Assembly: GCA_965149945.1 (NCBI GenBank) | Contig: CBCTTQ010000001.1 | Location: 60,637 to 124,636, forward strand | From: an uncultured Peptococcaceae bacterium | GTDB lineage: Bacteria > Bacillota > Dehalobacteriia > UBA4068 > UBA4997 | Length of the DNA stretch: 64,000 nucleotides | Reading direction: 5' to 3' | In this document: positions 1-64,000 of the stretch, in pieces | Layout of the letters: every line of letters begins with the position of its first letter | How positions within the stretch are numbered: position 1 is the first letter of the stretch | Notes under the pieces: generated by a model | Seen by the model: only the letters and a program-made list of their open reading frames with translations | Told to the model about the DNA's origin: nothing | The model's database searches: none | Translations under genes and position numbers: made by a program

Positions 1-249
1 CAATAGCGCCAGATCGATGGCGGAAGCGCCTGCCGTCATAGCGCGCACCAGCTTGTGGTGTCCGGGTACATCGATGAGATCCGCCGCTAAATCTTCCGAA
101 AGCCGCCAAAGGGCGTAGCCGGGGCGGATGGTGATGCCCCGCGCTTTTTCTTCGGGCAGGCGGTCGGTGTCTGTTCCTGTCAGCGCCTTGGTCAGGGCGG
201 TTTTGCCGTGGTCGACATGTCCGGCGGTGCCGATGATGATTCTGCGCAA
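1..249 (-). CDS. selB: selenocysteine-specific elongation factor SelB, N-terminal GTPase part (gene continues beyond window start)
   Basis: Minus-strand frame reads [38 protein letters not shown] (GTPase G1/G2 motifs). TTG start at 249-247 sits 7 nt after a GGAGG. Lies directly downstream of selA. Absent from the ORF track because it is truncated. Confidence 0.7.
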
Positions 250-336
250 GGGATTGCCTCCTTTCGTCGGGGTTTCTTTTGGTCGGTGTTTTGGCGGCGC
301 CTTTTCGGGGGCGGCATGACGGGGCGCCGCGGACCG

Positions 337-1746
337 TTACAGAGAGCAGGCGGCGGCGGCTTCCGCGATCAAATCCAAATCACCCTCCAGCAGAGTACGG
401 GTGTCCAGTTGATAGGCGTTGTCGTGGATGTAGCCGATGATAGGGACTTTGGCGGCGCGCATTTCTTTTGCCAGCCGGTTCAGGTTGTCCACTCCTTCGA
501 TTCGTACAACACAGGTGGGCAGCTTCACATCGGGCAGAGAACCGCCTCCTACCAGTCCTTTGGTGTAGGATAGGGAGATTTCCCAGTTATCTTTGACTTC
601 TGCCAGCCGGTTCGCCAGGGTTTGAGCCGTGGCTGCCAGTTCTTGGGCGGATTTGGTCAGGCAGCGCAGGACGGGGATTTTGCTCAGCGCCTCTTGGGGA
701 CGGCGATAACAGCGCAGGGTGCCTTCCAAAGCCGCCAAAACCATTTTGTCAGGGCGCAAGGCGCGGGTCAGAGGATTTTCATAGATGGTGCGGATGTGTT
801 CCCGATCTCCCAGGATGATGCCGCATTGGGGACCGCCCATTAATTTATCCCCGCTGAAGGTGATGAGATCCATTCCGGAGCGAATCAGTTTTTTCATGGT
901 GGATTCGTTGCCGATGCCCAATCCCGTCAGCGGATAGAGGGCGCCGCAGCCCCAGTCATAGATAGTGGTAACGCCGTGTTCCCGCCCCAGATGAGCGATT
1001 TCCGAAAGGTCGGGGGTTTCCACAAAGCCGCTCATATAAAAATTGCTGGGATGGACTACCAAGAGAACGCCGGTGTTTTCGTTGATGGCGCGGCGATAAT
1101 CTTCAATACGGGTTTTGTTGGTGGTGCCGATTTCATGGAGACGGACCCCGCTTTTTTCCATAATTTCGGGTACTCGAAAGGAGCCGCCGATTTCCACCAG
1201 CTGCCCGCGGGAGATGACGCCTTCTTTGTTTTGACCGAAGGTATTCAGCGCTAACAAAATGGCGGCGGCGTTGTTGTTGACCACCAGACAGTCTTCTGCT
1301 CCTGTCACCTGACAGAGGAGATCATGGACGTTGGCAAAGCGGCTTTTGGCGCGTTCGCCGCTTTCCAAATCGATTTCCAAATTGCAATAGCCGCGGATCA
1401 CCTGGTTGACGCCTTCGATGGCGGGTTCCGCCAGGGGCGCCCGTCCCAAATTGGTGTGGAGAACGATGCCGGTGGCGTTTACCACCTTGCGCGTCCGCAG
1501 ACCGCAATAGGCGGCAGCGGACAGCCGACGGCAGAGAGAATCGGTCAAAGCCCGCCGAAATTCTTCCTTGGAAGCGTAGCGGCTGCTGATTTCCGCGGGA
1601 TGTTCCCGCAGCGCTTCCCGCCAGTGGTTCACCTCCTGCCGCGCCAGATCGACTTTTTCCGTTTGCTCCATATCTTGAAAAGCAGTCACCTCCGGACTGC
1701 TTAACAGATGTTCGATGGAAGGAATCCATCGGAATAGATTGCTCAT
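337..1746 (-). CDS. selA: L-seryl-tRNA(Sec) selenium transferase (selenocysteine synthase)
   Basis: 469-aa ORF with a typical SelA sequence (PLP fold-type I; ..GCGALYPLTGLGIGNESTMKKLIRSGMDLITFSGDKLMGGPQCGII..). Followed by selB. Confidence 0.9.
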   Translation of the reverse strand: MSNLFRWIPSIEHLLSSPEVTAFQDMEQTEKVDLARQEVNHWREALREHPAEISSRYASKEEFRRALTDSLCRRLSAAAYCGLRTRKVVNATGIVLHTNLGRAPLAEPAIEGVNQVIRGYCNLEIDLESGERAKSRFANVHDLLCQVTGAEDCLVVNNNAAAILLALNTFGQNKEGVISRGQLVEIGGSFRVPEIMEKSGVRLHEIGTTNKTRIEDYRRAINENTGVLLVVHPSNFYMSGFVETPDLSEIAHLGREHGVTTIYDWGCGALYPLTGLGIGNESTMKKLIRSGMDLITFSGDKLMGGPQCGIILGDREHIRTIYENPLTRALRPDKMVLAALEGTLRCYRRPQEALSKIPVLRCLTKSAQELAATAQTLANRLAEVKDNWEISLSYTKGLVGGGSLPDVKLPTCVVRIEGVDNLNRLAKEMRAAKVPIIGYIHDNAYQLDTRTLLEGDLDLIAEAAAACSL

Positions 1747-2050
1747 AGGACATTCCTCTTTCTTTTCCTGTGGTTTTGTAAAAAGCGGTTCCGTTTTCTA
1801 TACTCTTTTTTCTGTCTTTTTCTTCTTTTGCCGCCTCATCGACCGAAGGCTTTTTCGTGTTTTGTTCGCGGCGGCAAAAGGAGCTCTTTTTCATTATGCC
1901 ATATTTCAGCGGGAAAATAAAGGGCTTCCTCCGAACAGCAAAAAACGCGAAAAAACGGACAGACGGCGGTAAAATTTTTCAAAGGGGGAAACGCAATATC
2001 CGCCAAGTTTCGGCATAAACTGTAGAACCTGAGGAAAATGGGGTGATCAT

Positions 2051-2761
2051 GTGTTGAAAGATATTTTGTATTTGCTGACCTGCGCTTTGCCCTGCATGGG
2101 TTTTTTGCTGGGCTATCTCTCCGGTACGGCTTTTCCCCGCCCTCTTTCGGAAGCGGAAGAACGGGAATGTCTGGAACGCTGCGCCGCCGGAGATAAAGAG
2201 GCTCGCGACCGTCTGATCGAGCATAACCTGCGGCTGGTGGCGCACATCGCCAAAAAATTTGAATCCACCGGCATCGACAAAGAAGATCTTATTTCCATCG
2301 GCACCATCGGACTCATTAAAGCCGTCAATACCTTTGACGCGAGTAAAAACATTCGGGTGGCTACCTACGGCGCTCGCTGCATCGAAAACGAAATTCTTAT
2401 GTACATCCGCAGCACCAAAAACGCCCGCAATGAATGTTATCTGGGAGAGCCCATCGGCAAAGACAAAGAGGGCAATGAGATGACCCTGCAGGAGACATTG
2501 GGTACCGAGCCGGGCGAAATCCTGGACAAAGTGGAGGCGGACGACGATGTGCGGGTGCTGGGGGAGGTCTTTGACGTGTTGACTCCCAAGGAACAATATG
2601 TCATCATCCACCGTTACGGTCTGGGACAGCGGGAAGAAAAGACCCAGCGAGAGATCGCCGCCGCTTTGGGGATTTCCCGCTCGTACATTTCCCGCATTGA
2701 AAAAAAAGCCGTCGGCAAACTGCGTAAAGCTATCGGCGAACGGGAAAAACGAGAACGCTGA
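2051..2761 (+). CDS. sigK: RNA polymerase sporulation sigma factor pro-sigma-K
   Basis: 236 aa with near-identical blocks to B. subtilis SigK: AFPRPLS pro-sequence junction, LIEHNLRLVAHI, PIGKDKEGNEMTL, EKTQREIAAALGISRSYISRIEKKA. Gene is uninterrupted (no skin-like insertion). GTG start. Confidence 0.88.
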   Translation: MLKDILYLLTCALPCMGFLLGYLSGTAFPRPLSEAEERECLERCAAGDKEARDRLIEHNLRLVAHIAKKFESTGIDKEDLISIGTIGLIKAVNTFDASKNIRVATYGARCIENEILMYIRSTKNARNECYLGEPIGKDKEGNEMTLQETLGTEPGEILDKVEADDDVRVLGEVFDVLTPKEQYVIIHRYGLGQREEKTQREIAAALGISRSYISRIEKKAVGKLRKAIGEREKRER

Positions 2762-2886
2762 GTTCGCCGTCTTCCGCCGTGTTCGGCAATATCTGTCGCG
2801 GCGGCGGGTTTCGGGCGGCGGAGCTTTTCACGAAGCGGCAAAGCGAAAAGAGAAGGGGTTGTTCCCGCTTTTTGCCGTGATGTTTC

Positions 2887-2917
2887 GGCGGGCAGCGTGC
2901 TGCCCGCCGATTTTTTG
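2887..2917 (+). terminator. rho-independent terminator downstream of sigK
   Basis: GGCGGGCAG-cgtg-CTGCCCGCC hairpin followed by GATTTTTTG. Confidence 0.5.
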
Positions 2918-3350
2918 CCGGGCTTTGTATCCTTCGGGGCGTTCCTCGAACCCCTCTTCGAGCGGGAAATCCGTCGCTTTTCTGTTTCATTCGTCTGTTT
3001 CATTCGGCGGTTTCCCGTTCCCCGTGATTTTGGCTTTTGGGCGCTTGTCGCGGTTTTGTCCGTCGGAGAAGAGAAAATCGAGAGACGCGGCGGCTCGTTG
3101 TCGCCTCTCGTATAAGACAGAGTCTGTTAAGAACTTGTGTTTTCTGTTCTTTCCTCGAATCTTCTGACTCGTTTTCCCATCGCCGCTTCCGATTTTTCCG
3201 CCTTTTGAATTTTTTTCTGAGATAACATCCGCCCAACGCCCGCGCCGTTCGGTGTTCTTTTCGTCTTCTTTACGCGGGGCGCCTGTTTTATCCGCGCGCC
3301 GTTTTAGAGCGAAAAGGGTGAAAATTCCCTGAAAAAATGGCGTTTCATTC

Positions 3351-3379
3351 TTGCGTCGTAAAAATAAGTATGCTATAAT
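3351..3379 (+). promoter_or_regulatory. putative sigma-A promoter of secG
   Basis: TTGCGT, 17-nt spacer, TATAAT. Lies 60 nt upstream of the secG RBS. Confidence 0.45.
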
Positions 3380-3442
3380 AGGATAGTTATAGATAGTGGA
3401 TATCCGAAGACCGGATGCAGACTGATTTTGGAGGTATTTTTC

Positions 3443-3664
3443 ATGACCGTTTTTTTATCTATTGTTGAAATTATCGTCGCACTGGGATTGATTGTGTCTA
3501 TTTTGCTGCAGTCCAGCAAATCCGCGGGATTGTCCGGTTCCATTGCCGGCGGGGCGGAAACCTTCTTTGGGAAAAAGAAAGGGATCGACCAGAAACTGAG
3601 CCGTATTTCCACTGTGCTGGGCGCTATTTTCCTGGTAATTCCCATCATCATCGCCTTGGTTTAA
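3443..3664 (+). CDS. secG: preprotein translocase subunit SecG
   Basis: 73-aa, two-TM protein. MTVFLSIVEIIVALGLIVSILLQSSKSAGLSGSIAGGAE.. matches the SecG family. GGAGG 7 nt before the ATG at 3443 (the ORF-track start at 3428 is an upstream TTG). Confidence 0.85.
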   Translation: MTVFLSIVEIIVALGLIVSILLQSSKSAGLSGSIAGGAETFFGKKKGIDQKLSRISTVLGAIFLVIPIIIALV

Positions 3665-3771
3665 GGGATCGTTGATTGCCGCGGAAAGGGGGGACATGCC
3701 CGGTTTCTCTCCTCGTTTCTTCGGCAAAAGATTGATAAAGATTAATATTTTTTTAGGAGGGAATTGTAACA

Positions 3772-5835
3772 ATGAGTTCTTTGTACTTTTTGGCTCCCGT
3801 CGCCGGTATTTTGGCTCTGCTGTTCGCGGTTGTTTTGGCGAAACGCGTAACCAAAGTAGACCCCGGCAACAGCAGAATGGTGGAAATCATGAATTCCATT
3901 CATGAAGGCGCCATGGCGTTTTTGGGCCGCCAATACAAAACGCTGATCATTTTTGTTATTTGTCTGGCCGCGATCATCGCCATTATCGGCTTTGTGACCA
4001 CCGGGGACGGCAGTATGGATCCCATGACCGCCATTCCGTTTATAGTGGGCGCGTTCTGCTCGATTCTTGCCGGGAACATCGGCATGCGCATCGCCACCAA
4101 AGCCAACGCCAGAACCGCCAACGCCGCGCAGCAGGGCGGTGTTAACAAAGCCCTGACCGTGGCTTTCTCCGGCGGCGCCGTAATGGGGATGTGCGTAGTC
4201 GGTCTCGGTTTGCTTGGTCTTGGTATTGTTGTTTTGATTTTCTACGGAAATGATGCTGTTATCAATGGGTTCTCCCTGGGGGCTTCCTCCGTCGCGCTGT
4301 TCGGTCGTGTGGGCGGCGGGATTTACACCAAAGCCGCTGATGTGGGCGCCGACCTGGTAGGGAAAGTGGAAGCCGGTATTCCGGAAGACGATCCCCGCAA
4401 CCCGGCGGTTATCGCCGACAATGTCGGGGATAATGTCGGAGACGTTGCCGGGATGGGTTCTGACTTGTTTGAATCTTATGTAGGTTCTATTGTCGCCGCT
4501 ATCGCCCTGGGCGCCTCCCTGTCCATCGGTATGAACGGCGAAGGGGTTTTGGCTCCGTTGATGATTTCCGCCATCGGGATTGTGGCTTCCATCATCGGGA
4601 CCTTCTTTGTACGGACAACAGAAGGCAGAAATCCTCAAAAAGCTCTCAACACCGGTACTTATGTAGCCACTCTGCTTTCGGTTATCGGTACGCTGGCGGT
4701 TTGTTACTTCATCCTGCGTCCCGCCGAAACAGATATTTCCACCTGGGCGGATACTTCCTTTGGTTGTCCGTTCTGGTTGGGCGTCTTCATCGCTTCTGTG
4801 GCCGGTCTGTTGGCAGGTTCCGCCATCGGCAAATTGACGGAATACTATACCGCCGCGGAATATAAACCTGTAAAAGAAATCGCGCAGTCTTGTGAAACAG
4901 GGACTGCCACCAATATCATCTCCGGTATCGCTACCGGTATGAAATCCACTGCTATGCCGATTATCGTTATCGCCATCGGCATCTTGCTGGCTTACTACTT
5001 TGCCGGTCTGTACGGTATCGCTATCGCCGCGGTCGGCATGTTATCCACCACCGGTCAGGTGGTAGCGGTTGACGCCTATGGTCCCATCTCCGACAATGCC
5101 GGCGGCATCGCGGAAATGGCGGGTTTGGATCACTCTGTTCGTGAAATTACCGATAAACTGGACTCTGTCGGCAACACCACCGCCGCCATCGGGAAAGGGT
5201 TTGCCATCGGTTCCGCCGCTCTGACCGCGTTGGCTTTGTTGTTCTCCTATACTACGGCGGTCGGCATTGAAACCATCGATGTGATGACTCCGAAAGTAAT
5301 CGTCGGCTTGTTCATCGGCGGTATGCTGCCCTTTGTGTTCTCCGCTATGGCGATGAACGCTGTCGGTCGTTCCGCGGAAAAAATGATTGTGGAAGTTCGC
5401 CGTCAGTTCAGAGAAATCACCGGTCTGATGGAAGGCAAAGCCAAACCGGATTACGCGCGCTGCGTGGACATCTCCACTGCCGCCGCTCTTCGGGAAATGG
5501 TTGCCCCTGCTTTGATGGCTGTGGTAGCGCCTATTTTGGTCGGCGTGATTTTGGGACCCACCGCTTTGGGCGGCATGTTAGCGGGCGCTTTGGTTTCCGG
5601 TTTCCTGCTGGCCATTATGATGGCAAACGCGGGCGGCGCCTGGGATAATGCTAAAAAGTACATTGAAGAAGGTCATTTCGGCGGCAAAGGCTCCGATGCT
5701 CATGCCGCGGCTGTAAACGGCGACACCGTCGGCGACCCCTTCAAAGATACCGCCGGTCCCTCCATCAACATCCTGATCAAATTGATGACCATCATTTCCT
5801 TGGTATTCGCGCCTTTCTTCGCGATGTTTATGTAA
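3772..5835 (+). CDS. hppA: membrane-bound proton/sodium-translocating pyrophosphatase
   Basis: 687-aa polytopic protein carrying the V-PPase signature [18 protein letters not shown] and the conserved C-terminal [24 protein letters not shown]. Confidence 0.9.
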
Positions 5836-5851
5836 GGGTTATTCTGAAAAT

Positions 5852-5886
5852 AAAAGCGTCTCGCTCGGCGAGACGCTTTTTTTATT
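5852..5886 (+). terminator. rho-independent terminator of hppA
   Basis: AAGCGTCTCGC-tcgg-CGAGACGCTT followed by a T7 run. Confidence 0.6.
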
Positions 5887-6550
5887 GTTTTCTTTTTTCT
5901 GTAGCCGTGTCTTTTCCCTTTTCTCTCCAATCTCTTTCTCAAATTGTCTTTTTCGATTTTTCCGCGAATTTCTTCCGGACTGGTTTCTTGTTTTTCCAAT
6001 CTGTTTTCCGCGAACCATTTGTAAATTTTTTCCGCGAAAGCCTTTCGGTAACAGTTTTCAACAGTTTTTTAAAATGTTTTTTTTGATTTCTTCTCTGATT
6101 TCGTTCTTGGTTCTTTTGTGATCCGTTTTCCCGCTTTTGGTTTTTTTGAGTTTTTTTATTGTCACGTTTGATTCGCTTTCTTTTTCGGTGTGTTCCCGTT
6201 GTTATCGCCCTTGGTTTCTCCTTCTCTTGGGGCGGTTTTTGACTTTCTTTTGGAGTTTTCCCTGAGGGTATGGGGAACAGCGAAAGGAAAAAAGGTGAAA
6301 AACGAAACAGACAAAGGAATGAAAGCTGATGGGCGCGGGAGAAAGATGGTGATGAATAGGGGAAACGGACGGCAACAAGGGGAACAGGGAAGTTTCTTTA
6401 TTGGGAAATCGACAGGAAGGAAGCGAAGGGAAGCCGGCAAAACGGCGAAGAAAGAGAGCGGCAAGGGACAGGCGGTGAAAAGGGGAGAAGAGCGACCGCG
6501 ACGGAGCGGAATGAAAAGAAACGGGAGAAGCCGCCCTAAAAAAACATATA

Positions 6551-6582
6551 AAAAGAAGCGCTTTTTTAGCGCTTCTTTTTTG
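6551..6582. terminator. bidirectional hairpin terminator downstream of the minus-strand pspC-like gene
   Basis: GAAGCGC-ttttttа-GCGCTTC palindrome flanked by A-run and T-run. Confidence 0.5.
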
Positions 6583-6632
6583 CATGAAGAATGTTATGGA
6601 ATTTTCTTTGTTTGTTGCGGGTTTTGGCGCGG

Positions 6633-6836
6633 TTACACATCATAATAGTCCGGTTCCTCGGGGATGATAAGAGAAGCGATAAAATAGATCAAGAGACCGC
6701 CCAGCACGGCGGTGCAGATGCTGATTACCACCACCAGCAGACGGATCACCGTCACATCTAAATTGCAATAGTCGGACAAACCGCCGCACACACCGGTGAT
6801 CATGCGTTTTTCCTTGGAACGGTAGAGTTTTTTCAT
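6633..6836 (-). CDS. PspC-domain membrane protein
   Basis: 67 aa. MITGVCGGLSDY.. is the PspC-domain signature, followed by one TM helix. AAAGGAG RBS. Only 21 bp downstream of the glnS stop, so probably co-transcribed. Confidence 0.7.
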   Translation of the reverse strand: MKKLYRSKEKRMITGVCGGLSDYCNLDVTVIRLLVVVISICTAVLGGLLIYFIASLIIPEEPDYYDV

Positions 6837-6857
6837 GCCGTGCAGACTCCTTTGCGT

Positions 6858-8540
6858 TTATTTTTGAGGTTCTTGTTTGGGTTGCTGTTTTTTCCAGCGA
6901 TCTTTCAAAGAAACGATGCGGTTAAAGACGAAATGATCGTTTTCCGAATCCTGATCCACGCAGAAATAACCGGTGCGCATGAACTGGAATTTTTCGCCTA
7001 CCATGGCATAGAGTTTTTCCATTTTGGCTGTTTTGATTTCCAGAGAGTGGGGATTTAAGGTGGAGATGAAGTCGGTTCCTTCCGGTACGTCGTAGGGATT
7101 TTCCCGAGTGAACAGGTAATCATACAGCCGTACTTCCACATCCATGGCGTTCCGCGCGTCTACCCAGTGGATGGTGCCTTTCACTTTTTTGCCGCTGTTA
7201 TCGCAGCCGCTTTTGGTTTCGGGGTCATAGGTGCAGTGGATTTCCCGGATTTCTCCCGCTTCGTCTTTGACCACATGGTCACAGCGGATGATATAAGCCC
7301 CCTTCAGCCGCACTTCTCCTTCCGGTTTCAGGCGGAAATATTTACGGGGCGGGTTTTCCATAAAGTCGGAACGTTCGATATATAATTCCCGACTGAAGGA
7401 GACCATCCGTTTGCCCCGTGATTCATCTTCAGGGTTATTTTCGATGGGCATCATTTCCTGTTGATCGTCGGGATAATTGTCAATGATTACTTTGACCGGA
7501 TCCAGCACACACATGACTCGGTCGGCTTTTTTGTTCAGTTCTTCCCGAATGCAGTGTTCCAACAGGGCGATGTCCACTATGCTGTCGGCTTTGGCTACGC
7601 CGATGCGCTCACAGAAATCCCGAATGGACTCCGGTGTATAGCCGCGGCGCCGAATGCCGGAAATGGTGGGCATTCTGGGATCGTCCCAGCCGCTGACATA
7701 ACCTTCTTCGACCAGCCGCCGCAAAAAACGCTTGCTCATGACGGTATTGGTCAGATTTAACCGCGCGAATTCAATCTGTCGGGATTTGCAGGGTAAGTCT
7801 AAATTTTCCAGTACCCAATCATACAGGGGACGATGGATTTCAAATTCCAGCGTGCAGATGGAATGGGTAATACCTTCCAGCGAGTCGGAAATCGGGTGGG
7901 CAAAGTCGTACATGGGATAGATGCACCAAGTGTCGCCGGTGCGATGGTGGTGACTGTGCTGGATGCGATAGATCACCGGATCCCGCATGATGAAATTGGG
8001 CGACGCCAAATCGATTTTGGCGCGCAGGGTGTACTGCCCGTCGGCAAATTCCCCCGCCCGCATTCTGGCAAATAAATCCAGGCTCTCTTCAATAGGACGG
8101 TCTCGATAGGGGCTTTGGGCGGGTACGCCGATGCTGCCTCGATATTCCCGCATTTGATCGGCGTCCAGCTGACAGACATACGCTTTACCGTCTTTGATCA
8201 GCCGCACGGCGCATTCGTACATTTTTTCAAAATAATCGGACGCGAAGTACAGCCGATCGCCCCAGTTGAAACCCAGCCAACGAATGTCCCGTTTGATGGA
8301 TTCAATATATTCTTCTCCCTCTTTGGAAGGATTGGTATCGTCAAAGCGCAGATTGCAAAGCCCTTCGTATTTTTTCGCCGTGCCGAAATTCAGGCAGATG
8401 CTTTTGGCGTGTCCGATGTGCAAATAGCCGTTGGGCTCCGGCGGAAAGCGGGTGTGTATATGATGATCAAAACGACCGTTTTCCAAATCTTCGTCGATTT
8501 GCGCGTGAATAAAATTGTTAGCCATGATTTCTTCTGTCAT
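6858..8540 (-). CDS. glnS: glutamine--tRNA ligase
   Basis: 560 aa. [23 protein letters not shown] motif and the GlnRS-specific C-terminal anticodon-binding region. GGAGGG RBS before the ATG at 8540. Confidence 0.9.
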
Positions 8541-8566
8541 GCTCTTCTCCCTCCGTGTTTCCTGTT

Positions 8567-8629
8567 GTCCGCCCGCGGGCGGACAAAACTGTCTTATTTT
8601 ATTTTATACTGTTTACCGTGGATATGCAA
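8567..8629 (-). promoter_or_regulatory. putative glnS promoter plus 18-bp GC palindrome in the 5' UTR
   Basis: Minus strand: TTGCAT (8629-8624), 17-nt spacer, TAAAAT (8606-8601). Perfect palindrome GTCCGCCCGCGGGCGGAC at 8567-8584 sits between the predicted TSS and the RBS. Confidence 0.4.
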
Positions 8630-9178
8630 GTTTTTTCCCCATTTCCGCAGGAAATTTTCGGAATCCGTTTTTTACTTGCCGTTATTCCCTTCTCTCTTGA
8701 TGGTACCTGTCGTTATGCCGCTTGGTTTTTTTATCTGTTGTGGTTTCGTTTTTGGTGATTTCGCTGTTTTTGCCTAAAAACGTTATTTTTTTGCCGCCTT
8801 GTCAGGAAGAAAAAAGACAAGGAAAACAGCAACAAAGCGGGCTGCGGTCAGGCGGATCGAGACAAAAGACATCGAGCGCGGAAGAAAACACTCGAAAAAA
8901 AACCGAGACGGGAGTTACCAAAAAAGCGGTGTAATTGCCGAAAAAATAGGAAAAGAGAAAAACGTGAGAGGAATGGGGGAACGCGGCGAAAAAGACAACC
9001 GCGAAGCCGCCTGTATCGATTTTTTTCGCTTTTGCCCGTGATATGGGATGTGAAAAAAAGGCGCTTCTTCTTTCCTGTTACAGGATTAAAGAAACGCCGT
9101 CCGCGGGGGGCTCGTTGCCGTGATGCAGTCTGTCCGCTGCCGAAAACCCGTTGTTTTCAGGTGTTTTGAAAAGTGACG

Positions 9179-9526
9179 CTAGTTCGCTTCGTCCTTTAAT
9201 AAATATTTTTCAAAAGCTTTGTGAGGATCAAGGTGAACATTTTTAAAAAACAAGATCAGCCAAATCATGAAAGCCGGGACAGCGAAATAAGGTGTAAAAA
9301 AATAAGATAACACCGCGCCCAAAAACAAGACGCCGCTCCATGTAAAACATTGATTTCTCATATCACGAGCAATATAGGCCTTATCGTACAAAACCTGTTC
9401 TTCTTTCGGTAATGAATGAAAACCCGAGACAAATTCGGCCGTTCTCTCTTTCCCTATCGCGAAGAATACGCCGATCACCGCGAAAGGAATCACCAAAACC
9501 CCACATAGTAAAAATCCGATATTCAT
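9179..9526 (-). CDS. small membrane protein, DUF3784-like
   Basis: 115 aa from the ATG at 9526 (GGAGGA RBS). Two TM segments flank a ..SGFHSLPKEEQVLYDKAYIARDM.. segment typical of DUF3784. Last gene of the pot operon, in the position usually held by potD. Confidence 0.5.
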   Translation of the reverse strand: MNIGFLLCGVLVIPFAVIGVFFAIGKERTAEFVSGFHSLPKEEQVLYDKAYIARDMRNQCFTWSGVLFLGAVLSYFFTPYFAVPAFMIWLILFFKNVHLDPHKAFEKYLLKDEAN

Positions 9527-9536
9527 AAGATCCTCC

Positions 9537-10349
9537 TTAAACAGTCGGGTCTTTTTTGTTTTCATGGGAACCGCGCCAGTTGACCAGCGCCAAAAGCAGC
9601 AAAATCGTCAAAAACAGCAGCGTGGATACGGCGTTGACTTCCGGGCTGACCCCTTTTCTGGCCATGGCGTAAATGGAGATGGAAAGATTCTGTACTCCGT
9701 TGCCGGTGGTGAAATAACTGATGACAAAATCATCCAGCGATAAGGTAAAAGCAAAAATAGCGCCTGTGACAATGCCCGGCATCAGTTGGGGCAGTACTAC
9801 CCGCCGAAAAGCGGTAAAAGGCGAGGCGCCCAAATCCAGCGCCGCCTCATAGAGATTGGGTTTCAGCTGGTTCAGTTTCGGCAACACCGAAAGCGCCACA
9901 TAAGGCACACAGAAGGTGATATGAGCCAGCAGCAGACTGGTGAAGCCGAAGGGAATCCGCATGAAGATGAACAGCATCATCAGCGCTACCCCTGTCACAA
10001 TATCAGGATTCAGCACCGGCAGGTAGGTGGCGTTCATCACCAGCGCCTGAGGTGTTTTGCGCAGGCGGGCGATAGCCAGCGCCGCCGCCGTTCCGATGAC
10101 GGTGGAAATCAGCGCCGCCAGCACGGCGATGATTAATGTATAATAAAGGGCGCTCATGATTGCCTCGTTGGCAAACAGACTTTTGTACCAGTCCAGGGTA
10201 AAGCCGCCCCAGTTGCCGCGGTATTCGCTGGCGTTGAAGGAATAAATCATCAACACCAAAATGGGAGCATAGAGAAACAGAAAGATCAGAGAGAGATAAA
10301 AGAGTTTTCCCGCTTTCCACAGGCGTTTGCGGTGAACTTGTTTCATCAA
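9537..10349 (-). CDS. potC: spermidine/putrescine-type ABC transporter permease
   Basis: 270 aa, six TM, ABC-permease EAA-like loop (..LYEAALDLGASPFTAFRRVVLPQLMPGI..). Overlaps the potB stop by 4 nt. Confidence 0.85.
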   Translation of the reverse strand: MMKQVHRKRLWKAGKLFYLSLIFLFLYAPILVLMIYSFNASEYRGNWGGFTLDWYKSLFANEAIMSALYYTLIIAVLAALISTVIGTAAALAIARLRKTPQALVMNATYLPVLNPDIVTGVALMMLFIFMRIPFGFTSLLLAHITFCVPYVALSVLPKLNQLKPNLYEAALDLGASPFTAFRRVVLPQLMPGIVTGAIFAFTLSLDDFVISYFTTGNGVQNLSISIYAMARKGVSPEVNAVSTLLFLTILLLLALVNWRGSHENKKDPTV

Positions 10350-11173
10350 AACAGACCACCTCCTACGCTGTCCTTACTGCCCAAAATCTTCATGATGTAC
10401 ATGGAGACCAGAATCAGGATCATCATCAGGATAGAGATAGCGGAGCCGAAGTACCAGTTGCCCGACTCCAGAAACTGTTTTTCGATCAAATTCCCGATCA
10501 TGGTGTACTGGCCGCCGCCCAGCAGACGGGAAATGACGAACGTGGTCACCGCCGGCATAAAGACCATGGTGATACCGGTGATGACGCCGGGCAGACTTTT
10601 GGGGAAGATGATTTTGCGGAACACCTGAAAGCGGTTGGCGCCCAGATCTTCCGCCGCCTCGATCAGACTACGATCCATTTTCACCATCACGGAGTAAATA
10701 GGCAGAATCATGAAGGGCAGGAAGTTATAGATCAGCCCCACATAAACGGCTCCTGACGTGTAAAGCATTTGAATGGGTTCTACTCCAAACCAGCCCAGGA
10801 TGGTGTTGATGATGCCGTTTTTTTGCAGCAGCGTCATCCAGGCGTAGGTGCGCAGCAGCATATTCATCCACATGGGCAGGATACAGAGGAAGATCAGGTA
10901 GCGTTTGCGGACGAAATCGCTGGTGGTGAGGATGAGCGCCAGCGGATAGCCCAGCAGCAGACACCACAGCGTACAGAAAAAAGCAATCTTCAAGGAACGC
11001 CACAATACCCCCAGATAAATAGGATCAAAGAATTTCTTGTAATTTTCCAGGGTGAATCCTCCGTCAATGGTGGTGAGACTGTAATAAATGACAATGAACA
11101 AGGGGACAATGATGAAAATGACCATCCAGACCAGATAGGGAGTCGCCAGAAAGCGGTTCGTTCTTTTGTTCAA
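10346..11173 (-). CDS. potB: spermidine/putrescine-type ABC transporter permease
   Basis: 275 aa, PotB-like permease (..LIEAAEDLGANRFQVFRKIIFPKSLPGV..). Confidence 0.85.
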   Translation of the reverse strand: MNKRTNRFLATPYLVWMVIFIIVPLFIVIYYSLTTIDGGFTLENYKKFFDPIYLGVLWRSLKIAFFCTLWCLLLGYPLALILTTSDFVRKRYLIFLCILPMWMNMLLRTYAWMTLLQKNGIINTILGWFGVEPIQMLYTSGAVYVGLIYNFLPFMILPIYSVMVKMDRSLIEAAEDLGANRFQVFRKIIFPKSLPGVITGITMVFMPAVTTFVISRLLGGGQYTMIGNLIEKQFLESGNWYFGSAISILMMILILVSMYIMKILGSKDSVGGGLF

Positions 11174-11189
11174 TTTTCCGCCCCCCTTC

Positions 11190-12257
11190 CTAAGTCGTCG
11201 GGAACGGACGACTGTTCGACGGACGCATGATGTGAATGGAGTCCGGGTCGATGTTCATGCCGATTTCCGTTCCTTCCGGGGCGAATTTGATATTTTGGAT
11301 CAGCCAAGTGAAATGGTCGGCGGCATGGGATTCCACCATCATTTCGTAATGGACGCCGTAAAAGACTACGGATTTTACCGTGCCTCGCAGCATACCTTCT
11401 TCCGGCGGTACCATTACGATGTCCTCGGGGCGTACCACCACTTCCACAGGGGTGTTTTCCCCGAAGCCTTTGTCCACACAAACGAATTCCCGATCGGAAA
11501 ACCGCACCAGCAAATCGCGGATCATCGTGCCGGGCAGAATGTTGCTTTCGCCGATGAAGTCGGCGACAAAGGCGTTTTTCGGTTCATTATAAATATCCAC
11601 CGGGCTGCCTGTCTGCTGAATGACGCCGTGGTTCAGCACCACCACGGTATCGCTCATGGCCAGCGCTTCTTCTTGATCGTGGGTGACATAAAGGAAGGTA
11701 ATGCCCAGTCGCTGTTGCATCAGTTTCAGCTCCAGCTGCATGTCCTGGCGCATTTTTAAATCCAGCGCCGCCAAAGGTTCATCCAACAGCAGGATTTTCG
11801 GTTCGTTGACCAAGGCGCGAGCCATGGCGACCCGCTGCATCTGTCCCCCGGACAGAGAGTCGGGCCAGCGCCGTTCATACCCGTCCAAATTGACCAGATG
11901 GAGCGTTTCTTTGACCCGGCGGCGGATTTCGTCGGCGGGTACCTTGCGGATTTTTAAACCGAAGGCGATGTTGTCAAAGATATTCATATTGTCAAAGAGG
12001 GCATAGCGCTGGAAGACGGTGTTAAGGGGACGGCGGTGGGGCGGCACGTCGTTGATGCGTCTGCCGTCCAGGTAGATGCTGCCTTCGGTGGGCTGTTCAA
12101 AACCGGCGATCAGGCGCAGCAGGGTGGTTTTGCCGCAGCCGGAAGGTCCCAGCAGCGTCAGGAACGAGTTTTCTTTAATGGACAGATTGATGTTGCGGAG
12201 CACACGTTGCTCGCCAAAGTCTTTGCAGATGTTTTCCAGGCGGATAAGTTGGTTCAT
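11190..12257 (-). CDS. potA: spermidine/putrescine-type ABC transporter ATP-binding protein
   Basis: Walker [10 protein letters not shown], signature [15 protein letters not shown], Walker B ILLLDEPL, and a C-terminal TOBE-like domain. Start moved to the ATG at 12257, which has a GGAGG RBS (the track start at 12263 is TTG). Confidence 0.85.
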
Positions 12258-12273
12258 AGGCAATCCTCCGAGT

Positions 12274-14190
12274 TTAAGACAGCGTCATGCCGTCGGGCGG
12301 CATGACGGGGGAAACGGGAAAATCCGACCGCGGATCGACCGTCAGGACACAGGTTATCCGCCGGGGATCATCATACAGCGCCTGGGTGGTGATCCCGTCG
12401 CCGGTATTGGGGTTTTGGACGGAGTAGACGAGATCGCCCAGGAAGGCCGCTGAGAGGATCACGCAGATGGTCAGCGCCCGCCGGAAGCCCAGCCGTCGCA
12501 GACAGTTGTCCAGGCGGGGCGCCAGCAGATAAACGATAACCATGCCTCCCAGCCCGAAGATGAGCAGTCCTTCGGCGCAGATGCGGCCGTTGAGATTAAG
12601 GAAATATCCGGAATAGTCCCACCAATGCTGTCCCATGAAGGTTTCCAGCAGGAAGGAGGTGGTGTATTCCAAAATGCCGCACAGCACGACCGCCGCGAAA
12701 AATTCCAGCGTGGGGCGGCTGCGCAGCTTATTCAAAACCGTAAGGATGACGACGCCGCCGACTCCGTAGATGGGCAGCCAGGGACCGTACATGGTGCCCC
12801 GGTTAACAAAGATCCCGTCTTCTACCAGATGCAGGGAAACTTCCCAGAGCCAGCCGATGAAAGAAAAGATGAAAAACAGCAGAATCAACGAGCAAACGGA
12901 ATAGTGACGGATGTAGTGGGTGCTGACCAGCAGATTTTTGCTGTTTCGCAGAGGCAGCGGCGAAAGGCGTACCGGATAGGTCTGTCCGTCATGAGCAAAA
13001 CGACAGCGCTTTGCCAGCACAGCGGCTGCTTGTTCCCGCTGGTATTGATGTTCACTGTTGTCATAGTAGAGCGTGATCCCGAAAATTTCTCCCATGATCC
13101 AGCGCAGGCTGTAACGGCGGGGCTGATGTTCGGCGTGTTTGGGCGGTTGATAGCTGGCTTCCGGATAGGTTTTGGCCAGGATATCAGCGTCGGCGGTTTC
13201 GTAGAGATAGCGGTCGTTTAATAAATCGGCGTCAGGGATGCCTTTGGCTATGGCTTCTTGCCGCAGACGGACATAGTATTCGCAGAAAGTAGCTGCCTGA
13301 TAAGCGTTGGAAAAGAAGATTCCCGAAAGCCCCAGAGTAAACAAGTTCAGCGCGTTCCAGCCGATGAAGGTCAGTTCATAGAGAAAACATTCCCATTTGT
13401 GTCCGTTCATCATACGGCGGGACAGATTGATGGCCTGGCGGGGCGATAAGTCGGGATTTTCCGCCAGGATATAAGGTACCAAAAAGTAAGAATAAAACTT
13501 GATGACGCCGCCGATGATGGTGAGGAACCACAGGTATTGAAAGATGGTGGCTACCATCATGGCAACAGAGGCTTTGCACCATTTTTTGACGCCCCGCAGG
13601 AAAAAAATCCGCTGGACGGGGACTTTTTCGTAGGTGCGTCCTTCTAAAAAGATTCTGCGCAAAATCACTTGGTAGATGTTTTGAATCAGCATCCACCAGA
13701 GGAATACCAAAGAGAAGCTGATCGTGATCAAAATGATCAGCGTCACCTGAGAAGAGACAAAGACATTGTGGATCATTTCTGCCAAACGGACGAGGATGTG
13801 GCCGGAGGTGATATTGTTGATCAACTGGGCCAAGGTGCCGTTGCTGCGGGCCATCATGCCGTCGCGGTATTTTTCGGCGTCTTCTATCATTTGCTGGCGG
13901 CTGATCTCGTCGCTGGCAGCCAGGTTGCCCGCGGCGATATTACGCAGCACGTCCGCCAGCCCGTGGTTGCCGGGGCGCATTTCCTGGTCGACTTCCGGTT
14001 CGCCGTAAAAGACCGCGTTAACGGTGCGTTCTGTCATGGTTTCGTTGTTCTGCCCTTTGATCAGGGCGGCGGAGTCGGTGAACTCCGAACCCAGCAGGGC
14101 GGCGGCCAGACAAATGACCAAAAACAGCCGATAATGGCGTTTGATGGATTTTCTGGCTCTGCGTTTCATTTCAGATAGTGTTCCGGTCAA
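12274..14190 (-). CDS. large polytopic membrane protein; C-terminal third resembles the putative ABC-transporter type IV (CmpB-like, WDYS motif) family
   Basis: 638 aa, about 12 predicted TM segments. The C-terminal region ..[49 protein letters not shown].. matches the DUF1113/CmpB-type signature. The N-terminal half resembles DUF975-type membrane domains. The stop is 16 bp before potA. TTG start at 14190. Confidence 0.55.
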
Positions 14191-14364
14191 TTTCCCAAAT
14201 TCCTTTCTTTTTATCCCTTTTCCTGTTTTTCATAACGATGTTGTGATTCCTATACAAAAATAAATAGTTTCCGCGAGATTGTCCTCTTTTCGGACGGCAT
14301 GGCGGAGCGAAGGGCGCTTGATCTCCTTTTTGAGGGATCTTCTTCGTGTCTCTGATTGAAAAAA

Positions 14365-14406
14365 TGCCCGTCCCCGAGCGGTTTTGGTGGGGTAGTACGG
14401 GCGCCA
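14365..14406 (-). terminator. hairpin plus U-tract between alsT and the pot operon
   Basis: Minus-strand RNA GCCCGUACUACCCC-loop-GGGGACGGGC followed by AUUUUUUC. Sits downstream of the alsT stop but also downstream of a consensus promoter (see finding). Confidence 0.45.
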
Positions 14407-14418
14407 AATACCAATTTT

Positions 14419-14447
14419 ATTATAGCATACTTGTTAGGGGCTGACAA
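14419..14447 (-). promoter_or_regulatory. consensus-like sigma-A promoter (TTGTCA-17-TATAAT)
   Basis: Minus strand: TTGTCA at 14447-14442, 17-nt spacer, TATAAT at 14424-14419. Lies 20 bp after the alsT stop and about 230 nt before the 12274..14190 gene. Confidence 0.4.
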
Positions 14448-14467
14448 TGAAAAGCGGAAGACGGCGG

Positions 14468-15871
14468 TTATTTTTTTCGAAACCGTCGCCTTCTGTCGGG
14501 ACGCTTGATTTCACGGCGGAAAAATCGCCATTCCGCCACCGCTTCGCTGTTTAGTAAAAGCAGCGCCAACAGATTGGGAAAAATCATCAGACCGTTTAAA
14601 CTGTCCGCCAAAGCCCAAACCGCCTCCGTTTCCAGAAAAGGTCCCGCCAGCAGCGCCAGCAAAAACAAACAGCGAAATACTGTCAGCGCTCTTTTCCCTC
14701 GAAAAAGATAGGAAAAGCAACGCTCACTGTAATAATTCCAACCCAAGATGGTGGTGAAGGCGAAAATGATCAGGCAGACTGTGAGCAGGAAACTGCCCAG
14801 CTCGGGTACGGCGGCAAACCCTCTTTCAAAGGCGCGGGCGGTAATTTCCACGCCCTCCGCGGCGCGGAGGGGTACTTGGGTGCAGAGGATGGTCAGCCCG
14901 GTCATGGTGCAGATGACGATGGTGTCGAGAAAAGTGCCGGTCATGGAAATCAGTCCCTGACGGGCGGGATAACGGGTGCGGGCGGCGGCCGCCGCGATGG
15001 GAGCGGAGCCCAGGCCCGCTTCGTTGGAAAAGACGCCGCGGGAGATCCCCATTTGCACGGCTGTTCCCAGGAAACCTCCGCCGACGGCGCTCCCCGAAAA
15101 GGCACAGGAGAGGATTTGGCGCAGTACCTGCGGCAGGGCGGCGGCATGCTGCACCAGCACAAAAAGACAGGTCCCCACATAAAGTATCAGCATAAGCGGC
15201 ACCACCACCTGGGTGACTTTGGCGATACGCTTGATGCCGCCCAGTACCACCGCCCCCGCCAGGACAGTGACGATGACTGCTGTCAGCAGAGTCGCCGAGG
15301 AATATGGATGACCCCCCAAGACCAAAAGGGGCAGTCGGTCGCCGCCGAAATCTCGGACTGCCGCCGCGATGCCATGGATTTGGGTGATGGTACCGATGCC
15401 CAGCAGTCCGGCGCCGGCGCCGAACAGAGCAAAGGCCTTTGCCAGCCAGCGCCAATTTTTGCCCAGTCCCCGTTCGATATAAAGAAAAGGACCCCCCAGC
15501 ATCTGTCCTTGACTGTCGCGTATTCGATATTTGACAGCCAGGGTACATTCAGCAAATTTGGTAGCCATACCGAAAAAAGCAGCCACCCACATCCAGAAGA
15601 GGGCGCCCGGTCCTCCTGTCGCCAAAGCGGTGGCGACGCCCACAATGTTGCCGGTGCCGATGGTGGAAGAGAGGGCGGTGCAGAGGGCGCCGAAACCACT
15701 GACCTGGCCTTCGCCCCGTTCCCGACGGACAGCGTAAACCAGGGCGCGGGGCAGCTGCCAAAGCTGCAAACAACCTAACCGTAATGTAAAAAAAATGCCT
15801 GTCGCCAAAAGCAGCAGCAAAAGGGGAGTCCCCCAAATGATTTGATCCACTGTGCGCAGCCATTGCGTCAT
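14468..15871 (-). CDS. sodium:alanine (amino acid) symporter, AGCS family
   Basis: 467 aa, polytopic. ..GALCTALSSTIGTGNIVGVATALATGGPGALFWMWVAAFFGMATKFAE.. is diagnostic of the alanine/glycine:cation symporter family. GGGAGG RBS. Confidence 0.85.
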   Translation of the reverse strand: MTQWLRTVDQIIWGTPLLLLLLATGIFFTLRLGCLQLWQLPRALVYAVRRERGEGQVSGFGALCTALSSTIGTGNIVGVATALATGGPGALFWMWVAAFFGMATKFAECTLAVKYRIRDSQGQMLGGPFLYIERGLGKNWRWLAKAFALFGAGAGLLGIGTITQIHGIAAAVRDFGGDRLPLLVLGGHPYSSATLLTAVIVTVLAGAVVLGGIKRIAKVTQVVVPLMLILYVGTCLFVLVQHAAALPQVLRQILSCAFSGSAVGGGFLGTAVQMGISRGVFSNEAGLGSAPIAAAAARTRYPARQGLISMTGTFLDTIVICTMTGLTILCTQVPLRAAEGVEITARAFERGFAAVPELGSFLLTVCLIIFAFTTILGWNYYSERCFSYLFRGKRALTVFRCLFLLALLAGPFLETEAVWALADSLNGLMIFPNLLALLLLNSEAVAEWRFFRREIKRPDRRRRFRKK

Positions 15872-16199
15872 ACCGTTTCCTCCCTTGTTTTCACTCCTGT
15901 GTTACTGTACGGTTTTGGCAGCCGAATAGAACCGTCTGTCGCTTTTTTCTTCTTATTTTGATGATGACTTTTTTATCTTGTTGGTTGGGGGATGGTTACT
16001 TGAGGGATTTTTTGTGTTTGCCGCGGCCTTTTTCCGAGGGAGGATTTGTTGGGCGGCGGCGTGTTTTTTCGCGTTTTGGAGGTTATTGAATGTGGGGTTT
16101 CGCTGTTTTTTCTTTATTTTGGCGGGTAACGGACATAAAAAAGCCCTTTCCCTCATACATCATTAGCACGGATAAAAAACAAAAGGGGAGGCGGCGGCA

Positions 16200-17156
16200 T
16201 TGACAGTGGCGGCGGTGTTGTTTTTGCTGGGGATTTTTTTGATTGTGAAAGGCGGGGATTGGTTTGTGGACGCGGCGGGATGGCTGGCAAAAGTTTCCGG
16301 AATCCCGCCGGTGATTATCGGGGCGACGGTGGTCAGTCTCGCCACTACTCTGCCGGAGTTGCTGGTTTCCGTCATCGCGGCGGTGGAGGGAAAAACCGCC
16401 ATGGCTGTGGGCAATGCCGTCGGTTCCGTCAATGCCAACATCGGCTTGATTATGGCGGCGGCGGTGCTTTGGGCGCCTGCTGTGGTTCGGCGGCGGGAAC
16501 TGGCGCCGAAGGCTTTGTTGATGTTGGTGGCTTGCCTGCTTCTCTGGTTGTTGTCCTTTCATGGGGTGTTGACAGGGTTTGGCGCGGGGGTTTTGCTGGT
16601 GTTGTTTGGGGTATTTTTGGCGGAAAATCTGCGCGGCGCCAAACAGGCTCGCTTAAGCGGGGAACCGCTGCCCAGAAGGCGGGGAGATCTGCCTCGCAAT
16701 GTAGGGAAATTTCTGCTGGGCGCCGCCGCGATCATTGTAGGGGCGCGGCTTTTGGTGGAACACGGCAGTACCATTGCCCGCTGTCTCGGTGTGTCGGAAG
16801 CGGTGATCGGGGTGACCATTGTGGCCATCGGTACCTCTTTGCCGGAATTGGTTACCACCGTGACGGCGCTGGTCAAAAAGCAGTCGGAGCTGTCTCTTGG
16901 GAACATCATCGGCGCGAACATTATCGACTTGACGTTGATTCTTTCTGTATGTTCGCTGTTGTCCGATGGTCAGCTGCCTGTTTCCCGTCAAAGCGTCTTG
17001 TTGGATTCTCCCGTTTCGTTGCTGTTGGCGGCGTTGGCGGTATTGCCGCCGCTAATTTGCGGTCGTTTCCGTCGCGGCCAGGGATTGTTATTGTTGCTGT
17101 TGTACGGAAGTTATTTGCTCTTGGTGACCATCGGTGTCCCTTTGCCTTTTTTATAA
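16200..17156 (+). CDS. Ca2+/Na+ antiporter, CaCA (YrbG-like) family
   Basis: 318 aa with two internal alpha-repeats (GATVVSLATTLPELLVSV and GVTIVAIGTSLPELVTTV). TTG start after GGGGAGG. Confidence 0.8.
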   Translation: MTVAAVLFLLGIFLIVKGGDWFVDAAGWLAKVSGIPPVIIGATVVSLATTLPELLVSVIAAVEGKTAMAVGNAVGSVNANIGLIMAAAVLWAPAVVRRRELAPKALLMLVACLLLWLLSFHGVLTGFGAGVLLVLFGVFLAENLRGAKQARLSGEPLPRRRGDLPRNVGKFLLGAAAIIVGARLLVEHGSTIARCLGVSEAVIGVTIVAIGTSLPELVTTVTALVKKQSELSLGNIIGANIIDLTLILSVCSLLSDGQLPVSRQSVLLDSPVSLLLAALAVLPPLICGRFRRGQGLLLLLLYGSYLLLVTIGVPLPFL

Positions 17157-17199
17157 TCTTGGCGCCGTTGTCGTAAGAAGCATGGAAAGATAATGAGAA

Positions 17200-17232
17200 G
17201 AAAGACCCTTATGGGTCTTTCTTTGTTTTCCC
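17200..17232 (+). terminator. rho-independent terminator of the CaCA gene
   Basis: AAGACCC-ttat-GGGTCTT followed by TCTTTGTTTT. Confidence 0.55.
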
Positions 17233-18645
17233 GTCGCCGTTTGGGGGATTTTTTATTTTCTCTGTTTCGGCGGTTTCTTTGTTTTTTTGCTGTTTGTCGG
17301 GCTGTTTTTCATATTCTGTTTTTATCTTTTCGCGTAAGAGTATTTTCGGTTTTGCTGTTGGGAACAGGGGTTTTTGTGAAAAAGCGAAAATCAAAATGGG
17401 AAAATTTTCCTCTTTTGATGGGATTCTTTTCGAAAATTTGAAAAAATCAAGGATTAGGATTTTGCTAAAATATGTTTTCTCGTGGTTGCTTTTCATTATT
17501 TTACCAAAAAACTGTCTGTGGCAGGGAGAATCAGGAGGAATTGTTTTTCGTGCCTGTTCTCGCTATAATAAGGAAAGAAGATTCTTTTCATGGCGCCGCG
17601 CGCGGAAGGAGTCTGTCGCTTATTTTGTTTCGAGGAGTCGCGAGCGTTTCTTTGGTACGGCAAAACGATGATAAAATAACACAGAAACGCGGTCACGCGG
17701 CAGAGTGACGACAGCGCGGTAAGGAAGCAGACTGGTTGCGTGTCCGTCATTGCGCGAAAGGATGACAAGGCGTTTATTTTTCGAAAGATGAAATATTGTA
17801 AAAAAAGGATATCATAGAAGAAAAAGAGAATGGCGGGGAAGCTGAAAAGCAATATTTGCTCAGGATGAAGGTGAACCTTTGCTGTTATATGGTCGAATTT
17901 TGTCGTCGGGGATTTTCCTGAATTCGCTTCGGAGGATGAGGATTCATTCCTGAAAAAATCTTATATATAATATAGTAGAAAATTTTTCTTAAAAGGGAAA
18001 AAAACGGGGAAAAAGGAGAATTTTAGCAGGAAAAAACGCTGTGTAACGAGAAAAACAAGCATGGTTTTTCTCAGAGGAAAAAGTCTCCGCGGGAATTCCC
18101 GCGGGTCGGGCGGCGCCTATGTTCCGAATCGAGAAGGACGAGGATCTTTCTCCTAAAAAAGGACGTCTTTCGGCTGGATTCAACGAGGAAAGTTCCGTCG
18201 GCAAATATTAAATCGAGCGGTTAAAATTGTCAGTTAATTTTTCGAGAAATATCCTGTTTTCTTTTTTGTCTTGCGGAGCGGGGAAAAAAGACGCTGTTGA
18301 AAAATATCCCCAAGAGATTGGTGGAAAAAGGTGTTTTCTGTGGAAAACTCTGTGGAGAATTTGCGGCGTCATGGGGAAAGAAAAAATCCGCTTTTTCGGC
18401 GGACAGAAAAGAACAATCAAAAAAAGCATAAATATGCGTGGATTAACTGGAATAAAAAAAGAAATACAATTTTATATACAATATAATCCTTGGGTTTTTC
18501 AAAGGAAGAGAGCAAGTTTGCTTTTCCACCGAATCACTCTGTGGAAAATAGGGAAAAACTTCTGTTTTCTTTTACGATCGGTGGAGAAAGTTTTTTTTCG
18601 ATATCAAGACGGAAACAAAAACGCAGAAATATGAAGGAGGAACAA

Positions 18646-19431
18646 ATGAAAAATAAAGTTGAACTTTTTGATACGCACTGTCATTTGGACGATCCTAAGC
18701 TGAATGCTGATCTGTCCGGTGTGTTGGCACGGGCGAAGCAGGCGGGACTGGTGGGCATGGCCACTATCGGCTGCGATTATCGTTCTTCGCTGTTTGCTTT
18801 GCATCTGGCGGAAAAACATGAACAAGTGGTGGCGGCGGTGGGGGTACATCCTTCTGATGCCGATACTCTGACGCCGGAGATGCTGGAGGAAGTGGCAAAA
18901 CTGGCACAGGCGGAAAAAGCCCGCGCTATCGGCGAAATCGGCTTGGACTATCACTGGGACACCGTCCCGCGGGATCAGCAGAAAAAAGCCTTTGTGGAGC
19001 AAATCCATTTGGCAAAAGATCTGCATATGCCTATTATTATCCATGATCGGGAAGCCCACGGCGATTTGTTTAATATTTGCCGCAAAGAGCAGGCGGGCGC
19101 TTTCGGCGGGGTGATGCATTGTTTTTCCGGCAGTTGGGAACTGGCCAAAGAAGCCATGCGCATGGGATTTTTGATTTCTGTGGGCGGACCGCTCACTTTC
19201 AAAAACAGTCGCCAGCTGCCGGAAATCGTCAAACAAATCCCCCTGGATTATCTGCTGCTGGAAACAGACAGCCCCTATTTGACGCCGGAACCTTATCGCG
19301 GTAAAACCAACGAACCCGCCAATGTGTATTTTGTGGCGGAGCGAGCGGCGAGATTGCGCGCCATGGAAGTGGAGGAGCTGGCCCATATCACGACACAAAA
19401 CGCCAAAAAATTTTATGAAATTGAGGACTGA
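18646..19431 (+). CDS. tatD: TatD-family metal-dependent DNase/hydrolase
   Basis: VELFDTHCHLDD.., IGEIGLDYHWD, HxHxD and CFSG motifs. Start placed at the ATG at 18646, which has an AAGGAGG RBS (the ORF-track start at 18490 lacks an RBS). Confidence 0.85.
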   Translation: MKNKVELFDTHCHLDDPKLNADLSGVLARAKQAGLVGMATIGCDYRSSLFALHLAEKHEQVVAAVGVHPSDADTLTPEMLEEVAKLAQAEKARAIGEIGLDYHWDTVPRDQQKKAFVEQIHLAKDLHMPIIIHDREAHGDLFNICRKEQAGAFGGVMHCFSGSWELAKEAMRMGFLISVGGPLTFKNSRQLPEIVKQIPLDYLLLETDSPYLTPEPYRGKTNEPANVYFVAERAARLRAMEVEELAHITTQNAKKFYEIED

Positions 19432-19477
19432 ATCCCAAAAAAAAATCAACATTTCAAAAAAAATTTAAAAAAATTTT

Positions 19478-19520
19478 CCCGTGTTTAACAAAACGCCTGT
19501 TAAAGCACGGGATTTTTTTT
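19478..19520 (+). terminator. rho-independent terminator of tatD
   Basis: Long hairpin CCCGTGTTTAACA-aaacgcc-TGTTAAAGCACGGG followed by ATTTTTTTTG. Confidence 0.6.
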
Positions 19521-19642
19521 GCGAAAAAATTTTTTTGCCAAGCTTGGAATAAAAACCCTGCTAAAGGCATATACTTAAGAAAACGCCTGCTAAAGACGTT
19601 GAAAAAAGATTGTTTTGGGAAGAGACGATTTTTTTGACCCAA

Positions 19643-19671
19643 TTTGACAGAATTTGTGAAATGGGGTAGAA
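19643..19671 (+). promoter_or_regulatory. consensus-like sigma-A promoter upstream of yabE
   Basis: TTGACA (19643-19648), 17-nt spacer, TAGAAT (19666-19671). Lies about 180 nt upstream of the yabE start. Confidence 0.45.
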
Positions 19672-19854
19672 TAGAAATCGTTTTAATCCTGAAAGCAAAA
19701 TGCCTGCTAGAGAAGGTGGGCAGAAATTGACGGTTTTTTTCGGCTCTTTTTGGGGAAGAAAAAACGTAAAAAAACGGCAAAATTCAATCTATTGCCGAAA
19801 AAGGATCCGAACCCGTCAAAGAAACTTAAAGGAGGACGATCACAATTGAAAACA

Positions 19855-20832
19855 ATGAAAACTTTTTGTAGAAGCAAAAAGGCGTTGGTTGCCCTGGCGC
19901 TGGTTTTTATGGTGGCGGCAGCCTCTTTCTCGCTGGTGGCTTTGAGCGGTACCAAAGCGGTGGCGCTGGTCATCGACGGGGAACGGGATATTGTGGAAAC
20001 TACTGCCTTTACGGTTCGCGGTCTGTTGGAAGAGCAGGAGATTGAGATCAATCCGGAAGACAAAGTGTCCGAGGAATTACACAGTTTTCTCGCCGATGAT
20101 CAGACCATCCATATCGAAACGGCTGTGGAAATGACCATCATCGACGCCGGCGAAACCTATCAGGTAATGGCGCAGCCCGGTACGGTGGATGAGGTACTGA
20201 ACGCTACCGGTCACGCTCGTGACGCCAATGACTGGGTGTTTCCGTCCTATCAGTCCTGGGCGGATGAGGGCGCCGTGATCACTGTACAGCGGATCGATTA
20301 TAAACGGGCCGCTCTGAAAGAACCCGTGGCGCCGCAAACAGTGGAAAAAGAAGACGACTCTATGCCCGCCGGCACCATCAATGTGTTGCAGGAAGGCAGC
20401 TACGGTTTGGACGAAGTGGTGTATGAATCCATGTATAAAGACGGACAGAAAGTCAAAGACGTCGAAATTTCCCGCACCACTCTGGAAGAACCGCAAGATA
20501 AAATCATCGCCATCGGCACCGAAGTGGGCAATCCGGAAGCTGTCGCTCCCGTTTCCGGCGACTATTCCAAAGTAATAACGGTAGAAGCGACCGCCTATAC
20601 CCATACCGGCAATTTGACAGCGACAGGTACTGTGGCCAGGGTGGGCGTCATCGCCGTTGACCCCAATGTGATTCCGCTGGGTACCCGCGTTTATGTGGAA
20701 GGCTATGGATATGCCGTGGCGGAAGATACCGGCGGCGCCATCAAAGGCAACATCATCGATCTTTTCATGGATACCAATCAGGAATGTATCAATTGGGGAA
20801 GGCGAGATGTGAAAGTTTATATTTTGGATTAA
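19855..20832 (+). CDS. yabE: YabE-like cell-wall protein (DUF348 - G5 - 3D domains)
   Basis: Signal/TM anchor, DUF348 repeats, G5 domain (..DDSMPAGTINVLQEGSYGLDEVVYE..), C-terminal 3D domain (..VIAVDPNVIPLGTRVYVEGYGYAVAEDTGGAIKGNIIDLFMD..). Sits downstream of tatD/yabD as in Bacillus. Start placed at the ATG at 19855, which follows AAAGGAGGA (track start 19750). Confidence 0.8.
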   Translation: MKTFCRSKKALVALALVFMVAAASFSLVALSGTKAVALVIDGERDIVETTAFTVRGLLEEQEIEINPEDKVSEELHSFLADDQTIHIETAVEMTIIDAGETYQVMAQPGTVDEVLNATGHARDANDWVFPSYQSWADEGAVITVQRIDYKRAALKEPVAPQTVEKEDDSMPAGTINVLQEGSYGLDEVVYESMYKDGQKVKDVEISRTTLEEPQDKIIAIGTEVGNPEAVAPVSGDYSKVITVEATAYTHTGNLTATGTVARVGVIAVDPNVIPLGTRVYVEGYGYAVAEDTGGAIKGNIIDLFMDTNQECINWGRRDVKVYILD

Positions 20833-20855
20833 GACAGGGGAATTCCCATGTTGCG

Positions 20856-20888
20856 CGGACGCTCTCAGAGCGTCCGTTTTTTTTGTCT
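20856..20888 (+). terminator. rho-independent terminator of yabE
   Basis: CGGACGCTCT-CAG-AGAGCGTCCG followed by a T9 run. Confidence 0.65.
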
Positions 20889-21477
20889 CCGGTGTCATGG
20901 AGGATGACTGTTTGGGGAGAGTTGGCTGTTTGGGGGAAAATTAGCCATAAGCGCCGATTCCTGTTTTGTTCTCTTTTGTCAGGGGCGGGCGGTATTTTCT
21001 CTCGCGCGAGAGATGACGGCGAAAAAGGAAAAGACAACGGAAAAGACATTGGAATGGCGACGAATTCGGCGAAAATTTTTCCGCGGCGGAGACGCGGGAC
21101 GACTGCCGCCCTCCGAAGGAAATTTTGGGAAAGGGAGAGGAAAAAATCGATAAAAAGAGAAATTTTTTGGGGAAAACATCATAAAAAAGAGCAAAAAGGT
21201 GGGGGATTGTTTTCGGGCGAAGTTATCAGATAATTCTGAAAAATAGAACACAGATTTAGTATCTCGGAAAAAAAATCCCCAATATCTTGTGTTTGGAGAG
21301 AAAGCGAGGAGGGTTTTTTGGGGGAAATTTGCTTTTTGAAAAAAAATATGCTATGATATGATTACATAACGCAAAGTGGCATCGTCCATGCGGAACGCGT
21401 CAACGGACGATTTCAAAGAGCACAAAAGCGCTGTTTACCCAAAAATTTAAAAACTTTCGAGGTGGTGAAAAAACGCC

Positions 21478-23202
21478 ATGAGCGAGGAGAAAAAGAGCAA
21501 ATTCGAAAGTGATAGTGTAAGCAAAGGGGAAGATTCTCTTTTGCAGGCGGGACAATCTCCGGTTTCCGCCGAAACCAAACCTTCTCAGGGGGAAACGACA
21601 GAAAAACGGCGGCGGTCGAATTTCTTTCGTAAGCGTTGGGGATCCGAGGCGGATTCAGAGAACGCGGCAGCGTGCGCGGGATGTGATAATGTGTCCGAGC
21701 AGACAGCGGCTCGGCGGGAGATGTCGGCTGTTCGAGAGACGGCTCGGCGCCCGGCGGCTTTTCGTCAGTGGATTTCGGCGGAAAGCAAAACAAAAAAATA
21801 TTGCGCGGCGGCCTTGGGCGTACTTCTCTTGGGCGCGGCGGTGTATGGTTCGGTAACGGGGATTGATTATTTGCTCCACGGTAAAAAAGCCTATGCCATC
21901 ACGGTGGATAATCGACAGGTGGCGACGGTGAGCGATTACCGAACCGCGCGGGAAGTCATTCATGATTATCTGAGCGGCGCCCATACCGAAACAGACATCA
22001 AAGACGCCTATTTCACCGAGGAAGTAGACATCAATAAAGTCTACGAATCGGAAGGACAGGAGATCCTTTCCTACCGGGAAGCCAGCAGCCGTTTGGCGGC
22101 CAGCGCGACTGCCCTTGCCGACTGCGTGGCTATCGAGGCGGACGGAGACCGATTGCTCTATCTTTCTTCTGAGGCAGATGCCGAAGAGGCTTTGGCGCGG
22201 CTGAAGGAACAGTACACGCCCCACGACAGCACTTTGCGGGTACGGGATGTGCGATTCAAAGAAGAAGTGCGCGTTGTTCCCGCCAATGCCGATGTGCAGG
22301 AAATCCTTTCTGTGGAAACAGCTACCCGGCAGTTGCAGCAAACAGCGACAGACAGCACCTATGTCTACACCGTACGGGAAGGCGATACGCTTCATTCCAT
22401 CTGTGAACAGGAAGGGGTCGCGGCTTCCAAGGTGGAAAAGGTCAGCGGTGAAACGGATCTGGAAGCTTTGCGGCCGGGAGACCGGCTGCGCGTCGTCAAA
22501 GAAGGGGAATTCCCCCTTAATGTGCTGGTGGAAATGGAAAAGACCAAGGACGAAATTATTTCTTACGAGATTTCGTATCAGGAAAATGACGAAATGCCCG
22601 CCGGTACCCAAAATGTAGTGCAGGAAGGTTTTGACGGATCCGAAACAGTACAGTTGAAAATTCTCCACATGAACGGCGAAGAACTGTATCGGGAACGTTT
22701 GTCGGCGGTGACCGATATTCCCGCTACCACCAAAATTGTGGACTGTGGTACCAAAGTATACCGAGGCAACGGCGGCAATCTTTCCGGCATGTTGGGCGAG
22801 GACGGTCGTTTGGACATTACTTCCGTTGACCAGATGATCTGGCCTACCAATGCCACTGCCATCAGTTCTCCTTACGGGCGGCCGAGGTCCAGCGGGTTTC
22901 ATACAGGGCTGGATATCAACGGTGAATTGGGAGATCCCATTTGGGCGGCTTTGAGCGGCACTGTGGTCAGCGCCGGCTGGAGCGGCAACTACGGTAACTG
23001 CATTGTGGTAAATCACGGCAACGGGGTTTCTACTCGTTATGCTCACCTTAGCGTAATCGGAGTCAGCGCCGGACAGGCGGTCAGCCAGGGACAGACCATC
23101 GGTTTGGAAGGCAGCACCGGCAACAGCACCGGTTCTCATCTCCATTTCGAGGTGTTGATCAACGGTTCGTCGGTGGATCCGCTGTTGTATATCAGTCGAT
23201 AA
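21478..23202 (+). CDS. M23-family peptidoglycan metalloendopeptidase with LysM and G5 domains
   Basis: 574 aa. N-terminal TM anchor, LysM (YTVREGDTLHSICEQ), G5 (..DEMPAGTQNVVQEGFDGSETV..), and a C-terminal M23 domain (HTGLDI..GDPIWAALSGTV.., HLHFEV). Confidence 0.8.
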   Translation: MSEEKKSKFESDSVSKGEDSLLQAGQSPVSAETKPSQGETTEKRRRSNFFRKRWGSEADSENAAACAGCDNVSEQTAARREMSAVRETARRPAAFRQWISAESKTKKYCAAALGVLLLGAAVYGSVTGIDYLLHGKKAYAITVDNRQVATVSDYRTAREVIHDYLSGAHTETDIKDAYFTEEVDINKVYESEGQEILSYREASSRLAASATALADCVAIEADGDRLLYLSSEADAEEALARLKEQYTPHDSTLRVRDVRFKEEVRVVPANADVQEILSVETATRQLQQTATDSTYVYTVREGDTLHSICEQEGVAASKVEKVSGETDLEALRPGDRLRVVKEGEFPLNVLVEMEKTKDEIISYEISYQENDEMPAGTQNVVQEGFDGSETVQLKILHMNGEELYRERLSAVTDIPATTKIVDCGTKVYRGNGGNLSGMLGEDGRLDITSVDQMIWPTNATAISSPYGRPRSSGFHTGLDINGELGDPIWAALSGTVVSAGWSGNYGNCIVVNHGNGVSTRYAHLSVIGVSAGQAVSQGQTIGLEGSTGNSTGSHLHFEVLINGSSVDPLLYISR

Positions 23203-23274
23203 GGGTGTTTCCGAAAAGGGAGTCCTGTCAAAAAAGAATAATGAGGCGGTCGAAAAAGGCGCCTGTTTATAGAT

Positions 23275-23316
23275 GAGAAGCTTCGTCTCCCGGAAGACGA
23301 AGCTTCTCTTTTTTGT
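23275..23316 (+). terminator. rho-independent terminator of the M23 peptidase gene
   Basis: 13-bp stem GAGAAGCTTCGTC/GACGAAGCTTCTC followed by a T6 run. Confidence 0.6.
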
Positions 23317-23539
23317 TGATTTCTCTTTTGCGGGAAAGGGGTTTTTTGTAATTGGGAACCGGGATGGAAAAGAGGGTTTCGCTTTTTGTTCGGCGGAAAG
23401 CGGTCGTTTGGACTTTGTCTGTTGTCGGCGGAGAAACAAGCAATTTTTGAAGGGCGCTGGTGTTCTGTGTCATTCGGAAGCGGAAAAATCTGTTTGAAGA
23501 AAGCGGTGTTACGGAAAAAAGCAAACAAGGAATGTGTTT

Positions 23540-23578
23540 TTTGGGAAAAAAGCGGGGCGCTCCGATCGGAGCGCCCCG
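23540..23578 (-). terminator. terminator downstream of the degV-family gene
   Basis: 26-nt perfect palindrome CGGGGCGCTCCGATCGGAGCGCCCCG followed on the minus strand by CTTTTTTCCC. Confidence 0.55.
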
Positions 23579-23699
23579 TAATGTTTATTTGAATAATATG
23601 TTTTCCGCGGATGGTCACGGCAACGTTTCTTTCTCCCGCCTGTTATTTATTCCGAGGAAGCGCAAGGCGTTTTCCTTACGATGTGATTGTGTGCCTGAC

Positions 23700-24593
23700 T
23701 CAGTCTGTCCGTTCGCTGCCCCAGAAGAAGAGAGCGACGGTGCCGGGGCCTGTATGGCTGCCGATGGTGGTGCCGATATTGTTGATCAGCGGTTTGCCGT
23801 CCAAATGCGGAAATTTGGCTTCTACCAGATCTGCCACGGCTTTGGCGTCTTCGTAGCAGGCAGAATGGGAAAGATAACATTTGTCGTGGTATTGCGCGCC
23901 GTTGTCGGCAAATTGTTCCATACGTTTGACGATTTCTTGAATCACCCGTTTTTTGGTGCGGACTTTGCTGCGGGGAATCAGTCGTCCTTGGGCGTCTACA
24001 TTCATCAGCGGGCAGATGTTCAGCATGCCGCCGAAAATCCCCGCGGTTTTGGAGATGCGTCCCCCCCGCACATAGTAAGTGAGATCGGTAGAAAAGAACC
24101 AGTGATGCAGCCGCCGTTTATTGGCTTCTGCCCAGTCACGGACTTCGGTGATGCTTTTGCCCGCGTCTCGCAAATCCGCCAGCTTGTCCATAAGCAGACC
24201 AAATCCGGAAGAGGCGGCCAGAGAATCCACTACCAGCAACGTCCTTTGGGGATAGCGTTCCCGCGCGATGGCGGCGGCATTAACAGCGGAATTGTAACTG
24301 CCGGAAATACCGGAGGAAAGGCAGACATGGAGCAAGTCGCTGCCTTTTTCTAAAATACCGCAGAAATAATCCAGATATTCGGAAATGTTTACCTGGGAAG
24401 TTTGCGTGGCGGCGCCGTCGGCCATCGCCTGATAGAAGCGGTCGATGGGCATGGACACGCCCAGGTCATCCACATGGTCTTTGCCGTCCAGCGTGTAATG
24501 AAAACAGATGTAAGAGAGGTTTCTTTGTTCAAAATGCTCCTTAGCCAGATCTGCCGTGGAACCACAGCTTAATACAAAATCAGAGTTGGTCAT
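23700..24593 (-). CDS. DegV-family fatty-acid-binding protein
   Basis: 297 aa. DegV/EDD-fold sequence (..VLSCGSTADL.., ..LSSGISGSYNSA.., C-terminal ..IGSHTGPGTVALFF). Confidence 0.85.
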   Translation of the reverse strand: MTNSDFVLSCGSTADLAKEHFEQRNLSYICFHYTLDGKDHVDDLGVSMPIDRFYQAMADGAATQTSQVNISEYLDYFCGILEKGSDLLHVCLSSGISGSYNSAVNAAAIARERYPQRTLLVVDSLAASSGFGLLMDKLADLRDAGKSITEVRDWAEANKRRLHHWFFSTDLTYYVRGGRISKTAGIFGGMLNICPLMNVDAQGRLIPRSKVRTKKRVIQEIVKRMEQFADNGAQYHDKCYLSHSACYEDAKAVADLVEAKFPHLDGKPLINNIGTTIGSHTGPGTVALFFWGSERTD

Positions 24594-24759
24594 GGCAATC
24601 CCTCCTGGTGTGTTTGATGGCGGCGCTTTGGCGACGCCTTTCTCCTTTCAGCATACGCGAAATGCCCGTAAATGGCAACCTACTCTTTGGAAAATGGACT
24701 CTACCGAGGGGAGAGAGGGATGGAATTGCCTGATAAAAGCGTTTTTTAAGATTTGGCGG

Positions 24760-25356
24760 CTATTTTTTCGATGTTTTTTTGTTGCGTGATTTTTTTACGC
24801 GTCCACTGAAAAAAACCATCAATTCCGCGGGGATCGCTACCAAAAACAATTGCCATGGGTGGTAGCGCCGGAGACAAAAATAGATCAGCGCGATAACGGT
24901 AAGAATTAGAATACCGATGATAAGGCGGTTTTTGCGGCCTTTGTTCCAGATGGAGTTCATCACCAGCAGGGTGATCAGGGAAACCGGCACTGCCGCCCCG
25001 AAAATCATCCAAATGTAATCTCCCAAAATCCAGAAAATGACAAAAACCAACAGCGCCAATGTCCAGATTCCGAACAGAGACATCAAGGTGATCATGAACG
25101 GGCTGTAGCTCAATCCCGTCTCTTCTTTGCGGGGACGCCACTGAGATGCTTCGGTGAGGAGATCGTCCACGCTCACCTGAAAAATTTCTGCCAGTTTTTT
25201 CAGCACGGCGGCGTCCGGCAGACTTTCTCCCCGTTCCCATTTGGAGACACTCTTATCCGAATAATTGATTTTTTCTCCCAGTTCTGCCTGAGTCAGACCG
25301 GCAGCGGCTCGCAGCCGAATCAGATTGCTGGCCACAATCAATTTTAGTTCTTCCAT
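24760..25356 (-). CDS. XRE-family HTH transcriptional regulator with C-terminal transmembrane domain
   Basis: N-terminal Cro/C1-type HTH (LIRLRAAAGLTQAELGEKINYSDKSVSKWERGESLPD) followed by three or four TM helices. Start placed at the ATG at 25356 (MEELKLIV), which has a GAGAGG RBS. Confidence 0.7.
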   Translation of the reverse strand: MEELKLIVASNLIRLRAAAGLTQAELGEKINYSDKSVSKWERGESLPDAAVLKKLAEIFQVSVDDLLTEASQWRPRKEETGLSYSPFMITLMSLFGIWTLALLVFVIFWILGDYIWMIFGAAVPVSLITLLVMNSIWNKGRKNRLIIGILILTVIALIYFCLRRYHPWQLFLVAIPAELMVFFSGRVKKSRNKKTSKK

Positions 25357-25852
25357 GATGTTCCTCTCTTTTCCGTATTTGGTCGATCCGTTTCTCCGTC
25401 GCGAAGCGCCGGATGGAGCAGGTCGTTTGGGGACAGCTTTTTTCCGTGGGTGTCCTTTTATCATATCATAAAAAGGATTGCTCTGCAATGTGAAACGGCT
25501 TTTTTCTCCTGGGCTTCCGCGGCGGAAAATGTCTGATCGGTCTGTGGCAGCGAAAGCTTTTTTATTTTGTTACGGAATCGGTTCCCGCGTAAGAATTTCG
25601 ATGGTTCTTTTTGGCGGGTTATGGGGCTAAACAACGCCCGTCAAAAAAGTAATCGCCTTTGAGTAAAAAATGAAAAACAAAGGAGGCGAGAAAACCGGCG
25701 AACAGGTGTGAACAAAAGAAAGAAAAGAAAGGAAAACCCCGAAAAGAAGAGAAAACGGACAAACCGAAACAAAAAGAGAGAAAAAGCAAAAGAAAGAATC
25801 GTCGAAAATTTCATAAACTCCGTCAAAAAACGTCCAAGAAGTGCAAACACGC

Positions 25853-25888
25853 GAAAAAAGAGCGGCGGGAATTTCCCGCCGCTCTTAG
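25853..25888 (-). terminator. rho-independent terminator of pckA
   Basis: GAGCGGCGGGAA/TTCCCGCCGCTC hairpin followed on the minus strand by TTTTTTCGC. Confidence 0.55.
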
Positions 25889-25905
25889 AATCCAAAAAGC
25901 GAATG

Positions 25906-27486
25906 TTAGTCAATGTTGGGGCCTGCCGCCGCGATTTCCGGAGCAACGCCTTTGTATTTTTTGAAGTTTTCCGCGAAGAGTTTCGCCAATTCTTTCGCGG
26001 TTTTATCATAATCTTCTTTGTCAGCCCAGGTATCTCTGGGGTTCAAAACTTCTGCCGGAACATTGGGGCAGCTCTGAGGAATAGACAGGTTGAAGATGGG
26101 GTCTACAACATATTCTACATCTTTCAGATCGCCGTTCAGGGCAGCGTTTACCATGGCTCTGGTATAAGCCAATTTCATTCTGGAGCCGGTGCCGTAACGG
26201 CCGCCGGTCCAACCGGTGTTCAGCAGATATACTTCCGCGCCGGTTTCTTTGATTTTCGCCTGCAGCAGGGAGGCGTATTCGCCCACTCTTCTGGACAGGA
26301 AGGGCTGACCGAAGCCGGCGGAGAAGGTCGCCTGGGGTTCGGTGATGCCGCGTTCGGTACCGGCCAGTTTGCTGGTGTAACCGGACAGATAATGATAGCT
26401 GGCCTGATTCATGTCCAATTTGGAGATGGGAGGCAAAACGCCGAAAGCGTCGGCTGTCAGGAAAACGATGGTTTTGGGATGACCGCCTTTGCCGTTGGGC
26501 ACCGCGCCGGGGATATGTTCCAGAGGATAACCGGTACGGGTGTTTTCGGTTCTGCTGCCGTCGTCATAATCGGGAACGCGGGTATCTTCGTCCATGATGA
26601 CATTTTCGATGACCGCGCCGAATTTAATAGCGTCCCAAATCTGGGGTTCGCCTTCTTTGGAAAGACGGATGGTTTTGGCATAGCAGCCGCCTTCAAAGTT
26701 AAAGATGCCGTTTTCAGACCAGCCGTGTTCATCGTCACCGATGAGCATACGGTTGGGGTCGGCGGAAAGAGTGGTTTTTCCGGTGCCGGAGAGACCGAAG
26801 AACAACGCGGTGGTGCCGTCAGCGCCGATGTTGGCGGAGCAGTGCATCGGGCATACATCCTGATCCGGCATGAAGTAGTTCATGGCGGTGAAGCAGGATT
26901 TTTTCATTTCGCCCGCGTAGCTGGCGGCGCCGATCAGGATTTCTTTTTCTTCCAGGTTCAAAATGATGAACGCTTCGGAACGAGTGCCGTCGATTTCCGG
27001 AATGGCTTTGAAGCCGGGGGTGCAAACCAGCGTGATTTCCGGCTGGAAATTTGCCCGTTCTTCTTCAGTCGGACGGCGCAGCAGCTGATGAATGAACAGA
27101 TTTTGCCATGCGTATTCGTTGATCACCCGAACAGCGATGCGGTGTTTTTCGTCAGCGCCGATGAAACCGTCGAAAACAAAAACATCTTTGCCTTCCAGAT
27201 AGGCCATCTGGCGGCGTTTGATGCCCGTGTATTTTTCTACGGAGATTCCTTTGTTGCTATCGCCCCAGTCGATGGTTTTCATTTCCTTTTCGGTTTCCAC
27301 AAAAAAACGGTCTTTGGGGGAGCGGCCGGTGTATTTGCCGGTATGTACGGACAACGCGCCGGTGGCGGTCAATTCCCCTTCTCCGCGGAGCAGGGCTTCT
27401 TCCACCAGGATGGCGGGAGAGAGATTGTCGTAAACTTCACCCAAATTGATGTAACCTTTTTTTGCGAGTTCTTCTCTCATAGACAT
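25906..27486 (-). CDS. pckA: phosphoenolpyruvate carboxykinase (ATP)
   Basis: 526 aa. Kinase-1a loop [13 protein letters not shown] and the PEPCK-ATP family domain. GAGGAGG RBS. Confidence 0.9.
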
Positions 27487-28033
27487 GTTCGAAATAACCT
27501 CCTCATGAATTGTAAAAATAATGGTGTTACAAATAGTATCAATATTATTTTAACATAATTATCGAAGAATTTCATCCCCAAACGGCAATTTCTCTGAAAA
27601 GTTCAAAAAAATGGCTCTTTGGGCGAAGTTGAAGGTTTTTTTTCTTAAATTCCGTGTCCTTTTTTTCTTTCCTTTATCTTTTTCTTGCAAATAGGAGAAA
27701 ACTTTTTATCGTCAAAGATCCGATTTTTGCTTTTGTCAATGGTTTTTTTTCTGAAAAAACTCTTCAATGGATGTTCAGCTATTCTTCAAATCTCATTCAT
27801 TGGTTCCTTGCTTGCGGATGGTAAGATAAAATCGTACCGGGAAGAACATTCGTCCTCCGCGCCGGTGTCCGACCTTCCCTGGAAACCGGCGAAATTTCTT
27901 CCCTCTCAGTGCTGGCGGGGCGGGGGTATGTTTTCTATTCCTTTGGGAAATGATGATCGCGTATTACTCTTTTTCGGTAAACGGAGTGATTGCCCAAGGT
28001 ACAAAAAAACAAAACAAAAAGAAACGAAAGAAC

Positions 28034-28071
28034 GAAAACTAAAAAGAAAAACTAAAAAGAAAAACTAAAAA
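28034..28071. repeat. three tandem copies of a 13-bp unit GAAAAACTAAAAA
   Basis: Direct tandem repeat seen in a purine-rich tract of the 1.1-kb pckA/pepF intergenic region. Confidence 0.5.
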
Positions 28072-28176
28072 TCGACGAAAACGGCAAAAGAAAAAAGATA
28101 TGCCGTGAAATTTGCCGCCGCGGCGGAAAACGCCGCGGCGCGGAAATAAGTTGTGTGAGCAAAGGAGAGAATAACT

Positions 28177-28305
28177 GTGTATACGGAAAAACAATTGGAA
28201 CGAAACGCGGTTCGAACATCAGAAATACGTCGATCCGCCAATCAGGAAAACCTGCTGTATTTTTGTCTGGCCTATTGGTATCGAATGAACGGAGGCCGCT
28301 TGTAA
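28177..28305 (+). CDS. candidate 42-aa small ORF (MYTEKQLERNAVRTSEIRRSANQENLLYFCLAYWYRMNGGRL)
   Basis: GTG start 7 nt after AAAGGAGAG. The stop overlaps a hairpin CCGCTT-gtaa-AAGCGG followed by GGATCCCTTTTTT. Below the ORF-track size cut-off. Confidence 0.25.
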   Translation: MYTEKQLERNAVRTSEIRRSANQENLLYFCLAYWYRMNGGRL

Positions 28306-28535
28306 AAGCGGGGATCCCTTTTTTGCCTGTGGTTACAATACCGCGGCGTCCGCCTGCCAAAAAGGCGGCGTCGGCAGGGCGGTCTTCACGGCGCATGGTT
28401 CAAAGATCAGTTGCCCCGCGGGGAAACTGAGACCCTACCATCCTGTTTTGAACAACGGCGGAGGATTTTTTGCCGGCCTTTATTGATTGCGTCGTCCCCC
28501 CAAAGAAGCCGCCGCCCTTCGGTTGTAACATAAAG

Positions 28536-28570
28536 AGAACCGCCCTTTTCGGGCGGTTCTTTTCTCTTTA
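28536..28570. terminator. hairpin terminator just downstream of pepF (bidirectional appearance)
   Basis: AGAACCGCCC-ttttc-GGGCGGTTCT followed by TTTCTCTTT on the plus strand. Starts 20 nt after the pepF stop on the minus strand. Confidence 0.5.
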
Positions 28571-28579
28571 AGAGAAGGA

Positions 28580-30380
28580 TTAAAGCAGGTCTGCCAAATC
28601 TTCCAGGAATTGATGATAAACGGCAAAAGCTCTGTTCAAGGTAGCGGGGTCTTCCATATCTACTCCCGCGATGCGCAAAAGCTCGATAGGGGAATGGGAG
28701 CAGCCGCCCCGCAGAAATTTCAGATAGTCTGCCACGGCGGGCGCGCCTTTTTCCAGGATGCCTCCCGCCAGAGCGCTGGCGGCGGTGAAGCCGGTAGCAT
28801 ATTTATAAACATAGAAAGAACGGTAGAAATGGGGGATACGACTCCATTCCATATCGATTGCTTGATCGATGACCATGCCGTCGCCGAAATAGTCTCGATT
28901 CAGCTGGTAATAAACCTGCCGGTAATATTCGCAGGAGAGGGGACGGCCTTGTTCGGCGTGTTCGTGGACAATTTTTTCAAATTCCGCGAACATGGTCTGA
29001 CGGAACACCGTACCTCGGAATTGATCCAGATAATAATTAATCAGCCGCAGGCGGCGGTTGGTATCGGTTTCTTTGTTCAGCAAATATCGCAGCAGCAGGG
29101 TTTCGTTGACGGTGGACGCCACTTCCGCCACAAAAATTTCATAGTTGCTGTAAACGTAAGGTTGGGTGTGGTTGGAGAAATAGGTATGCATGGAATGCCC
29201 CAGTTCATGGGCCAGTGTGAACACCGAGTCCAGATTGTTTTGGTAATTCAGAAGAATAAAGGGCTTGGTGCCGTAGACACCGCTGGAGTAAGCTCCGCTG
29301 GTTTTGCCGCGGTTTTCCATCACATCTACCCAACCGTCGGAAAAGGCGCGGCGGGCAACGGACTGATATTCCTCGCCCAAAGGCAGCAGAGCGGCCAACA
29401 CAATCTCTTTGGCCTCTTCGTAGGGGATTTCCGTCTGCTGTTCTTGAAACAGGGGTACATAAATATCGTAAAGGTGCAGCTCGTCCACGCCCAGAGCTTT
29501 ACGGCGCAGCTGCAAATACCGGAAGAAATCGGGAAGATTTTCGCGCACGCCGGCGATCAGTTGTTCATAGACTTTGACGGGGATTTCTTCGTTAAACAAA
29601 GCCGCTTCCAGAGCGGAAGGATAGTTCCGCACTTTGGCGTGGAACAAATCTTTTTTGATGTTGGCGGTCATCATGGCTGCCAGGGAGTTTTTGTGGGCGT
29701 CATAGGCGCCGTACAGACCGCGAAAGGCTGTTTCCCGCACATTGCGGTCGGGGCTTTGCATGAAGACGATATAATTGCCGTGGGTCAACTCCGTTTCGTT
29801 ACCTTTTTCATCGGTGATGACGGGGAATTTCAGGTCGGCATTGTTGAACATGGTGAAGATGTTCCGAGGGGCGGCGCTTAAATCTCCCGCCAGCGCCAAA
29901 ATTTCCTCTTCCTGCGCGTTGCGAATATGAGGAGCGGTGCGGGTGATTTCCTGCAGATAGCGTTGATACAAAGCAAGGGGTTCTTCTCGGCACCAGCGGT
30001 TCAGCAGCTGGGGGTCGATGGCGAGAATTTCCGGTTCCGCAAAGGCCAGCGCGGCGCTGAGTCTCACCGCCAGTCCTTGAATTTTGTCGCTTAATCCTTG
30101 GTAAATCGGATTGGCGTTGTCTTCATCCTGTTTCATATTGGCATAGAGATAAAGTTTTTCCAATTTTTGGCAAACGGTGTCCTGATAATGGAGAAAATCC
30201 GCCAGCGAATCGGCGCTTTTTCCCAGTTTACCTCGATAGGAATCGGCTTTTTCCGATAATTTGGCACATTCCGTATAGGCTTGTTCCCAAGCTTCGTCGT
30301 CGCTGAAGACGCTTTCCACATCCCATTTCAGTTCTTGGGGAATTTCCGAACGAGCGGGCAAAGATTTTATGGTTTCTGTC
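28580..30380 (-). CDS. pepF: oligoendopeptidase F (M3B family)
   Basis: HELGH zinc motif (..FTLAHELGHSMHTY..) and M3B family sequence throughout. Real start is the ATG at 30380 (MTETIKSL, GGAGG RBS). The ORF-track extension to 30844 is just an open frame. Confidence 0.85.
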
Positions 30381-30562
30381 ATGGTAACAACCTCCTGTTG
30401 ATCAAAAAATTTTTTCACACTGTATAACCGCTGTAATATTTTTTCGCGAAATCCATATAATAGGAACGGATTTGTTTTTGTCCGCGCGATTGCGTGACGA
30501 CCGGGACAAAAATCCGCCGTCGGGCAATCCGAATTGTGAGACACGGAAGAAAGGATGATCAA

Positions 30563-30835
30563 ATGAGCGCCAAAGATTTGTTGAAAGGACTGGACACCAC
30601 CAGCTGGGAAAATTATAAGAAATCGCTGGGACAAGCTGTGGAAGCGGCGGAAGAATTCGGCATCGGTGACCGCGGCATCCATGCCTTTGCCGCTACCTTC
30701 GGCGAGTTTTTGAACCGCAATGCTCACGCCGATCTGCCGGAAAACCGCGCCATTCAGGAGCTGTGGCAGGTGGCGGATGAAAAAGAACAGCGTACTTTGG
30801 CCAAGTTGATGGTGAACCTTTGCCGCAAGGCGTAG
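30563..30835 (+). CDS. small cytoplasmic protein, possibly DUF3243-like
   Basis: 90 aa from the ATG at 30563 (GAAAGGATG RBS). ..AIQELWQVADEKEQRTLAKLMVNLC.. resembles DUF3243-type small proteins. Diverges from pepF. Confidence 0.55.
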   Translation: MSAKDLLKGLDTTSWENYKKSLGQAVEAAEEFGIGDRGIHAFAATFGEFLNRNAHADLPENRAIQELWQVADEKEQRTLAKLMVNLCRKA

Positions 30836-30864
30836 GGTTTTCATGTTCGACAGAAGAACAACAG

Positions 30865-30920
30865 GGTCGATCTTCCGATCGACCCTACATAAAAAGCATC
30901 TGCGCTTTTTCTTTTTCGCG
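30865..30920. terminator. hairpin terminator between convergent small genes
   Basis: Perfect stem AGGGTCGATC-ttcc-GATCGACCCT followed by a T-rich run (GCTTTTTCTTTTT). Confidence 0.45.
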
Positions 30921-30972
30921 CGTCACAGCCGCGGGTCGCCGTTTTTGGGCGAACCGAAATGCGTCGTTGGGA

Positions 30973-31179
30973 TTAATCCAACTGCTGGGCAAAAACGGTC
31001 ACTTCCCGCTTGGTATGTTTGGCGTCTTTAGGGTTTTCGAATTCCAGTACCAAATAGTCAAAATTTTTCTGATCGGTTAAAACATCACCGATTTGAAATT
31101 CTGTTTCAGCTTTCAAGCGCAGGCGATAGTTTTTGCCGTCCGGGATTTTTTCCTTAACCGTACACAAAATCATTTTCAT
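30973..31179 (-). CDS. hypothetical small protein (68 aa)
   Basis: AAGGAG-type RBS before ATGAAAATG. No family recognised. Confidence 0.45.
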   Translation of the reverse strand: MKMILCTVKEKIPDGKNYRLRLKAETEFQIGDVLTDQKNFDYLVLEFENPKDAKHTKREVTVFAQQLD

Positions 31180-31540
31180 CCACTCCTTCCCGTTTCACTG
31201 ATCCCTATCTAATATAATTTGCGGTTTGTCGCGTTTTCCCTGCTGTTTTTCGCGGGCGGTAAAATTTTTTTCCGTTGAATTGATGGTTTTTTCAATTTTT
31301 TTCGTTGTTTTGTTCGGTATTTGTCTTTATTTCCGTTTGTTGTTTGCCGCGTATTTTTTTTTCCTGTTGTTTTTTTAATTTTGTTCGTTTTTTTCTTTTG
31401 CCGCCGCGTCTTCTTCGGTTCTTGTTTTTCTCCCTTTGGTGGTTTTGCTGCTTTTGGGGAAGAAAACAATCGTCAAAAAGCGTGAAAATTGAACTGTAAG
31501 CCTGCCGGAACAGGAGGAATGATCGGTTTGGGGAGCCTGT

Positions 31541-31572
31541 CAAAAAAACCCTTCGACCCATAGGTCGAAGGG
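31541..31572 (-). terminator. rho-independent terminator after the small membrane-protein gene
   Basis: Minus strand: CCCTTCGACC-tatg-GGTCGAAGGG followed by a T7 run. Confidence 0.6.
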
Positions 31573-31594
31573 TTTGGCTCGGAGAGAGAGAACT

Positions 31595-31906
31595 TTATCG
31601 ATTACGGTTTCCTTTGCGCAGTTCATGTTTTTTTTGTACGGCAAAACGGTAAATGATATAATAGCCGACGGTGGGGAGCAGTGATCCCAAGATGTACCAG
31701 CCGCTGTTTTCGGTAAGGCCGGGACCGGTGAGGAGATAGAGAAAAGTTCCGATAGGGATCAATAAAGAAGCGATGGGTAAAATCAACCCCAGTTTGTCGC
31801 TTCTGCCGATGAGATAAACTTCCAAAAAGATGGACAACAACCAAAGCACTGCCGCCGCCATCATCAATATCGCAAACGTAACTGTGGACATAATTCCGTG
31901 ATGCAC
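31595..31906 (-). CDS. small membrane protein (2-3 TM), hypothetical
   Basis: 103-aa hydrophobic ORF 11 bp downstream of the DUF2089-like regulator gene. GTG start at 31906, or the ATG at 31891. Confidence 0.45.
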   Translation of the reverse strand: MHHGIMSTVTFAILMMAAAVLWLLSIFLEVYLIGRSDKLGLILPIASLLIPIGTFLYLLTGPGLTENSGWYILGSLLPTVGYYIIYRFAVQKKHELRKGNRNR

Positions 31907-31917
31907 CGCCTTTTTTG

Positions 31918-32214
31918 TTAGTTCTTTTGTTCTTTTTCGTATTCCGCGATCAACATATTTGCTGTTTCAAAATCAATTTTATCATTGATTGCCAACCGCT
32001 TGATGAAATTGATATAAGGGTCTTTAGCCATTTCCTCGTTGTCGGAAATTTTCCGAATCAACAGATCCAGCCGCTGACGTACGGTGGGATAAGTAACGCC
32101 GTATTGGTTCGCCATTTCTTTCAGCGAGCCGGAAGAGAGAACAAACTTTTTGATGAAAGTCAGTTCTTCCTGATCCAGATTGATTAACCATTCCGGCAGA
32201 ACGTCTAAGCTCAT
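31918..32214 (-). CDS. DUF2089-like HTH protein lacking the zinc ribbon
   Basis: ..LDQEELTFIKKFVLSSGSLKEMANQYGVTYPTVRQRLDLLIRKI.. matches the C-terminal sigma-region-4-like HTH of DUF2089 proteins. Start placed at the ATG at 32214 ([13 protein letters not shown]). Confidence 0.55.
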   Translation of the reverse strand: MSLDVLPEWLINLDQEELTFIKKFVLSSGSLKEMANQYGVTYPTVRQRLDLLIRKISDNEEMAKDPYINFIKRLAINDKIDFETANMLIAEYEKEQKN

Positions 32215-33075
32215 AATAATCCCCTCCTTTAAGTATTTATAACATATCATATAACCTGCTAAAAGTCAAACTAAAGAGGGCAAAAGTATGAAAAAATTTT
32301 GAAAAATTGATTAATATTGTCATTTTGAGAATGTTTTATTGTCGGTTTTCGATGAGTAGAAAAAAGGAGTTTTTCTCGATTTTTTTTACTTTTTTTTATG
32401 AAAAACAGTGATGTTTCCTTTGTTGCGGGGCTTTGCGAGGGGCGAAGATTTAGGCGTCTCCCGTTTTTTTTGCTAAATAGGAAGGTATTTTGTCTTTGGT
32501 CGTTTTTCCCCTTTGCGAAAAGAAAAAAATGATAAAAAAACAGACATTCCGAAATCATCGAGTTTTCTGATCCGTACCTTTTTCGCTGACCTTTGAGAGA
32601 GGCTTGTTCCTGTCGGCGCCGGGTTCATCTGCCATCCGCGTCGCTTTTGGGCTTCATTGGGAGCTTTGGGTGTTCTTTTAGGAAGCCCGGAAGAACCTTT
32701 GTCTTGTTGAAGAAAGAGAAGGTGCGGGAACAGGCGGGGTTCGAGTGTTCGCGGGAGAGCCGATGTTCCGTCGCCGGTCATGAAGGGGTGTCCCGTTTTG
32801 TGGAAAATCAAGATGGTTTTGCACAAGACGCCGTCGGTTTTCCCCATCAATAGGGGAAAACCAACGGCAAAAAGCAGGAAACGGCAGAAAAAAATCAAGA
32901 AAATCCCCCAATCCCCCGAAAAATCTATCCACATTTTCCACAGACGGTGGTGGATATTTTTCAGCAATTCTCATGATTTTTACGGCTATCCTTTCAAATG
33001 GGCAATGGCGCCAAAGGATTTATTTGAGATAGACTGTGTCGCGAGAACTTGTCGACGGATGGCGTGAGGCGGATG

Positions 33076-33720
33076 TTAGGGTTGGTCCAGCCAATGGGTG
33101 TCGTCGCTAATGGTCTTCAGAGGGATCTGCCGCCAGTCCGTCGCCGCTGCCTGGGAAAAGCCGCTGGCGGGATAGTCCTCCCGTCGGCAGCCTGTCAACA
33201 ATTGTTGCCAGGGATGTTCGGGCAGCGCCAACAACTGCCGGCAAAGTTCATCTTCTCCGGCGTTGATGATGTCGCTTCGCAGGGCGATGGCTGCCTCACT
33301 TTTGGGCAGACAACAATGGGTGCGGCAGACCAAAGGGCGATAGGGGTGGACGGCGCATTCCTGCTTATCCCGATTGAGAAAATGACAGCCATAGTCTGCC
33401 TGCCGTTTCAGAATGATGTCGATAGCGCCGTTTTCCAGCAATCGGATATCCGCCATTGCCGTCAGCCAGTGGGTCAGGGTGACGGCATCCTCTGTTGTTT
33501 GCAGCCGCTCCGCTACCCAGGGACGAGCTATGGCAAAGTCGGCGATCGTGAGGGGAATCCGTTCGTAACAGCAGGCGTCGCAGCCGCGGCAGTCCGCCAT
33601 GGTCGCTTCCTGAAAGGCGTCCAGCGCTTCCACATAGTCTCCCAGCGTGGCGCTGCCGTCTCCCGCTTCCAGGTCATAGCCGTATTGCCCCGGTGTGAAT
33701 TCTTTCAGATAAAACTTCAT
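33076..33720 (-). CDS. YkgJ/UPF0153-family putative Fe-S or Zn-binding protein
   Basis: 214 aa. Cys-rich CRGCDACC plus CxxHxxxPxxC motifs typical of the YkgJ family. Confidence 0.65.
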   Translation of the reverse strand: MKFYLKEFTPGQYGYDLEAGDGSATLGDYVEALDAFQEATMADCRGCDACCYERIPLTIADFAIARPWVAERLQTTEDAVTLTHWLTAMADIRLLENGAIDIILKRQADYGCHFLNRDKQECAVHPYRPLVCRTHCCLPKSEAAIALRSDIINAGEDELCRQLLALPEHPWQQLLTGCRREDYPASGFSQAAATDWRQIPLKTISDDTHWLDQP

Positions 33721-33732
33721 GGCGTTTCCTTT

Positions 33733-35274
33733 CTAAGCTTTCGAAACGATCAGGCTTTGACCGGTCATTTCCGCGGGTTGGGGCAGATTCATAATTTGCA
33801 GGATGGTAGGGGCGATGTCTTTCAGGGCGCCGCCGTCCCGCAGAGCGCAGGGATAACCCAAAATCAGGAAGGGTACCGGGCTGGTGGTGTGGGCGGTGAC
33901 AGGGGTTCCGTCGGGTTCTGCCATTTTTTCTACATTGCCGTGGTCGGCGGTGACCAGCAATACCCCCTTTGCTTTTTCAATGGCGGCCGTAATTTGCTCC
34001 AAGCAGCGGTCCACTGTTTCCACCGCTTTGACAGTAGCGGGCAGAATACCGGTATGTCCCACCATATCGGGATTGGCAAAGTTTAAAATGATCAGATCGT
34101 ACCGCCCTTCTTCGATGGCTTTGAGAACGGTTTGGGTAACGGCGGCGGCGCTCATTTCCGGTTGCAGATCATAGGTGGGTACTTTGGGGGAAGGGACCAA
34201 GATCCGATCTTCTCCCGGATTGGGCGCTTCCACACCTCCGTTAAAAAAGAAGGTGACATGGGCGTATTTTTCGGTTTCCGCTACCCGCAGTTGGGTTTTT
34301 CCCTGTTTAGAGATATATTCTCCCAGGGTGTTGGTTAGTTGTTCCGGCGGGAATGCCACCGGCAGCGGGAAAGTAGCGTCGTACTGGGTCATGCAGGTGA
34401 AAGAGCCGATCAGCGGTACCAGCGGCCGGTCAAAGCCGCCGAAATCTTCTTCATAAAAGGCGCGGGTAATTTCCCTTGCTCGATCTGCCCGGAAGTTGTA
34501 GAAGATAATGTTATCGTCGTTGGAAACGCGTCCGGGAAAAGCGCCCGTTTCATCTACCATATGGAAAGGCACTATAAATTCATCGGTGATGCCTTCCGTA
34601 TAGGATTGTTCTACCTCTGCCACATAGTCGACGACTGCTTTGCCGCCGCCCATCACCATGGCTTGCCATGCTTTTTCCACCCGTTCCCAGCGTTTGTCGC
34701 GATCCATGGCATAGTAGCGGCCGCTGACGGTTGCTACTTGCCCCAGTTGAATGTCCTCCATGAAAGACTGCAATTCGCGCAGGTAATCGGCGCCGCTGGT
34801 GGGGCTGACATCTCGCCCGTCTAAAAAACAATGAACGAATACTTTTTTCAGACCGTTTTGTTTCGCCAGCAACAGTAGGGATTTCAGATGGTACAGTTCG
34901 CTGTGGACGCCGCCGTCGGACAGCAATCCGAACAGATGCAGACTGCTTCCCGCTTCTTTGGTACGGCGAACCGCCGCCAAAAGGGCGGGATTTTGGTAAA
35001 AGCTGCCGTCTTCAATCGCGTTGGTAATGCGGGAGAGGTCTTGGTATACGACACGCCCGGCGCCGATATTCAGATGCCCGACTTCGGAATTGCCCATTTG
35101 TCCGGCCGGCAGACCCACTGCTTCGCCGCTGGCGGTCAGTGTTGTATGGGGCATTTTCTCCATCAGCCGATCAAACACCGGCACCCGCGCTGTGGAAAAT
35201 GTGTCGGAGGGCAGACCGGTTTTCATGCCCCATCCGTCCAAAATACATAACATAACAGGTTTTTTTGTACTCAT
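33733..35274 (-). CDS. gpmI: 2,3-bisphosphoglycerate-independent phosphoglycerate mutase
   Basis: 513 aa. iPGM family (..MLCILDGWG.., ..VTADHGN..). Confidence 0.9.
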   Translation of the reverse strand: MSTKKPVMLCILDGWGMKTGLPSDTFSTARVPVFDRLMEKMPHTTLTASGEAVGLPAGQMGNSEVGHLNIGAGRVVYQDLSRITNAIEDGSFYQNPALLAAVRRTKEAGSSLHLFGLLSDGGVHSELYHLKSLLLLAKQNGLKKVFVHCFLDGRDVSPTSGADYLRELQSFMEDIQLGQVATVSGRYYAMDRDKRWERVEKAWQAMVMGGGKAVVDYVAEVEQSYTEGITDEFIVPFHMVDETGAFPGRVSNDDNIIFYNFRADRAREITRAFYEEDFGGFDRPLVPLIGSFTCMTQYDATFPLPVAFPPEQLTNTLGEYISKQGKTQLRVAETEKYAHVTFFFNGGVEAPNPGEDRILVPSPKVPTYDLQPEMSAAAVTQTVLKAIEEGRYDLIILNFANPDMVGHTGILPATVKAVETVDRCLEQITAAIEKAKGVLLVTADHGNVEKMAEPDGTPVTAHTTSPVPFLILGYPCALRDGGALKDIAPTILQIMNLPQPAEMTGQSLIVSKA

Positions 35275-35311
35275 TGAGATTCTCCTCCGTTTGCTTTTCG
35301 CTGTGTTAAGA

Positions 35312-36049
35312 TCAGTAGTGGATAATCTGACTGAAGGATTCCGCCTGCAAACTGGCGCCGCCTACCAGAGCGCCGTCGATGTTAGGTTTTGCCATTAAGC
35401 CGCCGATAGATTGGGGTTTAACGGAGCCGCCGTATAAGAGGCGGATTTCTGTCGCCCGTTCGCCGTATCGATGCCGCAGCCATTGTCGAATCTGACTGAT
35501 CGTGGTTTCCGCGTCGTCGGCGGTGGCGGTCAATCCGGTGCCGATGGCCCAAATGGGTTCATAGGCGATGATGATTTCTTCTTCCCCCGACCAAAAGGCC
35601 AGGCTGCCCGCCAGCTGTTGTTCAATAACCGTCATGGCGCGGCCTTGGGTACGTTGTTCTTCGGTTTCGCCCACACAAAGAATGGGGATGAGACCTGCTC
35701 GGACGGCGGCGGCTCCTTTGTGGCTTACCTGCTCGTTTGTTTCCCCACAGTAGGCGCGCCGTTCCGAATGTCCCAGGATCACATGGCTGACGCTTAAATC
35801 CAATAGCATGGGCGCTGAAATTTCGCCGGTGAAGGCGCCTTCTGTTTCCCAGTGCATATTTTCCGCTCCCAGTCGGATGTTGCTGCCCGCGACGGCTGCC
35901 GCCGCCGCCGCTAAATGGGTGGCGGGCGTGCAGACAACGATTTCTGCTTCGGCGTCTTGTACCAGAGGTACCAATTGCCGCAGCATGGCGGCGCCGCTGG
36001 TGGGGGTATGATACATTTTCCAGTTTGCCGCGATTAGGGGTTTTCGCAT
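35312..36049 (-). CDS. tpiA: triose-phosphate isomerase
   Basis: Start at the ATG at 36049 (MRKPLIAANWKM, AAAGGAGGAA RBS). Motifs AYEPIWAIGTG and GGASLQ. Confidence 0.9.
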   Translation of the reverse strand: MRKPLIAANWKMYHTPTSGAAMLRQLVPLVQDAEAEIVVCTPATHLAAAAAAVAGSNIRLGAENMHWETEGAFTGEISAPMLLDLSVSHVILGHSERRAYCGETNEQVSHKGAAAVRAGLIPILCVGETEEQRTQGRAMTVIEQQLAGSLAFWSGEEEIIIAYEPIWAIGTGLTATADDAETTISQIRQWLRHRYGERATEIRLLYGGSVKPQSIGGLMAKPNIDGALVGGASLQAESFSQIIHY

Positions 36050-36066
36050 AGGGGTTCCTCCTTTTT

Positions 36067-36549
36067 CTATTTGGGATAGACCATTTTTTCCACAGTCCAG
36101 TCTTTCAGCGCTTCGGCGTAATCGACGCATTGATTGATGGCGCCCAGCAAATTGTGCTCGCGGAAATTTCCGCATTCAAAAGGATCGGCGCCGGGTACTT
36201 TGCCATGGAAGGTTTTGATAAATTCCAGGGTTTCCCGCACCAGATCCAGCACCTGCTGCTCGCTCAGGTGATTCCGCACGATGAGATAAAATCCTGTGCG
36301 GCAGCCCATGGGACCGAAGTAAATGATGTCGTCGCCGTACTCGCCGCTGCGGATGTAAGTGGCAAAGAGATGCTCGATGGTGTGGATCACGTCATAGCCC
36401 ATGTACAGCCCGGTGTTGGGGGTGACCGTGCGCAGGTCATAGGTAATGATGTCGCCGTCGGCGCGGGAGATGTACAGTCCTTTTTTCAATGTTTGGTGGT
36501 TGATGGTGAAGCTTTCGATTTTTTTCAGTGTGATGGTTTTCATGTTCAT
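36067..36549 (-). CDS. luxS: S-ribosylhomocysteine lyase
   Basis: 160 aa. LuxS HTIEH motif (..VIHTIEHLFA..) and the C-terminal metal-binding Cys. Confidence 0.9.
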   Translation of the reverse strand: MNMKTITLKKIESFTINHQTLKKGLYISRADGDIITYDLRTVTPNTGLYMGYDVIHTIEHLFATYIRSGEYGDDIIYFGPMGCRTGFYLIVRNHLSEQQVLDLVRETLEFIKTFHGKVPGADPFECGNFREHNLLGAINQCVDYAEALKDWTVEKMVYPK

Positions 36550-36594
36550 GCCTCTATTCTTTTGAAAATTTTAATGGGGATGGTTGACCGCGGT

Positions 36595-37455
36595 TTATCC
36601 TTTGAGATTGCGTTCCGCCGCGGTCAGGGTGTGTTTCATTAAGACGGCTGTGGTGACGGAGCCGACGCCGCCGGGGACGGGGGTGATGTTTTCTACGATG
36701 GGTTCCACCGCCGCGAAGTCTACATCGCCGCACATTTTTCCGGGGCGGTCGGGGTCGGCGTTGATGCCCACATCGATGACGGTTTGCCCGGGACGGACAA
36801 ATTCCGCGCCTACCATTTTGGGACGGCCGACAGCGGCGATAAGAATGTCCGCCCGGCGGGTGATCTCCGGCAGATTGACTGTGCGGGAATGGCAGATGGT
36901 AACAGTGGCGTGCTCATTGAGCAGGAGCATGGCCAGCGGCTTTCCCACCACAAGGGAACGCCCGATGACCACCACATTTTTCCCTTTCAGGGGGATGTTT
37001 TGGCGGCGCAGGATTTCCATGACGGCGGTGGGGGTACAGGGAGCAAACCCGTCCGTTTCTCCCGCGAACACTTTGGCGGCGCTGCCCATGGTTAGGCTGT
37101 CGATATCCTTTTCTACCCGAATTTGGGCGCGGGCTGCTTTTTCATCCAGATTTTTGGGCAACGGACTGAAAAAGAAGATGCCGTCTACGGTAGGGTCGTC
37201 GGAGACTTTTTGGACTGTCTGTTCCAACTCCGCTTGGGAAACATCGAGGGGCAACTCTGTGGCAAGGCAGCGGATGCCTGTTTTTTCACAGTTTTTTTTG
37301 ATAGAGCCTTCGTAGTATACATCATCGGGACGGGCGCCGACGCGGATAACCGCCAAAGTCGGCCGGTGACCGGCTTCTGTCAGTTTGCGGGCGCGGGCGA
37401 TGTTTTCTTCGGTAATTTGGTTGGCGGCGTCTTTGCCTTTGAAAAGATTTGCCAT
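36595..37455 (-). CDS. folD: bifunctional methylenetetrahydrofolate dehydrogenase / methenyl-THF cyclohydrolase
   Basis: 286 aa. FolD family (..[17 protein letters not shown].., ..[13 protein letters not shown]..). Confidence 0.9.
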
Positions 37456-37528
37456 AATCGTATTCCTCCTGTCGGTTGTACGGTAATCATTTGAAACGGG
37501 GTACTTTTGTGAAATCAGCAGAAAAACC

Positions 37529-38920
37529 CTAACGCAGGATTTTTTTGATCAAGCGCAGGGCGGACTCTTTATAGGGGGGATAAAGCAGGGGCAGCGAGAA
37601 TTTGGCGCTTTTTTGCAAGATACTTTTGCGATGGGAAAAAAGCAGAACGCCGGCTTGTCCGTGGTAAGCGCCGAAGCCGCTGCCGCCCACCCCGCCGAAG
37701 GGCAGGTGAGGGTTAACCAGATGCAAAATGGTGTCGTTGATACAAATTCCGCCGGCGGGGATTTGACTGAGATAGGACTGGATGCCTTTATCCTCGGCGA
37801 AAATATACAGCGCCAGAGGTTTGGGGTAGCGAGCGATGATCGCCTGCGCTTGGGGATACTCCCGAAAAGTCAGGACGGGCAACAAAGGTCCGAAGATCTC
37901 TTCTGTCATGACGGCGGCGTTTGGGTCGGGCAGCCGCAGCACGGTAGGGGCGATGAAACGGCGCTTGGGGTCTCTCTGTCCGCCAAAGACCAGATAGTCC
38001 TGATCTTGATCCAGCAGCGCGCACAGTCGCTCGTAATGGGCGTCGTTGACGATGCGTCCCAGGTCGGGGCTTGCCAGAGGATCCTCCCCGAAAAATTTTT
38101 CATTGGCTTTTTGCAATTCTTCCAAAAAAGCGTCGGCAATCCGCTCCGCCACCAATACATAGTCAGGAGCCACGCAGGTCTGTCCCATGTTTAGCGTTTT
38201 TCCCCAAAGAACGCGGCGGGCGGCGGTTTGCAAATGGGCGGAATCGTCGATAATGACGGGGCTTTTGCCGCCCAGCTCCAAGGTGACGGGGGTCAGGTGT
38301 CGTGCCGCCGCTTCCATGACGACGCGCCCCACTTTAGGACCACCCGTAAAAAAGAGATAGTCAAAGGGCTGCTCCAGCAATTTGGCGGCGGTTTCCGCGT
38401 CTCCCGTCACCACTGTCACATGGAGGGGATCAAATACCGCCGCCGCCAAATCCTCCACTGCCCGCGCTGTGGCAGGCGCCAGTTCCGACGGCTTCAGCAC
38501 ACAGGTGTTGCCTGCCGCCACCGCGCTGATCAGAGGTTCCAGCAACAGTTGAAACGGATAATTGAACGGTCCCATAATGAGCACACTGCCGTAAGGCTCC
38601 GCCACAACGCGGCTTTTGCCCGGTAGCAAATAGTAAGGAGTGGGGACTTTTTGAGGACGCAGCCAGCGGGGAAATTCCCGCAGCAGCAGGGAGAGGCTTT
38701 TTTTCACTATGCCTACCTCTGTGAGAAAGGCTTCCGTGGGGCATTTCCCCAGATCCTCCGCCAGCGCCGCCAGCAGCGTCTCTTCCCTTCGATCGATTTC
38801 TTCGTATAGTTCTTGTAATTTTTGACGCCGAAAGGCAAAGTCCCGCGTTCTGCCGGCGGCAAAAAACAACTTCTGTCCCTGCAGCAAGCGTTCGGCGTCT
38901 TCTTTGGTCAATGTGTTCAT
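37529..38920 (-). CDS. NAD(P)-dependent aldehyde dehydrogenase (ALDH3/YwdH-like)
   Basis: 463 aa. ALDH catalytic motifs LELGGKSP and ..[14 protein letters not shown].. Confidence 0.85.
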
Positions 38921-38945
38921 AAAACTCCTTTTGAAAAATATCTGT

Positions 38946-39746
38946 TTAACGGGGAGCGGTTGTCGTCAGACAGGTGGGGTATTGTTCTATTTCCCGCAGG
39001 ATCATTGTTTCCACCAGAGGATACCAGCGCCAGAATTCATCCGTTAAATCTTCTTTTACCTGAGTCAGCACGGCGGCGATTTTGACGGGATCGGCGTCTT
39101 GGATGTCATGTCGCCGTTTCAGCTGCAGAGCGTATTTTTCCGCCAGATCCAGCGGCGTTACTTGATGAATGGAAAAAATCTGATCCATGGAAGCGAGCAC
39201 CGGTATCACAGATTCCGTCCTTGCGTTGCCGAATTGTACCAGAATGTCGGCGACGGTTTGCACTGCTTCTGCTTCCTGTCCGGCTGCCAGCAATTCCCGC
39301 CCCAAGGTGGGATCTTGGGCAAAGCAGGCCATCTCCGCCGCCATTTCCACAAAATTATGCGCTTTCCAAAGACCCCATTCCGGCGGCAGAGCGCAGGCGT
39401 CGATGACTGCGTCGATGTAAGGAGTGCATTGCTGAAAACACCAGCCGTTGCCTTTTTGCCAGTGTTCATCGGCATAGTAATCGAAACCGCAGGGATCCGC
39501 GCCGTGCAGCCAAACGCCCAAAGCAAAAGGCTCGGCGGCCGGATGATTTTCCCGACAATAGTCATAGAGGGATTTGCCCATCAGATGCCCGAAATTTCTG
39601 TCCATCCCCATACCCGCCACTAAGTCCGGAATGACCGCCCCCAGACGAATCAAGTTCTTTTGCAGTGGGGTCAGCCGTTCCGCCAGATGATAGCGGGGAT
39701 TTTTCAAAATTTGTTTTACAAGAAAATGATGTGCTAAAGGGAACAT
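38946..39746 (-). CDS. hypothetical protein, His-rich N-terminus (MFPLAHHFL..), possible metal-dependent hydrolase
   Basis: 266-aa ORF, first gene of the minus-strand operon. No family confidently recognised. Confidence 0.45.
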   Translation of the reverse strand: MFPLAHHFLVKQILKNPRYHLAERLTPLQKNLIRLGAVIPDLVAGMGMDRNFGHLMGKSLYDYCRENHPAAEPFALGVWLHGADPCGFDYYADEHWQKGNGWCFQQCTPYIDAVIDACALPPEWGLWKAHNFVEMAAEMACFAQDPTLGRELLAAGQEAEAVQTVADILVQFGNARTESVIPVLASMDQIFSIHQVTPLDLAEKYALQLKRRHDIQDADPVKIAAVLTQVKEDLTDEFWRWYPLVETMILREIEQYPTCLTTTAPR

Positions 39747-40162
39747 AGTTGCCTCCTGGTAAAAAAATAGAAAAATATCTCTTAAATTTCAGTAAAAATA
39801 CTATTATTTTTCAGGGGAATGTTATACAATCAAAAGAGAGAATTCATCAAAAAGTTTTTTTCTTTTTAGATTGGACGGCGGGAATTTGCGGGAGAACCCG
39901 CGGTTTTTCGCTGATTTTCAATAAAAAAATCAACAACGCGCGGCAGGCGTCTTTCCTTTTTTTTCGTCGCGTTCAGTGTCGTTTTCAGCAACGGCGTCCC
40001 GTAAAAGCGGAGAAAAGAATGATCTTTACATTGTATCATTATATCAAGGATCGGAAAAAAAAGAAACCATAATCCCCAATAATTGCGAAATTTAAAAGGG
40101 AATCTTTTTTCGTCGAGCGATGATGCCGCCGCTTTTTCAAAAATTTATAAAGGAGCATGATT

Positions 40163-41281
40163 ATGTCAGCGTCAGAAGAAAACGCAGCGAAAACAACAGA
40201 ACAAACTATCGTCGATTCTCCGTCGGCAACAACTGCCGAAGAAAGGGAAAATTTATCGATAAACGAAACGGCAGCCGCCGACCGAGGAACGACAGGCAAA
40301 GGCAGACGGGGTGAACGAATCAAACAAAAAACCGGCGAGGTAATGCACCGAGCTAAAGCCGCTCAAACCGCCTATCAGGAAAAAATGGCACAGTATCCGC
40401 CGGAACGCCAGCGCCAGAAAAAAGTTATCAGTCTGAGTCATGTTATGATGATTCTGATTGGTAACTTTGTGGTAGCCTTCGGCTTCCAGGGCTTTGTTTC
40501 CGCCAACAATTTTTTTTCCGGCGGCGCCTACGGGTTGGCGGGTATTTTGAATCATTATCTGCCGGCGATCAGTTTTTCCATGGCGGTTTTTTTGTTCAGC
40601 GTACCCATGCTTATTGTGGGCTGGCTGAATGTGGATAAAAAATTTGTGGCGTTGACCGCCTTTTCCATCATCTTCCAGGTATTTATTTTGCGCCTGTTTG
40701 ACGGTGTTGTGATCTACCGCAATGACACTCTTCTTGCCGCCATTTTCGGTGGGGTGATGATGGGTCTGGGGGATGGGCTGGTACTGCGGGGCGGCAGCGG
40801 TACCAACGGTATCCATCTGGTGGCCATGACGCTGAAAAAAAGACTGGGGCTTTCCGTCAGCACCATCACCATGTCTTTGAATCTGATCATTGTTTGTTGC
40901 TCCGCGGCCATCTTTGGGCTGGAGCGCGGCTTATATACATTGATTTTGATTTTTGTCGCCAGTCGGGTTATCTCCATGGTGATCGACGGCATGAGCCGCA
41001 AACGAACCGCTTTCATCGTTACCGCCCACGGAGAGGAAATCGGCGATCAGTTGATGGATTTTCTGAATCGCGGGGTTACGATGATGCCGGGAATCGGCTT
41101 ATACAGCGGTCATCAGACCGATGTGCTCTTTTGTGTGGTCAATGTGCTGGAGGTGGCAAAGCTGAAAAATATTGTGCGGGACATCGATCCTCACGCCTTT
41201 ATCACTGTTTATGAGACGGCGGAGGTAGCGGGGCATTTCAGCAAAAACTCGCTGCTCTTTGACAAGCGCTCCGACGAGTGA
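40163..41281 (+). CDS. YitT-family membrane protein (DUF161 + DUF2179)
   Basis: Polytopic N-terminal domain plus C-terminal DUF2179-like ..TVYETAEV.. Start at the ATG at 40163, 7 nt after AAAGGAG. Has a 50-aa Glu/Thr-rich N-terminal tail. Confidence 0.75.
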   Translation: MSASEENAAKTTEQTIVDSPSATTAEERENLSINETAAADRGTTGKGRRGERIKQKTGEVMHRAKAAQTAYQEKMAQYPPERQRQKKVISLSHVMMILIGNFVVAFGFQGFVSANNFFSGGAYGLAGILNHYLPAISFSMAVFLFSVPMLIVGWLNVDKKFVALTAFSIIFQVFILRLFDGVVIYRNDTLLAAIFGGVMMGLGDGLVLRGGSGTNGIHLVAMTLKKRLGLSVSTITMSLNLIIVCCSAAIFGLERGLYTLILIFVASRVISMVIDGMSRKRTAFIVTAHGEEIGDQLMDFLNRGVTMMPGIGLYSGHQTDVLFCVVNVLEVAKLKNIVRDIDPHAFITVYETAEVAGHFSKNSLLFDKRSDE

Positions 41282-41795
41282 GCGGGTTTTTCTCTTCTTT
41301 TTCGCGTTTTCGCCGCGGGGATTTCTTGAGGAAGGGATTTTCGCGGAAACTTCGGCAAAAAGGAACTGCCGTTTGCCGCATAAAAAATTGCAAGACAGCC
41401 AAATCGATACGAAGAGGGGCGGCGTTTCCCCTCTTCCTTTGTAAAAGTTCGGTTTAAGAATCCCGATTTTTTCTTTTTCGCCTGACTCAAGCTTTGTCGC
41501 GGTAGGAGCGGGTTTGAATGGCGCGGCAGTCTTTTTCGGAATAAACAGGAGGGGAGGCTCGTCTGTCCAAATCAGCGAATCTCTCGAAAAAAACGGAAAT
41601 TCGTCTGTTTTTCTCTGGCGATGAGCAGGAAACGAAGCGCTGACCGTGTGGGCGCTTTTTGCCCTTTTAACCGCCGAAGAAAATCAAGTAACCAAGAAAA
41701 CAAGTTGGCGCCGCGATGATCGAAGGGCTTCATTGAAAGGAACTTCTTGTCATTGTTTGTTTCATCGTTGTTTTTTTGCTTGTGTGATGATTGAA

Positions 41796-41827
41796 CCTTC
41801 GCTCCATTGACGTCAATGGAGCGAAGG
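41796..41827. repeat. 32-bp perfect palindrome CCTTCGCTCCATTGACGTCAATGGAGCGAAGG followed by a T-rich run
   Basis: Exact inverted repeat centred on GACGTC, followed by GATATATTTTCGCGTATTTTTTTTG. Terminator-like on the plus strand, 500 bp after yitT. Confidence 0.5.
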
Positions 41828-41945
41828 GATATATTTTCGCGTATTTTTTTTGAAGAGACGCTTTTGGCGGAGAAGATTTTTTCGTCAAGTTGATAAAACG
41901 CCGTGAAAAGCCATCCCCGAAGGGATGGCTTTGCTTTTAAAAGGA

Positions 41946-44609
41946 TTAAGAAGGGTCTTTTTCTTTGGTTTCTTTGGCACGGTCGGCGGCGTCTTGGGCG
42001 GCCCGTTCTGTCAAAATGGTCATTTGTTCCGCCATTTTTTCCGGATCTCCGGTCATGTCGCCGGCATAGGTTCTGCCGCTGTCGGTGCCGATGATCTGCC
42101 GCTTGTTTTCGACGGCGGGGACATTGGTGTCTTCATGGTTGTTGCCCCGTCCTCGTACCTGTTTTTTTTCGTTTTTTTCGTGGGAGATTACTTTTGCCAC
42201 ATCGATGACTTTATCACCGTCGGCCAGATTCATCAAGGTGACGCCCTGCGTCATCCGCCCCTGTTCCGAAATATCATCGGCGTTGATGCGGATGATGATG
42301 CCGTTTTTGGTGATTAACATCAATTCATCACCGTCTTTGACCAGCTGCGCGGAAACCAGATGGCCGGTTTTTTCATTGCAGCGCAGGGTGTAGACGCCTT
42401 TGCCGCCGCGGGTGATGCGGCGATAGTTGGATTCGTTGAGTTCGGTACGTTTTCCGAAGCCGTTCTCCGAAACTACCATCAGGTAAGATTGTTCGGCGGC
42501 TTTGCAAAGGGCCACTACACGGTCGTCTTCATTCAAGGTGATGCCTTTGACCCCTCTGGTGACTCGTCCCATGGGCCGCACATCCACTTCGCTGAAACGG
42601 ATGGCCATGCCGTGGGCGGTGGACAGTACCATGTCGTCCGCGCCGTTGGTAAATTGGGCGCCGATCAATTCATCGTTTTCATCCAGATTGATGGCGATGA
42701 TGCCGTTGTTGCGGCTGTGAAAGTCATTTAAAGAGGTTTTCTTTACGATGCCGTTCCGGGTGGCCATGAAGAGATAACCCTTTTGCTCAAAATTCTGGAT
42801 AGGAATCACCGTCTTCGGTTTTTCATTGCCCGCTAAAGGCAGCAGATTGATGAGGGCGGAGCCTTTGGCGGTGCGTCCCACTTCGGGGATTTCATGTACT
42901 TTCAGGCGGAAACAGCGCCCTTGGGTGGTGAATACCAGCAGGTAGTCATGGGTAGCGGCGATGAAAAGCTGTTCCACAAAATCCTCGTCTTTGGTGGTCA
43001 TTCCGGTGATGCCCCGTCCTCCCCGCCGCTGTTGGCGGTAGGTGTTCAGATTCATCCGTTTGATGTAACCGGCGTGGGAAATCGTGATGACCATATCTTC
43101 CTGGGCAATCAGATCTTCTTCTGTCAGTTGCCCTTCATCATTGGTAATCAGGGTGCGGCGTTCGTCACCGTATTTTTCCTTGATTTCCGTCAGCTGTTCT
43201 TTGATGATGCCGATGACCATGCGTTCGCTGGACAGCACCTGTTCCAAATAGGCGATTTGCTTGATCAACTCGTTGTATTCGTTTTCCACTTTGTCCCGTT
43301 CCAAACCGGTCAAAGCCCGCAGCCGCATGTCCAAAATGGCCTGTGCCTGGGGATCTGTCAGTCCGAAACGCTCCATCAGTTTGGTTTTGGCTTCGTCGGT
43401 GCTTTTGGCGGAGCGGATGGTGGAGACCACTTCGTCGATGTAGTCCAGCGCGATGCGCAGACCTTCCAGGATGTGGGCGCGTTTTTGCGCTTTTTTCAGG
43501 TCGAAACGGCAGCGTCTGGTGACAACTTCTTTCTGATGGTCGATATAATGCTGCAGCATGCTCTTTAAGGAGAGGGTTTGGGGTACCCCGTCCACCAGCG
43601 CCAGCATAATGGCGCCGAAAGTGTCCTGCAGCTGTGTGTGTTTATAGAGTTTGTTCAGCACGACCTTGCCGATGGCGTCTGTTTTTAATTCGATGACGAT
43701 ACGCATACCGTCTCGGCTGGTTTCGTCCCGCAGTTCGGAAATACCGTCGATTTTCTTTTCCCGTACCAGAAGGGCGATTTTTTCGATAAGACGCGCTTTG
43801 TTGACCAAATAGGGCAGTTCGGTGATGACGATGCGCTGGCGACCGCGGGAAGTGGTTTCAAAATGGCTTTTTGCGCGCATTTTGATCAGTCCGCGTCCCG
43901 TTTCATAGGCCTGCTTGATGCCGTCCTGTCCTAGAATCAAACCGGCGGTAGGAAAGTCCGGTCCTTTGATGTATTGCATCAGTCCCGCGGTGTCCAGTTG
44001 GGGGTCGTCCATCAGGGCGATAGCGGCGTTCGCCACTTCGTTCAAATTGTGGGGCGGGATGTTGGTAGCCATGCCCACGGCAATCCCCGACGAACCGTTT
44101 AAAAGCAGATTGGGGAAGGCGCAGGGCAATACGGTTGGCTCTTGCTCCAATCCGTCATAGTTAGGTACAAAATCCACCGTTTCCTTGTCGATGTCCCGCA
44201 TCATTTCCATGGCGAATTTTTGCAGACGGGCTTCGGTGTAACGCATGGCGGCCGCTTTGTCTCCGTCCACAGAACCGAAGTTGCCGTGACCGTCGATGAG
44301 GGGATACCGCATCACCCAGTCTTGCGCTAAACGCACCAGAGAATTATAAATTGCCGAGTCGCCGTGGGGATGATATTTCCCCATGATGTTACCGACGGAA
44401 CGAGCGGCTTTTTTGTAAGGTTTGTCCGGCGTGACGCCTTCTTCGTACATACCGTAGAGAATGCGGCGGTGAACCGGCTTCAGCCCGTCTTTGACATCGG
44501 GCAGGGCGCGGCCCACAATGACGCTCATGGAATAATCCAGATAAGCACGGCGCATCTCACTGCTGATTTCTTTTTGCAGGATGCTGCCTTCGATAAAGTT
44601 TTCTGCCAT
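41946..44609 (-). CDS. gyrA: DNA gyrase subunit A
   Basis: 887 aa. ..RRAYLDYSMSVIVGRALPDVKDGLKPVHRRILY.. with the active-site Tyr region, six C-terminal beta-pinwheel repeats, and an acidic C-terminal tail. Confidence 0.95.
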   Translation of the reverse strand: MAENFIEGSILQKEISSEMRRAYLDYSMSVIVGRALPDVKDGLKPVHRRILYGMYEEGVTPDKPYKKAARSVGNIMGKYHPHGDSAIYNSLVRLAQDWVMRYPLIDGHGNFGSVDGDKAAAMRYTEARLQKFAMEMMRDIDKETVDFVPNYDGLEQEPTVLPCAFPNLLLNGSSGIAVGMATNIPPHNLNEVANAAIALMDDPQLDTAGLMQYIKGPDFPTAGLILGQDGIKQAYETGRGLIKMRAKSHFETTSRGRQRIVITELPYLVNKARLIEKIALLVREKKIDGISELRDETSRDGMRIVIELKTDAIGKVVLNKLYKHTQLQDTFGAIMLALVDGVPQTLSLKSMLQHYIDHQKEVVTRRCRFDLKKAQKRAHILEGLRIALDYIDEVVSTIRSAKSTDEAKTKLMERFGLTDPQAQAILDMRLRALTGLERDKVENEYNELIKQIAYLEQVLSSERMVIGIIKEQLTEIKEKYGDERRTLITNDEGQLTEEDLIAQEDMVITISHAGYIKRMNLNTYRQQRRGGRGITGMTTKDEDFVEQLFIAATHDYLLVFTTQGRCFRLKVHEIPEVGRTAKGSALINLLPLAGNEKPKTVIPIQNFEQKGYLFMATRNGIVKKTSLNDFHSRNNGIIAINLDENDELIGAQFTNGADDMVLSTAHGMAIRFSEVDVRPMGRVTRGVKGITLNEDDRVVALCKAAEQSYLMVVSENGFGKRTELNESNYRRITRGGKGVYTLRCNEKTGHLVSAQLVKDGDELMLITKNGIIIRINADDISEQGRMTQGVTLMNLADGDKVIDVAKVISHEKNEKKQVRGRGNNHEDTNVPAVENKRQIIGTDSGRTYAGDMTGDPEKMAEQMTILTERAAQDAADRAKETKEKDPS

Positions 44610-44628
44610 CTGTTCTTCTCCTTTCTGA

Positions 44629-46848
<2,220 letters not shown>

Positions 46849-46953
46849 TTATCCCTGTAAAAGGCAGAGAAAAAATCACCGCGGAGGGTGATACAAAAAG
46901 GGACGATTTGAAGATTCCCAGCCGATAGATAACACATTCCTACTATATTATAT

Positions 46954-46982
46954 ATTATACATGATTTTCAAGGAAAAAGCAA
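46954..46982 (-). promoter_or_regulatory. putative gyrB promoter
   Basis: Minus strand: TTGCTT, 17-nt spacer, TATAAT, followed by ATATAATATAG. Lies about 250 nt upstream of the gyrB start. Confidence 0.4.
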
Positions 46983-47175
46983 GTTTTTCTCGGCGGCGCT
47001 GATGGTGTTTAACAGGTGTTTTGTCGAAAGAATGGGAAACTTCCCCTCTTCTTTTGCTTTTTCTTGAAAACGCGGGGAAAAAGAGTCTCACGTTCTTGCC
47101 GAGAAATTTAAAAACATTGTTTCCCGTGAAGAATATTTTATTCAAGGGACAGCGTTTCCGCCGTCGTACCCGCCA

Positions 47176-47204
47176 TTGACGAACGGTGGAGATTGGTGTA
47201 AGAT
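47176..47204 (+). promoter_or_regulatory. putative promoter of the DUF1700/DUF4097 gene
   Basis: TTGACG, 17-nt spacer, TAAGAT. Confidence 0.35.
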
Positions 47205-47275
47205 GAGAGCAGATAAAAAGAACGGCAGGTGCGGTGAGAGCGCCTGACCGTCGGCCGACGCGGGAGGAAAAAGAA

Positions 47276-48997
47276 ATGGAAAAAAAAATTCAAGAAGCGG
47301 TGGCGGAGCGGTTTCGGGAAATTCCCCCGACGGAGATCAGCCGCGGGCTGGAAGAGGAATTGCTGCGAGAGGCCTTGGATCGTTATCACGATTATTTGGT
47401 GGACGGAAAAAAACCGGAATGGGCTTACCAAAAGACCATTGATCAAATCGGTGATGTGGCGGAATTGCTGCGCCGCAGAGAAGAAGTCAGCGGTCGGCGC
47501 GGTCAGGAGCGGATGCCTTTGGAAGAACTCCTTCGAGGCAAACGAAAGCAGGCGCTGTTGTTGGCGGCGGCGGTGTTTTTGTATATTAACTGCACCACTC
47601 CGGGGCAGATGTTAAACGCCGGCGGCGCCGCCGCCGGCGCGGTGGCTTTTTCTCTGTTCCTTTGTTTGGTAGCGGCGTCGGTTTTGATTACGCTGTATCA
47701 AAAGGCGCGTTTACCCAAATATACCGATATACCGGAGACCGAGACAGCAAACAAAGAACAGCGTCGCCGCTCTATCCCGCGGTTGGCGTCGGGTGCGCTT
47801 TTGCTGGTGGTGGCGTCACTGGTCGTTTTTTGGCCGGGCGGCGCGGCGGGAGACGCTTTGTTTTTTGTTCTGGCGGGGTTGGGCGTGGCGCTGCTGGTTT
47901 ATGACCGTGACAGCCGCCTGCTGTATTCCGAAAAAACGGGTCGGGTTAACGCCGCCTATGAAGCGTGGCGGCGGCGTCAGTCTTCTGCCGCCTGTTGTCT
48001 GCGTTGGTTTCGTTGTGTCGTTTGGCTGGCGGCGGCAGGCGCTTATTTACTTTTGAATTTGCGTTTGATGTCTTGGGCGGTGACTTGGTTGCTTTTTCCG
48101 CTGGCTTGGACTGTCTGCGCCGCCGCCAAAAGCCTCTTGACAGATCGGGATCGCCTGCGGATTATTCTCTGGTCGGCGCTCAGTCTGGCGTTGGCGATTG
48201 TGCTGGTGTCGGGACTTCTTTGGGGTGGTTCTTTGACAGAGGGGTTACGACTCAATGCCAGCAATGTCAGCTATGAACATGCCGAACAATATCAGGTGGG
48301 GGACGCGGAACTGGAAGCGCCGGTGCATCGCCTGCGAATCAATTGGCTGGACGGTCAAATTCGGGTGGAAGCCTATGAAGGAGATCAAGTAGAAATCAGC
48401 GAGGAAGGCGCCGAAAGCGAGGACGCTCGTCTTCGTTATTATTTGAATCAGGATGAACTGATCATTCAGTATTGCAAGTCCGGTTTGGGTATTTCTTCGT
48501 CGGTACCCCATGAAAAAAATTTGTTGATTCGTGTGCCGGCGGAACAACTGGCGGAGTTGGAAATCAGTTCCACCTCTGGTCAAACAAAACTCTGCGGTGT
48601 GCGGACGGAGCAATTGGTTTTAGATACGGTTTCCGGCGGGCTGACGGCGGAAGATGTATGGGCGAACAGTCTGGAAATCAATACGGTTTCCGGAGACGCG
48701 GTGTTCCGAGGCATTTGTGAGTCGGTGCTTTTTGATTCCACCTCGGGTAATTTGGAAATGGACTGTCAGCAGGAGCTGATGGCGTTGACGGCGGGCACCA
48801 TTTCCGGCGGGGTGACCTTGTATCTGCCGGCGGATACTACCGGTTTTACGGCAAGCCTTTCTTCGGTGAGCAGCGAGTTGGAGACAGATTTCTTTACCAC
48901 GGTTAATGATGACGGTCATCTCTACGGTGACGGCAGCGGTCAATATCGTCTGGACACGGTCAGCGGGGATTTCCGCGTTTTGCAAAGCCCTCGGTAA
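47276..48997 (+). CDS. membrane protein with DUF1700-like N-terminus and DUF4097 (putative adhesin, beta-helical) C-terminal domain
   Basis: Start at the ATG at 47276 (GGGAGG RBS). N-terminus ..ISRGLEEELLREALDRYHDYLVDGKKPEWAYQ.. is DUF1700-like, followed by about 6 TM helices. C-terminus has repeated ..LDTVSGG../..INTVSGD../..DSTSGN.. strands typical of DUF4097. Confidence 0.7.
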   Translation: MEKKIQEAVAERFREIPPTEISRGLEEELLREALDRYHDYLVDGKKPEWAYQKTIDQIGDVAELLRRREEVSGRRGQERMPLEELLRGKRKQALLLAAAVFLYINCTTPGQMLNAGGAAAGAVAFSLFLCLVAASVLITLYQKARLPKYTDIPETETANKEQRRRSIPRLASGALLLVVASLVVFWPGGAAGDALFFVLAGLGVALLVYDRDSRLLYSEKTGRVNAAYEAWRRRQSSAACCLRWFRCVVWLAAAGAYLLLNLRLMSWAVTWLLFPLAWTVCAAAKSLLTDRDRLRIILWSALSLALAIVLVSGLLWGGSLTEGLRLNASNVSYEHAEQYQVGDAELEAPVHRLRINWLDGQIRVEAYEGDQVEISEEGAESEDARLRYYLNQDELIIQYCKSGLGISSSVPHEKNLLIRVPAEQLAELEISSTSGQTKLCGVRTEQLVLDTVSGGLTAEDVWANSLEINTVSGDAVFRGICESVLFDSTSGNLEMDCQQELMALTAGTISGGVTLYLPADTTGFTASLSSVSSELETDFFTTVNDDGHLYGDGSGQYRLDTVSGDFRVLQSPR

Positions 48998-49068
48998 GGT
49001 TGGGTTTGTTCGGACGGAAATGTCTGCCGTTGAATCCCCCGATAATAAAAAATGAAGAAAAAGAATCC

Positions 49069-49104
49069 AAAAGGGAGCGTGTTTTAACACGCTCCCTTTT
49101 TACT
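49069..49104. terminator. bidirectional terminator between convergent genes (DUF4097 gene and metG)
   Basis: AAGGGAGCGTG-ttttaa-CACGCTCCCTT flanked by A-run and T-run. Confidence 0.6.
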
Positions 49105-49176
49105 TTGAAACGAGGAATATTCGGATGTCTGGGTACCCTTGATGGGCAACCCCTTGCTTTCTCTCGGGTTGATGAT

Positions 49177-51117
49177 TTATTTTACCTGTCCGCCGGGAAG
49201 GATGCTGGCGGGGACTTCCAGCACTTCCATTTCCCCGTTATGAGAGGCTGCCAGAATCATACCCTGGGACTCGATGCCCCGCAGCTTGGCGGGTTTCAGG
49301 TTGGCCACCAGCACCAGCTGCTTGCCCACCATTTCTTCGGGGGTGTAACGCTGGGCAATGCCGCTTACTACGGTGCGGGTTTCGGCGCCTACCTGCACTT
49401 CCATTTTCAGCAGTTTATCGGCTTTTTTCACCTTTTCACATTGCAGTACTTTGCAGACGCGGAAATCGATTTTGGCAAAATCCTCAATGGTGATTTCCGG
49501 TTTGATTGGTTCGAATTGTTTGGCGGCTTCCGCTTTGGCTTTAGCGGCGTCTTCCTCCGCCCACAATTTCTCCATTTCCGTCAAGTCGATTCTGGGGAAG
49601 ATGGGGTCGCCGCGGTTTACTTGAATATCCGCGGGGAATCCGCCCCATTTCAGGCTGTCCCAGGTTTTCACCTCTTCATGACCGACCAGTCCCATCTGCG
49701 CCCAGACTTTGTCCGGGGTGGAGGGCATGGTAGGACCGATGAGCACGGTGATGAAACGGATCACTTCCGCCAGATTATAAAGAACTGTTTGAAGTTTTTC
49801 TGTTTCGCCGGCTTTATTTAATGCCCACGGCGCGCAGTCGTCGATGTATTTGTTGGCTTTGCTTACCAGTTTCCAAACTTCGGAGATGGCGCCCGCCACG
49901 TCCGCTTTGTCGATGTAGGCGGCCATATTGTCGGGGGTGGCTTCCGCCAGCGCTTTCAGTTCGGCGTCAAATTCCGTTTCTGTGCCGGGGGCGGCGACAC
50001 GACCGCCACAGAATTTCTGAATCATGGAAGTGGTGCGGGAGATCAAATTGCCATAGTCATTGGCAAGATCGGTGTTAATGCGATTTACCAGAGCTTCTTC
50101 CGAATAAACGGCGTCCATGCCGTAGGCCATTTCTCGCAGCAGGAAGAAGCGAATGGCGTCCACGCCGTAGCGTTCTGTCAAAATCTTCGGGTCGACTACA
50201 TTGCCTTTGGATTTGCTCATCTTGCCGTCACTCATCAACAGCCAGCCGTGCGCCACTACTTTTTTCGGCAGCGGGATATCCATCGCCATTAGCATAATGG
50301 GCCAGATGATAGAATGGAAGCGAATGATGTCTTTGGCCATCAGGTGAATGTCGGCGGGCCAGTAAGTTTGATACAATTGATCGTGGTCGGTGCCGTATCC
50401 CAGGGCGGAGATGTAGTTGATCAGGGCGTCGAACCAAACATAGACCACATGTTTGTGGTCAAAGGGGACTTTGATGCCCCAGTCGAAGGTAGTACGGCTG
50501 ACGCATAAATCGTCCAGTCCTTGTTTGACAAAGTTGATCATCTCATTGCGGCGGGATTCCGGTTGGATGAAGTCGGGGTGGCTTTCGATGAATTCCAGCC
50601 AGCGGTCGGCGTATTTGCTCATTTTGAAGAAATAACTTTCTTCCTGGGTCAGTTCCACCGGGCGTCCGCAGTCGGGGCAGGTGTGGCCTTCGCCCAGCTG
50701 CCGCTCGGTGAAAAAGGTTTCGCAGGGAGTGCAGTACCAGCCGGAATATTGGGACTTGTAGATATCTCCCTGATCGTAAACTTTTTGGAACAGATTTTGC
50801 ACCACTTCTTCATGACGTCGGTCGGTGGTGCGGATGAAGTCGCTGTATTCAATGTTCATCAATTTCCAGAGATCTTTGACGCCGGAGACAATTTCGTCCA
50901 CAAACTCTTTGGGGGTTTTGCCGGCTTCGGCGGCTTTGCGTTGAATTTTCTGACCGTGTTCGTCGGTGCCGGTGAGAAAATAGGCGTCATAGCCTTGGAG
51001 TTTTTTGAAACGGGTGATGGTATCGGCAGCCACGGTGGTATAAGCATGGCCGATGTGCAAATTATCACTGGGGTAATAGATGGGGGTTGTGATATAGAAT
51101 TTCTTTCTTTCTGTCAT
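49177..51117 (-). CDS. metG: methionine--tRNA ligase
   Basis: 646 aa. HIGH (..YYPSDNLHIGHAYTTV..), KMSKS, Zn-knuckle CPDCGRP, and a C-terminal tRNA-binding (EMAP-like) domain. GGAGGAA RBS. Confidence 0.95.
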   Translation of the reverse strand: MTERKKFYITTPIYYPSDNLHIGHAYTTVAADTITRFKKLQGYDAYFLTGTDEHGQKIQRKAAEAGKTPKEFVDEIVSGVKDLWKLMNIEYSDFIRTTDRRHEEVVQNLFQKVYDQGDIYKSQYSGWYCTPCETFFTERQLGEGHTCPDCGRPVELTQEESYFFKMSKYADRWLEFIESHPDFIQPESRRNEMINFVKQGLDDLCVSRTTFDWGIKVPFDHKHVVYVWFDALINYISALGYGTDHDQLYQTYWPADIHLMAKDIIRFHSIIWPIMLMAMDIPLPKKVVAHGWLLMSDGKMSKSKGNVVDPKILTERYGVDAIRFFLLREMAYGMDAVYSEEALVNRINTDLANDYGNLISRTTSMIQKFCGGRVAAPGTETEFDAELKALAEATPDNMAAYIDKADVAGAISEVWKLVSKANKYIDDCAPWALNKAGETEKLQTVLYNLAEVIRFITVLIGPTMPSTPDKVWAQMGLVGHEEVKTWDSLKWGGFPADIQVNRGDPIFPRIDLTEMEKLWAEEDAAKAKAEAAKQFEPIKPEITIEDFAKIDFRVCKVLQCEKVKKADKLLKMEVQVGAETRTVVSGIAQRYTPEEMVGKQLVLVANLKPAKLRGIESQGMILAASHNGEMEVLEVPASILPGGQVK

Positions 51118-51415
51118 AACAGTTCCTCCTTCTGTTGGTTATCCGCGGGGTGAGCGGCAAAAAAAAACGCCCCTCTCTAGGGACGATGAAATCGTGGTAC
51201 CACCCTGGTTCGCTTTTGAGAAAGCCTCAGCGGATTGAAGTCCTCGGCGAATAACGGCGCCTGCCGTCCGCGGTTACGACCCCTGGGCGGGGATTCGCCG
51301 CGACCGCTCCCGAGCCATGTTCCCCTTTTTGTCCGCGGGAGGTTTCAGCTCCTCTCCCTCTCTGTAGCGGCACGCCAAAGGTACTCATCTCGTTCGCTGC
51401 GTTTTAGCATAATCT
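51118..51415 (-). promoter_or_regulatory. T-box riboswitch leader of metG (Met specifier)
   Basis: Minus-strand RNA carries the T-box motif AGGGUGGUACCACG (plus 51208-51193), followed by terminator CGUCCC-uagaga-GGGGCG and a U9 run. Stem I region has GA/AGUA elements and an AUG codon (..GGGGAACAUGGCU..). Confidence 0.8.
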
Positions 51416-51421
51416 ATTCTT

Positions 51422-51450
51422 ATTCTACCTGTCTGATGAGCGTTTGTCAA
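51422..51450 (-). promoter_or_regulatory. consensus sigma-A promoter of the metG T-box leader
   Basis: Minus strand: TTGACA (51450-51445), 17-nt spacer, TAGAAT (51427-51422). Confidence 0.55.
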
Positions 51451-51806
51451 TGGGGTGGGAAGCGGAAGCCGGTTTTTTTCTGTTTTCTTTTCGGGAGCGT
51501 GCGGTTTTTGCTATTGTCGGCGGAAAACGACCGGCGGGGATTTGGTTCGGGTCTTTGGTTGAGGCGGTTTCTTTTTGAGAATTTTACGCCGGGACGAAAA
51601 AATTTTTTTGAAAAATTTTTTATTTGTTTGGCGCTTTTTCGTGAAAAGGCAACGGAGGGTCTGCCCCGTCATCCGAAGAGAAAATTTCCCGTTTTTAGTG
51701 GGTTTTTTCGCAAAAATGGTAGAAAAAATTTGATGAAAAAAGTAAATTTTTTATTTCCTTTGTCAAAAGTAGTCGAAGAAAGCCAAAAGAATCTGGGTGT
51801 TTTCTA

Positions 51807-51835
51807 TTGAAATTCGATGGCGTTTGGTCTATAAT
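51807..51835 (+). promoter_or_regulatory. sigma-A promoter of the cold-shock protein gene
   Basis: TTGAAA, 17-nt spacer, TATAAT. Lies 30 nt upstream of the csp RBS. Confidence 0.55.
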
Positions 51836-51866
51836 GAGAGTGCAGTAAATTGCAAGGAGGTCTATC

Positions 51867-52064
51867 ATGAAAGGCAAAGTAAAATGGTTCAATGCGGAAA
51901 AGGGGTTTGGTTTTATCGAAAGAGCGGAAGGCGGCGATGTGTTTGTTCACTTTTCTGCTATTCAAGCCGACGGCTTTAAAACATTGGACGAAGGTCAAGA
52001 AGTTGAATTCGACGAAGTAGAAGGCGCCCGCGGCCCGCAGGCCGCCAATGTCGTGAAATTATAA
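51867..52064 (+). CDS. cold-shock protein (CspA family)
   Basis: 65 aa. [27 protein letters not shown] with RNP1/RNP2 motifs. Confidence 0.9.
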
Positions 52065-52154
52065 GCGGCTTTGTTCAGCTTCTTCGCTGATCTCATTTAT
52101 TGATCGTAATGAAAGCGTGTGGCGGGGCCCGCGCTTTTTTTGCAGAGCAAACAA

Positions 52155-52182
52155 AAAGCACGGAGTTTTCCGTGCTTTTTTG
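52155..52182 (+). terminator. rho-independent terminator of csp
   Basis: AAAGCACGGA-gttt-TCCGTGCTTT followed by a T-run. Confidence 0.55.
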
Positions 52183-52248
52183 ACGAATTGGTTTGGGAGG
52201 CATTGGCGGCTTTGGAACATTGATCCTGTTTCCTGTAACAGACAAAGA

Positions 52249-52279
52249 AAACCCGACATTCCGAAGGAGCGTCGGGTTT
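52249..52279 (-). terminator. terminator downstream of the ferritin gene
   Basis: Minus strand: AACCCGAC-loop-GTCGGGTT followed by TTCTTTGTCTG. Confidence 0.45.
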
Positions 52280-52304
52280 TTCATTTGCATAAGGGGGAAA
52301 GGGA

Positions 52305-52817
52305 TTACAGCGTCAAAGTCGGAGCGGAATAGACGCGAGCCGCTAATTCTTGGTCCAACATATAGAGCGCTTTGGCGTCGGTGCCGAACAAATCGTATTT
52401 TTTGATTAAATCTTCGGCGGTTTTTTCTTCTTCGCCTTGTTCTTTGACGAACCAATCCAAAAACTGCATGGTACGAAAATCTTTTTCTTCATAGGCCGCG
52501 CCGTAGATGGTGTTGATCAGTTCGGTCACGTATTGTTCGTGTTCCAGACCGTAACCCAGCACTGTTTTGACATCGGTCAATTCTTTATCGGGTTTGGCAA
52601 TGGCTTCCAAGGTGGGTTTGTGGCCGTTGTTCTGCAGATATTCCAGGAATAACACGGCGTGATCCCGTTCTTCCTGCGCCTGGATTTTGTACCAATTGCC
52701 GAAGCCGTCCAGTCCTTCATCATAGAAGAAATTAGAAAAATCCAAATACAGATAGGCGGAGTAAAATTCTTTGTTGATTTGTGTGTTGATCAATTCCGCT
52801 ACTTTGGCGTTTAACAT
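52305..52817 (-). CDS. ftn: non-haem ferritin
   Basis: Start at the ATG at 52817 (MLNAKVAELINTQINKEFYSAYLYL, AGGAGG RBS). Ferroxidase-centre residues E..E..H..E..QEERDHA pattern. Confidence 0.9.
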   Translation of the reverse strand: MLNAKVAELINTQINKEFYSAYLYLDFSNFFYDEGLDGFGNWYKIQAQEERDHAVLFLEYLQNNGHKPTLEAIAKPDKELTDVKTVLGYGLEHEQYVTELINTIYGAAYEEKDFRTMQFLDWFVKEQGEEEKTAEDLIKKYDLFGTDAKALYMLDQELAARVYSAPTLTL

Positions 52818-52862
52818 GAAAATACCTCCTTTGACTGATGGTGATCGAGTTCTGATGCTTCT

Positions 52863-52906
52863 ATTATATCGGAAAAATATTTTTCTCTCTGTAGAAATTT
52901 CCACAG
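52863..52906 (-). promoter_or_regulatory. ferritin promoter: -10 TATAAT plus 16-bp CRP/FNR-type palindrome centred near -41.5
   Basis: Minus strand: TATAAT at 52868-52863, with no recognisable -35. Palindrome CTGTAGAAATTTCCACAG at 52889-52906 (half-sites TGTAG/TGTGG, 6-bp spacer) sits 20 nt upstream of the -10. Confidence 0.4.
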
Positions 52907-53541
52907 AATCCGCTCTTCTCAGAAAATTTCTTTCGTTGGTTGTCGCTCTTTTTTTCGCGCGAAATCACCGCGGGCGCTTTCGGAGGAACTCGTGTTTTTT
53001 TTTGGTGGGAAAAATGAAAAATATAAGCATTTTGGGTATAGATATTCGTTGTTCGGGGTGTTATCTCCGCGGCGGCAGGGACGGCGGAGTCCTTGCGTTG
53101 CTGTTGTTCTGTGAAAGAGTCATGGAAATTAAGGAATTTTTCAGAATATTCAGGGTGTTTCTTTTACAAAATAATGATTCTCTATTGAGAAAAAAGGATA
53201 AAGAAGCGCTCATAATGAGGATATGTTCCGTATTTTTTTAGACTTTTTTGGGGAAAATGGAAGAAATTTTATGAATACGAAAAAGGAATTTACCAATGCA
53301 AAAAAGGTATCCTTTTTCTGTTTGGAGCGTCTTGCATGAAAAAGGAGTTTATGGTATTTTATTACTATGATTTTCAGCGGGGCGATGAGAGAAATGTAAG
53401 ATTTTTCTGCCGCTGAAAAGAGTTCTGTATGCATCATTCATTTTTGGGAAAAAACTTTCTTACTGTGCCGCGGCGCTGTTTTCGGTCGAAATTAAAGAAT
53501 CGCGGCGCTTTGAAAAACACCGAGAGAAAGGAGAGGAATAA

Positions 53542-54096
53542 ATGGGCAAAGAAGAATTATTGGAAAAATTGCTGCGTTCTTATGAAAGCAGTTTCGATGT
53601 TTTTCCGTCCTATCAGTTGGGCGATGCTTTTTTTGACGCTTATGCCGCCTTTGATATGACCGGCGCCAAATACGTCCTTTCCAAAAAAGCCGAGCTTTGG
53701 CGGGTACAATGCTATGAGCATGCTTTTTTCCGTCTGCGGGATGTGCTGACGGCCGACGATGTGGCGGCTTTTCGGGAACAGATTATCGACCGCATTGAGC
53801 CGGAGCTGGTGCGGCGCGGGCAGCCGTTGCCGCCTCCCGACCATATGTATTCCTATGTGACGGGGATTTTTTTGTGTGACCGTATTACGCCGGAAGCGGA
53901 AAAGGCGGCGCGCGCCTTCCGTTACAATAAAAATTATCGTCTGACCTTTCGCGGCTATACCCAGGCAAGGTTATTGGTGTTTGATTTCAGCACGGGTCGC
54001 CTGTTCGGCAACGGCGCCGCGCGGAAATTAAAAAAAGGATACCGAAAAATCGTCCCCGCTTTTTTTGCTGAAGAAGAAGGGGAAAGCGTTTCTTAA
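53542..54096 (+). CDS. hypothetical protein (184 aa)
   Basis: Strong RBS GAAAGGAGAGG before the ATG. No recognisable family. Confidence 0.5.
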   Translation: MGKEELLEKLLRSYESSFDVFPSYQLGDAFFDAYAAFDMTGAKYVLSKKAELWRVQCYEHAFFRLRDVLTADDVAAFREQIIDRIEPELVRRGQPLPPPDHMYSYVTGIFLCDRITPEAEKAARAFRYNKNYRLTFRGYTQARLLVFDFSTGRLFGNGAARKLKKGYRKIVPAFFAEEEGESVS

Positions 54097-54357
54097 CGGC
54101 GGATGTTTGGATAACGCTTTTTCGAATTCGGCGGATCACCAACTTCATCTTGAAGAGAAAAGGGATTTTTTGAGGAGACAGGCCGAAGTTCGACCGTTTA
54201 TGATTTGTGTTTTATCAGCCGAGTTGAAATTTTCTTCCTCGGCGAGACGGCGACTTTCCAACCTGCGCGATGGTCGCGGGTACTTTTCTTGCTGTCAGTT
54301 GAAGTTGTGATAAAATAGATTCCAAAATCATTTTAAGAAGGAAAAGGAGGAATTTGT

Positions 54358-56103
54358 ATGAACGGAATGGTTATCATGTTAATTGGTTTAGCCGTGTTGG
54401 TCATCGCCTATCTGACTTACGGCAAATGGCTGGCCAAGCAGTGGGGTGTGGATCCTTCTCGGCCCACTCCCTCTCATACGATGTATGACGGCGTGGACTA
54501 TGTACCCGCTAAATCGCCTATTCTTTTGGGCCATCATTTTTCTTCCATCGCCGGGGCGGGTCCTATCAACGGACCGATCCAAGCGGCTGTATTCGGCTGG
54601 GTGCCGGTGTTGCTTTGGGTTTTGATCGGAGGTATTTTCTTCGGCGCGGTACATGACTTCGGCGCTTTGTTCGCCTCTATCCGCAACAAAGGTCAGTCCA
54701 TCGGGGAAGTTATCTTCAACACCATGGGTATCAAAGCGAAAAAGCTGTTTTGCGTATTCGCTTATCTTACTTTGATTTTGGTGGTTGCTTCTTTCGCGTC
54801 TATCGTCGCGGATACCTTTGTCGCTACTTTTGACGCGTCCGGTAATGTGGATGTAGCTGCCAGCGCCGCCAACGCCAGCACCGCCACCATTTCCTTTTTG
54901 TTTATCATTGTGGCGATTTTCTTCGGATTTTTCGTTTATCGGCGCAACGCCCCGGTGCTGGTTTCCACCATCATCGGCGTCATTGCCATCATCGGCTGTA
55001 TGGCGTTGGGTCTGAATTGGCATCCGTTGTATTTTGATACGACCACTTGGATGATTATCGTAGGTATTTACATCGCCGTGGCATCTGTAGTTCCTGTTTG
55101 GATTCTGCTTCAGCCGCGGGATTATCTCAGCTCCTTTTTGCTGTATGGTATGATGATTGTGGCTATTGTGGGAATCCTCGGCGCCGGTCTCACCGGCAAC
55201 GGCAATATGGATATTCCGGCATTTACCGGTTTTACGGATACGCTGGCGCCCACGGGTACTTCTCTGGGCTTCCTGTTCCCGGCGCTGTTTATTACCATCG
55301 CCTGCGGCGCCATCTCCGGGTTCCACTCTCTGGTGGGCTCCGGTACCACCGCGAAACAGTTGGATAATGAAAAAGACGCCCGTCCCATCGCCTACGGCGG
55401 CATGTTGATTGAATGCGCCCTGGCCATCGTCTCTTTGTGCGCGGTTGGTTTCATTTGGGCAAACTACGCCTCCGGAGAAACGGTCACTCCTACCGTAGTC
55501 TTTGCCACCGGTATTTCTCAGATGACTTCTACCATTCCTTTTTTGGAAGGCGCGGAAAGTGTTATCTACTCTCTGTTGATATTGGCGGTTTCCGCTTTCT
55601 GTATGACTTCTTTGGATACAGCCACCCGTCTGGCCCGTTATCTGTTCCAGGAATTTTGGCTGGGGGAAGGAGAAACTTGGCGTACCGCCACCGGCTACAA
55701 AAAAGTATTGGCAAACCCCTATGTCGCTACCATCATTTCCGTTGTTTTGGGCATCTCTTTAGGTTTGACCGGTTATGCCAACATCTGGCCGCTGTTCGGC
55801 GCCGCCAACCAGCTTTTAGCTGCTTTGGGCCTGCTGGCTGTGGCGGCTTGGTTGGGCAGTCTGGGCAAGAATAATAAAATGTTCTTCATCCCCATGATCT
55901 TTATGCTGATTGTGACGCTGACTTCCCTTTGCTTTACTGTTAACTCCAATATCCAGGGTATTTTGGCAGGCGCGGACGGTACCGTTTGGTATGTGATTCG
56001 AACCATCCTGGCCGCTCTGCTTATCATTTTGGCAGTGATCTTAGCGGTAGACAGCATCAAAACTTTGTCCAAGCAGCACAAAGAACGGGTACAGGCGGAA
56101 TAA
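54358..56103 (+). CDS. cstA: carbon starvation protein A family transporter
   Basis: 581 aa, polytopic. N-terminal ..LLGHHFSSIAGAGPINGPIQAAVFGW.. and ..GAVHDFGALF.. are CstA signatures. AAGGAGG RBS. Confidence 0.9.
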   Translation: MNGMVIMLIGLAVLVIAYLTYGKWLAKQWGVDPSRPTPSHTMYDGVDYVPAKSPILLGHHFSSIAGAGPINGPIQAAVFGWVPVLLWVLIGGIFFGAVHDFGALFASIRNKGQSIGEVIFNTMGIKAKKLFCVFAYLTLILVVASFASIVADTFVATFDASGNVDVAASAANASTATISFLFIIVAIFFGFFVYRRNAPVLVSTIIGVIAIIGCMALGLNWHPLYFDTTTWMIIVGIYIAVASVVPVWILLQPRDYLSSFLLYGMMIVAIVGILGAGLTGNGNMDIPAFTGFTDTLAPTGTSLGFLFPALFITIACGAISGFHSLVGSGTTAKQLDNEKDARPIAYGGMLIECALAIVSLCAVGFIWANYASGETVTPTVVFATGISQMTSTIPFLEGAESVIYSLLILAVSAFCMTSLDTATRLARYLFQEFWLGEGETWRTATGYKKVLANPYVATIISVVLGISLGLTGYANIWPLFGAANQLLAALGLLAVAAWLGSLGKNNKMFFIPMIFMLIVTLTSLCFTVNSNIQGILAGADGTVWYVIRTILAALLIILAVILAVDSIKTLSKQHKERVQAE

Positions 56104-56155
56104 GCGAAGCGTATAACGCCATCACTCAGATAAAGAGATCATTTTAAACAAATGA

Positions 56156-56192
56156 CGGGAGAAAGGCCATGACGCGCCTTTCTCCCGTTTTC
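56156..56192 (+). terminator. rho-independent terminator of cstA
   Basis: 12-bp stem CGGGAGAAAGGC/GCCTTTCTCCCG followed by a T4 run. Confidence 0.6.
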
Positions 56193-56293
56193 AGCTTCGC
56201 GGCGGTTCGGAACGCGTTTGTTTGGGCAGAGGCAGGGGAAAATAGATAGAATATACTGAAAATAAGGAAAACGGGAAAACCCGCTTTTGCCTG

Positions 56294-56322
56294 TTGACAT
56301 TGGAATTCGTTTGTTTTATGAT
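56294..56322 (+). promoter_or_regulatory. sigma-A promoter of the leu operon leader
   Basis: TTGACA (56294-56299), 17-nt spacer, TATGAT (56317-56322). Confidence 0.5.
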
Positions 56323-56324
56323 AA

Positions 56325-56600
56325 TAAAGGAGAAATTTTCTCTGAAAAAAGTTGGATCACAATAGCAAATACGCATTGCCATGACGGGAATAAATGATCG
56401 GATTGGTTTCCCAGAGAGCGGTCGGCTGCTGAAAAGACCGCAAACTTTCGCTCATGTCTCACCCCTGAGCAATGTTTGAATGAGAGGGCACGGTAAACTG
56501 TGTCAAAAAGAGTGGTACCGCGGAAATAACAAAAGGTTTGTTTTCGTCTCTTTTGCGATTTTTTTCGAAAATCGCCGAAGAGGCGGTTTTTTTTGAAAAA
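56325..56600 (+). promoter_or_regulatory. T-box riboswitch leader of the leuACDB operon
   Basis: T-box motif AAAGAGUGGUACCGCGG at 56505-56523. Two overlapping, mutually exclusive hairpins follow: GCGATTTT/AAAATCGC at 56553-56574, and CGCC-gaagag-GCGG plus a U8 run at 56571-56598. A CUC (Leu) codon candidate lies in ..UUUCGCUCAUGUCUCAC.. Confidence 0.75.
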
Positions 56601-56643
56601 ATCGCCTGTTTGTTTGATTTGTGATGGGAATGGAGGAACAAAC

Positions 56644-58356
56644 ATGAAAAACTACACCAAGTATCAAATCGGATATTTCCCGCCGCCGGTGCCGGTGGAA
56701 GAAATGGAATGGCCGAAAAAAGACCATCTGGAACAAGCGCCCAGATGGTGCAGCGTCGATTTACGTGACGGCAATCAGGCGTTGATTGTTCCTATGACAC
56801 TGGAAGAAAAACTGGAATTCTTTCGTTATCTGGTAGAAATCGGCTTTAAAGAAATTGAGGTCGGTTTTCCCGCCGCCTCGGAAACGGAATATGAATTTTT
56901 GCGGAAGTTGATCGAGGATCGGCTGATTCCCGACGATGTGACGGTGCAAGTGCTGACCCAGTCCCGCCGCCATATTATTGAAAAAACCTTCCGAGCTTTA
57001 AAAGGCGCCAAACGCGCTGTGGTGCATTTGTATAATTCCACCTCTCTGGCCCAGCGCCAGCAGGTGTTCAAAGCCCCTAAGGAAAAAATTGTGGAAATCG
57101 CCGTGGAAGGCGCCCGTTTGATGAACGATTATGCCGCCAAACAGCCGGAAACGGAATTTCAATTTGAATATTCTCCGGAAAGCTTCACCGGTACGGAAAT
57201 GGAGTTCGCGGCGGAAATCTGCAACGCGGTTATCGATGTGTGGCAGCCTACTCCGGAGCGGCAGGTGATCGTGAATCTGCCCGCCACGGTGGAAATGTCC
57301 ATGCCCCATGTGTTTGCCAATCAGGTAGAATATATGAGTAAAGCGCTGCATTGTCGGGAAAATATCATTCTTTCCCTGCACCCTCACAACGACCGCGGTA
57401 CCGGTGTGGCCGACGCGGAACTGGGACTTTTGGCGGGTGGTCAGCGCATCGAAGGAACCCTGTTCGGTAACGGGGAACGAACGGGGAACGTGGATATTGT
57501 GACATTGGCTATGAATTTGTTCAGCCATGGGGTAGACCCCGGTCTGGATTTTTCCAATATGCCCAAGGCGGTGAATGTGTATGAACGCTGTACCGGCATG
57601 AAAGTAAATCCCCGTCAGCCCTATGCGGGAGAATTGGTGTTTGCCGCTTTTTCCGGTTCTCACCAGGACGCCATTTCCAAAGGCATGAAATGGCGGAAAC
57701 GCTATCAGCCGGAACGCTGGACAGTGCCTTATCTGCCCGTGGATCCTCACGATGTGGGGCGGGAATACGACGGCGATGTTATCCGTATCAACAGCCAATC
57801 CGGCAAAGGCGGCGTGGCGTATATTCTGGAGCAAAATTTTGGTTTTATCTTACCCAAGGCCATGATGCCGGAAGTGGGATATATGATGAAAGAAATCTCG
57901 GACCATCATCACGAAGAACTGCAGCCGGACGATATGTTCCGCGCTTTTGCCCGAGAATATATTAATGATTTTTCGCCGCTGGACATCACCAACGCTTATT
58001 TTGATCATATGAGCACCACCAAAGAAGAAGAAAAAGACAGCGTGCGGGTGAGAATGCGGGTGGAACTGTTGGGACAGGTGTTCCGTCTGGAAGCTACCGG
58101 CAACGGCCGTCTGGACGCCGTCAGCAACGCCCTGCGCAAAACTCAGTACCAAATGGACTATGAATTTGTTACCTATTCGGAACACGCCATCAGTAAAGAT
58201 TCCAACTCCAAAGCCGCCGCTTATGTCTGTATCGCGGATAAAAACGGCAATCAGTATTGGGGAGTGGGTACCCACGCCGACATCATTTTGGCGTCGGTGA
58301 ACGCGCTGGTCAGCGCTTTAAATCGGATGAACAAAAAGACGCATTTTATCATTTAA
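56644..58356 (+). CDS. leuA: 2-isopropylmalate synthase (long, LeuA2-type)
   Basis: Start at the ATG at 56644 (GGAGGAACAAAC ATG). ..SVDLRDGNQA.., ..LHPHNDRGTGVA.. and the C-terminal LeuA dimerisation domain. 570 aa. Confidence 0.9.
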   Translation: MKNYTKYQIGYFPPPVPVEEMEWPKKDHLEQAPRWCSVDLRDGNQALIVPMTLEEKLEFFRYLVEIGFKEIEVGFPAASETEYEFLRKLIEDRLIPDDVTVQVLTQSRRHIIEKTFRALKGAKRAVVHLYNSTSLAQRQQVFKAPKEKIVEIAVEGARLMNDYAAKQPETEFQFEYSPESFTGTEMEFAAEICNAVIDVWQPTPERQVIVNLPATVEMSMPHVFANQVEYMSKALHCRENIILSLHPHNDRGTGVADAELGLLAGGQRIEGTLFGNGERTGNVDIVTLAMNLFSHGVDPGLDFSNMPKAVNVYERCTGMKVNPRQPYAGELVFAAFSGSHQDAISKGMKWRKRYQPERWTVPYLPVDPHDVGREYDGDVIRINSQSGKGGVAYILEQNFGFILPKAMMPEVGYMMKEISDHHHEELQPDDMFRAFAREYINDFSPLDITNAYFDHMSTTKEEEKDSVRVRMRVELLGQVFRLEATGNGRLDAVSNALRKTQYQMDYEFVTYSEHAISKDSNSKAAAYVCIADKNGNQYWGVGTHADIILASVNALVSALNRMNKKTHFII

Positions 58357-58471
58357 AGAAATAACGGCGGCTGTCGCTCCGCCCCAAGGGGCGTTTTCCC
58401 CAACAGCTGTCGAACGAAAAGACGGGCGGCGGTTTGAGCGGTCGCCATGACGGAACAGAGGAGGAAGCATT

Positions 58472-59734
58472 ATGGGTATGACAATGACACAGAAGATTCT
58501 GGCGGCGCATGCCGGTTTAGAACAGGTGGTCGCGGGTCAACTGATCAACGCCAAATTGGATTTGACGCTGGCCAATGACATCACCGGTCCGGTTGCGATC
58601 AATGAATTTGAAGGCGCCGGTTTTGACAAAGTGTTCGATCGGGATAAAATTACCCTGGTCATGGATCATTTCGCGCCGAATAAAGATATCAAAAGCGCGG
58701 AACAATGTAAAAAATGCCGTGTTTTTGCCAAGAAATTTCAGTTGAGCCATTTTTATGATGTGGGGCGAATGGGGATCGAACACGCTCTGCTGCCGGAGCA
58801 GGGGTTGGTAGCGCCCGGCGAAGCCATCATCGGCGCCGATTCTCACACTTGCACCTACGGCGCTTTAGGCGCTTTTTCCACCGGTGTCGGCTCTACCGAT
58901 TTGGCGGCGGGAATGGCGACGGGACAGGCATGGTTTAAGGTGCCTTCTGCTTTGAAATTCCGTTTGAGCGGCTCTCTGCGCCCTCATGTCGGCGGTAAAG
59001 ATGTGATTTTGTTTATCATCGGTAAAATCGGGGTGGACGGCGCTTTGTATAAATCCATGGAATTTTGCGGTCCCGGTGTGGCGTCTTTGTCCATGGACGA
59101 TCGTCTTTGTATTGCCAATATGGCGATTGAAGCGGGAGCCAAAAACGGCATTTTCCCGGTGGACGCTGTGACCGAAGCCTATTTGGACGGACGGGTGAGT
59201 CGCCCCTATACTGCCTATGAGGCGGATGCCGACGCGGAGTATGACGCGGAGTATGAAATTGACCTTTCCTCTATTGCGCCTATGGTGGCGTTTCCTCATC
59301 TGCCGGAAAACGCCAAACCCGTTTCGGAAGCGGGCGATGTGAAGATTGATCAGGTGGTGATCGGTTCCTGCACCAACGGCCGTCTTTCGGATATGGCGGA
59401 AGCGGCGGCTGTTTTCAAGGGACATCGAGTACATCCTGACGTGCGAACCATCATCATTCCCGCCACTCAGTCCATTTATCGGGAATGTATCCGCCGCGGT
59501 TATTTGGATATTTTCATCGAAGCGGGTTGTGTGGTTTCCACGCCCACTTGCGGTCCTTGTTTGGGCGGTCATATGGGCATTTTGGCGGAGGGGGAACGTT
59601 GTGTCGCCACTACCAACCGTAACTTTGTGGGCCGAATGGGGCATACCAAATCCGAAGTATATCTGGCGGGTCCGGCTGTAGCGGCGGCGTCCGCTCTGGC
59701 GGGAAAAATCGCGGAACCGAAAGGAGACTGTTAA
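58472..59734 (+). CDS. leuC: 3-isopropylmalate dehydratase large subunit
   Basis: 420 aa. Aconitase-family Cys ligands (..GSCTNGR.., ..CGPCLG..). Confidence 0.9.
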
Positions 59735-59735
59735 G

Positions 59736-60227
59736 ATGGATGTCAAAGGAAGAGTACATAAATATGGGGACAATGTGGACACGGATGTGATTATCCCCGC
59801 TCGCTATCTCAATACCCAGGACCATGGGGAGCTGGCCAAACACTGCATGGAGGATATCGACCCCGATTTCGCGGCGACGGTGCAAAAGGGAGATTTGATT
59901 GTGGCGGGTGAGAATTTCGGCTGCGGTTCCTCTCGGGAACACGCTCCCATTTCCATCAAGGCCTCCGGAGTGGCCTGTGTCATCGCCGCTACCTTCGCGC
60001 GGATTTTCTACCGCAACGCGATCAATATCGGTCTGCCTATTTTGGAATGTCCCGAAGCCAGTCAGGGGATTGCGGACGGTGATGAGGTAACGGTGGATTT
60101 CGGCACCGGCGTCATCACCAATCTCACCAAAAACGAAACTTATCAGGCGCTGCCTTTCCCGGATTTCATCAAAAACATTATCGCCAAAGGCGGCCTGCTA
60201 AAGAGCATTCAGGAAGAACAAAAGTAA
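59736..60227 (+). CDS. leuD: 3-isopropylmalate dehydratase small subunit
   Basis: 163 aa. LeuD swivel domain (..[12 protein letters not shown]..). Starts 2 nt after the leuC stop. Confidence 0.9.
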
Positions 60228-60262
60228 GATTCCGTGAAAAATCGGAAAAGAGGAGGATTGCC

Positions 60263-61330
60263 ATGGATTACAAAATTGCTGTGGTGCAAGGCGACGGCAT
60301 CGGCCCCGAAGTGGTGGCGGAAGCGGTCAAAGTATTGAATCGAGTGGGAGAAAAATTCCACCATCAATTCTATTTTGTGAAAGTTTGGGCGGGCGGTGAA
60401 GCCATCGATGAAATGGGCGTGTGTCTGCCGCAGGAAACCATCGATCTTTGCAAACGGTGTGACGCGGTGCTTTTGGGGGCGGTCGGCGGTCCCAAATGGG
60501 ACGATTTGCCGGGAAACCTGCGTCCGGAGCAGGCTCTTTTGGGGCTGAGAAAATCCTTAGGGTTGTTTGCCAATTTGCGTCCCGCCATGGTTTTTGAGGA
60601 ATTGGCGGCTGCTTCTCCTTTGAAACCGGAAATCATCGAAGGCGGTTTGGATATTGTGGTGGTCAGAGAGCTGACCGGAGGGATTTATTTCGGCGAAAAA
60701 GGACACAAAACCACAGATATGGGCGATGCCGCTTATGATGTGGAACAATACGCCGAGGAAGAAGTGCGCCGCATCGCGCGCGTGGCGTTTGATATGGCAC
60801 GGAAACGCCAGAAAAAAGTTACCAGCATCGACAAAGCTAACGTGCTGGAAAGCTCCCGCCTTTGGCGGAAAGTCATAACCGAAGTGGGCAAGTCCTATCC
60901 CGATGTGGAATTGAATCATTTGTATGTGGATAACGCCGCCATGCAGCTGGTGCGTAACCCCAAACAATTTGATGTCATCGTTACCAGCAATATGTTTGGG
61001 GACATTCTTTCCGACGAGGCCAGCCAGATTACCGGTTCCATTGGGATGTTGGCTTCCGCCAGTCTGACGGAAGGAAATTTCGGCATGTATGAACCCATTC
61101 ATGGTTCTGCTCCCGATATCGCGGGGCAGGACATCGCCAATCCTATCGCCACCATTTTGTCTGTGGCGATGATGCTGCGTTATACATTCGGGCTGAGCGC
61201 CGAAGCCGACGCTGTGGAAGGCGCCGTGCGGAAATTTTTGGCTGATGGCTATCGCACTTTGGATATCGCCGCCGGACAGGACGCCGTAGGTACGGCCGAA
61301 GCGGGTACTTTGATCGCGGAACGTCTCTAA
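60263..61330 (+). CDS. leuB: 3-isopropylmalate dehydrogenase
   Basis: 355 aa. ..NLFANLRPA.. and ..[13 protein letters not shown].. isocitrate/isopropylmalate dehydrogenase signatures. Confidence 0.9.
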
Positions 61331-61430
61331 CGCCGTTGGTTTTTTGTTGTCTGAGGCGTAAATTTTCTCAGTTTTCGCGGGCTGAGGGAGCAGCTTTCCG
61401 CAGCGGGAGATAAAAAGCGCCGCGGCAAAA

Positions 61431-61471
61431 AGAGCAGAAAAAATCCCCCTTGCTTTGCAAGGGGGATTTTT
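61431..61471. terminator. bidirectional terminator between leuB (+) and the tRNA operon (-)
   Basis: AAAATCCCCCT-tgctttgca-AGGGGGATTTT with a T-run in both orientations. Confidence 0.6.
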
Positions 61472-61473
61472 GA

Positions 61474-61550
61474 TGGTACGCCAGGCGGGATTCGAACCCA
61501 CGACCTTTTGGTTCGTAGCCAAACACTCTATCCAGCTGAGCTACTGGCGC
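61474..61550 (-). tRNA. tRNA-Arg (anticodon ACG)
   Basis: Minus-strand cloverleaf GCGCCAGUAGCUCAGCUGGAUAGAGUGUUUGGCUACGAACCAAA..GGGUUCGAAUCCCGCCUGGCGUACCA with encoded CCA. Anticodon loop CUACGAA. Confidence 0.85.
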
Positions 61551-61615
61551 GCGATACTCTGTTTATAAGGATTCGCTGCTTTTGGAGAAATTCCTGCCTA
61601 AACAGAGTATTTTTT

Positions 61616-61710
61616 TGGCGGAGAGCAAGGGATTCGAACCCTCGATACAGCTTTTGAACCGTATACTCGCTTAGCAGGCGAGCGCCTTCGACCGACTCGG
61701 CCAACTCTCC
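61616..61710 (-). tRNA. tRNA-Ser (anticodon GCU), type II with long variable arm
   Basis: GGAGAGUUGGCCGAGUCGGUCGAAGGCGCUCGCCUGCUAAGCGAG..GGGUUCGAAUCCCUUGCUCUCCGCCA. Anticodon loop CUGCUAA. Confidence 0.85.
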
Positions 61711-61750
61711 ATGTTTAAAATCCTCTCTGCTGTGCCGCGCCAAAACTGTT

Positions 61751-61839
61751 TGGCGGAGAGGATGGGATTCGAACCCATGACACATTACTGTGCGACGGTT
61801 TTCAAGACCGCTCCGTTATGACCACTTCGGTACCTCTCC
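61751..61839 (-). tRNA. tRNA-Ser (anticodon UGA), type II
   Basis: GGAGAGGUACCGAAGUGGUCAUAACGGAGCGGUCUUGAAAACCGUC..AUGGGUUCGAAUCCCAUCCUCUCCGCCA. Anticodon loop CUUGAAA. Confidence 0.85.
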
Positions 61840-61867
61840 GTACAGCACCCACAAGAGGTACTAATCT

Positions 61868-61896
61868 AGTATACACAAAAGTTTTCCGATTGTCAA
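61868..61896 (-). promoter_or_regulatory. consensus sigma-A promoter of the tRNA operon
   Basis: Minus strand: TTGACA (61896-61891), 17-nt spacer, TATACT (61873-61868). Lies about 25 nt before the first tRNA. Confidence 0.5.
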
Positions 61897-61959
61897 GCAT
61901 CCTTGGAAAAAAAAGCGTTTTTTCCTGTTTTCTTGTGATATATTTTGGAGAATCAACCC

Positions 61960-62796
61960 CTAGCGCGGTTGTTCTGATTCCATGACGTCCAGCTTTTGCC
62001 AAAATTCCGCCGCCTTGGCACAGAATACTTCCGGCTGCGCGGAGGTGTAAAATGTGACACTGCCCGTTTCTTTTTTCGGATTGCGGAGGTTCGCCGCTTC
62101 CAAATGACGGACCAAATTTCTGGCGGTACCTTCATTGCCGTCATACAGCCGAAAATTCGGATAAAGTTTTTGCAGCAGCGGTCGCAAAAACACATAATGG
62201 GTGCAGCCCAGCACAATGCCGCCTTCGGTCAGGCGGGCGGCGGGACCTTCCAGTTTTTCCAGCAAATAAGCCTGCAGCCGTCCCTGAATTTCCTGTTCTG
62301 ACAGGTGCCGGTTATTTTCTACCAAATCCATCAGTCCCGGACAGGGAATGTTGATGACGCTGGCTTTGGCGGCGTTATCTCGAATCAGGCGCAGGGTGTT
62401 GGGGGCGTGGGCGGTGATGGCGGTACTCAAAAGCAGGATCTGTTTTTCTCCGGCGTTTACCGCCAGTTGAATGGCGGGCTCCATGCCCAAGATTTCTAAG
62501 TTCCCGTAGGTCTGCCGCAAATACTGCACCGCGGCAGACGTCGCTGTGTTGCAGGCGATTACGATGATTTTTGCTCCGCGTGCCAACAAAAATTCGATGA
62601 TTTCCCGCGCGCGGGTCTGGATAAATTCTGTCGATTTTTCCCCGTAAGGGGCGTTGGCGAGATCGCCGTAAAACAAAAAATCTTCCTCCGGTAACATTTT
62701 TTTTGCCAGGTGTAAAAAGCTGATACCGCCGACTCCGGAATCAAAGACTGCGATTTTTCCTTGTTGCTCCATGATTTTTCCTTCTTTCTTACTCAT
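61960..62796 (-). CDS. murI: glutamate racemase
   Basis: ..IAVFDSGVGGIS.., ..IVIACNTA.. and ..LGCTHY.. motifs. Start at the ATG at 62796, or at the internal ATG at 62772 (MEQQGKIAVFDSG). Confidence 0.85.
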   Translation of the reverse strand: MSKKEGKIMEQQGKIAVFDSGVGGISFLHLAKKMLPEEDFLFYGDLANAPYGEKSTEFIQTRAREIIEFLLARGAKIIVIACNTATSAAVQYLRQTYGNLEILGMEPAIQLAVNAGEKQILLLSTAITAHAPNTLRLIRDNAAKASVINIPCPGLMDLVENNRHLSEQEIQGRLQAYLLEKLEGPAARLTEGGIVLGCTHYVFLRPLLQKLYPNFRLYDGNEGTARNLVRHLEAANLRNPKKETGSVTFYTSAQPEVFCAKAAEFWQKLDVMESEQPR

Positions 62797-62817
62797 CGCG
62801 TTACCTTGGTGAGGGCT

Positions 62818-63768
62818 TCATAAATCTTCGGCGATTTTTTCCAGTTTGCGCAGGCGGTGGTTGACGCCGGACTTGGATAAGGGCGGTTGAAACATCTCAC
62901 ACAATTCCTGCAAAGAGGATTCCGGATTTTCCAGCCTTAGACGGGCTGTCTCCGCCAGCGGCGGCGGCAGCTGATCCAGACCGATTTTTTTTGCGATTTT
63001 TTCTACTGCCAGCAATTGGCGGGTACCGGTATTGACGATTTTGTTGGTATTGGCGATGTCGCAGTTATAGGCGCGGTTGGCGGAGTTGGAGAGTTCTTTG
63101 TATACTTTGACGTTTTCCAATTCCAGCAGCGCCCGATGGGCGCCGGTCAAATTCAGGAAATCGCTGATGTTTTCACTTTCTTTCAGATAGACCACAAACT
63201 GCCCGCGCCGTTCGTTGGTTTTGGGTGAGAGGTTGTAATGTTTCAGCAGCAGGCTGATCAGGGCGGCATGAACGGCGTCGTTGCAGACAACTTCCAGATG
63301 GTAGGATTTTTTTGGGTCGCTGATAAAACCGCCGCCCAAAAAGGCGCCTCGCAGATAGGCGCGGTAGCAGCATTCCCCGTGAAAAACACTTCGCAAATCT
63401 GTCAAAGAACAGGGCTCCCGCCCCGCGGACCAGGGATTGCCGTCGGGCAGACGGCGCATCAGATCCACCATTTTTTCTACTTTTTCTTGGGGCGGCAGCC
63501 GCAAGGTATAGAGGGTGTTTTTTCGCAAATGGCTGGTTTTGTGCAGCATCATTTCCGCTTCCATACCGAAAATCTCCCGCGCGAAACGGAAATATCGTTT
63601 GGCGATGGCGATGTTGGCGGTGGTAGCGGTGGCGCCCAGATGGCCGCCGAATCCAAAGGTAATGTTGCCGCTCATCCGCAAAAAAGAAACAAACTCCACC
63701 CGATTACAGCAGGCGCGGCTGGTATTGACATGGGTCAGTTGTTCCTTGACCTCGGCTGAAAAAGACAC
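62818..63768 (-). CDS. whiA: sporulation/cell-division transcription factor WhiA
   Basis: 316 aa. Two LAGLIDADG-like repeats (..GAFLGGGFISDP..) and a C-terminal HTH (..LQELCEMF..SKSGVNHRLRKLEKIA). Confidence 0.9.
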   Translation of the reverse strand: MSFSAEVKEQLTHVNTSRACCNRVEFVSFLRMSGNITFGFGGHLGATATTANIAIAKRYFRFAREIFGMEAEMMLHKTSHLRKNTLYTLRLPPQEKVEKMVDLMRRLPDGNPWSAGREPCSLTDLRSVFHGECCYRAYLRGAFLGGGFISDPKKSYHLEVVCNDAVHAALISLLLKHYNLSPKTNERRGQFVVYLKESENISDFLNLTGAHRALLELENVKVYKELSNSANRAYNCDIANTNKIVNTGTRQLLAVEKIAKKIGLDQLPPPLAETARLRLENPESSLQELCEMFQPPLSKSGVNHRLRKLEKIAEDL

Positions 63769-63819
63769 TCAAATTCCCTCCCTTGCGGTGATCTTCGCGC
63801 TTTGACGCCGCGCGGACGC

Positions 63820-64000
63820 CTACAGGCGATATTCATAAACATCATCGTCCATGACAAAACCGTTGCCGATGTTTCGCACTTCTTGACGCGCTTTTCGAAA
63901 TCCCAGCCGTTTGTAGGCATAGACGGCGTCATTTTCTCGGTTGACGTTGAGGTAAATGGCGGGCAGATTTTCTTCTTTGGCGGCTTGAATCAAAAAATCC
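63820..64000 (-). CDS. GNAT-family N-acetyltransferase, C-terminal part (gene starts beyond window end)
   Basis: Minus-strand frame ..EENLPAIYLNVNRENDAVYAYKRLGFRKARQEVRNIGNGFVMDDDVYEYRL* ending at the TAG at 63822-63820. Has no Met in the window, so it is absent from the ORF track. Confidence 0.4.
   Translation of the reverse strand, partial: DFLIQAAKEENLPAIYLNVNRENDAVYAYKRLGFRKARQEVRNIGNGFVMDDDVYEYRL

Follow-up and report, generated by a model that had tools for sequence, protein, structure and literature searches.

We analysed a 64-kb stretch of DNA (the window) and conclude that the five genes between alsT and glnS are probably best explained as a lineage-specific mosaic transcription unit, not as a dedicated five-gene system. 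At its core would be an ordinary PotABC (spermidine/putrescine) importer, a type I ABC system. The gene for its binding protein, potD, would have been lost from the locus, leaving a foreign DUF3784 cassette directly after potC, and the importer would still be in use, most likely fed by a PotD/PotF-type binding protein from elsewhere. Several observations count against this explanation. The potD-less order has persisted for some time (dS of 0.4–0.55 among strains), and the five genes are packed closely enough for co-expression, which leaves a small chance of a functional link with the flanking genes. The lower conservation of PotA and the NCBIfam scores of the three Pot proteins, given below, also weigh against it, as does the absence of potD from the 64 kb and the short related contigs that we read.

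Organization of the locus

The genes lie on one strand in the order alsT, a 278-nt leader, the DUF975+CmpB fusion, potA, potB, potC, DUF3784, a 640-nt gap and glnS (Table 1). The order fusion–potABC–DUF3784 is retained in three related contigs of the same genus (L161, L163 and L164), in which alsT is also the upstream neighbour. Since the spacings are 16 nt or less, the five genes probably share transcription from the promoter upstream of the fusion, and the unit has its probable end at a cluster of terminator-like sites in the T-rich gap downstream of DUF3784. This gap varies among strains and has no Rfam match.

A preliminary description of this DNA had placed a tightly linked potA-potB-potC between two uncharacterised membrane-protein genes. 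The first would encode a 638-aa protein with a DUF975-like N-terminus and a CmpB-like (WDYS) C-terminus, with its stop 16 bp ahead of potA, and the last a 115-aa DUF3784-like protein; no potD would follow, and a consensus promoter, then a hairpin, would precede the first gene. Its coordinates and domain assignments all hold: our gene and domain calls agree, the Pfam scores of both membrane proteins are above threshold, the gap from the fusion TAA to the potA ATG is 16 nt, and the promoter and terminator scans bear out the upstream arrangement.

Table 1. Features of the alsT–DUF3784 region (window coordinates)
Feature	Position	Strand	Basis
alsT, sodium:alanine symporter	14468..15871	minus	Pfam Na_Ala_symp, E 7.5e-137
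Predicted sigma-70-type promoter TTGTCA-17-TATAAT, extended -10 TG	14419..14447	minus	11/12 consensus match
Terminator-like hairpin + A + six U	14359..14402 (stem 14402-14366; A/U 14365-14359)	minus	Terminator scan
DUF975 + ABC_trans_CmpB fusion membrane protein	12274..14190	minus	Pfam
GC-rich 9-bp hairpin within last 11 fusion codons	12284..12306	minus	Compensatory changes + fold
potA, ABC ATPase with TOBE_2 regulatory domain	11190..12257 (ATG 12257)	minus	ABC_tran + TOBE_2 (Pfam), PotA models (NCBIfam)
potB, type I importer permease	10346..11173	minus	BPD_transp_1; best NCBIfam match PotB
potC, type I importer permease	9537..10349	minus	BPD_transp_1; best NCBIfam match PotC
DUF3784 small membrane protein, 115 aa	9179..9526 (ATG 9526)	minus	Pfam, 58.4 bits vs gathering threshold 28.1
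Three terminator-like sites, clustered in T-rich gap	8829..8907	minus	Terminator scan

The leader

The promoter begins 20 nt past the alsT stop codon, with a predicted transcript start near 14412. Seven promoter-like sites of this quality occur in the window, against 0.41 expected in shuffles, and such a site arises in just 7 of 5000 shuffled versions of the alsT–fusion intergenic region. Two of the other sites lie directly upstream of a T-box leader and of tRNA genes. The five strains compared, among them L163, the most divergent relative, do not differ at either hexamer or at the TG. The promoter, reported in the preliminary description at the same position, is thus very probably real.

The hairpin downstream of it, unique within the window, has the GC-rich stem-loop and following U-tract on the transcribed strand that characterize an intrinsic terminator. 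Its loop is large (13 nt), the stem is interrupted by an internal loop, and the fold energy of -16.6 kcal/mol is unexceptional for its composition (z = -0.6). From the end of the U-tract to the TTG start of the fusion there are 169 nt.

Two readings of this arrangement had been offered, an alsT terminator read through from the promoter and an attenuator or small RNA; the former fits best. A dedicated regulator is improbable, be it an attenuator or riboswitch under the control of a ligand or protein, or an independent small RNA of ∼50 nt. It would account for a hairpin and six-U tract within 10 nt of a near-consensus promoter, for an arrangement identical in four strains (the window, L161, L164 and L165) and for the ∼100 nt of leader beside the start codon that are conserved in L163 too. 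However, the four strains are 99% identical in this region, and their sharing of the hairpin therefore says little, whereas L163 has an intact promoter, an unalignable hairpin segment and no terminator on the sense strand. Rfam yields no match to the hairpin at thresholds up to E = 10, its stability does not exceed that of shuffled sequence, and the ∼10 nt ahead of the stem leave no room for an aptamer. Neither the conserved sensor nor the alternative antiterminator fold kept in relatives that would mark a riboswitch or attenuator was found; the predicted minimum-energy and centroid structures of the leader contain no competing antiterminator.

Since L163 lacks the hairpin and no RNA family matches it, we read it as probably the alsT terminator, situated downstream of an embedded promoter. 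The promoter would then follow the alsT stop codon but precede the alsT terminator, so that transcripts of the five genes would have to pass the hairpin and U-tract, a requirement that probably just lowers output constitutively.

The PotABC core

PotA, PotB and PotC are 49%, 42% and 41% identical to their E. coli counterparts. A TOBE-domain ATPase and two PotB/PotC-type permeases, as in PotABCD-type systems, are present, and the binding-protein gene that would lie alongside them is absent. The potA ribosome-binding site is GGAGG, 7 nt upstream of the ATG, and potC (270 aa) probably starts at the ATG at 10346. None of the three proteins reaches the curated cut-off of its best-matching NCBIfam (equivalog) model, PotA scoring 524 bits with MMSYN1_0197 (cut-off 550), and the substrate of the importer is therefore not certain.

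Residues with assigned roles in E. coli were compared individually. PotA retains counterparts of all six that we compared (F27, T57, R143, S149, D172 and E173), and PotC keeps the spermidine-contacting aspartate (D198) and a basic scoop-loop residue, with Arg in place of K223. The gate positions of PotB (Y223 and D226) are occupied by V and R; PotD-linked relatives of the clade have I, A, V or F at the first and K or R at the second. We further defined family-conserved columns as those with ≥95% conservation among PotD-linked relatives. PotB matches 51 of 52 such columns and PotC 56 of 58, so that the permeases retain 97–98% of conserved residues, the value for the PotD-linked relatives themselves being 98%; PotA retains just 93%, against an average of 98% for its relatives. 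As judged from these alignments, the conserved and mechanistic residues do not set PotABC apart from its PotD-linked relatives.

Strain comparisons indicate strong purifying selection on potA, potB and potC. The dN/dS ratios are 0.015–0.029 for potA, 0.017–0.075 for potB and 0.08 for potC (0.015–0.085 overall), at a dS of at most 0.55, and the most diverged pair, the window and L163, differs by 37–96 synonymous changes per gene. Selection and residue conservation therefore point to a working importer, most likely one that receives its binding protein from elsewhere.

The missing potD and the DUF3784 gene

Among 75 informative potABC loci of the nearest relatives (∼47 lineages at 90% PotC identity), potD lies immediately 3′ of potC in 73; the gene downstream of potC in one relative was confirmed as SBP_bac_8/6. 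In tblastn searches of the window, nine queries (E. coli PotD and eight PotD proteins of the nearest potABC relatives) gave nothing better than E = 0.4. No large ORF of the window carries a lipoprotein signal, and no potD was found in the flanks of L163 and L164 (the relatives' contigs are 24 kb or less). The potD-less order is shared by same-genus strains. No partner is thus seen in the 64-kb window or these short related contigs; as the importer would still be in use, we infer that its partner is most likely a PotD/PotF-type binding protein whose gene lies at another place in the genome. That a binding-protein gene and its transporter genes lie at separate loci is common and documented (PMC3223731).

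The DUF3784 gene, preceded by an AAGGAGG ribosome-binding site, differs in composition from its surroundings (GC 39.7%, GC3 44%; GC3 of the neighbours, 65–71%). Its closest homologues, 70–80% identical, are found in unrelated Firmicutes, where they sit in mobile islands alongside genes for transposases, Fic, HSP20 and AbiE, and their nucleotide similarity is confined to the ORF and its ribosome-binding site. None of the 75 related potABC loci contains the gene. By composition and distribution, DUF3784 is a horizontally acquired cassette at the position that potD holds in relatives. It may be of use to annotators that the subfamily represented here behaves as a mobile accessory gene.

The DUF975+CmpB fusion

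The fusion starts at TTG 14190 (638 aa) or ATG 14169 (631 aa). DUF975 matches residues 148–312 with 83.3 bits (Pfam gathering threshold 34.8), and ABC_trans_CmpB (PF06541) matches residues 437–591 with 151.3 bits (threshold 25.9). This architecture is common to >2000 homologues, and a WWDYSG motif is invariant among 23 of them. The AlphaFold model is helical throughout apart from a disordered tail (residues 588–631), and the protein has no relative in the PDB, by sequence or by fold. The papers that we found report no tested function for DUF975, ABC_trans_CmpB or DUF3784.

Co-occurrence of the fusion with potABC in related genomes, and structure prediction of the protein, had been put forward as checks, and both speak against a role in transport. 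No potB or potC lies within 10 kb of a fusion homologue in any of 80 other genomes, and the predicted fold is not the alpha/beta fold of a binding protein. The commonest neighbour is instead a membrane Metallophos gene, adjoining on the same strand in 38 of the 80 loci. With a GC3 of 0.70, the gene is native to the genome and is not a transporter component: DUF975+CmpB is a widespread stand-alone membrane-protein gene that by chance lies ahead of potA in this genus. That the usual partner of this very common fusion is a membrane metallophosphoesterase and not an ABC transporter may be useful to annotators, since it weakens the case for the Pfam label 'putative ABC-transporter type IV'. A CmpB-domain gene sits two genes past potD in one other lineage.

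A second hairpin lies at the fusion/potA junction, ending 7 nt ahead of the fusion TAA and 26 nt ahead of the potA ATG. It occurs as two alleles that are three double pair-preserving changes apart (p of 0.003–0.03 in simulation), has a fold z of -2.5 and no proper U-tract, and has no further copy between 8400 and 14600. These compensatory changes are the only unexpected detail of the locus. Speculatively, the hairpin and the 16-nt gap may couple translation of potA to that of the fusion ORF.

Discussion

The preliminary description had hinted at an importer independent of a solute-binding protein. In such a new architecture, PotABC would work without any soluble binding protein, or the fusion or DUF3784 would serve as a membrane-embedded substrate-capture or accessory subunit. 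We regard this as very improbable, and give no better chance to the related proposal that the genus keeps PotABC without PotD, with uptake unaided or aided by the fusion and potA translation coupled to the fusion through the junction hairpin. The new architecture would explain why no potD lies within 64 kb, why five genes with gaps of 16 nt or less keep their order in the genus and why potABC is under strong purifying selection despite the missing potD; the suggestion of coupled fusion/potA expression and the lineage with a CmpB-domain gene near potD also fit. However, the association is found nowhere else (none of the 80 fusion loci and none of the 75 potABC loci), DUF3784 is recently acquired with relatives in mobile islands that contain no transporters, and the fusion is predicted to lack a binding-protein fold. 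Both permeases, PotB and PotC, are of the typical type I form and keep the residues conserved in PotD-linked relatives, including the basic scoop-loop residue, whereas the known binding-protein-free ABC importers use a different T-component. The flanking membrane proteins are accordingly rejected as transporter parts: the fusion occurs without potABC in 80 of 80 genomes, potABC without DUF3784 in 75 of 75 loci, and DUF3784 is foreign. With PotABC resembling its PotD-linked relatives and separated binding-protein genes on record (PMC3223731), an importer independent of a binding protein is not indicated.

That potABC is a decaying remnant, non-functional after the loss of potD, is also very improbable: the place of the missing potD is taken by a foreign gene and a variable stretch of non-coding DNA, but at least three diverged strains have undisrupted ORFs, the low dN/dS is measured over many synonymous changes, catalytic and conserved residues are kept and the ribosome-binding sites are good.

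As a mosaic unit, the locus exemplifies how a standard operon may be maintained even after a small cassette gained by horizontal transfer has cost it the gene for its binding protein, and it cautions that tight gene spacing in a single genome is a poor guide to function. As it stands the locus matters little; it would matter only if the complete genome lacked any PotD/PotF-type protein, since a natural binding-protein-free type I importer would be a real surprise.

Several known systems offer comparisons. ECF transporters are ABC importers that operate without binding proteins and use membrane S-components. Here too small membrane proteins are encoded beside ABC transporter genes, but the permeases are BPD_transp_1 type I proteins and not EcfT, no EcfT-type T-component was found among the five genes, and the adjoining membrane proteins are unlinked to the transporter in other genomes. 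Within operons, differential expression can be set by intercistronic stem-loops, of which the malE-malF REP hairpin is an example. The junction hairpin is likewise stable, GC-rich and located between two cistrons, and it is kept through compensatory changes; unlike the REP hairpin, it is not a repeated element and forms part of the 3′ end of the upstream ORF instead of a spacer. The Mycoplasma/JCVI-syn PotABC (NCBIfam MMSYN1_0195 to MMSYN1_0197) provides the best match of PotA, but its PotC is fused to a binding domain (model of 1021 positions), whereas the PotC described here matches positions 6–245.

In E. coli, PotD hands spermidine to PotABC and stimulates the PotABC ATPase (PMC11414716). 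Our locus differs from this system in having no potD after potC, in the V and R at the PotB gate and in NCBIfam scores short of the cut-offs, and shares with it the gene order A-B-C, the TOBE-type domain and ATP-site residues of PotA, and in PotC both D198 and a basic residue in the scoop loop. For RPA2014 of R. palustris, an orphan binding protein, potH, potI and an ATPase gene lie at another locus (PMC3223731, citing Thomas 2010). Here the transporter half alone is visible and its partner would be encoded elsewhere; in both cases, polyamine-type permease and ATPase genes are clustered apart from any binding-protein gene.

Gene arrangement

Pfam assigns DUF975 (residues 148-312) and ABC_trans_CmpB (residues 437-591) to the membrane protein encoded directly upstream of potA (the fusion protein), ABC_tran and TOBE_2 to PotA, BPD_transp_1 to PotB and PotC, and DUF3784 to the last ORF, in agreement with the domain calls of the preliminary description. 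The top NCBIfam matches of the three transporter proteins are the PotA, PotB and PotC models, all under the curated cut-offs, and the proteins are 49%, 42% and 41% identical with E. coli PotA, PotB and PotC, respectively. The stop codon of the fusion gene and the potA ATG are separated by 16 nt that include a GGAGG site, and since the remaining junctions are just as tight, the genes are probably co-transcribed.

Features of the potABC region and of the sites compared with it (window coordinates)
Feature	Coordinates	Strand	Remarks
alsT	15871-14468	minus
Leader between alsT and fusion ORF		minus	278 nt
Promoter	14447-14419		TTGTCA-17-TATAAT
Leader hairpin	14402-14366
Fusion ORF	14190-12274	minus	638 aa from TTG; ATG at 14169 gives 631 aa
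Conserved GAUUUUCC	12317-12324
Junction hairpin	12306-12284	minus	9 bp
potA ribosome-binding site	12265-12269
potA	12257 (ATG) to 11190	minus
potB	11173-10346	minus
potC	10349-9537	minus
DUF3784 ORF	9526 (ATG) to 9179	minus	115 aa; AAGGAGG ribosome-binding site ahead
Gap upstream of glnS	8541-9178		640 nt, non-coding
Terminator-like sites (three)	8907-8829		clustered
glnS	8540-6858	minus	beyond the gap
ORF, apparent methionyl-tRNA synthetase gene	49177-51117		judged by eye; preceded by the T-box leader
T-box leader	51176-51406	minus
tRNA genes (three)	61477-61839	minus

Absence of potD from the window

The potABC layout and the missing potD noted earlier from the sequence both hold within the visible 64 kb. 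Queries against the whole window were E. coli PotD and the genes downstream of potC in eight of the closest potABC relatives, one of them verified as SBP_bac_8/SBP_bac_6; the best E-value was 0.4. No potD remnant was found by tblastn in the 640-nt gap or its counterparts in L163 and L164, two contigs of the same genus. No large ORF in the window carries a lipoprotein signal of the Gram-positive binding-protein type, the sole match being an implausible 130-aa ORF.

For comparison, we used the best 80 PotC-encoding metagenome contigs (up to 61% identical by tblastn; about 47 lineages at 90% identity). In 73 of the 75 potABC relatives with enough downstream sequence, potD directly follows potC, and none of these related loci contains a DUF3784 gene. 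The only two loci that lack potD are L129 and L137. Judged by eye, the ORF after potC in L129 (2401-2769) looks chimeric, with a signal peptide joined to the C-terminus of a P-type ATPase, which suggests a rearrangement or a misassembly.

Conservation of the importer

Same-genus contigs were located via a 95%-identical fusion protein. Sister strains come from samples ERR11533471, ERZ28594288, SRR6323089 and SRR28924810. L163, the most divergent of them, and L164 share the order alsT, fusion gene, potA, potB, potC and DUF3784, with glnS next in L164, and both are without potD; L161 and L165 stop inside potA. Between the window and the same-genus strains, dN/dS is 0.015-0.085 for potA, potB and potC, with dS up to 0.55. 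The DUF3784 gene is under weaker constraint (dN/dS of 0.22 versus L163).

Of the columns with at least 95% conservation in PotD-linked relatives, PotB retains 51 of 52 and PotC, at the rate of the relatives themselves, 56 of 58; PotA, with 116 of 125, is somewhat lower. We also mapped the mechanistic residues known from E. coli PotD-PotABC structures (PMC11414716). Retained are PotC D198 and the residues of the ATP site; Arg takes the place of the scoop-loop Lys, a replacement shared with 53 of 63 relatives, and the PotB gate residues are unlike those of E. coli across the whole clade. By this mapping, the residues behave as they do in PotD-linked relatives. The low dN/dS values, together with the retained conserved and mechanistic residues, indicate an importer that is functional and resembles the ordinary binding-protein-dependent type. 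The suggestion that it might work independently of a solute-binding protein finds no support here, and we regard a genuinely binding-protein-free or membrane-protein-assisted importer as very improbable.

DUF3784 gene and the downstream gap

The DUF3784 gene is foreign in composition: its GC content is 39.7% and its GC3 44%, whereas potABC and the fusion gene have a GC3 of 65-71%. Relatives that are 70-80% identical occur in Eubacterium, Ruminococcus, Lachnospiraceae and Faecalibacillus and are thus far closer than the homologues of PotC (61%) or of the fusion protein (53% for the closest) outside the genus. Their surroundings are accessory islands that also contain transposase, Fic, HSP20 and AbiE genes as well as runs of tiny ORFs. 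Nucleotide similarity to them is limited to the ORF and its ribosome-binding site and starts right at the potC stop codon. The behaviour of this DUF3784 subfamily is that of a mobile accessory gene; in the simplest history, a small mobile cassette would have landed at the former potD site. No repeats bracket the gene block, and the PDB holds no solved structure related to DUF3784.

The gap ahead of glnS is rich in pyrimidines on the coding strand, is set apart from that of L164 by a ∼175-nt indel and contains a cluster of three terminator-like sites. Rfam returns chance-level matches only for this gap at E ≤1.

Fusion protein

The two-domain architecture is common to more than 2000 homologues, which the source names only 'DUF975 family protein'; the top identity among GTDB representative genomes is 51%. 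We examined fusion relatives from 80 genomes (Clostridia, Erysipelotrichia and a few spirochaetes), each with 10-kb flanks. Neither potB nor potC was found near the fusion relative in any of the 80. In 38 of them (e.g., L003 11802-12998), the same-strand neighbour encodes a calcineurin-like phosphoesterase that is membrane-anchored and about 400 aa long; this gene is absent from the window. This neighbour, and the lack of any ABC transporter consistently near the fusion gene among these loci (L001-L080), speak against 'putative ABC-transporter type IV', the label that Pfam uses. The comparative data indicate that the five-gene arrangement is not a system.

No meaningful relative of the fusion protein was found in the PDB by sequence or by fold (all Foldseek E-values >1). 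Its AlphaFold model (mean pLDDT of 69) is all-helical except for the disordered last ∼45 residues. A literature search for a tested function of DUF975, PF06541 and DUF3784 gave passing mentions only.

A CmpB domain close to pot genes recurs, as a second and isolated case, in one potABCD lineage. There, potD is followed by DUF4867, a stand-alone 318-aa CmpB-domain protein and a phosphopantetheinyl transferase (L092 12699-14837; same order in L094, L096-L100, L117 and L121).

Strain divergence and the fusion/potA junction

Relative to L164, dS is 0.016 for alsT, 0.14 for the fusion gene, 0.165 for potA and 0.02 for potB (region 12100-17300 compared); relative to L163, it is 0.39-0.55 for potABC and only 0.15 for alsT and the fusion gene. 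This mosaic divergence, seen with L161, L163 and L164, indicates frequent recombination among strains.

Between strains, no other stretch of the region diverges as much as the 3' tail of the fusion gene (37 differences per 100 nt), and the last ∼45 residues of the protein are not conserved among homologues. There are two tail alleles, whose peptide sequences differ greatly. The idea that the tail marks the insertion junction of potABC is set aside as unproven: tails vary in all homologues, and the divergence is mosaic across the region, as expected from recombination between strains.

Both alleles preserve a GC-rich hairpin within the final codons of the fusion ORF. They differ in it by three pair-keeping double changes (U-A to C-G, A-U to G-C and U-A to C-G) and, at the loop-closing pair, by a single change. 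The simulated probability of this outcome is 0.003-0.03, depending on the substitution model, and the junction fold has a z-score of -2.5. In the predicted fold, the conserved GAUUUUCC pairs with the potA ribosome-binding site. With two alleles only, retention of the hairpin by compensatory changes is suggestive, not proven. The hairpin could be part of a translational coupling device, an mRNA-stabilising stem or a former terminator of the fusion gene.

Promoter and hairpin in the leader

The promoter starts 20 nt past the alsT stop codon and, preceded by TG, matches the consensus at 11 of 12 positions. Sites of this quality number seven in the window versus 0.41 in shuffles, and only 7 of 5000 shuffles of the intergenic region yield one. 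A further 11/12 match directly precedes the T-box leader, and another the tRNA genes, which makes this kind of site a good predictor in this genome.

The leader hairpin has a 13-nt loop and one internal loop and is followed by an A and six U. Its stability does not exceed that of shuffled sequence (z = -0.6), no alternative pairing is open to it in the predicted fold, and the window contains no other copies of it. No Rfam match beyond chance level was found for the window (gathering threshold) or the leader (E ≤10). L161, L164 and L165 are 99% identical in the leader, and their agreement says little. L163 is nearly identical from the 3' end of alsT through the promoter to about +12; from there, about 215 nt that do not align and lack a sense-strand terminator take the place of about 130 nt, the hairpin among them, and alignment resumes over the final 100 nt ahead of the start codon. 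Because L163 keeps the promoter and has the hairpin segment replaced, the hairpin is dispensable in a close relative. Of the promoter-then-hairpin leader proposed in the preliminary description, the promoter stands and an attenuator is improbable. We read the hairpin as the alsT terminator with the promoter embedded upstream, acting at most as a constitutive brake.

Nothing supports a ligand-sensing element, and the roughly 10 nt ahead of the stem leave no room for one. The conserved start-proximal part of the leader lacks convincing hexamers for a second promoter, and a short upstream ORF in it is not conserved in L163.

Comparison with known importers

The locus encodes a normal PotABC importer whose context is lineage-specific and has in part been remodelled horizontally, and it is driven by a real promoter upstream of a neighbour's terminator. 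The parsimonious reading is that a putative partner binding protein is encoded apart from the transporter genes. Such separation of binding-protein genes is described as common, with one polyamine-type example (PMC3223731).

Follow-up and report, generated by a model that had tools for sequence, protein, structure and literature searches.

In the genome of an uncultured Peptococcaceae bacterium, four small genes lie between pepF and ykgJ beside a long stretch without a credible open reading frame (ORF), and the question raised by this locus is what, if anything, the genes and the stretch form together. The window (the whole stretch of DNA that was analysed, 64,000 nt) carries ykgJ, gpmI, tpiA, pepF and pckA as neighbours of the locus, and coding density does drop between pepF and ykgJ, as remarked in the initial annotation, to ~40% over 30401-33075. 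The small genes and their signals are the following.

30563-30835, plus strand: gene for a 90-aa DUF3243/YflH-like protein, its own transcription unit
30861-30888, minus strand: strong hairpin of 11-12 bp with a GGGTCGAT stem and a U-rich tail (terminator scan)
30891-30917, plus strand: weaker AAAAAGC/GCTTTTT hairpin, followed by CTTTTTC (sequence reading, MFE fold)
30973-31173, minus strand: gene for a 66-aa protein (68 aa if started at 31179), third gene of a clade-specific block
31180-31541, minus strand: low-complexity spacer, A-rich on the gene strand (composition)
31542-31572, minus strand: intrinsic terminator of the DUF2089-partner operon, CCCTTCGACC-TATG-GGTCGAAGGG followed by U7 (sequence)
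31595-31891, minus strand: gene for the three-TM partner protein, 98 aa (hydropathy and motif)
31918-32214, minus strand: DUF2089 gene, 98 aa, with an HTH and a C-terminal SHOCT-like two-helix domain and without a zinc ribbon
32241-32269, minus strand: module promoter, TTGACT - 17 nt - TGnTATGTT, sigma-A-type (promoter scan)

All four small genes are real, as had been proposed: they score +0.23 to +0.46 bits per codon in frame and negative in the other five frames, their dN/dS against lineage L027 is 0.009-0.22, and Pfam matches add to this. Their positions are those of the initial annotation, with start codons corrected in three. The idea that they form a single four-gene cluster fails, as there are three transcription units instead and the DUF3243 gene is merely a syntenic neighbour. 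What moves together in a Peptococcaceae-like clade is a block composed of the DUF2089 gene, the three-TM partner and the 66-aa gene, from promoter to stop, and in L043 this promoter-to-66-aa block is found in another genomic context (rapZ ... uvrA). ORFs in the gaps around the module have no Pfam match.

The label ‘DUF3243-like’ of the plus-strand gene is fully borne out by a match to Pfam PF11588 (E 5e-23, 81.6 bits, cutoff 27), and its product also matches B. subtilis YflH (PDB 3D0W) at E 3e-8. The gene has a codon score of +0.43 in frame and a dN/dS of 0.07 against L027. Judged by gene order, it is an unrelated neighbour outside the module; beside the module, it is absent in L019/L043 and in every non-clade locus. 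It had been thought to share a hairpin terminator with the convergent 66-aa gene, which is partly correct. The hairpin at 30861-30888, a single copy in the window with a stem that is identical in L027 and kept in L001 (three lineages/species), is the terminator of the 66-aa gene. However, its U-rich tail is present on the side of the minus-strand gene only, and the second, weaker hairpin at 30891-30917 reads as the likely terminator of the DUF3243 gene.

The ORF at 30973-31179, listed before as a 68-aa orphan, is a genuine gene, although with a product of 66 aa: the conserved start is the second ATG (31173), the only one suited by the Shine-Dalgarno (SD) spacing, the first ATG (31179) is missing in L043, and gene callers likewise give 66 aa. 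The protein is an orphan, predicted to be all-beta, and its gene is transcribed separately from the DUF2089-partner operon. The spacer between them (31180-31541) contains the tract at 31200-31500 that had been described as pyrimidine-rich and of low complexity, in agreement with its GC of 0.33-0.36 and AT skew of -0.6 to -0.7. This spacer evolves fast (20-54% identity to L027, with large indels) and varies in length, the distance from the partner stop to the 66-aa start being 421 nt in the window, 423 nt in L008 (range 421-424), 292 nt in L027, 157 nt in L019/L043 and 151 nt in L001. ORFs within it have negative in-frame coding scores, and the promoter and ribosome-binding site (RBS) of the 66-aa gene presumably lie in its final ~75 nt, which are conserved.

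The DUF2089 ORF starts at the ATG at 32214, after AAGGAGG, which gives a protein of 98 aa versus 110 aa as first read. It matches PF09862 (HTH; E 2.5e-17, 62.4-62.7 bits, gathering cutoff 33.4) and PF22746 (SHOCT-like; E 9e-8, 31.4-31.9 bits, cutoff 27), and its AF2 model, of moderate confidence (pLDDT 67), has six helices, including those at residues 66-76 and 82-97. With a dN/dS of 0.009 against L027, the gene is under very strong purifying selection. The zinc ribbon is truly absent, as first observed: the sequence begins 12 residues ahead of the HTH and has no Cys pairs. This is nothing unusual, though. Among the best 120 of 2,806 homologues, the proteins are 96-155 aa long and have Pfam entries for HTH or HTH plus SHOCT only, and all 40 relatives that were aligned and rescanned have both domains, no other significant domain and likewise no zinc ribbon, so that the zinc-ribbon-less form is a common short subfamily rather than an aberration. 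The HTH resembles sigma-70 region 4 (TIGR02937, E 1e-4, below the curated cutoff), and Sigma70_r4 is matched in 4 of the 40 members; structural neighbours of the model are weak and of the YlxM/LuxR/sigma-4 type, with non-significant fold matches (E > 0.6). As it has no region 2, the protein cannot be a sigma factor. The promoter directly upstream (32241-32269), the sole copy in the window, most likely drives the DUF2089-partner operon. Its segment TTTGACTTTTAGCAGGTTATATG is invariant in the window, L027, L001 and L026/L043, whereas DNA further upstream is unalignable, and the fully conserved promoter spacer, to go by this pattern, is possibly an operator.

The membrane protein had been given as 103 aa (31595-31906), starting 11 bp after the HTH gene; the gene is real, and its start is more likely the ATG at 31891, which yields 98 aa and a gap of 26 nt. 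An LGLILP motif is conserved in the protein, its cytoplasmic tail is basic, its topology is N-out/C-in by the positive-inside rule, and its gene has a dN/dS of 0.22 against L027. It matches no Pfam or NCBIfam model, and the Pfam models of LiaI/LiaF-TM, PspC and Toastrack match neither the partner nor eight relatives at E <= 1. In hhalign comparisons, it aligns with partners from other clades at 94% (E 1e-7) and with plasmid/bacteriocin-linked partners at 98.1% (E 1e-13), the latter profile including the B. toyonensis plasmid partner beside an aureocin-A53-family gene, and a local HMM recovers the IMG/VR partners (E 1e-13 to 1e-30). The C-terminal (E/Q)MK(I/A)KDL motif common to other partners is absent from the Peptococcaceae partners, so the docking helix proposed for the partner may differ or be absent here. 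Downstream, the stem of the operon terminator (31542-31572) is preserved in L027 via a compensatory T>C / A>G change.

The gene neighbourhood of the pair is kept far beyond this clade. At all relatives' loci for which downstream sequence exists (eight distinct loci on chromosomes, three on plasmids and eight in IMG/VR), the DUF2089 gene is followed by a three-TM partner, usually of ~92-114 aa and once of 165 aa, and these partners are homologous. The loci come from Desulfitobacterium, Eubacterium/Anaerotignum MAGs, the clade's own lineages, three plasmids and eight IMG/VR contigs. Across these loci, the DUF2089 and three-TM genes emerge as a genuine, strongly co-conserved pair and, by their distribution, as a widespread and mobile Bacillota cassette that is also carried on plasmids and IMG/VR viral contigs. 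On a B. toyonensis plasmid, the pair adjoins an annotated aureocin-A53-family bacteriocin, a PH-domain protein and an ABC transporter. A DUF2089 protein and a 90-94-aa three-TM protein are also encoded in the EntDD14 and bawcin clusters (PMC7332713, PMC10707071), and DdD, which is reported to have three TM helices and a long cytoplasmic helix, was shown in 2026 to confer immunity (PMC13262744). The pair had been put forward as uncharacterised small-protein biology, but it is already known as the DdC/DdD and BawC/BawB arrangement (PMC7332713, PMC10707071, PMC13262744). The module is a known, poorly understood pair arrangement with a clade-specific third gene.

The other half of the locus is the ORF-free stretch of 861 bp (32215-33075), in which, as had been stated, no credible ORF is found: all coding scores are negative and there are no Pfam matches. 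A cationic 44-aa ORF (32398-32532) has no RBS and carries a frameshift in L027. The features upstream of the module promoter are the following.

32270-32426, no strand: AT-rich (26-35% GC), fast-diverging non-coding DNA with ~60% identity to L027
32427-32790, no strand: GC-rich non-coding core, neutral-looking (coding scores, polymorphism, identity)
32795-32868, minus strand: two hairpins, one of them (32830-32868) with a 16-bp arm pair that forms 17 pairs in the RNA fold (inverted repeat and folds)
32799-32957, no strand: DnaA-box-like cluster (motif searches)
32799-32807: inverted box TTTTCCACA of this cluster
32817-32825 and 32949-32957: weaker boxes of this cluster
32925-32942, in gene orientation: tandem boxes TGTGGAAAA-TGTGGATAG of this cluster

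The GC-rich core that had been pointed out is clear (GC 0.57 at 32600-32799 versus 0.26-0.40 in the flanks) and is possibly a decayed gene remnant. The sister species L001 has a 254-aa flavodoxin/4Fe-4S ferredoxin gene at the position of the stretch, of which the core bears no trace, and the 861-bp gap is, on this comparison, lineage-specific non-coding DNA in place of the flavodoxin/4Fe-4S gene. The core is 98.9% identical to L027 (98-100% over 32427-32791), whereas the flanking genes are 81-94% identical (dS 0.42-0.74). Within the species, however, it is the most polymorphic segment (97.8% versus 99.4-100% for genes), and the L027 alleles are nested inside this polymorphism, which points to recent exchange and not to constraint; the near-identity to the second lineage therefore looks like recombination. 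A long, ORF-free, GC-rich, well-folding and near-identical spacer can be explained in this way by gene replacement and recombination, and a new RNA is not required. The two hairpins at 32795-32868 stand out locally (z -3.8 to -4.4; background from 341-nt windows, -0.9 +/- 1.0), and a hairpin of 13 bp occupies the corresponding position in L001. They probably form the 3' structure or the terminator of the tpiA-gpmI-ykgJ transcript.

Our explanation of the locus as a whole, to which we assign a probability of roughly 0.55, is that of a self-contained regulator-membrane module, with a 66-aa gene in this clade, beside a neutral lineage-specific gap. In this model, the membrane protein would be the working part and, by analogy with what is reported for DdD, would protect or stabilise the membrane against membrane-active peptides, and the DUF2089 protein would be its dedicated regulator, binding the conserved promoter spacer. 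By prediction, a SHOCT-like domain ties its protein to the inner leaflet of the membrane (PMC11237479). The SHOCT-like tail could contact the cytoplasmic tail of the partner, so that the regulator is held or released at the inner membrane face and expression of the operon would track the membrane state. The earlier proposal of a signal-sensing HTH-membrane pairing is upheld as regards the strong co-conservation across loci, and a membrane-linked regulatory or protective role is plausible. An immunity role here is a guess, because bacteriocin, PH-domain and ABC-transporter genes are missing nearby; lacking bacteriocin genes, the module would be an orphan that serves in immunity or membrane stress. 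Clostridia and Bacilli have thousands of short DUF2089 proteins, and an experimental function was found in the literature for the membrane partner only, in one bacteriocin locus. As the pair occurs in plain-chromosome, plasmid and viral contexts with one homologous partner family, it would be a general membrane-linked module and not a mere bacteriocin accessory.

A more far-reaching reading, which we regard as rather speculative, is that the short-DUF2089/three-TM pair is a general kinase-free signal relay of the Bacillota, triggered by membrane-active peptides and borrowed by bacteriocin loci, plasmids and phages. The regulator with its sigma-4-like HTH would be tethered by the SHOCT-like tail to the cytoplasmic tail of the partner, a partner disturbed by peptides would free it to turn on a protective response, and the 66-aa beta-protein would be an extra component gained in this clade. 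The mobility of the pair could also suggest a toxin-antitoxin, abortive-infection or phage-defence cassette, with the small membrane protein as toxin and the HTH protein as its repressor or antitoxin: plasmid copies are flanked by IS elements, IMG/VR contigs contain the pair (in one case just ahead of an ORF judged portal-like by eye), and it is small and tightly coupled, with an overlap or a gap of a few nt at many loci. This is quite improbable, since PADLOC models match none of the DUF2089, partner and 66-aa proteins, and the clade has kept the module by vertical descent in a housekeeping neighbourhood, with the regulator dN/dS given above. Moreover, DdD deletion is harmful only during bacteriocin production (PMC13262744), which makes DdD protective rather than toxic.

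The neutral reading of the gap competes with several functional ones. That its longest ORF is a real gene (164 aa here, 32473-32967; 220 aa and 181 aa in metagenome strains) is hardly credible: 164 open codons in ~860 bp are improbable by chance and gene callers annotated the ORF in two contigs, but the in-frame codon score is -0.24, neither start is preceded by an SD sequence and one falls within a DnaA-like box, strains differ at the stop (TAG/TGG) and by 1-nt indels that shift the frame, polymorphisms fall 3/5/3 across codon positions, and among 5.8 billion proteins only same-locus homologues are found, with no Pfam match. It is also unlikely that the stretch gives rise to a structured non-coding RNA, ~350-500 nt long and probably encoded by the plus strand (antisense to the neighbours), and that purifying selection accounts for the near-identity of the core. 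The 341-nt window 32560-32900, which spans much of this GC-rich island in AT-rich flanks, has a z of -5.9 to -6.5 for the plus strand and of -3.6 to -4.4 for the minus strand (48 background windows: mean -0.89, sd 0.99, minimum -3.4), and the fold excess over shuffles around 32715-32914 is only partly explained by a neutral spacer. With 200-nt windows, however, only 32715-32914 (the hairpins) is unusual, and z >= 0 over 32415-32714; the core varies more than genes within the species, and variants keep 5 of 10 predicted pairs on the plus strand and 3 of 6 on the minus strand. No convincing promoter/terminator pair for such an RNA was found, nor copies of the gap elsewhere in the window or in phages, plasmids and viral contigs. 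An Rfam scan, proposed earlier for this stretch, returned no known family at gathering score over 30800-33200, and a permissive search (E <= 10) gave chance-level matches only, the best being eukaryotic families at 14-24 bits, far below thresholds. The remaining candidate, a DnaA-titrating or DnaA-regulated cluster of TGTGGAAAA sites like the B. subtilis clusters or E. coli datA, is compatible with the module-plus-neutral-gap explanation and is a tentative possibility raised by motif content; it would give a functional reason for keeping the intergenic site. The ‘TGTGG-repeat site’ described at first is real and is recast as this cluster: TTWTNCACA is matched exactly at 32799, 32817 and 32934, with one mismatch at 32925 and with two at 32949, so that at least three consensus boxes lie within ~200 bp (all five in 160 bp; the triple is estimated at ~5e-4 per window from the shuffled rate). 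TGTGGAWAA occurs 8 times versus 1.4 expected, and the long spacer ahead of tatD has a second box cluster. A DnaA-box-like trio around the strong hairpin is the sole conserved feature of the gap, as compared in one other species: L001 has, downstream of ykgJ, two tandem boxes, 118 nt and one inverted box (117 nt in the window), although the DNA between the boxes is unalignable, and the TTTTCCACA sites in its 18-kb locus are only those of this layout. Against a DnaA role, there is no GC-skew switch within the window, some box matches fall within genes (gpmI and tpiA in the window, rapZ in L043), and the boxes, being inverted repeats, also pair in the RNA fold; they could belong to a 3' RNA structure or be bound by another factor.

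Compared with known systems, the plus-strand 90-aa gene is a clear family member of B. subtilis YflH (DUF3243; PDB 3D0W), tied to the module by local synteny alone, in three of the four lineages/species compared. The box cluster shares with the B. subtilis DnaA-box clusters and E. coli datA several consensus boxes in a non-coding site kept between species, but has only three to five candidate boxes. DdC/DdD of enterocin DD14, BawC/BawB and toyoncin ORF12/ORF11 all consist of a ~90-100-aa zinc-ribbon-less DUF2089 protein beside a ~90-95-aa three-TM cationic protein, as is the case here, where the DUF2089 gene is followed after 26 nt by a same-strand gene for a 98-aa protein with three hydrophobic segments. 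The likeness to DdD is drawn via this architecture and the homologous bacteriocin-linked Bacillus partner (hhalign 98%). In contrast to these loci, the window module is chromosomal, lies among housekeeping genes and has the 66-aa gene attached, its partner is without the C-terminal MKxKDL motif, and no bacteriocin structural gene, PH-domain protein or ABC transporter is found near it, so its location is not that of a leaderless-bacteriocin locus. The DUF2089 proteins of the PSP study by Ravi et al. 2024, described as zinc ribbon + HTH + SHOCT-like (PMC11237479), match the window protein in their HTH and SHOCT-like domains, in having a small membrane partner and in their predicted membrane-to-transcription signalling. 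They differ in their zinc ribbon, absent here, and in their LiaI-LiaF-TM, PspC or Toastrack partners, whose Pfam models do not match the window partner, and, in contrast to PSP-type systems, the window operon contains no sigma factor or two-component system. Finally, in ECF sigma/membrane anti-sigma pairs, a gene with a region-4-like HTH likewise lies just upstream of that for a small membrane protein; the window protein has only a region-4-like HTH, with similarity below the curated cutoff, and no anti-sigma domain is evident in its partner. The logic common to these and other membrane-sequestered regulators would, by analogy, be the proposed sequestration at the membrane.

The features first described between 30563 and 33075 are all present and the observation behind them was sound, with three gene starts now corrected. 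The region holds four small genes, a set of signals around them and, between the DUF2089 gene and ykgJ, an ORF-free stretch of 861 bp, here called the gap:

30563-30835, plus strand: DUF3243 gene
30861-30888: strong hairpin at the end of the 66-aa gene, its stem identical in the related lineage L027 and kept in the lineage L001
30973-31173, minus strand: gene for a 66-aa protein
31549-31572: terminator of the DUF2089-partner operon, canonical, with a U7 tail
31595-31891, minus strand: gene for the partner, a small three-TM membrane protein
31918-32214, minus strand: DUF2089 gene
32215-33075: the gap, with a GC-rich core at 32427-32790
32241-32269: promoter of the DUF2089-partner operon, TTGACT-17-TGnTATGTT, from a promoter scan
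32830-32868: hairpin with 16-bp arms (17 pairs in the fold)

All four small genes are genuine. Scored by codon log-odds, with ten homologue-supported genes of the window as the training set, they reach +0.23 to +0.46 bits/codon in their own frame and are negative in every other frame (held-out luxS, +0.74), and dN/dS against L027 is 0.07 for the DUF3243 gene, 0.017 for the 66-aa gene, 0.22 for the partner and 0.009 for DUF2089. The DUF2089 gene starts at ATG 32214, downstream of AAGGAGG, and encodes 98 aa; a further in-frame ATG (32250) overlaps the promoter. The partner most likely starts at ATG 31891, also giving 98 aa. The ORF initially annotated as 68 aa long is a real gene of 66 aa, starting at the second ATG (31173), because workable Shine-Dalgarno spacing is found only there and the first one is missing from L043, a locus from another relative. 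The stem of the operon terminator is kept in L027 via a compensatory change, and the 66-aa gene is placed after a 421-nt A-rich spacer 3' of the partner gene. The DUF3243 gene, on the opposite strand, converges with the 66-aa gene, and the hairpin terminator that the two were said to share does lie between them as a strong hairpin; it is not strictly common to both, however, since the 66-aa gene ends at 30861-30888 and the DUF3243 gene probably uses an adjacent weak hairpin at 30891-30917.

Metagenome contigs of human-gut type (L008-L018) carry identical or near-identical copies of the locus, and among named genomes the closest is a MAG labelled Peptococcaceae bacterium (L019), with 91% identity in the DUF2089 protein. 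The comparison loci come from three related lineages, namely L027 (84-99% amino acid identity in the small genes, dS 0.42-0.74), L001-L006 (93% identity in DUF2089) and L019/L026/L043 (91-92% in DUF2089). A search with the promoter 20-mer returned a single short contig, and ykgJ as a query in the metagenome scan gave no match. The element TTTGACTTTTAGCAGGTTATATG, which comprises the -35 hexamer and most of the promoter spacer, is invariant in all four lineages, and the DNA just upstream of it is not alignable among them. The L043 species has the promoter, the pair formed by DUF2089 and its partner, and the 66-aa gene between rapZ and a DUF1287/uvrA region, a neighbourhood that differs from the ykgJ...DUF3243-pepF arrangement. 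By tblastn, the 66-aa gene is found solely beside the pair, in this clade, and DUF3243, ykgJ and pepF are found only in the context of the window's species, L027 and L001. We conclude that the block consists of three genes, with DUF3243 (a YflH homologue) as a bystander. The regulatory module proposed in the initial annotation was broadly right for two of its four genes; DUF3243 leaves it and the 66-aa gene joins as the third. The 66-aa protein itself has no match in the libraries, plasmids, phages and viral contigs searched. The distance from the partner stop to the 66-aa start is 421-424 nt in strains of the window's species, 292 nt in L027, 157 nt in L019/L043 and 151 nt in L001. The A-rich tract that fills it is 20-54% identical to its L027 counterpart, with large indels, conservation is confined to the last ~75 nt ahead of the 66-aa start, and tracts of this kind are also present in other long spacers of the window; the tract is a fast-evolving spacer. 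A lysine-rich protein encoded in the tract was ruled out by the L027 indels, negative in-frame scores and lack of a Pfam match.

The DUF2089 protein matches the DUF2089 HTH (E 3e-17) and a SHOCT-like C-terminal domain (E 1e-7) in Pfam, and no other domain. DUF2089 proteins have been described as a zinc ribbon followed by HTH and SHOCT-like domains by Ravi et al., who propose SHOCT-like domains as anchors that hold proteins beneath the membrane (PMC11237479). The missing zinc ribbon, initially read as an oddity, turns out to be normal: among 2,806 homologues from a search of 5.8 billion proteins, the best 120 are 96-155 aa long and list Pfam HTH/SHOCT-like entries only (two of them HTH alone), and 40/40 aligned members have exactly HTH plus SHOCT-like, so that the zinc-ribbon-less form is a large, ordinary subfamily. 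The HTH is similar to sigma-70 region 4 (TIGR02937, E 1e-4, below cutoff) and has weak PHROG sigma-factor matches; Foldseek neighbours are of YlxM, LuxR and sigma-4 type, none significant, and the AF2 model, of moderate confidence (pLDDT 67), contains six helices.

Neither Pfam nor NCBIfam has a model that matches the partner. A word-indexed single-sequence search found only 2 close relatives, and a full HMMER search gave 8 matches, of which two are true relatives. Since such searches recovered only close relatives, this route to the family was dropped and homology was established via synteny and profile-profile comparison. In every relative's locus that has downstream sequence, the DUF2089 gene is directly followed by a gene for a 92-114-aa (once 165-aa) protein with two to four hydrophobic segments in a hydropathy scan, three being commonest. 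The loci counted are those of Desulfitobacterium dehalogenans, three gut MAGs and the three related lineages, plasmids of Enterococcus durans, Bacillus toyonensis and Lactococcus lactis, and eight IMG/VR viral contigs. Common to the partners are a conserved E/Q in TM1, an LG(L/I)(I/L)LP motif that opens TM2, an (N/L)(I/L)PT motif in TM3 and a basic tail; a terminal (E/Q)MKxKDL motif of the other partners is absent from those of this clade. Profile-profile comparison of this clade's partners with the others (94%, E 1e-7), and of clostridial partners, with the window protein first, with those of Bacilli and plasmids (98%, E 1e-13), shows that the partners are mutually homologous. By the positive-inside rule, the N-terminus is predicted to lie outside and the basic C-tail in the cytoplasm. 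Two loci (L020 6328-7144 and L023 6285-6914) carry two partner-family genes in tandem behind one DUF2089 gene, one copy (165 aa) having a long insertion between transmembrane segments.

The gap is most likely a lineage-specific spacer that includes a terminator and a small, conserved cluster of boxes. At the same junction, L001-L006 have a gene for a 254-aa flavodoxin-like/4Fe-4S protein; a decayed copy of it was ruled out, the best tblastn match having an E of 0.29 and no trace being present in the window's species. Across the gap, strains of this species are 98-99% identical, with 1-nt indels and a TAG/TGG change that shift the long ORF between 164, 181 and 220 aa; its polymorphisms fall 3/5/3 over the codon positions, it scores negative for codon use and it lacks both homologues and Pfam domains, which together rule out a hidden protein gene. 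A known RNA is likewise ruled out, as the Rfam scan suggested in the initial annotation matched no family in the gap at gathering score or at E <= 10. (At gathering score, Rfam finds nothing in the window but a T-box leader of 110 bits and three tRNA genes, at 51176-51406 and 61477-61839, both minus strand.) A mobile element was rejected on its single copy in the window and on a candidate terminal inverted repeat, I1, that is not conserved in L027; searches of phages, plasmids and viral contigs gave no match to the gap. A novel conserved RNA was first suggested by 98-100% identity to L027 over 32427-32791, against 81-94% for neighbouring genes and ~60% for neighbouring spacer, and recombination is the simpler reading. 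Within the window's species, no segment in 15 kb is more polymorphic than the core (97.8% vs 99.4-100% for genes), the L027 core carries alleles that segregate among these strains and only three private differences, pckA has a similar excess of identity to L027, and core variants do not preserve predicted RNA pairs, a compensatory pattern not being seen; for these reasons, the near-identity is better explained by recent exchange or recombination than by constraint. The L027 contig ends inside the core, the high-identity tract being mapped from one side only, and the contig end may be chimeric. Elsewhere, pckA is 95-100% identical (window 25906-27650 vs L027 5153-6733) and the adjacent pepF 81-93%, with dS of 0.42-0.74 in the small genes, so that the two lineages look like mosaics of the kind that recent homologous recombination would produce.

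Only the segment around 32715-32914 is predicted to fold exceptionally well (z -3.8 to -4.4 for windows of 200 nt; about -6 in a 341-nt window, background -0.9 +/- 1.0). The 32830-32868 hairpin and a second one lie there, and at the corresponding position L001 carries a hairpin of 13 bp with a U-rich tail. We take the gap hairpins to be the putative 3' end of the tpiA-gpmI-ykgJ transcript. The independent metagenome contigs L009, L010, L012 and L027 end in or just beside the gap (32340-32840) and L019 starts there, which could reflect homopolymer runs, hairpins, strain variation or an unseen repeat.

The sole conserved cis-feature of the gap is a trio of boxes, in gene orientation TGTGGAAAA-TGTGGATAG, 117 nt, TTTTCCACA, with weaker boxes nearby. 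Directly after ykgJ, L001 has TGTGGAAAA-TGTGGAAAA, 118 nt, TTTTCCACA, with no further TTTTCCACA sites in 18 kb, and the inter-box sequences are not alignable. The motif agrees with the relaxed DnaA consensus TTWTNCACA, TGTGGAWAA occurs 8 times in the window against 1.4 expected, and the motif recurs in the long spacer upstream of tatD. A candidate DnaA-box cluster is a fair hypothesis for the trio, although some motif copies lie within coding sequence and, in the RNA fold, the inverted boxes pair as well. As an operator of the module, TGTGGAAAA was ruled out: the sole L043 box is inside the rapZ coding sequence and the L001 boxes are one gene away from the module. The spacer upstream of the TatD-family gene (18646-19431), at 17200-18640, has no ORF of at least 150 aa over ~1.4 kb and combines T-rich low-complexity tracts with DnaA-box-like sites:

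18339-18359: TGTGGAAAA-CTC-TGTGGAGAA
18521-18548: TTTTCCACC-N10-TGTGGAAAA

Another ORF-free stretch (27611-28579, ~970 bp), between pckA and pepF, contains A-rich tandem repeats (28001-28071) as well as GC-rich hairpins; in the sister species L001, a three-gene amino-acid ABC transporter occupies the site. Cumulative GC skew climbs throughout the window (1-64000) with no switch, the plus strand being G-rich, and most homologue-supported genes at 25-51 kb are on the minus strand, an arrangement unusual among Bacillota genomes, provided that the skew indicates the leading strand.

The pair has counterparts in leaderless-bacteriocin loci. In that of enterocin DD14, ORF C (DUF2089, 89 aa) and ORF D (membrane protein, 90 aa) have the same arrangement (PMC7332713), as do BawC/BawB of bawcin (PMC10707071). 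A 2026 study found DdD to be required for self-immunity and predicted three TM helices and a long cytoplasmic helix for it, with no function known for DdC (PMC13262744). On the B. toyonensis plasmid, the pair adjoins an annotated aureocin-A53-family bacteriocin, a PH-domain protein and an ABC transporter. It lies between IS elements on the plasmids of Lactococcus and E. durans, with no annotated bacteriocin gene in the inspected stretch. On the IMG/VR contig L031 (4001-6000) it is immediately followed by an ORF that looks, by eye, phage-portal-like, which suggests that the pair can travel as a prophage accessory cassette. In D. dehalogenans (L007 5133-6906), a BlaI/BlaR1-type pair (Penicillinase_R and Peptidase_M56), another membrane-sensor and repressor system, lies ~0.5 kb downstream. 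No bacteriocin, PH-domain or ABC genes are found near the pair in the window. Given bacteriocin-linked, IS-flanked plasmid, viral and bacteriocin-free settings, the pair is therefore a general, mobile cassette, with bacteriocin loci as one of its hosts, and the window module is a new member of the DdC/DdD type that, in contrast to DdC/DdD itself, is bacteriocin-free.

Follow-up and report, generated by a model that had tools for sequence, protein, structure and literature searches.

How is the ferritin gene of the window (the whole 64-kb stretch of DNA that was analysed) transcribed, when its promoter has a perfect -10 hexamer but no -35 element? Ferritin control in Firmicutes is usually framed in terms of Fur and PerR, and model Firmicutes use PerR or Fur. 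The original prediction had proposed that a near-perfect 16-bp palindrome takes the place of the -35 element in the class II geometry of CRP/FNR-family activators. The features of the ferritin locus are compiled in Table 1.

Table 1. Features of the ferritin transcription unit in the window, in order of transcription.
Feature	Position	Strand	Basis or remark
Near-palindrome TGTGGAAATTTCTACA, 16 bp	52890..52905	-	Sequence; predicted CRP/FNR-family dimer operator, approximately -49 to -34
Operator-to--10 spacer, 21 nt	52869..52889	-	Length invariant and sequence unconserved across the compared promoters
-10 hexamer TATAAT, perfect	52863..52868	-	Same perfect TATAAT in 9/9 independent promoters
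Predicted TSS (A), 7 nt past the -10	52856	-	Inferred from the position of the hexamer
RBS AGGAGG	52825..52830	-	Sequence
Ferritin gene, non-haem bacterial ferritin, 170 aa + stop	52305..52817 (ATG 52817-52815)	-	Pfam PF00210
Terminator-like hairpin CCCGAC(loop)GTCGGG, then TTTTCTTTG	52243..52276	-	Sequence and terminator scan

The assignment of the gene product relies on a precomputed Pfam match to the identical protein and on an NCBIfam non-heme ferritin match (99 bits, E = 2e-28); more than 7500 homologues were found in a protein search. A 199-aa open reading frame beginning at GTG 52904 was discarded as a longest-ORF artefact, the homologues all being 170 aa long. The hairpin and T-run directly 3' of ferritin indicate a single-gene unit, and the scanner also called this hairpin on the plus strand, 3' of csp. 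Elsewhere in the window, a T-box leader (Rfam RF00230, 110 bits; 51176-51406, minus strand) was found 5' of the methionyl-tRNA synthetase gene metS (49177-51117), together with selA, coding for selenocysteine synthase (337-1746), a cluster of three tRNA genes (61477-61839) and whiA (62818-63768), these last three all on the minus strand. The genes rapZ and cofD cluster with whiA; since ferritin lies beside rapZ-cofD in relatives and whiA is present in the window, the region is loosely syntenic. The T-box leader and whiA, along with SpoIVA in relatives, support an assignment of the genome to an uncultured member of the Clostridia/Bacillota. At a distance of 27 kb from ferritin, the window encodes an XRE-type HTH protein of 198 aa (24760-25356, minus strand) with an N-terminal HTH and three to four predicted membrane helices, which is 60% identical to the product of the gene directly 3' of ferritin in L089 (3653-4252). 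HTH_3 genes coding for 199-201 aa occupy this position in L096 (3728-4333) and L099 (3835-4434), and the L096 copy is 81% identical to that of L089.

In line with the claim that the -10 stands without a -35, no -35/-10 pair was returned by the promoter scanner anywhere in 52200-53600, the best TTGACA match at spacings of 16-19 nt from the hexamer (52868-52863) was 3/6, and the TG of an extended -10 was absent. The palindrome was confirmed in place of the -35 (52905-52890), with the gap to the hexamer counted as 21 nt. Read as TGTGG-AAATTT-CTACA, TGTGGAAATTTCTACA is complementary in seven of its eight pairs (with a G/A mismatch at positions 5 and 12) and fits a two-fold symmetric 5-6-5 (16-bp) operator architecture. 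The predicted TSS would give a 5' UTR of 39 nt and would place the palindrome at -49 to -34, with its centre at -41.5.

The 21-nt spacer contains a perfect 14-bp palindrome of its own (GAAAAATATTTTTC, 52872-52885, minus strand), which is missing from all relatives and is therefore probably due to chance in an A/T-rich stretch, a second operator specific to the lineage being the other possibility. Six of the nine compared sequences (the window at approximately 52915-52930 on the minus strand, L084, L085, L089, L096 and L034) have a short element, ATTCTC / TTCTGAGAA, located 5-15 nt 5' of the main palindrome. This element belongs to a 23-bp palindrome (TTATTGAGAAAAATTCTCAATAA) in L089, resembles a CodY box at 12/15 positions in the window, and may be the site of a second regulator. 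The intergenic region between ferritin and the divergent DUF8052 gene (53542-54096) is unusually long (724 bp, 52818-53541), and only its proximal 90 bp are used by the ferritin promoter; the remainder holds a GC-rich hairpin at 53075-53096 and gave no Rfam match.

Seen in this one sequence, the palindrome is not beyond chance, because 53 palindromes of 16 bp with at least 7/8 complementary pairs were counted in the window, against about 29 expected from Markov-simulated sequence. An exact-sequence search was likewise not significant (at least two matches in 18 of 100 shuffles). Among the 53 palindromes, TGTGGAAATTTCTACA is the only one with a TATAAT 21 nt away. The significance of the palindrome derives from the conservation of both its sequence and the 21-nt spacing in nine independent promoters, described below.

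For footprinting, the contigs carrying the closest ferritins (P0002-P0008, 84-90% identical) were compared. In six lineages (L084; L085/87/88; L089-91; L092; L093-95; L096-98), TGTRGAAnnTTCYAC(A) is located exactly 21 nt before a perfect TATAAT, with TGTGGAAWWTTCCACA as the consensus operator of these relatives. The lineages differ in spacer, flanks and 5' UTR length, that is, the distance to the start codon, and also in the neighbours of ferritin, which are cstA-DUF8052 and csp in some lineages and pgi-rapZ-cofD and an XRE gene in others. The palindrome is absent from L099/L100, although their ferritin is 84% identical, and from the lineages with ferritins of 79-80% identity (P0010, P0011, P0015); it is missing in all lineages examined at 80% ferritin identity or less. 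In L171 (about 2040-2152), with a ferritin of 80% identity, we observed an extended -10 (TGGTATAGT) with a Fur-box-like sequence (AATCGTTATCATTTATT) just 3' of it, and this promoter type suggests that ferritin control differs among neighbouring lineages. The best 80 ferritin loci from GTDB species-representative genomes (72-76% identical) have unrelated promoters, and in many of them ferritin is part of an operon behind desulfoferrodoxin or rubredoxin; they were of no use for direct footprinting and later yielded L034, L083 and CRP-like genes beside ferritin.

The same design recurs in more distant Clostridia: TGTTGAAAATTCAACA, 21 nt and TATAAT precede ferritin-containing operons in L034, L083 and L177, and the spacing is 21 nt in all nine independent promoters. 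L034, an Acutalibacteraceae MAG, has an operon coding for a 4Fe-4S ferredoxin-like (Fer4) protein and ferritin, and in L083 a 2-hydroxyacid dehydrogenase gene and ferritin follow the identical palindrome and spacing. Mean information content was 1.63 bits in the palindrome and 2.0 bits in the -10, compared to 0.56 bits in the spacer and 0.64-0.71 bits in the flanks. A usable -35 or a TG extended -10 was found in none of the ten aligned promoter sequences (best -35 match at most 3/6 at spacings of 16-19 nt). In 575 kb of non-metagenomic sequence, all but one of the matches to TGTNGAANNTTCNACA (at most one mismatch) have a TATAAT at exactly 21 nt. The class II geometry of the original prediction would follow from the invariant distance to the -10 in nine promoters, which gives -41.5 if the TSS lies at the usual distance, and the near-perfect palindrome is a conserved element.

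A phmmer screen of all compared loci, with E. coli CRP and a CRP-like protein encoded beside a metagenomic match as queries, revealed several CRP/FNR genes. In L034, a gene coding for a 219-aa CRP/FNR protein (Pfam cNMP_binding and HTH_Crp_2) is divergent from the Fer4-ferritin operon, and TGTTGAAAATTCAACA, 21 nt and TATAAT lie in the intergenic region. A 75% identical homologue of this regulator, P0203, led to L177 (GCA_017468385.1) through its protein sequence alone, not through the motif; its gene is divergent from an operon coding for a Fer4 protein, a flavodiiron protein, desulfoferrodoxin, ferritin, rubredoxin, a BFD-like ferredoxin and a ZIP transporter, and TGTTGAAAATTCAACA, 21 nt and TATAAT are found once more in the 85 bp between the two. 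In neither L034 nor L177 does the operon contain hcp, the first gene being that of the Fer4 ferredoxin-like protein. The L034-type regulator family has more than 6800 homologues, of which the best 120 are all at least 70% identical, and those named among these 120 are annotated as 'Crp/Fnr family transcriptional regulator' of Clostridia or Ruminococcaceae MAGs. In the family alignment, three cysteines (Cys28, Cys119 and Cys123) never vary and two more (Cys11 and Cys89) hardly do, the recognition helix reads EVDRSGLSAEISK, and Arg-Ser stands at CRP positions 180 and 181. The conserved cysteines suggest a metal- or Fe-S-based sensor. The best solved relative is the T. maritima CRP-family protein 1o5l, which we take to be TM1171, whose gene adjoins hcp (TM1172).

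Genes of a second CRP/FNR subfamily, with the recognition helix AREVxxR, were found 5' of ferritin on the opposite strand in other Clostridia lineages with different operator sequences (L010 1668-2324, L028, L019 1194-1859, L043, L060 707-1396). The regulator gene is directly divergent from ferritin in L010 and L028, and L019 shows the same arrangement with a desulfoferrodoxin-ferritin operon; L043 and L060 have a further gene after the regulator gene, with ferritin more than 1 kb away. The pairing of a CRP/FNR gene with ferritin seems to be recurrent in Clostridia.

Of the site scan and regulator listing that had been proposed for the genome, the part covering the 64-kb window yielded TGTGGAAATTTCTACA as the sole high scorer of the PWM (26 bits, at most 13 elsewhere) with no second site, and no CRP/FNR-family gene (Pfam on 40 plausible ORFs; phmmer with E. 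coli CRP and the L148 protein). No such gene was found in about 70 kb from the closest relatives either. A metagenome-wide scan for the palindrome followed by 20-22 nt and TATAAT gave 66 loci, most of them fortuitous and from environmental contigs of low GC content; the spacings of 20, 21 and 22 nt were represented by 16, 25 and 25 matches, respectively, so that 21 nt was not favoured overall. Useful information came solely from L148, L152 and a few recurrent groups. L148 and L152 carry TGTAGAAnnTTCTACA sites (TGTAGAA type) directly beside CRP/FNR-family genes: the L148 site, TGTAGAATTTTCTACA, is separated by 22 nt from an extended -10 and precedes the gene of a CRP/FNR paralogue (32% identical to the L034 regulator, with the same DRSGLS helix), and the L152 palindrome is flanked by a CRP-like gene on one side and a MATE transporter gene on the other. 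The combination TGTGGAAnnTTCCACATCCCT...GTGATATAAT, with a spacing of 21 nt and an extended -10, is common to two groups of metagenomic contigs (L112, L120, L154 and L103, L116, L125, L139, L159); the gene that follows codes for a 440-aa protein in one of them and for an unrelated GHKL-ATPase-like protein of 668 aa in the other. Perfect matches to the GG/CC form have a spacing of 21 nt in seven sequence families, of 22 nt in one and of 20 nt in none.

Among characterized and predicted systems, HcpR of C. thermocellum (HcpR2 branch) offers several likenesses. Its predicted site, nTGTTGnAnnTnCAACAn, lies 5' of frdX-hcp and of hcpR (PMC1274295, Table S1, profile 5) and is likewise a 16-bp palindrome with TGTNG-N6-CNACA arms (tTGTTGtAttTcCAACAg). 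It agrees with the sites of L034, L083 and L177 at 12/12 specified positions, including the half-site TGTTG-N6-CAACA, and with the window site at 10/12, where the symmetric position 4 deviates (G instead of T, T instead of A). C. thermocellum HcpR has Ser at CRP position 181 (PMC1274295, Rodionov et al. 2005), and its Arg180 and Ser181 are shared by the L034-type family, which is linked to the design in other genomes. Moreover, hcpR is divergent from the ferredoxin-like frdX, an arrangement of regulator and Fer4 gene that is alike in L034 and L177. HcpR-type regulators act as activators (PMC1274295, PMC12915319). The window differs in that position 4 of its half-site is G/A, not T, and in that its target is a lone ferritin gene, not frdX-hcp; neither hcp nor a regulator gene is present in the window, and frdX is missing near ferritin. 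This divergence at position 4 between the window clade and the sites linked to L034-type regulators suggests that the cognate protein may be a paralogue. No experimental study of the L034-type family was found in the literature; searches with the half-site sequence and keywords gave nothing relevant, and the HcpR literature was productive.

Compared to class II CRP/FNR promoters (E. coli, -41.5; B. subtilis Fnr, TGTGA-N6-TCACA), the ferritin promoter is alike in the symmetric 5-6-5 site replacing the -35, in the fixed distance to the -10 that would correspond to the predicted -41.5 and in the TGTG/CACA core of the window-clade consensus. It departs from them in having G in place of A as the fifth base, in conserving the inner GAA/TTC and in tolerating R at position 4. 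The CRP/FNR assignment made originally has gained the divergent regulator genes beside the same design in L034 and L177 and the HcpR half-site match. Ferritin belongs to the same target class as the ferritin and oxidative-stress genes that Fur and PerR control in Firmicutes, likely in the same context of iron sequestration and oxidative stress. In contrast to those systems, and as had been claimed, no B. subtilis-type 7-1-7 box (TGATAATnATTATCA or TTATAATnATTATAA) was present with up to three mismatches in 52818-53541, and the architecture implies activation by a CRP/FNR protein, not derepression; additional Fur or PerR control via a divergent box may exist. DnaA boxes (TTATNCACA), CodY, cre, lux box and PadR- or BlaI-type boxes were considered and rejected because of half-site mismatches at conserved positions.

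The palindrome might alternatively be the operator of a repressor (Rex, or a MarR-, PadR- or ArsR-type protein) that blocks the -35 zone, with the perfect -10 and the A/T-rich upstream DNA sustaining basal transcription. Palindromes overlapping promoters are often repressor sites, and Rex boxes (consensus TTGTGAA-N4-TTCACAA, in a 16-18 bp layout) resemble the ferritin site in overall length and in their TGTG...CACA arms; the relatives' form, TTGTGGAAAATTCCACAT, is off the Rex consensus at 3 of 14 specified positions. The window site, however, deviates at 5/14, and the conserved core is GGAA/TTCC in all relatives where Rex has GAAN/NTTC. The ten aligned promoter sequences show no usable -35 or extended -10, and steric repression does not require a strictly invariant 21-nt spacing; the regulator genes adjoining the same design belong to the CRP/FNR family, and the published HcpR-type regulators are activators. 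We consider a repressor unlikely. An activator of another family, such as the membrane-anchored XRE-type protein described above, was judged quite improbable. Dimers of XRE-type HTH proteins recognize palindromes and, like lambda cI, are capable of activation from around -42, and orthologues of the window protein are encoded directly 3' of ferritin in several relatives. Yet L099 and L100 keep the XRE gene beside a ferritin gene that has no palindrome, L034, L083 and L177 have the palindrome design with no such adjoining XRE gene (two of them have a CRP/FNR gene), and the XRE gene of the window has no comparable palindrome in front of it.

There is very little to be said for inverted Spo0A boxes (0A box, TGTCGAA) on a σA promoter with an over-long -35/-10 spacing like that of spoIIG. 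Promoters of the spoIIG type have a 22-bp spacing, the relatives are spore formers (SpoIVA is encoded in L096), and the half-site TGTGGAA agrees with TGTCGAA at 6/7 positions; none of the ten promoter sequences, however, has the C of the 0A box at the one deviating position, position 4, where G, A or T is found, Spo0A sites are typically tandem and do not form a tight 7-2-7 inverted repeat, and the gene neighbourhood favours CRP/FNR. A functionless palindrome that arose by chance in A/T-rich promoter DNA, as the abundance of palindromes in the window and the non-significant exact-sequence search would allow, is extremely improbable: sequence and spacing are kept in nine independent promoters despite unconserved surroundings and different genomic contexts, and on these comparative sequence data the chance reading is effectively refuted.

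Since the same palindrome and spacing occur in related gut Clostridia, where this design adjoins a CRP/FNR-family regulator gene, the palindrome is in all likelihood a genuine site for an activator of known type. Conservation, regulator adjacency and the lack of a Fur or PerR box support the class II CRP/FNR reading, most likely with an HcpR-like stress-responsive activator, and the ferritin promoter is thus probably an activator-dependent σA promoter at which an HcpR-like CRP/FNR dimer acts from TGTGGAAATTTCTACA. We infer activation rather than repression because all ten sequences lack a -35 and an extended -10, the spacing does not vary and HcpR proteins have been published as activators. 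In such a mechanism, σA RNA polymerase would meet a perfect -10 but neither a -35 nor an extended -10; a dimeric CRP/FNR-family regulator would occupy the palindrome, overlapping the -35 position at about -41.5, and would recruit polymerase through direct contact. The regulator in this genome would most likely be a local member, or a paralogue, of the conserved cysteine-rich HcpR-like CRP/FNR subfamily of Clostridia, and its signal would be O2, NO, redox state or iron. The presence of the same design on operons coding for ferredoxin-like, flavodiiron, superoxide reductase, rubredoxin and ferritin proteins suggests that ferritin is switched on together with the defence against O2, NO and ROS, in which case it would capture iron freed from damaged Fe-S proteins.

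A more far-reaching and rather tentative possibility is that the uncharacterised 219-aa CRP/FNR protein is a master regulator that, in the place of PerR or Fur, drives the whole O2/NO/ROS defence set of strict anaerobes (flavodiiron protein, superoxide reductase, rubredoxin and ferritin) via TGTNGAAnnTTCNACA, 21 nt and TATAAT. This protein is 70-78% identical across many gut Oscillospirales/Clostridia, has four to five conserved cysteines and possibly holds an Fe-S cluster in its effector pocket. In this genome as in several related uncultured gut Clostridia, ferritin seems to be under positive control of the CRP/FNR type, shared with O2 and NO detoxification genes, and the rigidity of the operator-promoter design would allow its use as a pattern in regulon searches. 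The finding introduces no new principle and extends, with ferritin as a target, a type of regulon that was predicted by comparative genomics in 2005; the candidate regulator family, abundant and highly conserved in gut anaerobes, would provide an entry to how major gut commensals sense oxidative and nitrosative stress.
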